Source of the DNA: Flaccisagitta enflata
Lineage: Eukaryota
Assembly: GCA_965153355.1 (NCBI GenBank)
Contig: OZ231126.1
Location: forward strand, 46,748,001-46,812,000
Direction: 5' to 3'
Length of the DNA stretch: 64,000 nt
Made by a program: the position numbers and the translations under genes. Below the pieces are notes generated by a model. It had not been told where the DNA came from, searched no databases, and saw only the letters and a list, made by a program, of their open reading frames with translations. This document shows positions 1-64,000 of the stretch, in pieces (the first letter of the stretch is position 1; each line of letters opens with the position of its first letter).

Positions 1-575
1 AGTGAAAAGATTTAAACGGATGTAAGACTGTGTCACTTTCATTGCTTTTGAAATTAGCATGGTAGCAACCATTCTTAGACCCTAAATTCTTAGACTCTAA
101 AGGCATGAAGTGGTTTATTGGCTTGGATCCATCGGCTAATCGACTTATCGCTCCTCTTCTTCATCATCTCCCTCCTCTCCCTTTCATTTCACTTTGTCTG
201 TTTAATTCACTTCCTCTTCATCATCTTCATCAGTGCTCCTCTTCATCATCGGTATACCTCTTCATTGTCATTGGTATTCCCAGGGTCCGACAAAATTTTT
301 CGCTGCCTACGAGCAAAAAATTTATACTGGTCGCTGCTTACAAATTTTGCGTATGATTTTTGCATGATTGCAATAGCAGAAAAATTTCATAGTAATATGC
401 AGTACATCAACCGAATGAATTTTGTGGGCAGGAATGAGGAGTCTATAAAAAAACTCATTATTTCTTTCACTTGACCTTGTTGAGGTAGGATTAAATGAAA
501 ACCTTGTATGAAATAAACTATACGCTGAAGATGATTTACATCAGCAATTATACATCTATATATCATTTGCTTTTT

Positions 576-785
576 TAGTTGCATGCTACGCGACTCTACA
601 CCCCGCTTTGTCGGTCCGTCCGTCCGTCCATCTGTCCTTCAGTCCGTCCGTCCGTCACACTTTACTTTTTCGGCGTTTATGGGGTTTTTGGCTATACCGC
701 TCCTGCCCAAATGCTCCACTGACCTAAAATATGGCCCCTGGCCACCCGCACGCGACTGGGGTAGCCGTGTATCCGGCCTTGTTTT
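576..785 (+). mobile_element. HINE/DINE-1-like non-autonomous Helentron (family A)
   Basis: 5' end AGTTGCATG-CTACGCGACT, a (GTCC)n microsatellite, 3' CACGCGACT followed by the hairpin GCCGTGTATCCGGC; flanked by T-runs. Confidence 0.75.
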
Positions 786-1189
786 CTTACCATGAACTTT
801 AAAGGAAAAACTTTGTAGGCAGCAACTAATCAAATTTCATAACGCATGAAATCTGCATTCTGAAGTACCAGATGTTCTAGCTATACAATCCTTAATTTTC
901 AAGTCATTTCTTTCCTTTTCAATATTCTTTTTCTTTGTTGCTCTCTTTCTTTTTGATCCTTTTTTTTTTACTTCCTTTTCTCTCTCCTTTTTTTTTCTTT
1001 TTTCCTTCTTTTTAGTCGCGTGCACGCGACTCTACAACCCGCTCCGTCGGTCCGTCGGTCCGTCGGTCCGTCGGTCCGTCGGTCCATCCGTCCGTAACAC
1101 TTTGCTTTTTTGCGTCGTTTTTTGTCGTTTTAGGTCGTCTGGAGTTATTTTGAATCATTTTTTTGGTGTTTTTGAGAATTATTGGTTGT

Positions 1190-2412
1190 TTTTGGTCATT
1201 TTTTATCATTTTTGGTCATTTTTGGTTATTTTGGTCATTTCGGTCATTTTGGCCACTTTGGTCATTTTGGTCATTTTTGATCATTTTTGATCATTTATGA
1301 TCATTTTTGATCATTTTTGATCATTTTTGGTCATTTTTGGTCATTTTTGGTTATTTTGGTCATTGTTCATTTCAGTCATTTCGGTCATTTTTGGTCATTT
1401 TTGGTCATGTTTGGTCATTTTTGATCATTTTGGTCATTTTGGTCATTTTTGATCATTTTTTAGTCTGCTGGTATAAGTCTGCTGGTTTAAGTCTGCTGGT
1501 TTAAGCCTGCTGGTTTAGGTCTGCTGGTTTAAGTCTGCTGGTTTAAGTCTGCTGGTTTAAGTCCGCTGGTTCAAGTCTGCTGCTTTAAGTATGGTGGTTT
1601 AAATCCACTGGTTTAAGTCGGCTGGTTTAATTCTGCTGGTTTAAGTCGGCTGGTTTAAGTCTGCTGGTTTTAGTCTGCTGGTTTAAGTCTGCTGGTTTAA
1701 GTCTGCTGGTTTAGGTCTGCTGGTTTAGGTCTGCTGGTTTAGGTCTGCTGGTTTAAGTCTGCTTGTTTAAGTCTGCTGGTTTAGGTCTGCTGGTTTAAGT
1801 CTGCTGGTTTAAGTCTGCTGGTTTAAGTCTGCTGGTTTGGGTCTGGTTTTGGTCTGGTTTAAGTCTGGTTTAAGTCAGATCTAAGTCTGGTTTATGTATG
1901 GTTTAGTCTGGTTTAAGTCTGGTTTGAGTCTGGTTTGAGTCTGGTTTAGAGATCATCGACATTAGCTAAAAACCATTTGGTTATCAAAACTTTCGTTTCC
2001 CTCAAATGTCTTCTTTTAAGTTTCGTCATCGTTACTGCTAAATGTCGTTGCCGTCATGCCATTTCCGTTTCGTTTCTACAGTATGCAGCAGATGTAAGAA
2101 GTGCTCTTTGAAATTTGGTTCCCTTTCAGTCTACATGAATGAATGAATGAATTGATGAATGATGAGTGAATGAATAAGTAAATGAATGAGTAAATGAGTG
2201 AATGAATGAATGAATGAATGAATGAATGAATGAATGAATGAATGATATGCTCGGATCATTTTTCCTTTTTGTAAGAAACAATTAAGTAATTAGATGGTGG
2301 CTTTTCTTTCACTTTTTATTCGAGAAACAAGGATGGAGACAAACTGACTAGGAGAGAATCTTGTCAGTGAGCAAGAAAGAAAAATTGTAGGTGATCCAGG
2401 ATTGAGTGAGTG

Positions 2413-2498
<86 letters not shown>

Positions 2499-2953
2499 GA
2501 ATATGAAAAGTGAAAAGTCTGTCTCTCTCTCTTTTTCTTCACCTATTCCTTTGTCTGTCAGTCAGTAGGTCGTGACGGTTTTTGACCATGATGTCGAATG
2601 ACCGACACCATGGGGTGTGACTGTCGATTCCGACAGTCACGACATAAGTTCTCCCAACTCTAGTCTGGTTTGAGTCTGGTTTGAGTCTGGTTTAAGTCTG
2701 GATTGAGTCTGGCTTGAGTCTGGCTTGAGTCTGGTTTAAGTCTGGTTTAAGTCTGGTTTAAGTCTGGTTTTAGTCTGGTTTAAGTCTGGTTTAGGTGTGG
2801 TTTAGGTGTGGTTTAGGTCTGGTTTAGGTCTGGTTTAGGTGTGGTTTAGGTCTGGTTTTGGTCTGGTTTTGGTCTGGTTTTGGTCTGGTTTAGGTCTGGT
2901 TTAATTCTGGTTTGAGTCTGGTTTGAGTCTGGTTTGGGTCTGGTTTAAGTCTG
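1190..2953. repeat. Compound minisatellites: GGTCATTTT(T) 9-10 bp, AAGTCTGCTGGTTT 14 bp, AAGTCTGGTTT 11 bp; interrupted at 1947-2662
   Basis: Tandem units are directly visible. Confidence 0.9.
1947..2662. mobile_element. Possible hAT-like insertion into the 11-bp array
   Basis: TAGAG...CTCTA termini, flanked by GTCTGGTT on both sides. This is weak evidence because the target is itself a tandem repeat. Confidence 0.4.
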
Positions 2954-3289
2954 ATTTTCGAGAAAAAGATATAATAAGGAGTCAGGTCAGTTCAGTTATT
3001 TTTGTCCTGCACGCGACTTATAGGTGTTGGCCTTGTTTTTCTTTTTTTCCCTCTTCTTTTTTTCCTCTCTTTGTTTACCCCTCTTTTCTTTCCTCTGCTG
3101 CCTACAAAACTGCTCGCTGCCTTGGAGCATTGCTACCGTGCTCCCGCACTTTGTCGTACCCTGGGTATTCCTCTTCATCATCATCATCGCTCTCATCGGT
3201 AATTCCTTTCCGTCTTTCGCCTTTTCTTCCACCCTTAACTTATCTACCTCCTCATCCTAAACACACTTAGTTAGTCAGATGCCCTCAAA

Positions 3290-3475
3290 GCGAGCAAAAT
3301 ATTCACCATAAAAAACATTTTTAATGCGCTATAGTGAAATTTGCCTAATAGGCGGGTGCCTTATATGCGGGGCTTATCAACAAAGGAATAAAGAGAAAAA
3401 AGTTGGGACTTTTCAAATCATGCCTTGATGCGAGGGATGCCTTATTAGCGGGTGCGCTCTAGTGAAGCTCGACTG
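3290..3475 (-). mobile_element. pogo/Tigger-like terminal fragment
   Basis: Diverged reverse complement of the left end of the element at 58774; ends ...CTAGTGAAGCTCGACTG|TA. Confidence 0.7.
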
Positions 3476-4279
3476 TATTTTAGATTAAAAATTGTATTCA
3501 TGGCTTCTAAAAGTATGTAGAAATGTATTATTAGTTTGGCTACAGTGGTTGCACTAATGCTTTTACCTACTTCAGTTTGTTCAGAGTGATTTTCTAATAA
3601 TCAAAACAAAAAAATGCTAAAAATTGTTGTAAAATGACTATTTTTTGTTATTTTTTTGTTATTTCTAAGCTCTAAACTTTCAAATATTTCTTAAAACTAG
3701 CTGGATTATATTCCAGCATGTGTATCTCAATAATGTTTCTACACTTTTTATAGTCTTCAAGAACTTTTTATAAGTAATTATGAAAATTGGCTGAAAAAAA
3801 ATCAGTTTTATAGTTTGAAATAGTTTTTTTAGTTTTTATTTATAAAATAACCCTCTGAACTTACCAAATAGGTAAAAGCATTATTACAGCAACTATTGCC
3901 ACACTTTTCAGATATTTTTTAAACAGCTTGAAGCTACAATTCTAATTTCTGATATAAAAAATATATAAAAATGCTTCATTTTTACTATCTTTAAGCTTTG
4001 AATTCTATATTTCCAAGCCGATTTTTTAATTTTTGCCATAAATTGATAGCTAATGCATAAAAAAAAACTTTTTCCCTGGTCAGGAGTCTTGAGCATTTTT
4101 TTAGACCTATGGTTTGTTCCTGGACGCCGTGATCAATGAATCTAGAAAAAACGCTGTGTGGAATACTTTTTTTTCAGATATTGTGATTTTATGGCTGGAT
4201 AAAGACCCTTCTACACGAGATTCTGACTCCAGGAAGCCTTGGGGCAGAGAATGAGAACAAGAGAGAAGAAAAGAGAGAG

Positions 4280-4842
4280 AAAACGTGGCCGGATGTATAC
4301 ACGGCCAATACCAGTCGCGGACGGGTGGGCAGGGGCGGAAAGGCGTGTTTTTACACATTCCAACTTGATGAACCTGGACGGACCAACGGATGAACCAACA
4401 GACAGACCAACGGACGGACGGACGGACGGACGGGCGGGCGGACAAAGTCTGATGTTGAGTCGCGAGTCCGCGGCTGAAGAGAGTAAAAACCAGAATGGAG
4501 AGGAAATGGTCTGATAAAACGCAATCGGAAACTCTGAAAGACCAGCATAGGCAGATTTTTTTTTGTGAAATGAGAGAGGACGCGGATGGTTGACAAAGAG
4601 AATGAGAACAAGGCCGGATACACGGCCAATCCGTAGTCGCTGCTGGTGGGCAGGGGCAGTAATGCCAGTGGGTAGGGGCAGTATATGAGTGGGCGGGGCC
4701 TGCGGGGGCTGTATTGACGCCAGGCAGGAGCTGCGATGGTCAGAATTCCATTTTTCAGTCGATTTCGCAGCATCAAAATTTTCGCGTTACCAACCAACCA
4801 AGGGACACACCCTTATAGAGTCGCTTAGGCAGCGACTAAAAA
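4280..4842 (-). mobile_element. Two adjacent HINE family A copies (about 4280-4470 and 4607-4842)
   Basis: Both start with GGCCGGAT..ACACGGCC and GGTGGGCAGGGGC; the first has (GGAC)n and the second ends GCGACTAAAAA. Confidence 0.65.
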
Positions 4843-4885
4843 CACACTCACACGCACTCACTCACTCACTCACTCACTCACTCAC

Positions 4886-4995
<110 letters not shown>

Positions 4996-5015
4996 ACACC
5001 CACACACACACACAC

Positions 5016-5205
5016 CTCTAAACGTAGCCTTCCGTATTTCGTCGTCGATGTCGTATTTTTTCCAGTCGGTGAGCATCAACATCGCAGCCAAATGTGCCCC
5101 GGCAGAGTGACCAACTGCCACAACCCACGTGCCCTCACGAAACGCCATCTTCATGACCAACGAGAAACCCTGACGCACTTGTTCGACGATCTCTCCCAAT
5201 TTCAC
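5016..5205 (-). CDS. AFMID: Kynurenine formamidase-like, coding exon 3; no later exon found in the window
   Basis: Acceptor CCAG|GTG, phase 0. Encodes VKLGEIVEQV...VAVGHSAGAHLAAM (GxSxG nucleophile elbow). Donor G|GTGTGT, phase 1. Confidence 0.9.
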
Positions 5206-5253
5206 CTGGTAGGGGTAGTATGTAGACAATTAGAAAATAGCGTCCGGATACCA

Positions 5254-6043
5254 CTATCTACGCAGAAAAAATCTTCCGGCACGTTTACATGTATATCTCA
5301 GGTTAGAATCAACCAATCATCAAAAAATCGGTGAGGCAATTTAAGCCCTTCAAATTTGCAAGAGATCTACGCAAACCGCATCCCTCTTGCTCTATGCGTT
5401 CAAAAACTATTTAACTTTGATTGAAATACTTCAATTTCGCTTTTGCCATTTCTACACCAACTTGTGAATGTATTCAAATTAAAATTCAAATACTCCAAAA
5501 AAGTAAGGCGTTTCGCCTGTTGACTTGGAGACGTAAATTACTACAATCTACTTTCAATAAAGTTCCAGCCACCATCCCCACGAAAGATAAGTCCACAATC
5601 ACAGTTCTGCTTTCTTTTAAAATGCTATCGTCATTCCGTTCCTTCTTCTTGACGCCTGGTTCCGAGGGCGTATTTCTTCACTTTTTTTTTAATTACTCCT
5701 AAACGCAATGAGCTAGACAGATGCGGTTTGCGCTGCCTGCTTGCAAAATCGAAGGGCTTCAATTATCTTACCAATTTTTCTATGATTTGATGACTCTTTT
5801 GGAAGCTTTAAGTTTAAATGTAGCGAAAGAAGAGGTAAAAAAAACTCCTGAGAAAGCCTCCTTGAAAGCCTTTGCTCCAGCAAACCTCGAGAAGCTTTAC
5901 AAATCGCTTGACAAATGACGGCCCTGATTCAGTCACAGGGAACTTATACTAATTAATAATGGATTTGTAACTGATTTGTATTCATTTTAACACCAATGAA
6001 TACATTTTTGTGGCAGGTCGGAAGATTTTTTCCGCCTAGATAG
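5254..6043 (+). mobile_element. Internally deleted Tc1-like element with a transposase C-terminal remnant
   Basis: Imperfect TIR of about 25 bp, CTATCTA(C/G)GC(A/G)GAAAAAATCTTCCG, with right flank TA. 5880-5955 reads NLEKLYKSLDK / MTALIQSQGTYTN*, resembling the Tc1 C-terminus (LVxSMPxRxxAVIxAxGxxTxY). Confidence 0.6.
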
Positions 6044-6968
6044 TAGTTGTGCGGAAGTGGTTCGGGGTAGTGACGAGATCAACATCATAACCGGCATTAG
6101 GGTGAAAGCGTAATAGACTGACAGATGGATGGACGCACGTATCGACATAGCGAAATTGAAAGCTACGTGTACGCGTTTCAAGATACGTCCGTTGCGCCGA
6201 GTTTGAGTTTGAGTTTGAGGTTGAAATCACATGGGGCTTTAAAACTTAAAAAGAGGAAGATAACCAAAAATCAATCAATCAATTGTCAGAGGAAGAATCT
6301 GCGCCATCTTTCCCTCTGAACCACTGCCTAAAGGAAGTCCGAGATAAAAAAAAAAAGAAAAAAAGAAGGAAAAAGCCAATGGTTAAAAATGGGAAGCTGG
6401 TCAGTTGACCACCGTTGACAAATATCACTGAAGGGCAAATGAAAAATCATCGCCAATGTGTTTCCAGCGGCGAGGATAATGGAAATCTGGGAATCAGAAT
6501 CGTCGAGGAAAAAACACGTTGAGGAAAAAAATGTGATTTCTCTCAGGACGATTAAATTCATGGCCGACTGGGGCGGGGGGAGGGGGGAGGGGGGATGTAC
6601 CTTCTTAGATTCTTGGGCAAAAAGGCGTGAATTTTTGCGATGATTTATGACCGCGGCTCTATTAAATTCGGCTGAGCATGGGTTCATGCGTTTTGATCTT
6701 ATGGATGAAGAAATTAAGAAACTTAGATAGTATCTAATAGATACGACGGATCGAGGGCTCGAGGTGGGCATTTTCTTTCAAAGGCTATGGAACAGGTCTG
6801 TGTGTTTCACGTCGTGGGGATGGAAAGGGGAGGTGATGTAGGACAGCAGAAGGCATTAACGCATGAACAGTAGTGTCTCAGACACCCATATCTCTTCCAA
6901 CATTGCTTACTAAATGTAGAAAGAAAAAAAAATTCTTACTTTCGGTGCCAGATCTTCTAAATGTAGAA

Positions 6969-7109
6969 AAACAAGGCCAAGTAGGCTAATAAGGTGCGAC
7001 GTGTGGATCGTCGAACGAATGCGTTATCCGACCGACAGACCGACCGACCGACTGATCAACCGACCGACGGACATACTCAGTTATAGAGGTGCTTTGTCGC
7101 ATCTAAAAA
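6969..7109 (-). mobile_element. Short HINE-like element
   Basis: Diverged reverse complement of 18244-18372; (GACC)n core. Confidence 0.7.
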
Positions 7110-7117
7110 CTTCTTAC

Positions 7118-7530
7118 TTTCGGTGCCAAATCGTATCCTAAGGCGACGAAACGGAAACCCTTTGAAGTGACGACGTCGGCGAAATATGACGAGGAAGCCA
7201 CGTCAAGCGCTTGCCAATAACCGCCGTGGATGTACACCACGTAAGGCGCAGCGGCGGTGGGCGAGGGGTGGGCGGTTGCTGTGGTGGTGTTGGCGGTGGT
7301 GATGGTGGTCGTGATGTTGGTGAACACGTTGGTGGATGTGGCAGTGGTCGTTACAGTGGTCGTGGCAGAGGTTGTGGCAGTGGTCGTGGCATTGGCCTCG
7401 AATGTGCAGTCCGTAGATGAATTCAATAAAGCCGTAGAAGGATAAGTAGAAACTTCCCCCGTCTCCTTTTCGGATAACATCGGTGACCCTTCTATAGCTT
7501 CCCGGGTGAAGACGTTCAACACGGTTTCTC
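7118..7530 (-). CDS. AFMID: Kynurenine formamidase-like, coding exon 2 (contains a Thr-rich insertion)
   Basis: Acceptor TTGCATTAG|GA is phase 1 and matches exon 1. Encodes VVYIHGGYWQ (HGGxW oxyanion motif) and LGYDLAPK. Donor AAA|GTAAG, phase 0. Confidence 0.9.
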
Positions 7531-8044
7531 CTAATGCAATTAAACGAAAAGAATGAAATAGATGAAGAAAAAAAAGAGTAATGCTTTCCGATAATGTAGA
7601 AACCAATTGCAGTCACTGACTAGGCGAAAGGCTATAAGTGTTGAACCAAAAAAGTATCGGAAAATGGTAGTGCCCAACACATTTTTTTGATTAACTTGTG
7701 TTGCAACAAGTTGAGTCTAGCTTTCCTTTTTCTGCAATCAAACGTAAGCGATAACAATGACAGGCCTGCAGGGGTCGAATACCATCATTTACTGAGCTAA
7801 AAAGAAATAAAGGTAAAACCAAACAAAATATCAATCAAGAGTCCGTTGTTGGCGCAAAACTCGGCAAACCGACAACGACCAACGGCTACGTCTCAACTGT
7901 CTTGTGGAGATTGTCAACCGACGGCCAATCATGCTGACCGAAAGGTATAACTGAACAAACTCGGCGAGCAATATTCATATTGCTCCATTGATATTTAGTT
8001 GAAATCAAATGTAAATATTCTCTTTCCGTTATGTTGAATGTTTA

Positions 8045-8179
<135 letters not shown>

Positions 8180-8224
8180 GTCTCTCTCTCTCTCTCTCTG
8201 TCTCTCTGTGTCTCTCTGTGTCTG

Positions 8225-8336
<112 letters not shown>

Positions 8337-8565
8337 CCCCCCCCTTCACAGATAATCATATTCCTCTGCAATCTTCACCTCAGCGCCCCGTTAATTCCTC
8401 CCCCTTTTCAGTTCACGCAATCACGCCCCTCGATATGACCTTTCCTTCGCTCGACCCCCGTGACACTCTTGGCACCTACGAAGGCGCGCAGTTGACGCTT
8501 CTTCCGTGAGTTGCGGCCCTTACAGAAGCGCCAACGTATCTCTTCCCGATGCCATGCTTCTTTTC

Positions 8566-8605
<40 letters not shown>

Positions 8606-9729
8606 ATGATAGCAAGCCGTCTCTTGATGATAGCAAGCCGTTAAAAACATAAACAGTGAGGAATATGATATTGTTCCACTTGTCTTAAGTAATGATTAAC
8701 GAGAGACCGACTGTACGTAGAATAAATGGATGGACGCGACGGACGGACGGAACAATGGAACGATGAACCGAGGGACCCATAGAGTGCTCGAAGCAAAAAG
8801 ATAGTGTTGGCAATGAATAAATAAATGTTTCAGCTTTTATTTCATCCCATCTCATTGGTGCATTTATCTAGGAGAATGGCAGAGTCTTCCATAGATCTCA
8901 GTCACTTTGGACCCAAGGATGAATATTCGATAAAGAAAAAACGTGAATAATTAATGTGGGAGACGAATAAGGAGCTCAAAAATATTCCAAAAGTGGCCTC
9001 CTGCACTTGAAACTCATTGAAAGGGATTCAATTTTTAAGTCTCCAGGGGGGTGTATGGGCCCATAACATGACATGTTGTGGCAATCTAGGCTCATTTGAC
9101 CTAAAAAGAGGATCCAGATGGGCTAAAAAACTGGTCAAAACAGGTAAAATTAACGTTTTTTTCGCAATTTGGTTTGCTGAAATGATTTATAATGATGATT
9201 ATTCTGCCATAAAATAATTGTCTAATGTGAATCAAGTGAACAAAGTTGTAGGAGCCCATAGAAGTCTTATCACTGGCCAAAATGAGGTCAAATTAGCTAA
9301 AAAACTTTTTTTGACTTGCTGAAATGATATTTAAAGATAATTATAGTGAAAATATATAATAATCTAATGTGATTCAAGTGAACAAAGTTCAAATCTTGAA
9401 ACGGGCTAAAATTAGGTCAAAATAGTTGAAAAACTGGTCAAGACAAGCTAAAACAGGGATTTGTATCATTTTTTCACTTTGTGTCTTTAAGTTTAGATTT
9501 CTAAAGAGATTAAATATGAGGTAGTGACAACCAGCGGGCTGAAATGACCCTGCCCATAGCCCCTGCCCATTGGAAATACCATCTTATTAGGGCCATTGCC
9601 ACTGCCTCTGCCTGAGATCCAACTGCTAACATGATCTCAATCACTCACCACCCCTTTTCCCACTACTATACCACCCTCTCTCTTCTTCTACAATATTGAC
9701 CCTACTTAGATAGTTGTCAGTGCTGCTGC

Positions 9730-11000
9730 CACTGCCTCCGCCGCCGCCGCCGCCTCTGCCTCTGCTACAACAAATCTGTCTACATGATCTCAATCTCCCG
9801 CCGCCGCCTCCTCCATTTGTTTTGTATCATGGGTATTTTCATTGTAGAGATTACTTTCAGCTGCTACTATCTCTTTAACGCCGCCGCCGCCTCCTGCTGC
9901 TGCTGCTGCTGCTGCTCCTCCTCCTCCTCCGCCACTGACGCCGCCGCCGCCTCCACTCCTCCTCGTCCTTCCCCGCCGCCGCCGCCTCCTATCTTCCTTG
10001 TCCCTCTCTGCTGCCGCTGCCGCCTCCTCTCCTCCTCATCCTTCTCCGCCCCCGCCGCCGCCTCCACTCCTTGTCTTTCTCCGCCGCCGCCGCCGCCTCC
10101 ACTTCTCCTTGTCCTTCTCCGCCGCCTCCTCTCCTCCTCGTCCTTCTCTGCCGCCGCCACCGCCTCCTCTCCTCCTCGTTCTTCTCCGCCGCCGCCTCCA
10201 CTCGCCTCGTCCTTCTCCGCCGCCGCCGCCGCCTCCTCTCCTCCTCGTCCTTCTCCGCCACTGCCGCCGCCGCCGCCGCCGCCTCTTACCTCCTCCTTCA
10301 CCGCCGCCTCCTCTCCTCATCCTCCTCCTCCTCTTCCCACTCTGCTGCCGCCGCCGCCGCCGCCTCCTCCTCCTCTGCCGCCACCGCCTCCTCCTCCTCC
10401 TCCTCCCCAACTGCCGCCGCCGCCGCCTCCTTTCCAAAAAAAAATCAAGAACATTTTATAAAATATCAAAAAAAGAACCAAATTTAAAAGAAATCAAATA
10501 AAAGAAATGAAAAAAAAAGAAAAAGAAAATCTAAAAAAAGTATTTGAAATGAATTAAAAGAATAATTAAAAAAAAATTCAAGGAGAGGAGGCGGCAGCGG
10601 GCGTGCGTGGCGGCGGCGGCGGTGGAGGAGGAGGAGGAGGAGGAGGCGGCGGCAGCAGCAGCAATGGAGGAGGAGGAGGCTATGGCGGAAAAGGAGGAGG
10701 CGGCGGCAGGGGAGGAGGAGGCGGCGGTGGTTGTGGGGGAGGAGGCGGCGGCGGCGGCGGAGGAGGATGAGGAGGTTGAGGAGAGGAGGTGGTGGCAAGG
10801 GAGGAGGAGGAATGAGGAAGCAGTGGTGGTTGAGGAGGAGGAGGATGTGGAGGTGGGAGAGAATTTTTTTTTACTTTAATGGTGAGGAAGATGTGTACTA
10901 CACATTTTGTAGCAGCATGGGAGGGGGCAACAAAGCTGGTGAGGGCGGCGGTGGCAGGAGGGGGGCTATAACAGTGGAGGCAGAGGCGGCGGTGGCAGGT
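9730..11000. repeat. GC-rich (GCC/CCT)n tract followed by a complementary (GGC/GGA)n tract
   Basis: About 9730-10435 is C-rich, 10436-10580 is an A-rich spacer, and 10583-11000 is G-rich. Confidence 0.85.
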
Positions 11001-11669
11001 CCACTGTTATTTTTGAGTCAAATTTGAGACAGACCACTGGGAGTCAATGGGTGTTAAATATAAAAATATATTATTATTTGATGTAAATTAGGAGTATTAG
11101 GTTGTGGGAGCCCATTGAAGTCTAAAAACGGGCAAAAATAGGCTGTTTGTTTGTGTTGGAGCGATAGTAATCTTAAAAATTTGTTTTTTAGTCGCATGCT
11201 ATGCAACTCTACACCCTGGTTTGTCAGCCCTAATCCATCCATCCGTCTGTCCATCACACAACTTTTTTGGATTTTTGCGGTTTTAGGCCTCACTGCTCCT
11301 GCCTAAATGATCAAGTGACCTAAAATACAGCCCCTGCCCACCCATGCGCAATTGGAGTAGCCATGTATTTGGCCTTGTTATGAGGACCATCAACAATTCT
11401 AACGCAAGATTTAACTATGATGTAACAAAAATAAAAATAAAAAATTCATGTTTTAAAAAACATTACAATTTTGATGTTTTTGGTTTTTTAAATAGTAGGA
11501 TAAGGAAGGTAAAGTATGGTTAAACAGTAAAAAAATGCCGAAAGTCATATTATGTGAGAATCTTTGACTAAACTTTTTGATTTGCAGATAATTTTGGATC
11601 CATTTTAGAAACATACATTTTTACAATACATATCTTTAAAAAAATATTGTGGGACAAGCTGCTTAATGA

Positions 11670-12863
11670 TTCAGTTGTAGAACTGAGAGGTCATTCCCTT
11701 AATGACCTCACAATTCATGAGAGCGAAAACAGGATCTCTTCGCTTGATGTTTTTTGCAAGATTGATAGGGGGCCACAATGCCAAGACATGCTTTTCTTCA
11801 AATGCATCAGCGTTTTCTTCTTCACTGTAAATCCAATGTTTTTCCTGTATCATCCTTGGCTATAGTCTTGATAGCTTGAAGTAGATGAGCATTGATTGTA
11901 TGATAGGTGGAACAACATCCCTCACTATACCCAAACTAAAATAAATGGAAGAGGGCCTTGTGAGCCTTCACTGACTAGTTACTACGCGCATCACTCTTAG
12001 TTTTCCTAGTTCACCTCATCATAGGAGATGACTGAACAGGCAGACCATTGATTTTCAAGAAGTGGAATGAAGAACTCTTCTTCTGATGGTGGCCATTCCA
12101 ATAAAAGGCCCTTCAGATGTCATCAAACATGGCTTAGCAGATTTCTTTGATGATTGAGTGCGCTCAAGAGTAGGGTTTGAAGCAAAAACATTTGCTCCTA
12201 AATGTCTTTGACAGATTACTGGAAGTGTCAACGCCATGCAGTTCCAGGAGATTTTGGTACATCTTTGTGGAAAAGATATTGTATTGCTTGAACAAAACAA
12301 TGTCATTTGGAAGCTCTGAGAATATCAGCTTCTTGACCTCCATCTCCTTCCTCATCAGAGATAACTTATCTTGCTCAATGCTTACTGAACTTCTGAATCT
12401 TGGCAAACATAAAGTTGACATCATCTTGTGAAGTTACAGGTTCATGGTAGTTGTGATTCCTTCCATTTTTAGCACACTGCGCAATGAGCTTGTTTTTTCA
12501 TTGCTCTTGTGCAAGAATGTCAGCCTCTGAATCAGTGACATCAATCTTGGCTTTTATGATATCTTTTTGGGCTTTGGACCACTCTGCTTCAATTTTGTCA
12601 ACTTGTTTCTTTTTACTTTTCAACTCTTTTTTTTCTTGCAACATCTTCTCTGCACCATTTGTGAAAGCCCAATCAGCATTGGAGCTGAATCAGCCTTTCA
12701 TCAATGACATGAAAAGCAGCACCTCCTTATTTTTCAGCTGTGCTGTTATTAGTTCAAAATAGTTTTCACTAACTTTGTTATCAACAAGGATTTCACTCAG
12801 TTGCTCCCGAGTGAGAATCACACTAGAGGGTTTAAGATGAGTTTGTTTTAGAAATCCTGCTGC
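11670..12863 (-). pseudogene. Degenerate coding remnant inside the 8993-13382 element, probably transposon-encoded
   Basis: Protein-like frame AAGFLKQ...KG*FSSNADWAF...EQ*KNKLIAQC...EPVTSQDDV, then a frameshift to KLSLMRKEMEVKKLIFSELP...LFKQYN...MYQNLLEL. Interrupted by stops. Confidence 0.5.
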
Positions 12864-12867
12864 TTTT

Positions 12868-12909
<42 letters not shown>

Positions 12910-13523
12910 AAAAAGATTTTTGAAGTTTTACGATGATTTTGACCATATACATTACTGGTCTAAAGCAATATAAAGACAAATCAAACTAATCAACTATCTT
13001 CCTAACTTCAAAATTGTTTAACAACCATGTTTGAACACTTTTTTTGTAGATTTATGATCAATTTAGCCTAATCTGACCTAATTTTGACCTATTCAAGCCC
13101 TTGTCCAAGCTCAAATTTTTTCCTTAAACTACCATACCACCAATTTAGCATTCATTTTATGATATTTTTTACATACTATCCAACTCATGCAAGCAATATC
13201 TGAAAAGAAGCTGTTTTTGCCTGTTTTGACCAGTTTTTTGGGCCATCCGGGTCCTTTTTTTGAGCCAACTGGGCCCAGATTGCCAGGATACATTGTGTAT
13301 TGGGCCCATACACATGTCAAGTGCCTTAAAAATGTCATCAGAAAAGAATCATAAATTTTTTTGCCCAAGTGCAGGAGGCCACCAAAAGCGACAGTGAGGA
13401 AACAAAAGAGACAAAAACAACAACGAGAACAACAACGACGACAAGAAGAAGAAGAAGAAGAAGAAGAAGAAGAAGAAGAAGAAGAAGAAGAAGAAGAAGA
13501 AGAAGAAAGAAGAAGAACAACAA

Positions 13524-13610
<87 letters not shown>

Positions 13611-13752
13611 AAGCAATGCAATGATGACGATAACGACGACAACAATGCCGACGACATAACGATGATAGTGAGGACAACTATGAGGACGATGATGATGATG
13701 ATGATGATGATGATTGACGGGGAATTATCATGACAATTTCAGGAGAAATACA

Positions 13753-14280
13753 CAGTCAGCGGACAAAACACAATAGGTATATATATCACTCCGTTGGTTT
13801 TGATCTAACCGACTGATGTTGAACAGAATGCTGTAAATAACAACTGGTTGTTGAAATTACAGCTGGCTGTTACGTTACAAAGTTGGTAAAAATCCTATTT
13901 TCACCGAATAGAATAAAACCTGCAGATTCATAATCCTGATGAAATTTTGACAAGTTTGATATGTCACAACATATACTTTTATATGAAAATAAAACAAATT
14001 TATCAATGTTTAATTTAATTATAACGTTATGTTAAAAAAAATATTTCTTACAAAAAGTGTTAAGTGTGACGTATCAAACTTCTCAGAATTTCATCAGGAT
14101 TATGAATCTGCAGGTCTCATTCTATTTGATGAAAGTTAGATTTTTGCCAACTTTGTTACTTAACAGCCGGCTGTAATTTTAACAACCGGTTGTCGTTTAC
14201 AGCATTCTGTTCAACATCAGTGGGTTGGATCAAAACCAGCGGAGTGATATATATACCTATTGTGTTTTGTCCGCTGACTG
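13753..14280. mobile_element. Near-fully palindromic MITE (CAGTCAGCGGACAAAA termini)
   Basis: Arms are reverse-complementary over more than 200 bp. Flanked by TACA on both sides, which is either a 4-bp TSD or a mutated TA TSD. Confidence 0.88.
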
Positions 14281-15245
14281 TACACTCGGCTTAAGAGCGA
14301 CGGCGGTGGAGGCGAATGATTAGAGTGAGTGGGGAAGGCGGCGGATGAAGGAGGCAGCGGAAGGCCGGGTTGCGACAAACCTCTTCACAAATGCTGAGGA
14401 GAAATTGATATATCCCAATGGTCCTTCTTGTCCTTCTTAATGATACTTGTTTTGCCCATTTCCCCATTTGGAATGTTTTGCTTCGTTCCCTTTGGCTGTA
14501 CCATTTCTCATTTTCAGTCACAGACTCGCGACTTTTTCACAGAGGCTAAGTCCAGTCGTCGGTACATCTGTCCGTCCGACATTAAGAAAATAGTACTTTT
14601 TTTCTGAGTATCAATGAATTCATTTTGGTTGTATATTCCGAAGTGTGCATGGATGTACGGGACGCCCAGTCCAACAATAAGCTATACAAGTGAATTGTGT
14701 AGATTTAGGAGGTTGATAATGGGTTGGTAAAATGAACTTCGTCAAGTGGTCAAAATAAACACAGGGCACATATAAATGGACGTGCTAAAAGTCGGTCTTG
14801 AAATCCAGTCGGTTATGGATTATGAGAGATTCACGATAGAAGAATTCAAATCATTTTGATCAAATCTTACCCAGGAAAAAAATGATACAGAATGTTTGTT
14901 TATGAATGCATCATATACCTTAAAATTCACTTATTCTCAAAATATTAGGTAGACAAGACAAATTTTGGGGCTGCCATACATCCCTGGGAGTGCTATTCAC
15001 TGAAGATTGGTGAGTATGGTGAGACTGGTGAGTATTGCGAAATTCAAGCCCCCAGACAAAATGTAAAAAAAATCTGTATCGTTGATTTGCGCGCAACATA
15101 AAACCCAAAACATTATACAGATACAATTTGTCTAAATCAGTTTTAATCCACTGCCTGCAAGATTACCGTTGGTACTAAATCTGTCATCGCCTCAGTGTAG
15201 GTTTTTTCTTCTGCAGTCTCAGACCGATCTTTTTTGTAGTTGCGG

Positions 15246-16047
15246 CTGAGCCGGATCAAGGAGGCGCGGGGCCCTAAGCTTAGCAAGGGGCGCGGGGCCC
15301 CCTCCCCATCACTCATATATACATTTATGACCAGTATTACCATGTTGGCAGTAAATATATAAACAGCTGATAAAAAACATCAACTTTGGAGGGTTGCTTA
15401 AGCTAAACAAATTGAACTATTGACTCCATACTAATCAGATTTATAAAAGTCTGGAAACTTTTCAAAAAATCAATATGGGTGACAAAGCTAAATTCATTAA
15501 AGAGGTTTTTTATTAAAAAAAAAGGTTTTTTTTTTGTAAGCTGTCCAAAAATGTATAGCAAAGATGGTATCTAAAAAAAAACAAATTATTGATTTACAAG
15601 GACATTAAGCTTTTCCAAAAGAAAAGAATATTTTGTCAAAGATATTTATAATGAAATATAAACACTTTTAATGAAATATAAACTTGTTTTTGTTTAAGTT
15701 GAAAAATGTCTATAAATATTTATGAAAATAGACCAGATTTAAAAATTCTGTTTTATTCTTAATTTTAAGATTAATCAATAAAAACATTTAAGGATTATGT
15801 ATCTATTAATTTATTAATGATATATTTTTGATGATAATTATTTCTTATCAAATAATTGTTTTAATCAAAAATGCAATAATCATTGTGGTATCATTTACTG
15901 TTCAATTTTGCTGAATTTCACTATTTTTGCCATGTTTTTAATTTTTGTTTGTTCAAGGGGCGCGGGGCCCCCCTTAGGCGCGGGGCCCCCCTTAGGCGCG
16001 GGGCCCTAAGCTTAAGCTTTTTAAGCCTATTGGTTGATCCGGCATAG
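15246..16047. mobile_element. hAT-like non-autonomous element inserted in the 5' end of a HINE
   Basis: TIR CT(GA/AT)GCCGGATCAA, 8-bp TSD AGTTGCGG (15238-15245 and 16048-16055), subterminal GGCGCGGGGCCC repeats. Confidence 0.85.
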
Positions 16048-16675
16048 AGTTGCGGACACGCTATTCTACAAGAGGCTTTGTCCATCCCTTGGTTGGTTGG
16101 TCCGCCGATCCGTAATGCAAGGGTTGGCGTTTCAATGAATGTGTATGTGTCGGGGGAGAATTAAGTGGGAGTTAGAGAGTGGATGGGGGGTTCTACACCC
16201 CTGCCCACCCGTCCGCAACGATGTGGTAAGTTGTAACCCCGGGTAACTACTTGTTTACTTCCGGTAGAAATATTTCATGTATATGCAAATGAATCGGAAA
16301 TCGATTTGTTCCATCGTCCACCATCCATCCTTTGTTTGCCAAGTGAGGGCGTGTTTCTAGTGAAGATGAAAAACGCGTTTCTTTCTGTGAAACGCGATCA
16401 CAGCGTGAACAAATATATATGAATTTCAACTGTCCCACGAGGAAGTGAGCGAAGTGAGTGGCCCGTTAAAAACGCGATTGTCTCTGACTAGAAACGCCCT
16501 CTTAGTGGCGCACACTGCACAGATCTAGATAGTTACCTTCGCTCTTTCAAATTGACAAATTATCACTTGGTTTGGTGCCATTTGAGTGCTTTACCAATAA
16601 ACGCAATTTCTGATCCTTTTTAGTAGCAGATTAGCTACTCTATAGGTGGCTTTGTCCTTCGGTCCGTCCGTCGAG

Positions 16676-16844
16676 GCATTAAGCAGAGCGCGTTAATCCT
16701 TGATCAAAGTAGTCAATAACTAAATCGGACGGACCGCCCGTGCTTTGGTGCACCTGAGAAGGAGACGAGAGACGCTTGAAAGCTTTGATGGCCTCGATAG
16801 TTAGTGACTACTTTGATCAAGGATTCACGCGCTCTGCATAATGC
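16676..16844. repeat. Small inverted repeat (MITE-like hairpin, arms about 48 bp)
   Basis: GCATTAAGCAGAGCGCGTTAATCCTTGATCAAAGTAGTCA pairs with TGACTACTTTGATCAAGGATTCACGCGCTCTGCATAATGC. Confidence 0.75.
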
Positions 16845-17622
16845 ATCTTGATCAAGGAAGAATCGCGTTTTAAGTACAGCAGTCACGTGATTCTTGCAGG
16901 CCTATATATAGTTCCACATTTCCCCCCCCCCCCCCCATGATTTGGAAAGAGGTTTAGAGAGGCTTGGAGAGGTTTGGAGAGATTTGAAGAGGGGAAGGAG
17001 AGAGGGAAGAAGAAAAAAAAAAAGAAAATTTGGGGAAAATATAATTTTTTGCCGCGAATTATCATAAAACCTGATAAGTAAAACACAATTTAACACTATT
17101 TAAACCTGAAACAATAAACACGCTGTTTTATTGCTTTATAGGGACGAAAATCAGAGATTTTATAATGCGAAACAATGAGTTCCGGAAAAAAATAAAGACG
17201 GTGGGGGGGGGGGGAGGGGAGAATTAATCAAAGTCCATGGAATTTAGGAACTTCACACACCCCTTGATTCTTGTGTGAAAGATGACCACGACTTAAGGAA
17301 AGATGACCAATTTGTCCTTGACTCAAAAGCTAAACGAGCAGCCTGAGAATTTCCCTAAGAAGAATATCACGTACAGTTGAACGACCGCAATAACAGACAG
17401 GACCAAGCGACGTACTAACTCCTGATGTTCTGTGAGTGGTAACCAAAAATTGTGGTATAGTTCCCAAGGGATAAACGGACCGAGGGTCATCGCAGTGCAT
17501 ACAATGGAAATTAGCTGCTTTTCATCAAATTCACCAACTGTCAGTTAACGCAGGTAAAATCGCGTAAGAATGTGAGTACGCACGTATGTTTGTCTTGACG
17601 GTTGTAAAATGATGTTCCTCAC

Positions 17623-17809
17623 CCGAGTCGCCGTACGGAATGACTACCGCAGGCTGGAATCTGCCGCTGAGTCTTCCGAGGACTTTGATGTGTTCGTCGA
17701 CGATGACGTCCGCAGCCAAACGACGACTCCATTGTGAAGGAGAATATTGAAGCTCCAACTCTTCGTCGGAACTTTGATCAACGCTACACGATTGCCGAGG
17801 AATGCCCAT
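17623..17809 (-). CDS. AFMID: Kynurenine formamidase (arylformamidase)-like, coding exon 1
   Basis: ATG at 17809. Encodes ...ELELQYSPSQWSRRL...VIPYGDS, matching the N-terminal QYSPSxW and YG motifs of animal kynurenine formamidases. Donor G|GTGAG, phase 1. Confidence 0.85.
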
Positions 17810-19126
17810 TTGCGTGGGGGATTTATTCTTTTTTTTGGGGGGGGGGGCTTTTTTCCCCCTATGATTTGTTAGTTTTTAATCCGCAGTGTGATGAGTGAAG
17901 AAGACAGTTAACCGGGTTCTGAGTTTCTTTACCGTGAAATCTTATACTTGAAAAAAGTGATCAACAAGCCACACAGCGACTCAAACGTAAATTGTCCATT
18001 GAAGGAGGAATTTGGTTATTGACGCTGGAATTCGGGTAATGCTCCTATTAGAACTGGTGATTTCCACTGAAAAGCTGAGGAGGTTAGATTGTTCAGCAAA
18101 AATCTGCCGTACGAGAATGAATTTGCCTGTCGGGTAATAGCAAACCGTATCGATTGAATGATAGAAGAGTAAAACCAGTTTTATTTCAATAAAAAAAATC
18201 CGGATTCTCAGTTCCTGTTTAAACGTCGATCTTTATCCTTATTTTTAGGTGCGACAAAGCACCTCTATAACTGGATGTGTCCGTCGGTTGGTCTGTCTGT
18301 CGGTCGGTTGGTCTGTAACGCATTCGTTCGACGATCCACACGTCGCACTTTATTGGCCTACTTGGCCTTGTTCCAAATCTGAGTGCGTGGTTCGTCATTT
18401 TTCATCAATGATCCATTTTCGAGCGAGCTTAAAAATGAGCCTGAGTGATTTAGAACAATGCCGCTTCCACGATCTCGTAAGAAATTTGATTATTGGACAA
18501 AGAATTTCTCGTAACCAGTAATTGTCAATTTATTGACCAACTATTTCCATCCTCTGAACGATAAAATCCCAAATCCCCTCGCTTAATCCCCTCTCATCGT
18601 GCCATACAACACGGTTATTTCTTCACGGTCCGCGAGACACCGAGACAATGACTAAAACACCAACAGAGAAAAGCTGAGGAACTCTTTGGACCAGAACGAG
18701 AAACCAGAGGTTTCACATGAAAACTTCCAAACAATGAGGACAAACAAGACCAAGAGATGTCCAATAGATGTCCAATAGATGCGTCCTCTTTTAGTACAAG
18801 ATATAAGAGAAAAGAGATAAAGAAATCAAGAGAAAAGCCTCAAAATGGCGTCTAGAAATTTTCGCATGGCCCTCCGACCCTCCTTCGTACAGAGCCTCTT
18901 ATAAAGATGCGAGGACGCATCTAAAAATGTAGACTGAAGAGGGCGATAATGTTAGATAGCAAGGACGTAGTAGTTGTTTCTCAAAGAGGAGTTATCAGCT
19001 AACTCAGTTAACAGTTTTTATTGACAGTTTCTGTCGCCTCTCAGACAAGTGACAAAATTTTGAAATCTTTTGGCAATGGGCGGGGAACATCGGAGGGCAG
19101 GGTACACCGACACCGACATAAAGGAA

Positions 19127-20074
19127 AACAAGGCCGGATACACGGCTACCCCAGTCGTGTGCGGGTGGGCAGAAGCGGTATTTCAGGTGACTTGATCATT
19201 TGGGCAGGAGCAAAGAGGCCAAAGACGGCAAAAACAAAAAAAAAGTAAAGTGTGATGGACGGATCGACGGACGGACCGACGGACGGATGGACGGACCGAC
19301 AAAGCAGGGTGTAGAGTCGCGTAGCACGCGACTAAAAACAAACAAAGGAAAACAAAAGATCCGACGAGATTCTCATATCTATCGTGTTTCCAAGTTGTAA
19401 GTTTTTGCAAAGAAAAAAAAAGGAGATCCATTTATTTTCATCTACTATGACCTTTCGCCTGATATCGCAAACCAGCGTTTGTCTTAAGTTTCGTGTGTAC
19501 CATTTGATTATACGCTTTGTTGGTTGATCGGTTCGTCTGTTGGTTTGAGCATCGGTAATGCTGTGTTTTGTAGCATTTCTGGGCAGTTCCTGCATCTCTT
19601 CCCCCGACCAAACATTTAGTTACCCAATCTCATGATTGCCCCTGCCCACCCGCATACGGCTTATATCCGGCCTTGTTTCCTTACCAGCCATAGTATGAAT
19701 TTCATGTATTTGACCGATGACATCAACGCTGTTAGGCGTCTGGTTTTCTGGGAACCAAATGGGCCAAAATGAAAAATGTCTTTAATCTTTTATATTTTCA
19801 CATGAAATTTCTCGCCGAATCGCGGTGGAGTACAGGTGTTTGTTTTTTTTAGTCGCGTGCTACGCGACTCTACATCCCGCTTTGTCGGTCCGTTTGTCGG
19901 TCGGTCAGTCCATCGGTCCATCCGTTGGTCCGTCTATCCGTCACACTTTACTTTTTTTTTGTTTTTTTGCGGTCTTTGGCCTCACTCCTCCTGCCCAAAT
20001 GATCAATTGACCTCAAATATGGCCCCTGCCCACCCGCACGCGACTGGGGTAGCCGTGTATCCGGCCTTGTTTTT
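19127..20074. mobile_element. HINE family A cluster: minus copy 19127-19337, degenerate copy about 19480-19678, plus copy 19849-20074
   Basis: Diagnostic ends TAGTCGCGTGCTACGCGACT and GCCGTGTATCCGGCCTTGTT, with a GTCY microsatellite. Confidence 0.8.
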
Positions 20075-20090
20075 TGTGCAAGTTTCCATA

Positions 20091-20548
20091 CTGTCAGTAG
20101 ACAAAACAGAATAGGTATATATGAATGTTGAAACAACATTGCCCTTACAAAAGGAGGCCAGAATTCTCCAATTTACAAAAGATGAAAGCCTTGCAAGCTT
20201 TCAATGGTGTTTACTCCGGATTGCTCACAACAATCCTTTATCAAAGACAAATAAAATATATCGTACCATTGACTTTGATCCAACTTACTAGTTATAAACA
20301 AAAAACAAAACAAAACAAACAACAATCATTTATTCAAATAATAGCAGGCTGTAATGAACAATGCAAAAACTGTTTGCAATGATTGGTTGTTTGAATTACA
20401 GCCGGCTGTATTGCTCCAATTTTGTCATATTACAGCCGGTTGTAATTTCAACTATCAGTTATTGCAGACAAAATTTTGTTTAGTAACACTGTAACAGTAA
20501 AAAATAATGCTATGATATATTTACATAATATGCTTTGTCCACTGACTG
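20091..20548. mobile_element. Diverged relative of the 13753 MITE
   Basis: Ends CTGTCAGTAGACAAAACAGAATAGGTATATAT and TTTGTCCACTGACTG; shares the internal AATTACAGCCGGCTGT. Confidence 0.65.
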
Positions 20549-20751
20549 CATAGAGCGAAAGGAGCGAGAGGATAGGACAGAATACTTTATTTCTAAGGGG
20601 AGGGGGCGGGGGTTCCAGGCTTATAGCAAAAAATGTTAAAGAGAAAGTTAAAGAGAAATGGTCTGTTTAAGATAAAGTTAAAGAGAAACGGTCTGCAGTT
20701 TGAGCGCCATCGAGGAGGAGACCTTTATTCAAGCTCGTGCGAGCAAAAAAA

Positions 20752-21205
20752 ATAATCGCAAAAGCGTTAGATGGTCGGCGGTACCCGTGCCCTGCCTAAG
20801 TAGGTTGTGATTGAAGTCAAGAGGGGAGCAGGGCAGCGACTCGAAAGGGGTCAATAATCTATGCTTTCACACATATGGGGATTTTCTCCTCCTCCTCCAT
20901 CCCCCCCTCAAATCCAAGTCTTGAGACCCAAATACCAATCTAGGCCTCTTTGCTGAATTTTGACCTCGAGGCTGAGATTTGGGCTTTAAGACTGAAATCT
21001 GGGCCTCCAGGCTAGGAATTAGGCTTTGAGGCTAGGATTTGGGCCTTGAGGCTGGGATTTGGGCCTCAAGTCTGGGATTTGGGCCTTGAGACTGGTATTT
21101 GGGCCTCGAGACTGGGATTTGAGGGGGGGGACATAGAAGAAGGAAAAAATCCCCCATATGTGTGAAAGCAACGGTCATCGATCCCTTCGGGGCCGCCGAC
21201 CAAAA
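20752..21205 (-). mobile_element. HINE-like family B with an internal 21-bp tandem array
   Basis: Asymmetric inverted repeats (GGGCAGCG...ATGCTTTCACACATATGGGG versus its complement) and GGGATTTGGGCCTTGAGGCT-type repeats. Same architecture at 40415-40943. Confidence 0.65.
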
Positions 21206-21691
21206 ACGAGAAATAGAGGTCAAATTGACCACCATTTCACAGCAAAACGTAATCTATAGCTATCCTTCCTCATTGCAAGCTTCCGCGATTCCGCTTAATC
21301 CATTGAATGCGATAACGACTGCTAACAGTAATAATCTCAAGAAAGTACGATGTCAGATTAGAATCTGTATAAGAATTTGTAATTCATTATGCTTATCTCT
21401 TTCTTGATTCGCTGATTAACTGTCCACCGCGACGTCGTCAAGACCGAGTTGCAGCCAAATGCAAATGTACTCTTTGTAAACCAACCTCGAACGCTAAAGG
21501 CTTCTCTCGAAACAGAAAAGAAAGGGTGAGGCTTGCATCAAAGGACGAGACAAAAATCACCATGGCAAAACAAAATGCTAATTACTGTTTAATTAGGTGC
21601 CAGTGCTACAGAAAATCCATGTTTGTGTGTCAACCAACCCATACATACCGAAAATAGTTGATGACTGATGTCATGGTTCGGTTTTTTTGAG

Positions 21692-21750
<59 letters not shown>

Positions 21751-21897
21751 CTGATAGAGAAACCAAGAAATAAAGCTTGCCCAACTTATTAGTATTCTGG
21801 GGGAATTTAAGCTCATATGGGATTCTTCACTTAGTCATATTCATAAGAAGATTGTCAAGCAAATTTCTGTTGCTTCGGGTGAAAGGAAAGCAAAGAA

Positions 21898-21956
<59 letters not shown>

Positions 21957-22137
21957 GACTGCAAATGCAAGGCTGGATATGCGGACAGGCAAAGCGGCGT
22001 GCGAGTTATGGAGGCCAATGTGGGAAAGTGGCTAACAGTTTTTTGGAGAAAAAGTTAGCACATTTCTGATTAAAATTCTACAAAAAAAAAGAGACTGATC
22101 ATAGTGCCATTAGTCCTCCCTTACAAACCGAGTCGGG

Positions 22138-22404
22138 GACGGCGATTTCCAAGAATTTTTTGACGTCTTTTGTTTTTTCTCGGAATCCTCCGCCAAAGCG
22201 AAGCTTTAATACGAGCTGATTCGAACTGTAACATGTAAAACCTAACCTACCCTAGCCATAACGCTAGCCCTACCCCTAACCCTAACCCTAAAACTAATCC
22301 CAACCCTATCCCTGACCCTAACCCCACCCCTACCCCTAAATCAATAGACCGCTTAAAAACACATATAAACAAAAGACGGCAAAAAATTCTTCAAGAATAC
22401 CGTC
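22138..22404. mobile_element. MITE with TIRs of about 37 bp enclosing degenerate (CCCTAA)n
   Basis: GACGGCGATTTCCAAGAATTTTTTGACGTCTTTTGTT pairs with AACAAAAGACGGCAAAAAATTCTTCAAGAATACCGTC; GGG on both flanks. Confidence 0.7.
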
Positions 22405-23383
22405 GGGAACTTCGTAACACCGTGATGCCAAGGTTGAAATAACAACAAGGTCGAATCACACTTTGACAAGGGTGCTAAGATTGCCGAAGAAAACCATTCA
22501 CGTGTAACTTACGATCCGATGGCCGATAAGACGCACGTCATGACAAACTAAAACACGTACGGACGGACGGACATTACCTCTTATGGTGACGCTTGTACGT
22601 GACCAGAGAGAACAGAAATAAACCGGTCATGTGAGACATCGAAGGTGAGCGGTGGTTTTCTTGACCACCTGACATCCTGGACATCAAAATCATTGTTGGA
22701 CTGTTTATAATTGCTACAAGGAAGCTATCAATATTTTGAAGAGAAACAATATTCTAAAGAAACATTTTGCAGGAAAGCATCAGCAAATTTGATTTATTTT
22801 GAGCAATATCATTGCAGCATACCTGTTCAAAATATTGAATTATTGATATTTTGGCAGTTACGAATAATATCAAAATGGTTTTGGTTTCCATGGCAACTAA
22901 TAAATTCAAGGATACAACAATCAATGAAAGAGCTTAATCCTTAGATATCAAGCTAATATGATAAATCAGAGATGCATTTAAGAATCAGTTCAATAAACTT
23001 CAAGGGACCGGTAAATCATTTTGTTATAGTCAGTTTTCTTTATGGCCAATACAGAAATTAGTAGAACTAAGATATCCTTTCTCTGTAAGTGAATTTTCGT
23101 TACAGGCGTAATTCGACTGCATCAAAATACCCTGCTTCAGTTCGGGTTGTGTTTGCGCTAACCCCACTTTAACTCTTTAGAGGATGGTCTGTATTTCATG
23201 AACAATGGCTGACCAAAAAATCCTATGTGTCCATCTCTGTTCTAGTCAGGAGAATTTGAAGTCTCCTACAGGCTGGTCCATGTCACTGCTAAAGTGAATC
23301 ATTTTGGCATGATCCGCCTTTCGCTCAACAAGGTCGTCGTACTTCGGGGCCACCACCAGAACTTGAGTTGATTTGGAGAAGAA

Positions 23384-23473
<90 letters not shown>

Positions 23474-24012
23474 AAGAGAGAAAGAGAGAAAGAGAGAGTG
23501 GAAGAGAGACAGACAGACAGACAGACAGACAAAATGTGAGTGTTGCACAGCTCAGACAGTGCAACGAGACAGCAAATTTCTGCTGAAAACAAGCAAAGAA
23601 GGAAAAAGAAAGAAAAAGGCAAAATACAAGATCATTAAAAAAACAAAAGAATGACTTGTTATTTAGCATAGAACAACCTAATTCAGATGTGCCAGAGTGC
23701 GAAAAATCAAAAGGATTATTCTGAGAGGAGCCGTCAATTGGGGGAAAAAAGACCTCCTTTTTTTTCTCGCTAATAAATCTGTGTCTCTGACTGTCTGTCT
23801 GTCTGTCTCTGTCTGCCTCTCTGACGCTCTCTTTTCTTTCTTTACTATGAGTGCAGCTAAGTCTATCCAACGGAATTAGCTTTGGTTCTGTTCGTGTGAA
23901 GTGACAAGCGCGTCTTCGTTTTGTCAATTTGTGTCCCGTTAATTAGTTTTATCACCCATTGTTGATATTTCCATTTTGAAAACATCGTTTGACATCTTCA
24001 CCGATGCAATGA

Positions 24013-25440
<1,428 letters not shown>

Positions 25441-26035
25441 CTACAAAAACAACATCAACAACCTTTCAGAGAACTACTTTATTCATCACAGCAATACAGA
25501 AAGCTCGATCGACTCATAGCGACGCAATACTCGCCCGTGGGTTTGTCTGTCGCTCTGTCTGTTGGTCAGTCGGTTCAAACACAACAAAATTCGAATAGAC
25601 GATCAATTGCGTGCATGACAGCCTGCTTCTTTGATGCGTCATCGCATGTCTATAAGAGGGTCTGTCCGTCCGTCCGTCCATCCGTTGGTCCGTCCGTCCG
25701 TCCATCACACACTGGCCCAGAATGACCACCTATCAAGAAGAATTACTTATCTCAACATTCACCACCCCAAACCACCACTTATCACTATGCATCAGTTGGT
25801 CCGTCCTTCTGTCTTTCCGTACGTCCGTTACGCCTCCTCTGATTTCACGCAGACGACGCATCGAGTTGCCTGCCTGCGCTTGTTTAATCTGGAGATTACT
25901 ATAGCTGAGCGAATTACGGACTCGCGACTCTATATAAGAGGCTATATCCGTCTGTCAGTCCGTTGGTCTCTCAGTTGGTCAGTCTGTCTCTCTATAATGC
26001 TCAGGTTGAAAAGTGTGAAACGCGCATTTAGTTAG

Positions 26036-26194
<159 letters not shown>

Positions 26195-27754
26195 AGGGGG
26201 AGGGGTTGTACGCCCCTGCTCACCCATCCGCGACAATATTGTAACCCCGGGTAACTTGATTGTTGTTTCAATCAACTTTTAATTGATTTGGAATATCAAT
26301 CTGTGAATACCTCATAAGGTTTTGATCCCCGGTAATCACGGGGATATCGGGAAATCAATTATGCAGAAAATTGATGAATGGAAAAACGGTTCAGAAGAAA
26401 AAAAATTCCCGTTGCGCGAAGATAGAGGAAGCTTGTCAGACATGCGTTGGCGTTGTAACGTTGAATTTCGATCTGAAATTAACGAGAAAAAAAAATGAAA
26501 TAACAGCCTAAAGGCAATATATGGTCAGCGGAACCCGTCGCCTTCTTAAGTGGTTTGTCAATGAAGTTGTGGGTGGGTAACAGGACAGCGACCCCGAAGG
26601 TAACTAAGTTCTGTAGATCTATCTATCTGCCTTTGTATATATCTACCTATATATCTTTCTATCTGAGGATTACGCCCGGAAAATGCGATATGTAACAGTT
26701 TAAGTTAAAAACATTTTCGAATTGTGCAAGTATAGAAAATTATCAGAAAAAAAGATGTTATGGAAATGACAATGTTTTCATTTGTTTGTTCTTTTTTCAA
26801 CTGTTGAAAGCATAAGATAAAGACGCAGGCGGATACTTCCCATACTTCGATTGCCACAAACAAGCGCGATTCCCACTTGCGACCAGCTGCCACCACATCG
26901 CGTTCACTTCTACACCGCAGCCTCGCAAAAATCTCTTTTTTTTTTATTCTTTTTATCCATACTCTCTGGCAATCAAATATTCTATCGCCCCTCATCAACC
27001 TTTACCACATCAACTCCTCCTCTGTCTTTCTCTATCTCCTTCTCAACCTCCTCAACCTCCTCATCCTCCTCATCCTCCTCATCCTCCTCATCCTCCTCAG
27101 TTCCCCTCTGAGCAGAATTCGCGAGTGCGAAATAATGATGATAAAAAGACACGGTGGGATTTCCATCACCTAATAAAAAAAGTAAGCTGGCTGAGGTTAC
27201 GACCGAAGGCCCAGCCGTGTGACAGACAAAGAGAGAGGGCGTGTGTCGCAAAAAGTGGTGTAAAACATAGGACGCATCAAAAGAGAACTATAATTTACTT
27301 GAATTTTCATAATAATGATAGATTTGGAGATTAGCAGGGTTAGATATACTGCTAATATCCCTCCTGTGTAGTTGAGCTGGACTGCTAATGCTAATAAAAC
27401 TTTGATAACTTTTAAAAGATATAGGTATGGATTGACAGAGGGAGGCCTGTAATAAAAAAATGATTCAAGATTTTGATAATCTATTCTAACTGATATTCTT
27501 TAACTTTCATAACTAACAAAAATAAATGTTTTAATTCTGATTTATATCAAATTTTGGACCACTTCTTATGACACGAGCCAGAGAGAGTGGAAGAGCTCTC
27601 GCTCCAAAATCAACGCGGAAAGAGAGAGGAAGAAAGAAAAAAGAAAAAAAGAAAGAAATAAAGTGTGTGACTGAGAGAAATAAAAAAGGAAAACCGAAAA
27701 GAAAAAAACGTAAAATAGAATTCACATAAATCGGAAATCATTAATTTGTCGGGT

Positions 27755-28172
27755 TAAGGGCGCTAGAACGTGCGGCGTCAGCGGCGAAGCGGCGTTTCGG
27801 CGTTCGCGACCGCACTTCTAGCCTCCCAGCGCAGTTTGACGCCGCGCCGCACTGCACAAAAATCCGCTTCATTTTCCAGCAAAAAAAAAAAAAAAAAGGA
27901 AAAAAAAAAAACCAAAAAACTAACGATAACGGAGAAAAAAAAAAACAGGTTAAAAGATAAATGAAAAAAATCATTAAAAAGTTAAACAAAACGTTTCAGA
28001 CGGGGAGTAGTAATAACGCCGCTTGAACCAGAGAAGCCCCGGTGTCCGAGTGGTCTTCAAATGGTCGTCAGTTCTCATTCTTTTGCTGTCTCAGCTTCTT
28101 TTCTCAGCGTCCTCACTCTCCCACGGATGTAAAATTGGAAAAACGATAAAAAGACAAAAGGAAAAAAAAGAC

Positions 28173-28203
<31 letters not shown>

Positions 28204-28414
28204 GACAAAATAGACGAAAAGACAAAAAAGACGGAACGTCCCCGTGAGAATTCGATAATAAAGAGCAACGCCATCTTTCTTCTGCAAATCAAATTAAACA
28301 AAAGATAAGATAAGATAAATCCACGAGGGCACGCGGCGCGGCGAACAAAATCGGAGCAAAGGACGTGATATCGGATAAGAAATAAAAAAAAAGAACGAAA
28401 CAAAGCAAAATACT
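27755..28414 (+). promoter_or_regulatory. CpG-rich patches upstream of the MMP ATG (candidate promoter/5'UTR)
   Basis: Dense CG dinucleotides at about 27757-27852 and 28322-28345 between A-rich tracts. Inferred from position only. Confidence 0.3.
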
Positions 28415-29010
28415 ATGGGATTTCACCGGATTACCATCGCATTCTCTCCCTGTTTGGTCACCGTCGTCGTCGCCGTCGTTTTCGTCGCCGTCGTCGGTTT
28501 GGCGATACTTCCCATCAGCCGCGTCGATACGGCGCCGATGCCGCAGCGTTACTTGTCGGGTTACGGCAGTGGCGGCGGCAGCGGCGGAGGAAGTGGTTAC
28601 GGCTACCGAGGCGGCGGCGGTGGTGGAGGAGGCGGTGGAAGTGGTTATCGTAGTGGCAGCGGCGTAAGACAACGTTACGGATATAACGCGGGCGGCAGGG
28701 GAAGAGGCAGTATTCTCGGCAGTGGTGGCCGACGCGGCAATAGCGGCGGGGGTGGTGGTGTTGGCTACGGGCGGCGATATTCTCCGAGTGGTCGCCCGTC
28801 GTCAGGGGGTGATGTCGTCGACGAATCCTTCGCTCACGACTTTTTGCAGCAATTTGGTTACATCCCTAAAGAGAAGAACGACTCGCGCGCTGCGGCTTCC
28901 GCCAACAGCGTCAGTCTAGAGGGATCCATCGCCAACTTTCAAAGAGTGGCCGGTATCCCGCAAACCGGATACTTGGACAAAACCACCAAACAATGGATGA
29001 AAAGACCCAG
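28415..29010 (+). CDS. Matrix metalloproteinase (peptidase M10A), exon 1: hydrophobic leader, Gly-rich segment, prodomain
   Basis: ATG at 28415, hydrophobic N-terminus, then FLQQFGYI...IANFQRVAGIPQTGYLDKTTKQWMKRPR, typical of MMP prodomains. Donor AG|GTGAG, phase 2. Confidence 0.9.
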
Positions 29011-29450
29011 GTGAGAAATGAAGAAAGGAAGGAAGGAAGGGAGGAAGGAAGGAAGGAAGGGAGGAAGGAAGGAAGGAAGGAAGCAAGGAAGCAAGGAAGC
29101 AAGGAAGGCGGGAAAGGCGGGAAGGGCGGAGGGCGGAGGGCGGGGACGGACGTATCCTTCTACAGCTCAAAAACAATGATAAGCTTATTTGCATATTGCA
29201 GTCGTTAAATTTCTTTCATGTTCTAAAACGATAAATCATCAATCTTGTTTTCACAATATGCAAATGAATAAGCCGTATTTCTTTATATAATCCAATATCA
29301 ACTTCCATGATTTTATACCCTTTTTATCTTTGAACCTCGGGTCGAAAGTCACTAAAGGTGCCCATTTGACTCCCCCACTGAGTATCCTACTAAAATTGAT
29401 GATATCAAGGATTCTTTGAACTAATAGACCAATAAACTAAACTGTCTGAA

Positions 29451-32089
29451 TAGGGGTGGGGATAATGCACCTTAGTCAACGGATCAAGCTGCAGGTGAAG
29501 AATATGTGCTAACATGATGAGAATAGATGGTATACCAAGTTTCAGGACCTTTGGAACAGTTTCAGCCTAGCCCTCCACCCCCCCCCCCCTGCCCTCAGGG
29601 CTTCAAAACCCAGAAAAAGCGATTTTTTTGCTATTTTAAGCATGTTTTGCCTTCCAAATAGGTTAAAAAATGATAGAAAATACTAAAACACATTTTAAAA
29701 TGTGTAACCTGACCTGTGATTACCCATTTGGGGTGTGATACAGGATTTTTTGTGGGTATAGACCCTCCAGAATTACTGCAAAATGATGATTTTTGCCAGT
29801 TTTAAGTAATTTAAGTTATATTGTGATATCATCTGTATGAAAATTTATGTTACATGTTCATGGCAAGTAAGTTGATAGGGGCAGTCTGTTGGTGGGCAGG
29901 GGCAGTAAGGCAGGTGGGCTGGGGCTGTCTTGTAGGTGGGCAGGGGCTGTTATGCTTAAAAATCACAAATTTGGCCAATTTTTCATCATTGTATTATTTT
30001 GTATTATGAACCAACCTTAGGATGGATGGGCACACTCTCTTAAAGAGTCGCTTTGCAAGCAACTTAAACATGAAAAAATGAATAATGATATTGTACATCT
30101 CAAAGCAGACACTCTTTTTATTACTACATCAGTTTTGCAATCAAATCTAAAAAATATTGCTAAAATGTGTTTTGCTGTTGTTTCATCCAAAGCGAATTTC
30201 ATTCCATCCAAAACCTAAAAATGTTTTTTAATACATTTCTGGTTTTAGTTTATGTTTCGTTTTTTTTCATGCCTTTTTCTCTTGCAAAATGTACAACTCG
30301 AGCAAAAGACAAGAAGTCACCATTTGGTGTGCCTGCACCTCTGATGAATGATTGACTGCCTACAAAAAGAGATGTTGGAGCCTTTTACATGATGAAACGG
30401 GCTGAGACACAGTCGCCCAGAGCTTGACGCTAGTTGACCAGAAATGATCGCCACCAACTTCAATGGTTTCATGACCCTGATGGTGCATAGATTACTTATC
30501 TAGAAAAAATGAAATCTGTTTTGGGGCGCTTTTTAAGATATCTAAAAGAATAGTACTATTTTACTATACTTTTTACCATAACTCTTTGTGATAAATTTTC
30601 TTGATGATTTTGACTGCAGATTTGATCTCAGATGATAGTTTCTGGTTTGTTTGATATGTCACACTATATACTTTTGCAAAAGAAATAAATACTTATTTTT
30701 TGGTCACATTACTATATAGAATAATGTTAAAAAGCAAAATTTAACTTTTTATTTCTTTTGCAAAAGTGTATAGTGTGACTTATCAAACAAACCGGAAACT
30801 CTCATCTGAGATCAAATCGGTAGTCAAAATTATCAAAAAAATTAATCACAAAAAGTTATGGTAAAAAATAGAGTAAAATGGTACTATTTTTTAAAATATC
30901 TTAAAAAGCGCCCCTAAACAGATTTCATTTTTTCTAAATATGTATTCTATGCACCAAAAGGGTTATATGAAACCACTGGAGTTGGTGGCGATCATTTCAG
31001 GTCAACTAGCGTCAAGCTCTGGGCGGCTGTGGAGATGGAGGCTCAACAACCAAGAATACCCGCTATTCATGATGTTGCTACAAAGGTAGTGAATAGCTTT
31101 CAATGAAATGTTTTTATAATGAAAATCTTCTAAAAGGCAAATGCAAAGACGTTTTAATGCTACTCTAAGGTTGATTTATTATGAATTAAGGGAAAGATGA
31201 AAGGATCGATGGACAGATTTACGATTAGACAGGCAGATGGATGGACAGATAGACAGATGGATGGAGGGCTACACTGACAGATGGAGAGATAGATAAACAG
31301 ACAAACAGACAGATAGACAGACTAACAAACAGAAAAAAACATGATCATCACGATTTTATCCTTGAGCGTGGAAGCACTGCAGGTTGGAAGTGCTTTTTGG
31401 TCACATGAATGACAAATGGCTTCCTATACTGAATATGATCATATTTGAGAGTGGTATGAAAAGGATTCCAAAGGTGAGTGGTATGCAACCTAGCATCATA
31501 ATCCAAATGGATAATCACATGTCAGGTTTAGAATGGTTCATATTAGGAAAATTTACAATGATGCAAAATTGGCCAAAATTGTGATTTCTAAGCATAACAG
31601 CCCCTGCCCACCTACAAGACATCCCCAGCCCACCTGCAATACTGCCCCTGCCCACCCACTGACTGCCCCTAACAACATACTTGCCATAAACACGTAACAT
31701 AAATTTTTGAACAGATGATATCACAAAATAACTATATTACTTAAAACAGGCAAAAATCATCATTTTGCAGTAATTCTGGAGGGACTATACCCATAAAAAA
31801 TCCTGTATCACACCCCAAATGGGTAATCACATGTCAGGTTACACATTTTAAAATGTATTTTAGTAGTTTCTATCATTTTTTAACACATTTGGAAGGCAAA
31901 ACATGCTTAAAATAGCAAAAAGTCGCTTTTTCTGGGTTTTGAAGCCCTGGGGGCAGGGGGGGTGGAGGGCTAGGCTGAAACTGTTCCAAAGGTCCTGAAA
32001 CTTGGTATACCATCTATTCTCATTATGTTAGCACATATTCTTCACCTGCAGCTTGATCCGTTGACTAAGGTGCATTATCCCCACCCCTA
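29451..32089. mobile_element. Mutator/Foldback-like non-autonomous element with TIRs of about 560 bp
   Basis: TAGGGGTGGGGATAATGCACC...GGTGCATTATCCCCACCCCTA, with exact 9-bp TSD CTGTCTGAA (29442-29450 and 32090-32098). Confidence 0.9.
30408..31031. mobile_element. Palindromic MITE nested in the 29451 element (CMC/Chapaev-like ends)
   Basis: CACAG...CTGTG termini, arms complementary over about 270 bp, 4-bp TSD GAGA. Confidence 0.85.
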
Positions 32090-33255
32090 CTGTCTGAAGG
32101 ACAAAGTTGTATCTCTAGATGGCGGGTGAACCAGCCCGCCCAGTGACCCTTGCCAATCGAGAATCTTTCAGGTAGAGCGAGGGGACGGGGCCGATGGAAC
32201 TCGGTGCCGAAGGATATGTGGAACAATATCCCTCACAATACCCAGACTGAATTTAATGAAAGAGGGCCTTATGAACCCGCATGGCCTCACTGTCTAGTTC
32301 ATACGCGCACCACTCCTAGTTTTCCACAAAACAGAATCTGAAAAACATCCACTCTCCTCCCCCAAATGTAAACTGCTTTAAGAAAAAGGCGATTCCGCTG
32401 AAGGACAGTTTGTGTCCTGATAGAGATAAACCGAACATACACACAAACGGAAAAAGACACTCTAATTGACCTTCTGTTTGCTGTTGACCTAGACCGAGCA
32501 TGCGTGAATGAAAACGGGCATTCCTGTTGATTTTTAAAGCCCTGGCTGGATTTCAGTCTCACTCTGATGTAAAGGTCTAGGACACATGCATTAGATTATT
32601 CGATTACGTAACATAGCCATGGGATAGAATGACAACACGGCAATCCAGTCGCGGACGGTCGGGCAGGAGCAGTAATGCGAAAATCACTCGCAATTCAAAA
32701 ATGTTACGGACGGATGGACGGACGGACGGACCGACCGACGGACCGACGGACCGACTAACACGGCAAGGTGTAGAGTCGCGTTTCCGCGACTAAAAACAAG
32801 GGGACCGATTGATGACGCCATCTTTTTAACAAAACCACCAAGCAATGAATGAAAATAGAGAGGAGATAGGGCGACACGAAGAAGAAGAAGAAGAAGAAGG
32901 AAAGGAAGAAGAAGAAGAAGAAGAAGAAGAAGAAGAAGAAGAAGAAGAAGAAGAAGAAGAAGAAGAAGAAGAAGAAGAAGAAGAAGAAGAAGAAGAAGAA
33001 AAATTAACAATTTATGCGGATCACAATGCCTTGGCGGACGGGTGGGTAGGGGCATTCAACCCCCATCCACTACCCCCCCCCACAAACAACTTTCGAAACG
33101 CTTGTTTTTCGTTCGTGCTTATGGACGGATCGATGGACGGATTGACGGACGGACGGACGGACAAAGCAACTGAAAAAAAGAAAAAGAAAAAGAAAGAAAA
33201 AAAAAAAGACTGAGTACGAAAAGGGACGAAAAAGAACATGATTGAGAAGAAGAAG

Positions 33256-33356
<101 letters not shown>

Positions 33357-33394
33357 CTAAAGATGAAAGAGCAGTTCATTCACTCACTGGCTAT

Positions 33395-34013
33395 TAGACC
33401 CATTTTTTCTCGAGACTTTTGAAGCTAGAAAACATATGACAGTGCCATATTGTTGCAAACCTTATCTGCTATCATGTTGTAAAAAGAAAAAAACAATTTT
33501 CAAAATTCTTGGCTCGGGTTTCGAACGGTGAAATTTGCTAAATGTTTAAGAAAATGAAAATTTCAAAATGAAAATTTTTGAAATCTGATTGCAGATTCAG
33601 ATTCTTCATGAAAAAGTATAAATGAAAAGTGCTCTTCTTTTTTTGATATTTTTACAAAAAGCCTGTCAAATATTAAAAAAACTAACGAAAAGCGCGTAAT
33701 TGTTCTTTTGTTCACTTTTTTTAACTAAAATTAGATTTTTTGTCATGTTCCCATAAGAATTTTAAAAAATAAATCATACTTTGCGAACATACTTTTTCAT
33801 GGAGAATAAGAAACTGCAATCAGATTTTTAAAATTTTCATTTTGAAATTTTTAATTTTCTATACTTTTAGCAAATTTCACCGTTCGAAACCCGAGCCAAG
33901 AATTTTGAAAATTGTTTTTTTCTTTCTACATTATGATAGCAGATAGACTTTGCAACAATATGGCACTGTCATATGTATTCTAACTACAAAAGTCTTGGGG
34001 AAAAATGGGTCTA
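33395..34013. mobile_element. Palindromic MITE with an 8-bp TSD (hAT-like)
   Basis: TAGACCCATTTTT...AAAAATGGGTCTA, TSD CTGGCTAT (33387-33394 and 34014-34021), arms complementary over more than 200 bp. Confidence 0.88.
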
Positions 34014-35090
34014 CTGGCTATTTAGTTCCTTGGGCCTTTTTTAGATGCGTCATCGCATCTCTATAAGAGGGTCTATTCGTCCGTCAGTCCGTCCATCGGT
34101 CGGTCGATGGGTCCGCCCGTCCGCCCGTCTGTCTGTCCGTTACTCCGCTTTCATATCTTGCAGATGACGCACCGATTTGCTCGCCTGGGCTTGCTTTTCT
34201 CAAAAAAGCCATTCTAGCCAACTCGTAATGCTGACTAACGATTCGTCAAGTGTCGAATACACGAGAGCTATTTGCATAAAAAATGAATCAGCCCATAGTC
34301 TCAACCTAAATATATTCAAGAAAAGTGGGGTGCTCTTTACGCTCCAATCCACGGAGGAATGTAAATGGCCTCATTCATGGGCGAGTTTTCTTTCGAAAAA
34401 CGTTATCAAACTCGTCTTTTTTTCTTCACTTTTCTTTAATGACCGATGTAGTACTTCTTTTCCAATGGATGGATTCGAGGGCTTATCCAACAAGTACAAG
34501 GCCATAGAAAACCTCAGCATAAGTAAAGACGAGCACCGCTGGGAGAGCCTGATAAGGGGTAATACCCTGGATCTAACATTGAATTTGAGAAAAAGTAATC
34601 TTGTGAATTTTTTTGTTTTAAGCTTTAACATTGATTTTGAGAAAAAATAATCTTGTGAATTTTTTTGTTTTAAGCTTTAGAAAGAATTCTAATAAAAGGA
34701 ACCTCAAGAGCCTTTAGTCAAGACAACAACTCCCTTCCTCAATTATTCATCAGTTTTCAATGTTCAAGCATATAGTTTCCTTATAATCAAGCATAAGAGA
34801 CTGTTTTGATAATAAAATCAAAGAAAAGAAGAGCGGCGGCATATGAATTCCGGTATGTGGAATGTTTAAAAACATTTGTTTTGCTAAACTGTGACTTTAC
34901 AAAGTTGGAAGATGCATATTGCAAAATGGCCAGCTATTTGAACTACGAACCAACCCATGTACTGAATAACATTTCAGCCGTACTTGAAAGCAAATTTGCT
35001 ACTGCTATTTTATGTTCCAACAAAGTCATTTCGTATTCATGACTCATTTGCTCTTTTTTTTTTTTTTTTATCTAATTTTGTTATAAACAG

Positions 35091-35256
35091 ATGTGGAATG
35101 CCGGATGGGGCAAAAGAGGAAGACGCCAACGCGACGATGGGAGAATATTCTCTGTATTACACGAAATGGCCGAGGAAGAAACTCACTTGGTCCATCGTCA
35201 GATATGGGAAAATGGGCGAATTGGGTCGGTCCACGATAGACAACATTCTTGCCCAG
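35091..35256 (+). CDS. MMP exon 2: cysteine switch and start of catalytic domain
   Basis: Acceptor (T-tract)...AAACAG|A completes PR-CGMPD; also encodes KWPRKKLTW. Donor CAG|GTACG, phase 0. Confidence 0.93.
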
Positions 35257-36495
35257 GTACGCAAGACCTCTCATGTTTATCGGAATTATTGTTACTTTAT
35301 TTTTGGTTGACCTTTAAGTCGTGAATATAGTCCATGATGCCGTGACGTCCGTACGCTGCGCTGATTCGTCCGTTCGCACTTGTCTGTCTGCCAGTACGTC
35401 CGTTTGCCGATTCATCTGTCCACGGGTGCGTCTGTCCATACGCCCCAAATCCAGGCAGACATCTTTGGATGTTATTTGTACATCTCCGCCAATTACGAGA
35501 CCATGAGTTGCCACGTCCCTTGGAGACTAAGAGTGTGAGTATGCACTGCTCTACAAAGTAGCCGAGCGCGCGAGCGGCGGTCGCTTGAAGCTAGCTAGGC
35601 CAGCAGGAAGGGAAGGAAGGAAGGTAAGGTAAGCAAGAAAGAAAAGGAAAAGAAGTAAAAGAACGGAAAAAAAGGGAAAAAAAAAGAGAAAAAGAAAGAA
35701 AGAAACAGACTGGGGTATCTGCTAGGACACCAAAGGTCTAATGGTGTTGAGTCGCGTGTGGGGCTTTGTAATGCTTTTGTCCCATTTCCAATGGACAAAG
35801 CTTTCAAAAATGGATTTCAAAAACGTTTCTTTTCAGCAAAAAAGGGACAAAAGGATGAGAGGAAAAAGAGAAACATATTTGCTTTTGGAATGGAGAGGGT
35901 TTAAAGGAAACTTGAGTCCCGAGGAATGACAACTCGAAATGGAAACCTCTCTTCAACAGTCGATATGTGACTAGATTTGTATGATTTCAGTTTCGCTCTT
36001 TATATCTAGTTTGATATTGTCAGTTTGTCACTGCGCTGGAAGGTTGTCCTCTTCTACTTCTGTCAAATACAATTTTCTTTGCCGTCGCGTTCCACATTCT
36101 CAAATGTCTAAATGCCATCAAGTGGCTTTGTCAGTGCGTTGACAGGTTTGTCGATTGCGTTACTATCTTTTTCATGTCCTTTTTTAAAACCACTATTAGT
36201 AATAACTATCCGTCCATAATAACGTACGTGTCGCGATCGGTCCATTGGTCTGTTCTTATCAATTCACTGCTTTATGAGCGGTTTATCTCATTAATGTCCC
36301 TGCCCAACCACGCGCGACAATCACGTTTGTCCTTGTGATCGTCCTATTGATCGTCCAAATGAAAACATTGTTTGTTCTGTCTAAAAGTTCACAGACCTAG
36401 ATATTGAGAATTAGTTTCATGCCATGTACATTGCACAATAATTTAATTACGCAAATTGCGTTGGCGTTGTTTCCTGGATTTGGATTATGTAGCTC

Positions 36496-36931
<436 letters not shown>

Positions 36932-37429
36932 AAGTTGGGAGGCGGGGGCGTTGTACTGATTATCACAGTAACTACGCGTTTCTTGTTTCTCTACTTCTTG
37001 ACAAGAATTCTGATTGTCATGCATGAACAAGGTTTTGGTGTCATGATTCCATTTTTTTAACCGGCAATCAACTTGACAAAAACTTCATCAAACAAATAAT
37101 TTCTCACATGATTACTAAATAATGGTGATAAAAACTGTTTTTCATTTCCTTCCCTGAAACTTCATCAAACCATCTTGTACTAATCCGGCATCTGTAGCTA
37201 AAACCGTTTAAAAATAAGTTACAAGAGGAAAAAAGTTTCAGAGAATAATTGTTTTTTTCAGTCTTAGCTATGTATACATAAGGTTCTTCAAATTAATGCT
37301 ACAGACAAACTATTTGACTTGGACCCTTGAAATTTTGATACAAAAAACGTCAAACAATATACTAAAGGAGGAATAAAAGAAAGAGTCAGAGGGTTGAGCA
37401 TGAGAGGCACAGCACTTATCTAGAATAAG

Positions 37430-37535
37430 TATCTAGGCACGGTGTGTTATCTAGGCACGGCGTGTTATCTAGGCACGGTGTGTATCTAGGCACGGTGTGT
37501 TATCTAGGCACGATGTTTATCTAGGCACTGTGTGA
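37430..37535. repeat. Minisatellite TATCTAGGCACGGTGTGT, 17-18 bp, about 6 copies
   Basis: Tandem units are directly visible. Confidence 0.9.
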
Positions 37536-37573
37536 CGGCAAAAAGAAACAAATCATGGTGTTGCGGCTGCAGC

Positions 37574-37608
<35 letters not shown>

Positions 37609-38251
37609 CGACGACGAGGCACGGTGTGACGGCGAAGTGAAATAAATACCCGGACTTAATATTCATAAAACGCTCCTCTTGGGATCTTGTTAACGATTAT
37701 TCTGTCATGACTGAACACGTGAGAAGATGTGAAAAATGCTGAAAAACTTTCAAACTCTGGACGTATCACCATTGTATTTCTTTGTGAAAAAACATATTCC
37801 CATTTAGATGCTCATTTGTCAACTCGTTTGCCTTTTGTTCGTCTCGGGCGATTATACTTTGATAATTCCAAAAATTCCTAGAATAAGTCAACCGTAATTG
37901 AAGACACTGTATTTTAGTTGACTAAAAAGTTATAAAGAGTTATTTTTTTATGACGATCTTAGGAACCTAGGGTTCTTTTGTAGTGTTTTAATCTTTATAA
38001 GTAAAATGTTGCTCATTCAATTCTGATATAAATATGGCAAGATTGCCTTTGATTTTCTCTCTTATCAGTCTGCGCTTATCAAAAAAAAATAAATTTCATA
38101 GTATTATACAATGAAAAAGTCATTCATAAATTTTGTAGGCAGGAACCAGCGGAAAAATTTTGCAAAAATTTTTGTCGGACCCTGACCGTTGAATCCATCT
38201 AGTTTCCTTGCAGTGAAGCCAGATCACAGCTACGACTCACCAACTCTATCC

Positions 38252-38404
<153 letters not shown>

Positions 38405-39772
38405 ACTGAAATACCCATTTATACTTCATTCTTAATAACGGCACGGTCGGTTAGATATCAGATCCCATTTTACCGATCTTATTTAGTGGAGAGCCAATTT
38501 GGTAAATAGCAAAGAAAGAGCGAATATACGATTTTAGTCAAGTGCTACGCGACTCTACACCCCGCTTTGTCGGTCCGTCGGTCGGTCGGTCGGTTTTTCG
38601 GTCCCCTTTTCTCTTTTTCGGCGTATCTAAGCGTTTTGAGTTCAAAGCTCCTGCTAAAATGCCCCAGTGACCTTCTCCAACACTGCCCCAGCCCTGCCCA
38701 CCGGCACGCTCGGGTGTGTCAATATGCAAAAGCATTTTTGATCAGATCAGTGTAAACAAATAGATTCTTAAACTTCTAGTATTTTTACTATTTAAAATTT
38801 CATTCATCTTTTATTTTTTTAGCGTAAGCAAAGATTCTCAAAAATATATATACTTCCAGCATCTGCACTCAGTTTTGTCAAAAATAACACCAATAACTTC
38901 TACGCAAAAGATTTATTTTTGTTTGTTTCTTCAATTTTATTGATAAATGAACAAGTTTTACCTAATTGCAACTAAGATTGACCCCAAAATATTGATATGT
39001 TTTAACTTGATTATGGTCATGAGCAATAATACTGATACAAAATCATCAATACTGCAATATACAAACTGACGAATAAACAAGTATATTGTCTGATGTTTAC
39101 GGTTTCATCAAAAAAACTTTTGCATAATGACACACCCGACTGGCACGTGACTAGGGTAGCCGCGTATCCGGGATTGTTGAATCCAGATTTGGCGCTGAAA
39201 ATGATCCTTTCACGTTTATCAAAATAAACAGACCATTCCATAATGTGAAAGCCTTTGAAACGGGTTCTCTTTTCCGTAATCGTCAGGGAAAAAAACATGA
39301 CCCTAAAAAAAGATTTATAAATGGAAAGAAAAATGACTCTGAACGTAGCCCACTATGAAAACAAAGCTGTTAGTGCCATTCGAATGTCATTATTATATTA
39401 TCAGTATTATTTGCATACATTGCCAATTACTAATTTGGAATGCTCTATAAAAATCCAAAACTACCAAATATCATCATATCGTCATTTGTATCTATCTAGA
39501 ATCACCATTCAGGCGGGGCGACCGATCGTATTAGTCCATCATATTCCATTACAGAAGATCTATGATCACAAAAAAAGAAAAAAAGGACGCGTGCTACGAG
39601 ACTCTATATGCATTTATGTCACTTTTTGTTTGGGCCGCCCAATGCGACAACCCATGAACTGTTGTCTGATATTACGTGTTGAATTATGAAATGACTTAAC
39701 GCAAGCGACTTATACTGTTATAGCTGGCATTGCTATTTCATGCAGCCACATATCATCTCTCTTCCTTTGCAG

Positions 39773-39942
39773 GCTTGGAAGGCGTGGTCTGACGTCTCCC
39801 AACTAACGTTCGAGCGGCGTCCGGACGGATCGCCGGTCGACATCCGAGTCAGTTTCGCCGCTGGAAGCCACGGCGATGATTCGCCCTTCGACGGACCGGG
39901 AAGAGTTCTGGCTCATGCCTTCTATCCACAACCATTCGCCAG
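39773..39942 (+). CDS. MMP exon 3: catalytic domain (structural Zn/Ca region)
   Basis: Acceptor CTTTGCAG|GCT. Encodes AWKAWSDVSQLTF...DIRVSF...HGDDSPFDGPGRVLAHAFYP. Donor AG|GTTCGT, phase 2. Confidence 0.95.
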
Positions 39943-40012
39943 GTTCGTGACTTAAAGTGTGTGTTTGATTTGGTGTAGAATGAAGATTGTGTGTTGGTTT
40001 GTTTTTGTGCTG

Positions 40013-40177
<165 letters not shown>

Positions 40178-40201
40178 GTCAGATGGTTTGTTTTTGTGCT
40201 G

Positions 40202-40266
<65 letters not shown>

Positions 40267-40291
40267 TGTGTCTGTGTCTGTGTCTGTGTCT

Positions 40292-40358
<67 letters not shown>

Positions 40359-40414
40359 AGACAGCAAGTGAATTAATAAGGACGAAAGCAAGAAAGGAAG
40401 GAAAAAAGGAAAAA

Positions 40415-40943
40415 ATAATAGTCGCAAAAGCGTCAGATGGTCAGCGGTACCCGGTAAGTTAGTGAATGTAAGATGTGAAGGTGAGAGGGGCAGCGGCCCC
40501 GAAGTAGCCGATGACCTATGCTGGGCTAAGATTCTAGCATTGATGCTGGGATTTGAGCCACGAGGCAGAAGAGGAGCAATCAGGCTTGGATTGGAGCCTC
40601 TTGACTGGGCTTTGAGCCTCTTGACTGGGCTTTGAGCCTCATGGCTAAGGTCCTAGCCTCAAGGCTGGGATTGGAACCATGAGGCTGGGATTGGAGCCTC
40701 AAGTTTGGGATTGGAGCCTTGAGGCTGGGATTGGAGCCTCAAGGTTAGGATTGGAGCCTCAAGGCTGGGATCCGAGCCTCAAGACCGTAATTTGAGCCTC
40801 GAGGCTGGAATTAGAGCCAGTATTACGAGCCTCGAGGCGGGGGGGGGGGGGGACGGAGGAGGAGAAGGAGAAGGAGGAGGAAAAAATCTCCCATGTGTGT
40901 GAGAGCATAGGTCATCGGTCCCTTCGGGGCCGCTGCCCAAAAA
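40415..40943 (-). mobile_element. HINE-like family B with a 21-bp tandem array
   Basis: GGGCAGCGGCCCCGAAG...GACCTATGC pairs with GCATAGGTC...CTTCGGGGCCGCTGCCCAAAAA; GGATTGGAGCCTCAAGGCTGG-type repeats inside. Confidence 0.7.
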
Positions 40944-40944
40944 A

Positions 40945-41014
<70 letters not shown>

Positions 41015-41678
41015 ACGAAAGAACGAAAGAACGAAAGAACGAAAGAAAGAAATTTCTTTTCGTTCAATAGTGAAAGAAGAGAAAGCGAGAAAAAACTGTA
41101 GAGATTGAAGGAAGGGAAAAAAGAAGATGACGACGAAAGATATAAAACTTGATTCCTGCCTGATCCTTTTTGAAAATAAACGGATTACGAGAAAGAAAGA
41201 AATCACATAAACGTAAAAATGGAACAGAAATGGAAACTTATAATTCCCCATGGATCGATAAAGAGAAAAAGCTTTATAAAACGTGTCTTCGTTCCTCCCG
41301 CAGTCCGCTTCAATACAATGGCGCCCTTTCCATGTTCCACGCGAATTTGAAATAAACATGTCCAGATATATGTCTACTTCAGTCGCGTGCGGGTGGGCAG
41401 GGGCTGTATTTGAGGTCACTGGACTATTTGGTCAGGAGCAGTGAAGCTTATAATCGCAAAAACAAACCAAATAAAAACAAGATGTGACGGATCATTCGAT
41501 CGACTGACGGACGGACAAAGCGTGGTGTAGAGTCATGTAGCACGAGACTATAAAGCAGAAAAAATATAGCTGTTTTCAGTTAAGATATTTTTAAAGATTC
41601 AATTAAAAACTTTCATTCTTAAAGTATTAAGATATCTTTAAAAATTCATCTAAAAACTTTCATTCTTAAAAAACTTAC

Positions 41679-41815
41679 TCCCTTTGTAAACAAAATAAAT
41701 AGCATCATCAGATTGAAGCCTAATGGAAGTACTGTGCAGGAGTTTTCCCTTTGTAAACAAAATAAATAGCATCATCAGATTGAAGCCTAATGGAAGTACT
41801 GTGCAGGAGTTTTCT
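41679..41815. repeat. Tandem duplication with a 67-bp period
   Basis: TCCCTTTGTAAACAAAATAAATAGCATCATCAG...GCAGGAGTTTTC appears twice. Confidence 0.9.
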
Positions 41816-42636
41816 AATGATCGAGAATCTTAGATTTTTAGGCAAATCCTAAGATTTTTTGCCAAAAACAGACATTTAAAAGTGCGTTTTTTTTCTTTTT
41901 GATACGCGTGGTAGTCTCAAGAAACAGGAAAAGGAAATGGGAAAGCACGTAAACTCAATGCCAGAATTTTTTTTTATATCATGGAATCATTGAGAATGAT
42001 TAACGAGACGGAAAATGTGGAATCTATTTATGGAATCCAGGCGAGCGCAAATGTGCATGACGCCAACGCCTCTCTGCAGTGATGTCGTGAATCGTATAAC
42101 CTCTAAATCAGTGCCAGTCGAGGATCTCGAGTTGTCAAAGGTCAACTTCAAGACCCAGAATCTTGCCTTCAAGACCAAGATCCTTGCCTTGGAGACATAG
42201 ATCCCGGCTTCAAAGACCTGGATACTGGTTTCAAAGGTTTGAAAGGATCTGGATTTAAAGGTTTGAAAGGTTTGAAAGGATCTGGATTCATCACTTAGTT
42301 TGTAAAAAAAGTTTCGGTTGCTTCGTTTACTCATTTCTAAACGACGATCAATTCTTTTATACGCGAGCACGCGACTCATGAACCCGCTCTGTCTGTCGGT
42401 GAGTTAGTCCGTTGGTCCTTCGATTGGGTTGGTCCATCACATCAGTTGGCCGGTTCATAACACAACCCCATCCGGACGCGACTTAGCTAGTCGTGCATCC
42501 GGCCTTTTCCTAACACAATACACAACCGATTCTATAGAAAAACAAAATAGCAAGTTTTGTCCACCATCTAACCGTCCATAAATGAATCGAACTTTGACCA
42601 CCGCGCCGCGCTGTCTAGATCTTGAAAGGTCAGCTT

Positions 42637-42779
42637 TTAGTCACGGACACGCGACTCTAGAACTTGCCGTGTCGGTCGGTCGGCTGGTCGGTCGGTCACG
42701 TCATGTCACGTCACATTTCGATTTTCCGCTCCTGCCCACCCGTCCGCGACTGGGGGGGGAGTGTATACGGCCTTGTTTC
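42637..42779 (+). mobile_element. HINE family A copy directly upstream of the candidate cassette exon
   Basis: TTTTAGTCACGGACACGCGACT ... CCTGCCCACCCGTCCGCGACT ... GTGTATACGGCCTTGTTT. Confidence 0.75.
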
Positions 42780-42807
42780 TTTTGCTCCTTTTCTTTTTTG
42801 CTCGCAG

Positions 42808-43017
42808 ACTAGACCAAAAACGTGACCGATGTTATCAACCATTTGGTATGGCTTTAGATAAAGGCCCCTCCCTACATGGCTTCCACCCATTCGAGGAATT
42901 TTCGCTTCATGTGGTTCACGAGGGAGGTGTAAACGTTGGCGTCCCCCCCCCCAGGCTGGGGTACCCTGCCTCCTCTCACTTCGTTCCACCACAACCACCT
43001 CCATCATTAAGATTTTG
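42808..43017 (+). CDS. Candidate cassette exon of the MMP (210 nt, phase 2-2, open in frame)
   Basis: Strong pyrimidine tract plus CGCAG acceptor and TG|GTAAGA donor. No stop in the MMP frame. No recognisable homology. Confidence 0.4.
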
Positions 43018-46000
43018 GTAAGATAGAAGAAACCAAGTCAGAGAAATATCGCAGGTCATCCGCATCCGAAAGCATCGTTTTTTTTTAAATGGTTTTTAAA
43101 CACAGTTTTTAAAAAAAACTGTTCATCTTCGGTTTAAAAAAAAAATTGGAAGTTGAATCATTTTCTGCATACAGCCTGATACAGGCAACCATTTTATTTC
43201 ACTTCATGGCACCATGGCCATGGCCAAGGGGAGATGTAAAGAGGGACAGTGGAATAGAGAGTGTCGGAGAAATGGAGGAGAAAATTTATTTATTGAATAC
43301 AATACAGTTTAGTTAAGCTTCGCTACAGTGCATGCCAAGAGACTTGGAAAAAATATGCAATCATCCACAATAATTCATGATCTTTTTTATAAAATGGTAA
43401 AATCTTAATCAAAACAAATTTTACCAACTGATTCTGGTTAGCCTGGTTGAATTACAGATATTGTTTAGGCTTGTTACAATAGATATGATAAAAGTCAACT
43501 AGCACAGATCAAAAGTGGTCTGCTTTCTTTTAAATCAAAGTTTTTTTTTCAATTGAAAATCTTTCATTACTTAGTTTAAAGGCAGTAAAGCTTAATTCAA
43601 TTGATTTGAGGCTATTTGCAAAGATAGTGAAGCTGCGTTATTGCTAATACAGGAATAGCGACAAAATCGTTTGTGGGACTGCAAGCTAAATGCCTAATAG
43701 GAGGGCATGCCTTAAAAGCTTTATTGGTAAATTTTATTCATGGCAAGTGTCACGCTTTGGCAGCAAGCAAGGGTGCCCGACTCTCCAACATCTTAAGAGT
43801 AACCAGGCTTGAGCTATGGCTTTGAACTATGAATCAATGGTTTGATGTCATCCCTAACAGTCAGGTGTACATTGTCAAACCTAGTTTTGAGACATTCGTG
43901 ACCCCTAGGGGGCCCTTAATTAGGGTCAAATGGTCAAATTTGGCTTGTCTCCTGCTTGTCTCCACATAAAAAGTGCAAGCAGAAGCAATCAAAAAATGTC
44001 TAAATGGACCGTATCATGACTCCTTATCATTTAATATTGATCACTTGAAACGTACAAAAAATTTGTTTGAGCTCCGTTGACAATAAGTTCCTTAAAAACG
44101 GTTTTCTGTACACCCTCTATTTTTGAGCAAAATTTCACTCAGATCACAGTATGATAATTATTATTTTTTTAAACTTAACTTTGCTTCATAGTTAAGCATA
44201 TTATGTTTGTTTGTCTGAAAGACAACTACTTGAAGGGCATATTTCCCAAATTTCATGTTTCCTAGTGGCTCCAAAGCGGCTTTATTGCATTTTTTCTAGA
44301 GCATATCAATTCGCGCACACTTCCAGATTTGTTCCTAACGCATACCTAACGCTTAAGATATGCCACTATGGCGTGAAAACGACACAGTTTACACAAAATC
44401 TGATCACACCACGTGAAAGAGCGTGAAATTTTGAATCTAGACTGAAAATTTCAAGTCTTAACTACCAGACGTTTGGCCACAACGAAATTTTACATTTTGT
44501 TGGTCCTGAAGTGTGAACAGAATTGATACGCTCATCGACGGCTCATCGTAGTTAATTCTTTGTTTCCACACAGCGCTCCTCACACAAATGCGCGATGCTT
44601 TTGTGTCTAAATTTGATAAAATTTCTTAAAATTGAAATTGGCATATCTCAGGAACGGTTTGAGCTAGCCCATTGAAATTTTGCATGGTTGGTACCTAGAC
44701 CAAGAGGGTCTTTTGCTTAAATTCTGATGCGACCTACAGAATGTCAAGCAGTCCAACCAGACCAATCAGCCTACCAGATGAAAAAAATGAAAAAATGGCA
44801 TAACTTCTAAAGTAATTGTCCGATTTGGTTGAAATTTTTCATGAAGCTTCCTCTAAAGATTCCTCGTCACTGGCATAAAAAAGAGCTTGGGGAAAAAATA
44901 TTTTCTCCCGACAGCCCACCCAGCCAGAAATGGTACTTATAGAGATTTTTTTTAAAAACTAAAAAAATTCAAAAAAATTTCAGAAACATGATCTCAAATG
45001 TTTGCTTGAACCTTATCAATAAGAATTTCACTGTCATATTGATTTCTTAGTTGTATTTAGCTAAATTTTCTAGTAATAAAATTGCCAACAATATCTATTT
45101 AAGCCTAATTTGCATGAAAAATGAGCTTACTTAAGAAAATCCAAGTATGGATTCATATGTAAGAATAGGTAAGCTACATGATGACGTATGGTTTTGTTCA
45201 ATATTCGAACATGTAAATTTGATGAATTTCATCCCGTCCATGTCGGGTTAGCGTGACACAAGCCTCATACACTCATGCACAAAAACCGCAACGCAACTTC
45301 AAACATCTTCCATTTCTCGTTTTTTTTTTCGCCTTGACTCATAATTCTTGAAATGCCGCCAAAATCAGGTTGCAACTTCGCATAAAAAAGCTGAAGAATC
45401 TTAATGAAGCAAAGCCCAATAAAATCTGTTCAAGGTCTCCCCAAGACTCAAGGCTCATGAATTTTGTCGTCGAGTTACAAAACCTCTTAGTCGCATACAC
45501 GCGACTATATATATGCTGCTGTGTCAGTTTATTTATCCGTCGGTTTTTGCAGCTTTTTGTTTTTCAAACAAACAAACAAGCAAACAAACAAACAAACAAA
45601 CAAACAAACAAACAAACAAACAAACAAACAAACAAACAAACAAACAAACAAGGCAAAGTGGGCTAATACGTATGCCTACTAACCAACCGACCAACCGATC
45701 AACACAGCCTCTTACTGACGTGCGTTGGCGCACATTTTCAAAAACAGCAAGGACAACGGGCGAAGATAAAGGCGAAAAAAATAGAATTTTATTAGAATTA
45801 AAGAATACAAAGTTTTAGAGGCATAGTGTACCGTTAATTAATCAAGCACGAAACGTGCACCGTGCTGCCAGATGTAACACACCATTGTGAGAAGCTCTTT
45901 TAAAAAGAGGTATCGAAACGAAAGTGAATTCGGTGGGACGGTAGCCTTCCCCAATCTCCATGGAGGTCATAAATTTTGTTTTTCTTAACACTTTTTTTAA

Positions 46001-46577
46001 ACTTGCGAAGGTTTCATTCCAAAAATAGAAATGATTACTTCCTAACCAATTTTTCGCAACAACTCTTTTGTTGTTTCCGTTTAAAATAAAAGGCCATTAA
46101 ATGCAGTCGGTGGACAATAGTTGTCTGCGTAGTTTTACTCCCTGTACATTGTATCGTTTTTCAATTGATGATAACAAATCATAAATTCTTACAAATCTAC
46201 TAATACTCGGCTATCAAAGTATTACACTTCTTTGGCAAATGGAGAGAAATAAAAACAAGCCCAAGGCAGGACAAATTCGCGGATGGTTGGGCAGGGGCAG
46301 AACTACACTATTTCTGTACTACATTATTGTAGTACAACAGTACAACAGTATTTTACACTCACATGTCACATGTCACATGTCATATAACCTAAAGCTAAAA
46401 CAAAAAACAACGGTAAATCAAAAATGTAGGGATGGACGGATGGAGGGATGGGTGGATGGACAGACGAATCAACCGACACAGCAAGGTGTAGAGTCGCATT
46501 ATTGATATGATTTATTCAGACATTTTCAAGTAAGCAAATAATGCAATCACTTAAGCATCAAATTTTAATGCATGTGC

Positions 46578-47098
46578 CATTTGGGTGCTTCACATAGCAA
46601 AAGTTGGGAGTATCCCTTCACCCTACTTAGGTAATGTGGAGGAGCAAAAATCATGAAGATGACCATTTTCCTTTTTTCAAAATTCCTTCATCTTCCGTTT
46701 TTGTTTTAGCCTTAAAGTTTCCACTGATTTCCCAGAATTCAGCAAAATCCTGTGTAGTTTTGTTACAAAAAGGACAATTATTTGTTTTAAAAAATCATGA
46801 TATATGTAAAAATAAACTAAAATATCAGAACATAAGTTATGAAAGAGCAAATGAAAAGGCAGAATTGCAATTCTATGAAGAGTAGAAAATTATGAAAGCT
46901 GATTCAAACATTGTCAGCATATTGTTTTATCCCGCTGCATTATGCAAATTAGGTCCTCAAAAGCAATTTTCTAAAAAACGGAAGATGAACGATTTTTGAT
47001 AAAACAAAAATGGTAAAGTACCTAAAATTGGTCACTCCACATTAGGTAAAGAGGGCGAAAAGAAATAACCAACTTTTGCTATGCGAAGCACGCAAATG
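46578..47098. mobile_element. MITE with 30-bp core TIRs and a possible 3-bp TSD
   Basis: CATTTG(G/C)GTGCTTC(A/G)CATAGCAAAAGTTGG inverted at both ends; TGC on both flanks. Confidence 0.75.
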
Positions 47099-48078
47099 TG
47101 CCATATTGCAAACTGGTTGCAGTTGCAAGTGCCACTGTGTAGCGAGGCTCCAATCTCAACTCCCCTGCCAACCCCCCCCCCTCGCATTCTAACGTTGCTT
47201 CCTGACTCCCACGAGTCCCACCTCGACCCAACTCACCTGTCAGTCCGATATCCCACTTTTGCTAACGTCATTCCTCTCTCCCATCTTGCCAGAAACCTTT
47301 CGTGCTCATTAGCTTTTGCGCCAAAAAGACAAGATCGGAAATAATTATAATAGCATCTCAATACAGACAGACAAGACGGGAAATGCTATCTCATATTTGC
47401 TTCACCCCCACAAGTCTAGGAAATAGAATGGAATTAGGTGATTTGCGCCATAAAACTAGATCTGTTTGAAAGGTGTTTTCTTAGTAGAAAATCTCAGCCG
47501 CTTAAACATTTAGGTTCTTTCATCTACTGACTATGTAGTTCAAGTCTCCGTCATGCATTGTCATGGCTGACGGGCCTGAATTTTGCATTTTACGTATGAG
47601 GGTATTTTTACTCCATTTTCCTAGATCTCATAAAATTGCACTTTTGAGTTCATTTAGTACTGACGTTTATAACTTGTCCTCTATATGAATGCCCTGCCCT
47701 GAAACTAGACCAAGGGGATAAATTGGGTCTATTTGCATTGATATTTGGTAAGAGACAAATGATTTTGGGCCTAAAGTGATTCTATTTCCTGATATCCTAT
47801 AAATGATGGGACTGTGGCTTGATAAGACCGGAAATTTCATCGGTTATATGCAATGGAAAAGGAGAGAATGTTGATCATGTGACCTCAATTCGAGAATGAT
47901 ATGAAATACTTCTACTAATGATTGTTCGAAGATACAAAAGCTGACTCGGAACGACGTAAATCAATCCTAATGAGTTTTGCCTTACTTGTATCGGGGGCCT
48001 CCGGATTACAAAATAACCCTCCCCTCCCCCCCTCTACGTCCTGTATCCAATTCCTTCTTTCTGTGCTATCCTAATTGA

Positions 48079-48306
<228 letters not shown>

Positions 48307-48774
48307 TGAATAAAAGTTTTTATGAATGAATGTCATATATTAATGAATGAATGCTTTAATGTATGCAACTTTCACTGGGTTAGTACCACTCATCTGTCAA
48401 AAAATACGCAAGACTGATGCTTTTTATAAATGCGTTACCTTCCAACAGACCAATCAACAGAAAAATGGACATAGCATATTGTAGAGATGCGAGTACGCAT
48501 CTAATAAAAGAATGTGTTGTGAAGGAGAAACTTTTCCGTTGGTGATCGCTTTGATTGGTTGCCATGCAAAAATGAATGATTAAGAACACTATGGCACGCT
48601 GGTATTCAAAACATATGTTTTATTTGTGAACAAGTGATGCTAATGCTCCTCCCTTTTTGTCAACCAGTATTTCTTAGCTTGCTCCATTGATTTATGTGAG
48701 ATCTCAACACTATTTTACAATGGACAACTTATGAATTCTTTCTTTCTGAATCTGTCAATTTTACTACCCTTCAG

Positions 48775-49400
48775 CTCCGTGATGTGGCCCTACGCTCAGC
48801 GATACAGTCCTAACTTTGAGCTTCAAGAGGATGACATTTTGGGAATCCAAGCGCTCTACGGCAAACCTCGAACGACGACGCGAGCGACCACAACCACGAC
48901 GACTACAACCACAACACCACCACCGACGACCACGACTACGACCACAACTACGACCACAACGACCACTACTCCATCACCAACTACGACGACCACAACAACG
49001 ACGCCGACGACGAAAGCGACGAAACCAACGAAACCTCCTTACGTAATAGTGGCAGCGGTGACGACGCCAAACAGTCGACAAATCCCGGGAGGAGCGGTAG
49101 ACGTCACCACTAAAAGAGACACCAACGTCGTCACCACCACCAACCCCGCCATCACCACCAAAGCCGTCTCACACGACCCTATCACCAAATCGACCACCAT
49201 ACCGACCACGACCACGACCACGACACCACCGCCACCAACTACCACCACGACAACCACCACCACGACGACCACGACCACCACGACGGAGCCACCGGGACCG
49301 CCACCACCGCCATATTGCGATGGCAAGCTGGACGCCATCATGACGGTTGGCCGTAAGATATTTGCCTTCCGCGATGACATGGTTTACGAGTTGGAGCAAG
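48775..49400 (+). CDS. MMP exon 5: Met-turn, Thr/Pro-rich hinge, first hemopexin blade
   Basis: Acceptor CTTCAG|C, phase 2. Encodes SVMWPY...DDILGIQALYG, then a poly-Thr hinge, then CDGKLDAIM...IFAFRD. Donor G|GTAAAT, phase 1. Confidence 0.93.
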
Positions 49401-49673
49401 GTAAATCTCATAATCTCACATTTCTTCTCATTCTCGCGATTGCTCTTCCGCGCTTTTTACAAGATTAACACCCCGATCATCTTTTTCCATCTGCTTCAGT
49501 GTCAGTTGATAGGAAGAATACGTAATACGGGAGAGGATTCTTTTTCTTTTCTTTACATTTTCATCTTCTTCTTCATCATCTTTTTCATTTTCAACTTCAT
49601 CTTCATCTTTTGCTTCTTTTTCTTCTTCTTCCTCTTCTTCTTCTCTCTTTTCTGTTTCTTCCCGTTGTTGTTC

Positions 49674-49815
<142 letters not shown>

Positions 49816-49835
49816 GGTTGTTATGGTTGTTATGG

Positions 49836-49870
<35 letters not shown>

Positions 49871-49885
49871 GCTGTTGTTATTGCT

Positions 49886-49930
<45 letters not shown>

Positions 49931-49966
49931 ATTGTTATTGTTATTGTTGTTGTTGTTGTTATTGTT

Positions 49967-50012
<46 letters not shown>

Positions 50013-50040
50013 TTTATGTTTATGTTTATGTTTATGTTTA

Positions 50041-50107
<67 letters not shown>

Positions 50108-51431
50108 GATCGTAGTTTTGTTGTCATGGTTGTTGCTGTTTTCTTCCATTGTTTTCCTAATCCACTTTTCCATATTTCATTTTTTGTCACTTATTCGAAT
50201 GGATTGTGAAGGTTTCTGCTTCCTTTGTCTTTTTACGTGCGCCACAGCACATACCACAATAAGAGGTTCAGTCCGTCGGTCGGTCCATCCATCATGCTTG
50301 AGTTAAAAATTGCTGAAAAAAAATCAATATCACCCCAAATTTTCCTAGAATTTGATGGAATGAAAGAGTTTTCAAAGAGCTAATGGAGCTGATTAATCTA
50401 TTGTCCAATAAACAATTGATGAAGCACAAAGAGCGAAAAAGATGACAAACGCAATGACCGATTTTCCGACTTCCGACCGAACAACTGACCGATGGACTAT
50501 GAGAGCCGGGAGATATAGTCACTAGTGCTGGAAACTAACTTTAAGTACAACCTTTAAGTGCAACCTTTAAGTAACGCCACGCGTCACTTGCAAAGTTGCA
50601 ATTCATCGGCCTGCTGTGAGCACAATTTTTTTCTCTTTCGTGAGGCTGAAAATATTGCTTTTGTCTTTCATTTTCATCTTCCTTTCTGCAAAATGGTCTT
50701 TTCTTTTTCCTTTTTTTGCTTTTATTTTCTTGTCCTTTCTTTTCTTGTCTTTTCCCGTCCTTTCTTTTCTTTTCTTTTCGTTTCGTTTTTTTGTCTTTGT
50801 TTTCTATTCTTTTCTTATCCTTTTTTTTTTCTTTTCTTTTCTTTTCTTTTCTTTTCTTTTCTTTTCTTTTCTTTTCTATTTTTCTCGTACTTTATTTTCT
50901 TTTTTTCTTTTCTTTTCTTGTCCTTTCTTTTCACATCACATCACATCACATCACATCACATCATTCCTAGATCAAGATACCTTGGAGTTGCAATACCTAA
51001 TCCCGAGCAGGGGCCAAAATGCGCACAAATGTCATGGATGGACTTAACAAGACTTATGAAACGAATGAAACATTGCATTGATGCCATCCGATCGACCAAT
51101 ATCCAATGTATAGAAAACCGGGAGACATGGCAGCTTAAAGAATGTTAAGGCCATAAGAGCTATAACAGAGGGTTTTTTTCTGCTGTGGAAAGTGATTTTT
51201 TACTCGTTGTTTTTTAATTACGATCTTATTGTACGATTGTCAGATAACAAGAGACAATTGTCACAATTACAATGTAAGTTGGTTCATTCATTCATTCATT
51301 CCTTCATTCATTCATTCATTCATTCATTCATTCATTTATTCATTCATTCATTCATTCATTCATTCATTCATTCATTCATTCATTCATTCATTCATTACAA
51401 TGTAAGTTGGGTTCATTCATTCTTCCAATAG

Positions 51432-51554
51432 GACTGTTCAACGGCGTGAGCATCTTGAACATCGAGCCCATCGCCAATTACTTCCCCGGAGGCCCGCCTA
51501 CGGTAGACGCCGCCCTCTACGTCAAAGTATGGAATGTCGTTTATCTCTTTAAAG
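51432..51554 (+). CDS. MMP exon 6: hemopexin repeat
   Basis: Acceptor CCAATAG|GA, phase 1. Encodes ...IANYFPGGPPTVDAALYVKVWNVVYLFKG (DAA...YLFKG hemopexin motif). Donor G|GTGGGT, phase 1. Confidence 0.88.
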
Positions 51555-51781
51555 GTGGGTGCAACCCAATCATAGGAATCCTCTCTCTCTTTTTCTTATT
51601 TTACTTTGTCTGTCTGCGTATTTTTCTGTCTCCGTCTATCTATTTCTCTGTCGATCATGTTTGTCAATCTGTTTGCCTGTATGTCTCTATGTCTCTGTCG
51701 ATCTGTTTGTCTGTTTGTTTTCGTGTGTGCAACTGAAGCTCTTTCGCATTCGCTTCCTCTTTGTCTCTCTGTCTCTCGGTC

Positions 51782-51916
<135 letters not shown>

Positions 51917-52459
51917 GACACCATGGTTCAGAGAGCATCGAACCGATTCCGCACTCGATTCAATTTCAAAGGTAGAAATCATTAAATCCATCTATTCTCA
52001 CGCAAAAATTGAAAAGTGCAATAAAAAAAAAAGAGACAAAATGGATGATCTCTTTTCTGGTTTTTTCAGTGCCAACGGAAAAATGTTCTATTCAATTTCT
52101 AACAAAGAGGAAAATTATTTATCAATGGGACAAGAGGACACGATAATCAATTTTTCCTGCGCGCATACATACGCATGCATACATACATACATACGCATAC
52201 ATACGCATACGTTTCTGAAAAAAAAACTAAAGCAAGGCACACACTATGCTGATTGTGATGCCGTCGCTTGAAAACTAGTTTCAGACTTTTACAAAAAAAA
52301 AAAATGGCATACTTCATCTCTTAAAGGACAGCAAGGCCGTAAACAGTTCCTCAATGAGCGATGTAATTTGTATGAACACGTGCAGTACTTTTTTAAGCCC
52401 ACAAAAATTTGGCGGATGCAACTCTGCAAAAATAGCCCGCTAATTTCAAAGCAGTTGGA

Positions 52460-52842
52460 AACAAGTGACGCGGGGTCACAATACCATTGCGGACGGGTGG
52501 GCAGGGGCAGCCAACCCCCATCCACATCCAACGCTCCAACCAAAACCCCCTTTCCAACACAGACACATACACAAAACTTCTAAAACGTTCGTTTTCCCAC
52601 TTTTTGACTCATCATGACAGACCAACGGACCAACAAACCGACGGACGTAGCCTTTTTAGTTGCGGACACGCAACTCTGTAAGAGACTTTGTCCGTCTGTC
52701 GGTCCGTCCGTCCGTCTGTCCGTCCGTCCGTAAAGAACGAGTCAAAAAATGGGAAAACGTGCATTTCCGCCCCTGCCCACCCGTCCGCAACTGGTGGCCG
52801 TGTATCCGGCCTTGTTTAGAGTTGCGTGTCCGCGACTAAAAA
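52460..52842. mobile_element. Minus-strand HINE with a plus-strand HINE (about 52656-52816) nested at a T-run
   Basis: The outer element resumes as AGAGTTGCGTGTCCGCGACTAAAA after the inner copy's CCGGCCTTGTTT end. Confidence 0.7.
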
Positions 52843-53290
52843 GATGTAGTTTTGACGGACCTAACGACCAATTGACGGAATAACATCAACGTCGTGACTA
52901 GAAATGCTCTAAAGCCTTTGCAGGCGTCACACCAGGCTGCCAAAGTGTTTTGAATTTGATAGCCCCGCGGAGCCACTCCCAGTCTTTGTTTGTATCTCAT
53001 TATCATCTTCAATTTTTTACGATCAACGCCAACTGCGATAGAAAACGCCGCGTGGAATGCGAATTACTGTCTACAACCACAGGCGCAAGTGATGAAGATT
53101 TGTCTTTTTCTCCTTTTTTTTCAAAGTCGGCAGAAATAAGTTGAGTAGATGGCGTGACCATGTCGCGCGCACTTGGGCTGGGATGAAGAAAAAAGTAGTG
53201 ACTGATGAAAATGGAAACCGAACACCAAAAAGAAGTTCCAAGCAATAGCTCTCATTGTGTGTGTCCAAAAGAATAAGCACTTGCTTTTAG

Positions 53291-53909
53291 CACTGCTTTC
53301 TGACAGATGATTTGTGACAAGAATGATATCACTCCGGGTTTTTCTGCATTTTTGTGTCGGTCATAGGGATACAAATCAAGAACTATTCAGTGGAAAATCA
53401 TCCCTAGAGCGCATTTTGAAAAAAAGTCAAAAACTTATAATTTTTAGCTTCATTTTGCACAAAGAACTTTTCAATTTGGTCGGACTCTTTTTTTAACAGC
53501 ATATTATTAATCCTGATAAAATTCCCTTTCATTTGATAGGTCGCACTATATGGTTTTGATTAAAAATTGAGTTTTCATATTTTAGGCCACCGCTTTAATT
53601 TTTGTAACGGTGGCTCAAAATATGAAAATGTTATTTCTTTTTAAAACCATATAGTGCGACCTATCAAATGAAAGGGAATTTTATCAGGATTAACAATACA
53701 CTGTCAAAAAATTAGTCAGACCAACCTGCAAAGTTATTCATGTATAATGAAGCTAAAAATTGTAAATTTTTGACTTTTTTTCAAAATGCGCTCTAGGGAT
53801 GATTTTCCAAAGGATAGTTCTTGATTTGTACCCCTATGACCTACAAAAAAATGCAGAAAAACCCGGAGTGATATAATTCTTGTCACAAATCATCTGTCAG
53901 AAAGCAGTG
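53291..53909. mobile_element. Near-fully palindromic MITE (CMC/Chapaev-like ends)
   Basis: CACTGCTTTCTGACAGATGATTTGTGACAAGAAT...CAGAAAGCAGTG, 4-bp TSD TTAG. Confidence 0.9.
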
Positions 53910-54323
53910 TTAGATTATTGCACAGTAAGATGGAACAGGAGTTACAGATAAGAAATAAACTTTTTCATAACCTAGCTGCACTGGAAAGACTGCTTTTAAG
54001 CTTTTAACTTAAAAGTTCATGCACTTATAAATCTTGACAATATTTGACTATGATGTTCAGTTTTTCGCTTTGGCCTTTCGACCATTATATTTCATTGCGA
54101 CCAGAGCGAGATTCATGACTGCTACTTGGTTAATTCATACCAGGCTTAATGTGGCGTCTTTGATAAATTGTAATATCCATACTAGAATGGGTACAATATG
54201 GGCATTCAAAAGAAAAATGATTTCCAAGCACTTTTGATATCCCATTTGTATAATCAAAGTCCAATCTACTTGGATTTGGACTTATTCCAGGCACCGCGTC
54301 ATCAATGCTTTAGTTGTATAGAA

Positions 54324-55677
54324 GGGGGAAGCGCCTGAGAGCTAAATTATTCCAGTGGCCTGATGTCTAAAAATGATTTTGGCCTGAGTTCTAAAAAAAA
54401 AGTTTAGACATCAGGCCAATTTGAAACAAAAAGTCATGGCATAGTTTGAAAATCTTAATGCGCCTGACAGCTAAAAAGTAAGCGCCTGATGTCTAAAAAA
54501 GAGGAAGGCATTGAAAAGCATTTATGAAAAACAGATATAAGAAACTGATATGAGAAACAGAGATAGATAGATTGATGAACCAAAGGAACAACAGACAAAC
54601 AGTAGTCCGCAATAAAGACACATTAGAAATTAGAAAAGGCAGTACATGGTGGAGTATGAACAAGCAATAGTAAAGTCTTTTTGCAAATAGTATGTATAAC
54701 TAGAAATTGTTTATTGATATCTTTGAGAACTCTTATGCACCTGCCATTAAAACAAACCCACCTATAAGGTATATTACTAATTACTGTCCTTTAAAAGATT
54801 TTATATTTTCAGTTGCATGCACGCAACTCTATGACCCGCTCTGTCTGTCTTTTTGTCTGTCTGTCTGTCTGTTTGTCTGTCTGCCTGTTGGTCCATCATG
54901 CTTAGCTTTTTTTGTTTTTTTTTTTTATATCATTTTATGCGATTGAAAGTCATTTTAAGTCATTTCAGGTCATGATAAGTCATTTTGGTCTCTTAGTCTT
55001 TAAGTCTAAGTCTCTTAGTCTTATAGTGATCTAATCATTTAGTCTTTTGGTCTTTTGGTCTTAACAACTGCACGCAACCATAAGGTGTTGGTCTTGTTTT
55101 TAGTCGCGTGTACGCGACTCTACAACCCGCTCAGTTTGTCAGTTGGTTGGTCTGTCACACTTTGATTTTTTAGCTTTTACGAGCCGTTTTTGGGTAACTG
55201 CTCCTACCCAACTACTTAGTTGGTCTTTCTCATCACTGCCTTTGCCCACCAGCACGCGACTTAGGTTGTTGTATATTTAGCCTTATTTGAATTTGAAAAA
55301 AAGGTGATTCACTATAACGCATGTATTTGCATGGTCCCTTGAAATACGGTCTAGGAGCACAACTGTAATGTGTATTTAAAGAAAAATATCATCATATAAA
55401 TCATTTGTGAAGGGATGAGACTTGATTTGTGTATTGTTTCAAATGGGGCTTAAAGCCTTTTTTGTTCCCTTTTATCATTCTCTACTTCCCTCCTTTTTTA
55501 GAACTCAGGCCAATCATTGAGAGAAATTTTAGAAGTTAGACCACTTTTTCTGATTTTTTTTAGAAATAAATTGCTTCAAAATTGGCTGCAGAGCTAAAAA
55601 GATATTTTAGCTGTTGGGCCAATCTGTCATGGAAAAATTTTAGCTGTTGGGCGCTTTAGCTGTGGGGAGATACACCC
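54324..55677. mobile_element. GGG...CCC element with an 8-bp TSD and subterminal repeats (Merlin- or MULE-like), inserted in an older palindromic MITE (about 54245-55805)
   Basis: TSD GTATAGAA (54316-54323 and 55678-55685); CCTGATGTCTAAAA and TTTAGCTGTTGGGC repeats; host arms AGGCACCGCGTCATCAATGCT and AGCATGGATGATGCGGCGCCT. Confidence 0.7.
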
Positions 55678-56181
55678 GTATAGAATGCCTATGGAAGGAA
55701 TCTCTCTCAGAACTACAGCAAGCAATTCTATTCAACTATAGCATGGATGATGCGGCGCCTAGATCAAGTACAAATCGATTTTATTGGAAAAAAGTCGAAT
55801 TATGTAATTCGACTTTTTGAAACGTGGGGTAGAAATAAAGTTTTCCCATTTTGCTTTGAGGCAATTTTAGGAAGTTGTGCCATTTTCCGGGCGGGAGTAT
55901 ACATTTTTTGATATTCACAGCAAGGAAAGAGCTTATTTTTCTCTTTCAAATGGCGCCAACCAGAAGTCTCTACGATCATTAGTTTTGGCGTTATGAATTT
56001 TTTAATTTTTTTTTATTTTTTCGTATTTTTGCAAAAATTGATATTTTTTATTGTTCTCAATTTTTCACCTATAAGTAACAATAGGAACGAAAAAAGATGT
56101 TACGCATATTGACTTAAAATTTTATGACGCTAGCTTTGATATTTCAATTTGCTTTAGAGAGAGAAAGAGAGAGAGATAGAA

Positions 56182-56213
<32 letters not shown>

Positions 56214-56269
56214 AGGGAGAGGGAGGGAGAGGGAGAGAGAGAGAAAGAGAAAGAAAGAGAAAGAGAGAA

Positions 56270-56310
<41 letters not shown>

Positions 56311-56314
56311 CACA

Positions 56315-56478
<164 letters not shown>

Positions 56479-57010
56479 CACACTCACTCAAAGACCAAGA
56501 GGAAAAAAAGACACAGAGAGACAGATATTGAATAACAAAAACAGACAAGCAGTCAACCAAATGTCATGAGATGCTCACACTGAAGAACATGCACAGAAAA
56601 AAAAGACTCCCATTTACAACTTTTTTCCAGTCGGCGAGAGCCGCCTTTATTGGTAATGAGGTGGTGCTCTAATTATACAAATGGAACATGAAAAGTGCTT
56701 GAAAATTACTTTCTGTTCCAATACCCAAATTGAGCCCATTGTAGTCCATACGCCCATGATTGTGATTGCTGATATCAAGAACTATGATCTGGAGATGTGA
56801 TACGTTTTCAGTTCAATATCCGCCCTCGATCTCACCATTTCCTGTTTATCTTTCCTTTGGAACTTATTGCATGCGCGTTTTAATCAGAAAAGTAAACTAC
56901 ATAGGAAAAACATATGTGAAAAAGGCGATGAATAACATTATAAAACCAAAGGTGGGTTCGTCAAGTCGTCCGTACCGTGTTCTGGTTCTCTGTTTGACTT
57001 TTATTTGTCC

Positions 57011-57111
<101 letters not shown>

Positions 57112-57312
57112 CTCTCTCCCTCTCTCTCTCTCTTCAACATTTGTTTGTTTATAAACACATCGCCAATATAACTTGTAAGACCTAGTTCTATTTAAAGGCA
57201 CGTCACGAGGTGCCACTTCATGATATTTCTCTTCCCTTCTTTCTGCAAGTAACATGACTCAACTTCTCAAAGGACTCATTTGTTCCGTTAATGAGGTTCG
57301 TTTGTGTTCATA

Positions 57313-57854
57313 CAGTTTGTTCCAACTCGTTTGCAACATTATACGACGGCATAACTACAGAAGTGATAGAGATAATTTAGTTCTGGAAATAGTCTATACT
57401 GGGCAATAGTTTGGCATTTTATGATAATTGTTTCTGGTGACTTTTTCGAAAAATCTAATCTTCCTAATATCTCATGAACTTAAAATCATGCTTTGCAAAG
57501 TTTTCCTGTTGTGTGAACAATATGTTTTCTTTATGTTGCTCTTATTTTCAAAGTGTTTTAAAATTTTCATACCAGATAGGATTCAAATATAAGACATTTT
57601 GATGCAATTCATAAAGATAGAGAAAAAACAGTCTATGAATGTAGTTTATTGAAAAAAAGAGAGAAAAATGACCTTTTTAGCATAATCGGACAAACAGCTC
57701 CTTTGACTGTGAAAAGTATAAAAAATCCCTGAGAATTGGTCAGTATAAGATGCCAAACAATTATCTTTTAGATATTCTTTTCAGAATTAGATTATCTCTT
57801 TTACTTATTTAGTTATACCGTTGTATAATGTTGCAAACGAGTTGAAACATACTG
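57313..57854. mobile_element. Tc1/mariner-type MITE
   Basis: TA|CAGTTTGTTCCAACTCGTTTGCAACATTATAC ... GTATAATGTTGCAAACGAGTTGAAACATACTG|TA. Confidence 0.85.
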
Positions 57855-57939
57855 TATGTGAAGTAAGGCAAATCGGATATAGTTAGGGTATTGTTACTTG
57901 TTTGCGCGAAATCGATCCTTTTTGGGCAGCGGCCCCATA

Positions 57940-58535
57940 ACTATGGCAAAGAAAAAAAGCGAACACTTTGTTTTGCTAGTTTCTGCTCAACTATGGGCCT
58001 GAACCATAGAAAATCCATGACCGTTTTAAAGCTCTGCAAAAAATCTTCCAAATGCGACGTTGCTGGTCATTGTAGCTTTATTCGTTTAGAAATGGCAATG
58101 GTTTGAAGAAAAATATCGCCGATTGAAAAAAGCGCTTATTTCAACTTTTTTCCAATGAGCGATTTTAGTCTTTCCGTTTTTGTCAATAATGCAGCTCAGG
58201 ATTGTCTTAGCTACTCGTTATCCATGAGCAAATTAAAGAGCTTCAAATTTTCTTTAAAATGGCGCCAAGAATGATTTTTTAACTCAATGCGTTTAGTTTT
58301 TATGTAAGAATAAAGATAACCCATGAAAGTGGCGTAGTGAATTTCCAAATTCTTGACCACCTGTCTTCATTCTAATGCCATTTCTGAACGGATAGAGCTA
58401 GAACATCCAGCAAGGTCTCACTTGAAAGATCTTTCGCAGATCTTTAAAATGGTCATGGATTTTGCTATGTTTTTCTCATTGCTTGTATCTGAAACATTGA
58501 CAAACAAGTTGTTCGCTTTTTTTTTTTGCCATAGT
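57940..58535. mobile_element. 596-bp MITE, copy 1 (TA TSD)
   Basis: TA|ACTATGGCAAAGAAAAAAAGCGAACA ... TGTTCGCTTTTTTTTTTTGCCATAGT|TA. Confidence 0.9.
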
Positions 58536-58773
58536 TAGGGCCGATGTCCTGTTGGACACAGGGGTGAATTTCCAGATGTCTGTCCGTCCGTCTGTACGTC
58601 CGTCTATCCCCCCCCCCCATTAAAGCGTCTGAGCCTCATGTTCCCATTGAAAAACATGGAACATTGAAGAAATGCAAAATTTCCATTGAATAACATGGAA
58701 AATTGATAAAGAAATGAAAAAAATATCAAATTCCCATTGAATAACATGGAAAATTTACTAGAAGTTAAAAATA

Positions 58774-59054
58774 CAGTCGAGCTTCACTAGAGCGCACCCG
58801 CTAATTAGGCATCCCCCGCTATTTGGCATGATTTCAAAAGTCCCAACTTTTTTGCCTTTGTTTTATTGTTGAGGAAACCCGTCTATAGCGCACCCGCCTA
58901 CAAGGCAAATTTCACTAGAAGGCATGAAAAAGTGGTGAGATAAAGTTTTTTGTGCTCGCTTAGAAGGCATCAAGAAGGAAAAGAAGAAGAAGAAGAAGAA
59001 GAAGAAGAAGAAGAAGAAGAAGAAGAAGAAGAAGAAGAAGAAGAAGAAGAAGAA

Positions 59055-59101
<47 letters not shown>

Positions 59102-59818
59102 AGAAGAAGAAGAAGAAGAAGAAGAAGAAGAAGAAGAAGAAGAAGAAGAAGAAGAAGAAGGAGGAGGAGGAAGAGGAGGAGGAAGATGTGGTTAATGAGA
59201 TGGATGATTTTTATGACGATATCAATATTGCCCAAATTTCGATGATGATTCCAATGCATCGATGACGATAATTCCGATGCATTGCGATGACGATGAACAA
59301 GATGAAGAGGGTGCAGAAAGCATCAACTTACGAGGTTGCCAATGACGATGATGTCGATATGAAATTGGGAATGATGCTGCCCACAGCTACCAGTTATTTT
59401 TCAAGTGCTATCTTAACTCAAATATGAACAAGAAATAAGAATGAGATCTTGACGCCACAACATTGGTAGAATCATTGGCCTTGATTTAGGACTAAAAACT
59501 TGTCTTTTCTCATGTGCTTTGTCCATCTACCTCCAGACAGTTTTGTCCTTCACATGGTTTATTCTTAGTTTGTAGGTTCCTCTTTGTTTGCCAGTCTGTC
59601 TACATATGGTTACTCGTCTATCTCTGTTTAGTATTGAGTCTTCATCATTTTTCCTCCCACATGGCATTGGGTAGATCACTCTGACAAGAACAACCTGTAA
59701 GAAAGAATCAATAATCAATGTTCACCATAGAGAAAGTCATGCTTGGCAATAAGGCATCCCGCCTTGAAGGCATAAAATGTGTAGGTCCCTTCAAATGCCT
59801 TCTAGTGAAGCTTAACTG
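58774..59818. mobile_element. pogo/Tigger-like non-autonomous element with internal (GAA)n
   Basis: TA|CAGTCGAGCTTCACTAGA ... TCTAGTGAAGCTTAACTG|TA. Confidence 0.85.
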
Positions 59819-59869
59819 TATGGGAAATCCCTATTGAATAAAATGGAAAATTGACAAAATTTTGAAATA

Positions 59870-60465
59870 ACTATGGCAAAGAAAAAAAGCGAACACTTTG
59901 TTTTGCTAGTTTCTGCTCAACTATGGGCCTGAACCATAGAAAATCCATGACCGTTTTAAAGCTCTGCAAAAAATCTTCCAAATGCGACGTTGCTGGTCAT
60001 TGTAGCTTTATTCGTTTAGAAATGGCAATGGTTTGAAGAAAAATATCGCCGATTGAAAAAAGCGCTTATTTCAACTTTTTTCCAATGAGCGATTTTAGTC
60101 TTTCCGTTTTTGTCAATAATGCAGCTCAGGATTGTCTTAGCTACTCGTTATCCATGAGCAAATTAAAGAGCTTCAAATTTTCTTTAAAATGGCGCCAAGA
60201 ATGATTTTTTAACTCAATGCGTTTAGTTTTTATGTAAGAATAAAGATAACCCATGAAAGTGGCGTAGTGAATTTCCAAATTCTTGACCACCTGTCTTCAT
60301 TCTAATGCCATTTCTGAACGGATAGAGCTAGAACATCCAGCAAGGTCTCACTTGAAAGATCTTTCGCAGATCTTTAAAATGGTCATGGATTTTGCTATGT
60401 TTTTCTCATTGCTTGTATCTGAAACATTGACAAACAAGTTGTTCGCTTTTTTTTTTTGCCATAGT
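59870..60465. mobile_element. 596-bp MITE, copy 2 (TA TSD)
   Basis: Appears identical to copy 1 at an offset of 1930 (identical 61-aa ORFs at 58353 and 60283), but with different flanks. Confidence 0.9.
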
Positions 60466-61350
60466 TAAATGCACAATTCAGATTTAATAATGTGGATAAT
60501 TTACAATGAAATGGAAAAAATTCAATGTTCTCATCGGAAGAAAAGTAGCCCCAAAGGCCTCAAATGTGCCTTCTCAGGATGTCTGGAAATTCACCCCTGG
60601 GTCCTACAGGACATCGGTTTTTTGGGGCCGCTGCCCCACTCTCACTCCATTTCTGCAGCTAATCACTCTAAGCAGGGCATCGGGTACCGCTGACCATGTG
60701 CGATCCTTGGATGACTAGTTATATTTGCTGTATATGTGGAGCGTAACATGATAAAGCGCATTTTAGCAGCGTGGCCTCTGCGTTTTGGAAGGTGACTTCC
60801 GTCGCTTCGTTAATCGGCATATGATGCTAATGACATTTAAAAATCATACCATACCAAGCGTCCATGAATGTAGAAAATACTGTTGACGGCTTCCTATGGG
60901 GCATGGGAGTGGGGTGGCCGAAAGGAAAACATGGACAAAATAATTTGATTATGGAAATGTCAAATATGGTGTAAAAATTGATGGTTTGCGCGAAACTTCG
61001 TTCTGGATCTACCGGTGATAGTGCCTAACGTGTAGGTACATCGCTTCCCCTTACATTGTTATTGAAGGCAAACGTAATTCAACAATTTACGGACATGATT
61101 CCAGCAACTGGATGATAAGTCTCAAATAGTGTCTGTCAACTACGGTGGTCTTTTCACTCAATCTTTCCTGTGCCATGGTCGTTAGAGCAAGTTGAAACCT
61201 AGATTGATCAGTAACATCGCGTGGGCAGGGGTGGGCAGGGGCAACCCCCCATGATATTGATCGATTGGCAGATGGATCAACCAAAGCGACTAACATGCTT
61301 GTGACTGAAAATCTTCCCTCAAACGATGGGGCAAAAGTAAAAATATAATA

Positions 61351-61527
61351 CAGTGGGACCCCGCAATAAGAGACTCACTTTTAAAGGTTCCCCATCAATA
61401 AAGGTCAACAATCTAAGGTCCCAAATGATAGTTTCTGGTGTGATTTCACCTCTCTTTAAAGGTGAACCTGAAAAAAAAGGTGAAAAATCCTCAGTCCTAA
61501 TGGGACCGATGAGGCGGGGTCCTACTG
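61351..61527. mobile_element. Short pogo-type MITE
   Basis: TA|CAGTGGGACCCCGC ... GCGGGGTCCTACTG|TA. Confidence 0.8.
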
Positions 61528-62283
61528 TAGTTACTTAACAAAGAACCAAAATCTCGCTCTTCTCTAGCTCTGCCAAAAGACCAGGTCACAATATGCAATA
61601 AACGCAAAAACAAATATTCAATAACGATGATAGAATTACGCTTATAACCGATGAAGCTAATCAGTCGACAGAGATTCGTTGCTGCATTTAGTTTTAGATT
61701 TGTCATGAATAATTTTTCAGCCTTACATCAATTGTATTTAACGTTTGTGCCCAATGAGCATTAGCTGCCCGTACAGTGTACGGCGTACACACATGCACAT
61801 TTCAACATAACTCAGTCACTAAACATTCAGGCTACTACAACTTCTAGACCAAGCTTTGATGAATAGGAAAAATAATCATCGATGCTTCTCCTTATTAATA
61901 GCTATGCATTGAAAATTGCTTGACGATGATTTTTGACGACACATCATCAAACATTATTCCGTGCCATCTGCTATAGGCAGATATGTTGAATATCAGTGAT
62001 ATGGACAATTTTACCATTTTTCTGCCAGCTGTGAAGCTTATACCGTATAAGTTTTATCATTCCCCCTCCCTGCTATTGCTCAAACAAATTATGATTGTAG
62101 AATTACTTATGAGAAATGTTATTTGCAATTTCGATCAACTTCATCAAAGCATCCCTGTACCATTTTAACAAATTTGTGAGATAGAAGGGGTATGACGGAA
62201 TTTGATACGATAACGGGTTACACTTGGCGTATTGTGACAAAAGTCTTCGTTTGCCCGTTATTATGTTTTTTTTTTCGCATCAG

Positions 62284-62441
62284 GCCCGGATTTTTGGAAA
62301 TTTGATTTGCCGAATCCTTTGTTGGGCAATCGGTTGTTCCAAGTTCAAAGTGGATATCCAAAGGAAATCGGCCTTTGGAATCTTCCACCGCCTTTCAGTA
62401 CAGAAGGAATCGACGCCGCTTTTTGGTCCGAGTCTACTTAA
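62284..62441 (+). CDS. MMP exon 7: hemopexin repeat; 3' end uncertain (stop at 62439-62441, or a weak donor at 62426)
   Basis: Acceptor T-tract CGCATCAG|GC, phase 1. Hand translation gives GPDFWKFDLPNPLLGNRLFQVQSGYPKEIGLWNLPPPFSTEGIDAAFWSEST*, with FWKF, GYPK and IDAAF hemopexin motifs. Confidence 0.82.
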
Positions 62442-62597
62442 GTCATTTTTAAGCACTGTTGGTCTCCTTCTGTCTTTGTCTCTGTCACTGTCTCTTTATC
62501 ACTCTGTCTCCCTCAATGGCGCAATAAAGAATACAAGCGATACAATATCGTGCCTCTAACACCACTGTCTCTTTTTCCCTGCCTATCTGCATCGCTG

Positions 62598-62791
<194 letters not shown>

Positions 62792-62929
62792 CCAATCTGT
62801 CTATCTGTCTTTCTTTCCCTCTCCCCAGGCATATATTTGGGATTTCTTTAGACAGACGGTGATGGTAAATTCAACGATGCGGATGGCGGCATAACCTCGT
62901 TAAAGTCAAAGTTAATCACAATGTAATGG

Positions 62930-63186
62930 TCTTATGGCATTTGTAGATATGTCAGCAGTTTGGTGCATCACAACCATTGAGATCTCTAATTCTGGCACAT
63001 TTCAACGCATTGAGATTCCTTATTCTGGCACATTTCAAAGCGTTGAGATTTCTCATTCTACGAGATTTATCTCAGTAGAATGAGAGATCCCAATGTGTTG
63101 AAATGTGCCAGAATGAGAGATTTCAATGCGTTGAGGTGTGCCAAACTGCTGACATATCTACAGATACTATAATGTCCATAGACTGT
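62930..63186. mobile_element. Palindromic element with internal repeats of about 33 bp
   Basis: TGTAGATATGTCAGCAGTTTGG and CCAAACTGCTGACATATCTACA arms; ATTCTGGCACATTTCAA repeated and inverted. Confidence 0.7.
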
Positions 63187-63537
63187 ATGGTACTGTCTAC
63201 AAAAAACAATTATGCAAATTTTCCCCATTGTCCGAAGAAGTGTCTTTTCAGTGTAAAAGAAGAAAGTTTCTTTTTATGATCTTACTTTGTCTTTATTTCA
63301 CAGAAAGATCTCCAGAATCCTACCTCATTTCTTTCTTTGTAAATCTTTATTTAACAGGTCATCACCGCACAAACCCAAACACCAGTAGATTTAGATAATA
63401 GAATTGCCTCTCCGCATTGCGCTACATTTGTAACAACCCCCTCCTCTACAGACCGACCTCGTTTACTTGCTGTGAATTTAGTCTGGACTACCATTCACAC
63501 ATTTCGTTTGCAATCATTGGGTTTTCACTCTCCTTTT

Positions 63538-63926
63538 TTAGTCGCGTGCATGCGACTCTACAACCCGCTCTGTCGGTTTGTACGTCGGTCCATCGGTCCG
63601 TCGGTCCGTCAGTCCATCCGTCGGTCTGTTCGTCAGTCCGTCTGTCACACTTTATTTTCTTATCATACTTTGAGTTATTTTTAGTCATTCTAAGTCATTT
63701 TTAGTCATTCTAAGTCATTCTAAGTCATTCTAAGTCATGTTAAGTCATACTAAGTTATTCAAAGTCACTTAAGTCAAATAGGTCAAAGTAGTCATTTCAG
63801 TCATTTTATGTCTTTTAAAGTCATTTAAAGTCGTCTTGAGTCATTTTAAGTCATCTTGAGTCAATAAAAGTTATCTTAAGTTATCTATGTCCCGCACGCG
63901 ACTTATAGGTGTTGGCCTTGATTTTT
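63538..63926 (+). mobile_element. HINE with an internal 10-bp TAAGTCATTC array
   Basis: Same 5' and 3' ends as the 1012-3040 element. Confidence 0.75.
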
Positions 63927-64000
63927 ATCATGGAAAAATTAAAAAGAACATTCAATCTTTCTGGTTATGATAAAACTAATTTCGGGTGACGAACAATTCC

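Follow-up and report, generated by a model that had tools for sequence, protein, structure and literature searches.

A frame-preserving 210-nt segment in a matrix metalloproteinase intron of Flaccisagitta enflata, best read as an intronic pseudo-exon

Results and discussion

The MMP gene and its surroundings

The window, the whole 64,000-nt stretch of DNA that was analysed, carries a matrix metalloproteinase (MMP) gene on its plus strand (Table 1). The gene has the features of the matrixin/MMP family (PF00413), namely a cysteine switch, an HExxHxxGxxH zinc site and a Met-turn (SVMWPY), and its homologues carry PF00413. Exon 3, which ends ...CCATTCGCCAG/gt at position 39942 (the slash marks the exon edge), encodes the catalytic-domain strands up to sIV and was aligned to approximately residues 37-90 of the solved MMP-1, -3 and -13. 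Exon 4, which begins ag/GCCAACGG at 48102, was aligned to approximately residues 92-131 of the solved MMP-13. Matches of these two exons to solved catalytic domains in the PDB have E values of approximately 1e-12 to 1e-13, while the nearest named proteins, e.g. an MMP of Lytechinus pictus, are 31-58% identical per exon. MMP introns within the window amount to approximately 33 kb, about four times the length of intron 3, in which a microsatellite occupies positions 40016-40174.

Several other features of the window were recorded. Exon 5 holds a long, mucin-like linker rich in Thr and Pro (48869-49300) between the catalytic and hemopexin domains; this linker attracts reads from unrelated organisms, resulting in spurious joints in RNA mapping. 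A later MMP intron contains a foldback formed by an inverted repeat (53288-53592 and 53608-53912), the 305-nt arms of which are 89% complementary and 15 nt apart. A direct duplication (57867-58538 and 59866-60468), with copies approximately 1.9-2.0 kb apart, repeats three consecutive open frames with identical peptides. Upstream of the MMP gene, Gly-rich, coding-like stretches of GGN repeats (repeat family D17) are located at 10600-10815 and 28559-28750.

Table 1. Positions of the MMP gene pieces, the candidate segment and the adjoining features within the window.
Feature	Position	Strand	Remarks
MMP pro-domain piece	28841-29011	+	
MMP cysteine-switch exon	~35092-35256	+	CGMPDG...DNILAQ
MMP exon 3	39773-39942	+	AWKAWSDV...AHAFYPQPFA + AG of split Arg codon; tblastn, MMP homologues
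MMP intron 3	39943-48101	+	8159 nt, phase 2; microsatellites and repeat pieces abundant
Degenerate HINE-like (non-autonomous Helentron-like) repeat	42635-42778 (to 42785)	+	central (GTCG/GTCC)n tract; 3' end GGCCTTGTTT
Pyrimidine-rich tract and AG acceptor	42771-42807	+	
Candidate frame-preserving segment	42808-43017	+	210 nt, would add 70 residues; best read as pseudo-exon
Nested 63-nt variant	42955-43017	+	own acceptor CCCCCCCCCAG/G (C run); common donor and frame
MMP exon 4	48102-48242	+	G + ... + GG; strand sV and zinc-binding helix
MMP exon 5 start	near 48774	+	SVMWPY Met-turn, then Thr-rich linker
Hemopexin pieces	downstream of MMP exon 5	+	

The 210-nt segment

Intron 3 contains a segment whose first base (42808) directly follows an acceptor context, TTTTCTTTTTTGCTCGCAG, at 42789-42807, and whose last base (43017) is followed by a donor-like GTAAGA at 43018-43023. 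A sequence-only reading had put this segment forward as a cassette exon of the MMP gene; its coordinates, acceptor, GTAAGA donor, 210-nt length and phase 2 were all exact on re-reading. Read in the frame that the phase-2 intron dictates, the segment gives R-LDQKRDRCYQPFGMALDKGPSLHGFHPFEEFSLHVVHEGGVNVGVPPPRLGYPASSHFVPPQPPPSLRF-W with zero stops, the codons split at its edges being AG+A (Arg) upstream and TG+G downstream, and the stop-free translation in the MMP frame given by that reading (LDQKRDRCYQ...PPPSLRF) was reproduced from the letters. An in-frame TAA is present at 43019-43021, inside the donor-like hexamer. The open frame extends past the segment, spanning 42641-43021 (126 aa) and beginning 167 nt upstream within the repeat, and a minus-strand frame (42711-43037, 108 aa) is also open over the segment. 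Use of the nested acceptor, which scored 8.3 on the scale given below, would add 21 residues (LGYPASSHFVPPQPPPSLRF plus split codons).

Splice site strength and chance occurrence

Splice sites were scored using a crude position-weight matrix based on generic consensus frequencies from recall, the scores serving for ranking only. The segment scored 8.1 for its acceptor and 7.0 for its donor; with the same matrix, the real sites of MMP exon 3 yielded 9.7 for the acceptor and 6.0 for the donor, and the real acceptor of exon 4 yielded 6.1. A total of 378 AG..GT pairs in intron 3 are 30-400 nt in length, divisible by three and open in the MMP frame. Both sites score at least as high as those of the segment in two of the 378, the segment itself and the 63-nt variant with which it has its donor in common. 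Five strong pairs (50-300 nt) were found on both strands of the window, and only the segment and the 63-nt variant were symmetric and open. By the crude score, the segment is the best frame-preserving candidate in the window.

Simulation of intron-sized sequences, with 300 sequences per null model, yielded at least one candidate at the segment's own thresholds, chosen post hoc, in 0.3% of sequences (Markov-3) or 1% (shuffling of 30-nt blocks). The same simulations at thresholds of 6 and 5, which real sites pass, gave 4% and 11%. Approximately one in 100 random strong pairs would be a multiple of three in length and open in the host frame. The rarity of the segment is weakened by the post hoc choice of thresholds, by the roughly fourfold greater amount of intron available and by the many windows scanned: the segment is beyond chance for one intron, but not given approximately 33 kb of introns and many such windows.

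Composition of the open frame

The segment has a G+C content of 0.51 as against 0.40 for the intron. Stop trinucleotides occur at six of 208 positions (0.029, compared with 0.051 in the intron), approximately half the intronic density because the segment is GC-rich, and all six sit in the other two frames. If six stops were distributed at random over three frames, a given frame would be free of them with a probability of (2/3)^6, approximately 9%. Open frames come cheaply where GC is locally high, and this one is not peculiar to the segment.

By each of three measures of exon-like coding composition, GC3, CpG and codon score, the segment falls under all eight real MMP exon pieces. GC3 is 0.42 for the segment and 0.45-0.67 for the exon pieces, and the observed/expected ratio of CpG is 0.61, compared with 0.85-1.6 in the exon pieces and 0.75 in the intron. 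With 445 real codons as the training set, the codon-usage log-likelihood of the segment was -0.018 bit per codon. Every one of the eight leave-one-out exon values was higher (0.018-0.515), and the segment exceeded 96% of 80 open 69-codon intronic segments, a null set that includes microsatellites. The segment does not resemble an old coding exon; a newly recruited exon would look alike.

RNA, relatives and predicted fold

The RNA runs comprised four marine metatranscriptomes (0.10-0.12 of sampled words) and one poly(A) run, four runs being mapped to the stretch 40400-49500, which starts beyond exon 3. Intronic repeats and low-complexity DNA, rather than MMP exons, account for the shares of these runs. 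Depth over the bin containing exon 4 (48000-48303) was 0, 2.7, 0.1 and 0 in the four runs, i.e. the MMP exons were essentially uncovered, and it is alongside this that the depth of 0 in all four over bin 42832-43135, into which most of the segment falls, is to be read. Depth over the bin of the HINE-like repeat (42528-42831) was 1587, 5541 and 210, and reads also covered several pieces of the intron. In run X5, 304 of 12,162,974 records were mapped, 302 of them only partially, with zero on exon 4, the cassette or the HINE. An MMP splice joint was absent among the 15 of 22 joints listed, again from runs in which the MMP exons are essentially uncovered. Because the MMP gene has no measurable presence in these runs, they say nothing about splicing.

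Four pieces of intron 3 (43732-44375, 44548-44780, 46581-47001 and 47402-47823) exhibit approximately 90-99% identity to marine metatranscriptome contigs, and are probably transcribed dispersed repeats common to organisms in the samples. An exact 33-mer of exon 4 gave zero matches in metagenome contigs. P0008, an ENA protein of 109 aa, matches the exon 4 peptide at 100% identity, but its flanks have no counterpart in the window; this suggests a second locus, a paralogue or close relative, that would possess the same exon and other introns. P0008 was considered as a spliced transcript, given the similarity of its SLRFR-PTDIAG to the SLRFW-PTDIAG of the cassette, and was rejected because the flanks match nothing in the window. 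These flanks read like intron run-through of another locus or of a relative.

Searches for relatives of the peptide among longer proteins produced 102 candidates, none at E<=0.01, and none of 483 matches from a peptide pattern search of metagenome contigs was confirmed. Neither the peptide nor the long frames of 126 aa and 108 aa matched a Pfam family at E<=1. Atlas recognition of the peptide was 1231, below the 2300 reached by 91 of 100 proteins of known families, with a best feature of 0.79. HMMER analysis against 1.84 billion representatives yielded one marginal match at E 2.4e-4, to P0006, a protein of 3923 aa with fibronectin type III repeats. This match was rejected as chance, its score being summed over seven near-identical repeats; a single repeat is 29-35% identical to the peptide, at E 0.002 in a two-sequence comparison. 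A search of Rfam with 42300-43400 at E<=1 gave three chance-level rows, none of them on the segment or the repeat. The peptide is rich in Pro and His and has an unpaired Cys. Single-sequence AlphaFold2 prediction gave a mean pLDDT of 60.8 and no secondary structure, which is weak evidence as to its fold.

The adjoining repeat

The repeat 5' of the segment belongs to a family (D20) with many copies interspersed over both strands of the window, and its edge at 42635 coincides exactly with breaks in metatranscriptome contigs. Its 3' end is common to seven other copies in the window. In the other copies, a (GTCG/GTCC)n core is accompanied by AGTCGCGTGCACGCGACT and by GGCCG..CGGCC, with TTGTT(T)n after the latter. 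In the segment-side copy the palindromes are degraded, such that only 6-nt palindromes and one pair of 9-nt arms (89%) are left. HINEs (Helentron-associated interspersed elements) are described in PMC4067079 as having palindromic subterminal repeats, central microsatellites, a 3' stem-loop and terminal T strings, and are reported there to insert into T-rich DNA, the number of terminal Ts being variable. The HINE label proposed in the sequence-only reading denotes a real class, which a repeat with defined ends, interspersed copies and a microsatellite core appears to fit.

That reading also suggested that the transposon may have helped create the exon, the pyrimidine tract beginning at its T-rich 3' end. 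The repeat does adjoin the tract, but most copies show only 2-5 T past GGCCTTGTT, with longer C/T-rich continuations in two, and the reported preference of HINEs for T-rich DNA together with their variable terminal Ts means that most of 42779-42805 may be old target site. An origin of the tract in the HINE is borne out only in part. Neither the body of the segment nor a splice site derives from the element, homology to the repeat ending at 42778-42785. The possibility that the segment is itself a dispersed repeat had likewise been raised; no second copy of 42808-43017 was found in the window, where the segment is single-copy and not a dispersed repeat. Zero A residues occur between 42768 and 42805, so any branch-point adenosine for the acceptor would fall at 42760-42767, in the 3' end of the HINE-like repeat.

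This arrangement would suit a young, lineage-specific exon with low or tissue-restricted inclusion, recognised through exon definition, whose in-frame product would escape nonsense-mediated decay, without established function. The repeat would then give the only possible branch-point adenosines (42760-42767) and abut the pyrimidine tract. We consider such an exon unlikely, though worth keeping in view. Its acceptor and donor are strong, 210 nt is a typical exon length, and both the intron-like composition and the absent relatives are what is expected of newly exonized sequence; TE-derived pseudo-exons are, moreover, cited in PMC1935003 as a source of real coding exons. The exon body, however, is not repeat-derived, and the 2-5 T that follow GGCCTTGTT in other copies, taken with the T-rich targets of HINEs (PMC4067079), suggest that the tract may pre-date the element.

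Insertion point in the catalytic domain

The junction of exons 3 and 4 (approximately residues 90 and 92 of solved MMPs) lies in the sIV-sV hairpin, which runs from the AHAF strand to the GDAHFD strand. Alignment to solved MMPs bore out the earlier placement of the insertion in the surface loop that connects the AHAF strand to the GDAHFDD strand. Structural zinc is presumably bound by the His residues of both AHAF and DAHFD, and we take the intervening loop to bind calcium. Structural zinc and calcium are present in all MMPs according to the account of the family in PMC4474140.

The length of this loop was surveyed in 125 fetched MMP-family proteins (P0006 being left aside), of which 102 gave 113 AHA..D.H.D units; the remaining 23 were P0004, P0035 and, for the most part, fragments of 92-123 aa. 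The AHAF-DAHFD loop comprised 4-14 residues in the 113 units. Apparent loops of 20 and 89 residues were artefacts of a regular expression that began at an earlier AH, the inner loops being 5 and 10 residues. The loop of the host MMP without the cassette has 12 residues (YPQPFARPTDIA; 39920-39942 and 48102-48120), near the top of the range, and would become 82 residues with the cassette or 33 with the 63-nt variant. Lengths of this order do not occur among the surveyed proteins, and this argues for a strong structural limit or, were the exon real, for something without precedent.

A regulated cassette exon at this point would give a functional MMP isoform with a 70-residue, Pro/His-rich loop near the substrate cleft and the structural Zn/Ca sites, the specificity, activity or stability of the enzyme being changed. 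We hold this to be improbable. Equally hard to credit is a lineage-specific cassette exon beside a HINE-supplied branch site, encoding a probably disordered 70-residue loop in the calcium-binding sIV-sV hairpin, by which cleft access or metal-site stability would be altered or a new docking surface formed. Were the segment spliced in and its product folded, this would be the first MMP to have a large insert between the strands holding its structural zinc, and would offer a clear invertebrate example of a rolling-circle element contributing to the making of a coding exon. The indirect evidence points away from a functional isoform: the peptide, with its unpaired Cys, has no predicted fold and no relatives in the collections searched, GC3 and CpG are intron-like, and the loop is longer than 14 residues in none of the 113 surveyed units. 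Given the zinc and calcium roles that we ascribe to the hairpin, 70 extra residues would also risk misfolding. In favour of an isoform are the open, frame-preserving nature of the segment, the position of the insertion in the surface loop sIV-sV, the length that this loop already has in the host (12 residues against 4-14), and the gelatinases, which show that the MMP catalytic domain can hold a large inserted module (PMC4474140).

Interpretation

More doubtful still is that the GC-rich stretch is some other thing, such as a relic of a mobile element or of an old exon, a regulatory island or a separate transcript: its G+C content relative to the intron and the frames open on both strands are in keeping with this, and the minus-strand frame of 108 aa would fit a separate transcript, but neither long frame is in Pfam, no Rfam match lies over the segment, no second copy is present in the window, and the segment is uncovered in metatranscriptomes that cover neighbouring intronic repeats.

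The segment is, in our judgement, probably an unused intronic pseudo-exon. A single-copy, GC-rich stretch of an 8-kb, repeat-rich intron would here combine four features by accident: a long pyrimidine tract and AG just 3' of a HINE-like repeat, a near-consensus GT donor 210 nt further on, a length divisible by three and a stop-free frame. It would either be left out of the MMP mRNA or be included as splicing noise, and would encode no evolved protein module. We infer its non-use from the sequence features, the missing relatives, the intron-like composition and the tight loop length observed here. Pseudo-exons with plausible splice sites are stated in PMC1935003 to outnumber real exons approximately 10-fold. 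Against a pseudo-exon stand splice scores that rival those of real MMP sites, the simulation rate of 0.3-1% and a codon score above that of 96% of intronic segments, as well as the finding that the segment is not a dispersed repeat in the data examined. Both the pseudo-exon and the young exon with low inclusion are known kinds of thing. More generally, in a locally GC-rich stretch where open frames arise easily, strong splice-like signals combined with a length divisible by three and an open frame do not amount to evidence of an isoform without RNA or comparative data.

Comparison with known systems

Among MMPs, the MT-loop of the membrane-type enzymes is alike in being a lineage-specific loop insertion in the catalytic domain; it comprises approximately 8 residues, is constitutive and occupies a loop other than sIV-sV. 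MMP-16 (1rm8_A) spans 59 residues over the exon 3 region compared with 52-53 in other chains. In the gelatinases, the fibronectin type II insert comes after strand sV rather than in the sIV-sV loop. This insert of MMP-2 and MMP-9 (PMC4474140) resembles the candidate as a large extra module, encoded by extra exons, in the catalytic domain. It is, however, a folded, conserved and constitutive triple domain, whereas the candidate peptide is without a family or predicted fold.

Exonized Alu elements supply both the body of the exon and its splice sites. Here, in contrast, the window has one copy of the exon body, and the element would add no more than a few T and a branch site. The likeness to TE-assisted (Alu-type) exonization, which is mentioned in PMC1935003, consists in a repeat directly 5' of the acceptor, the 3' end of which holds the sole candidate branch adenosines. 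The repeat is similar to the HINE/DINE-1-like elements described in PMC4067079 in its interspersed copies, central microsatellite and T-rich surroundings, and its other copies would also match them in a palindrome near one end, a short stem-loop and a 3' T string; the segment-side copy differs in that its palindromes are degraded. With intronic pseudo-exons the segment has in common a position deep in a long intron, good acceptor- and donor-like flanks and an exon-like length, and it differs from them in being divisible by three, open in the frame of its host and bounded by sites that score as well as real MMP sites.
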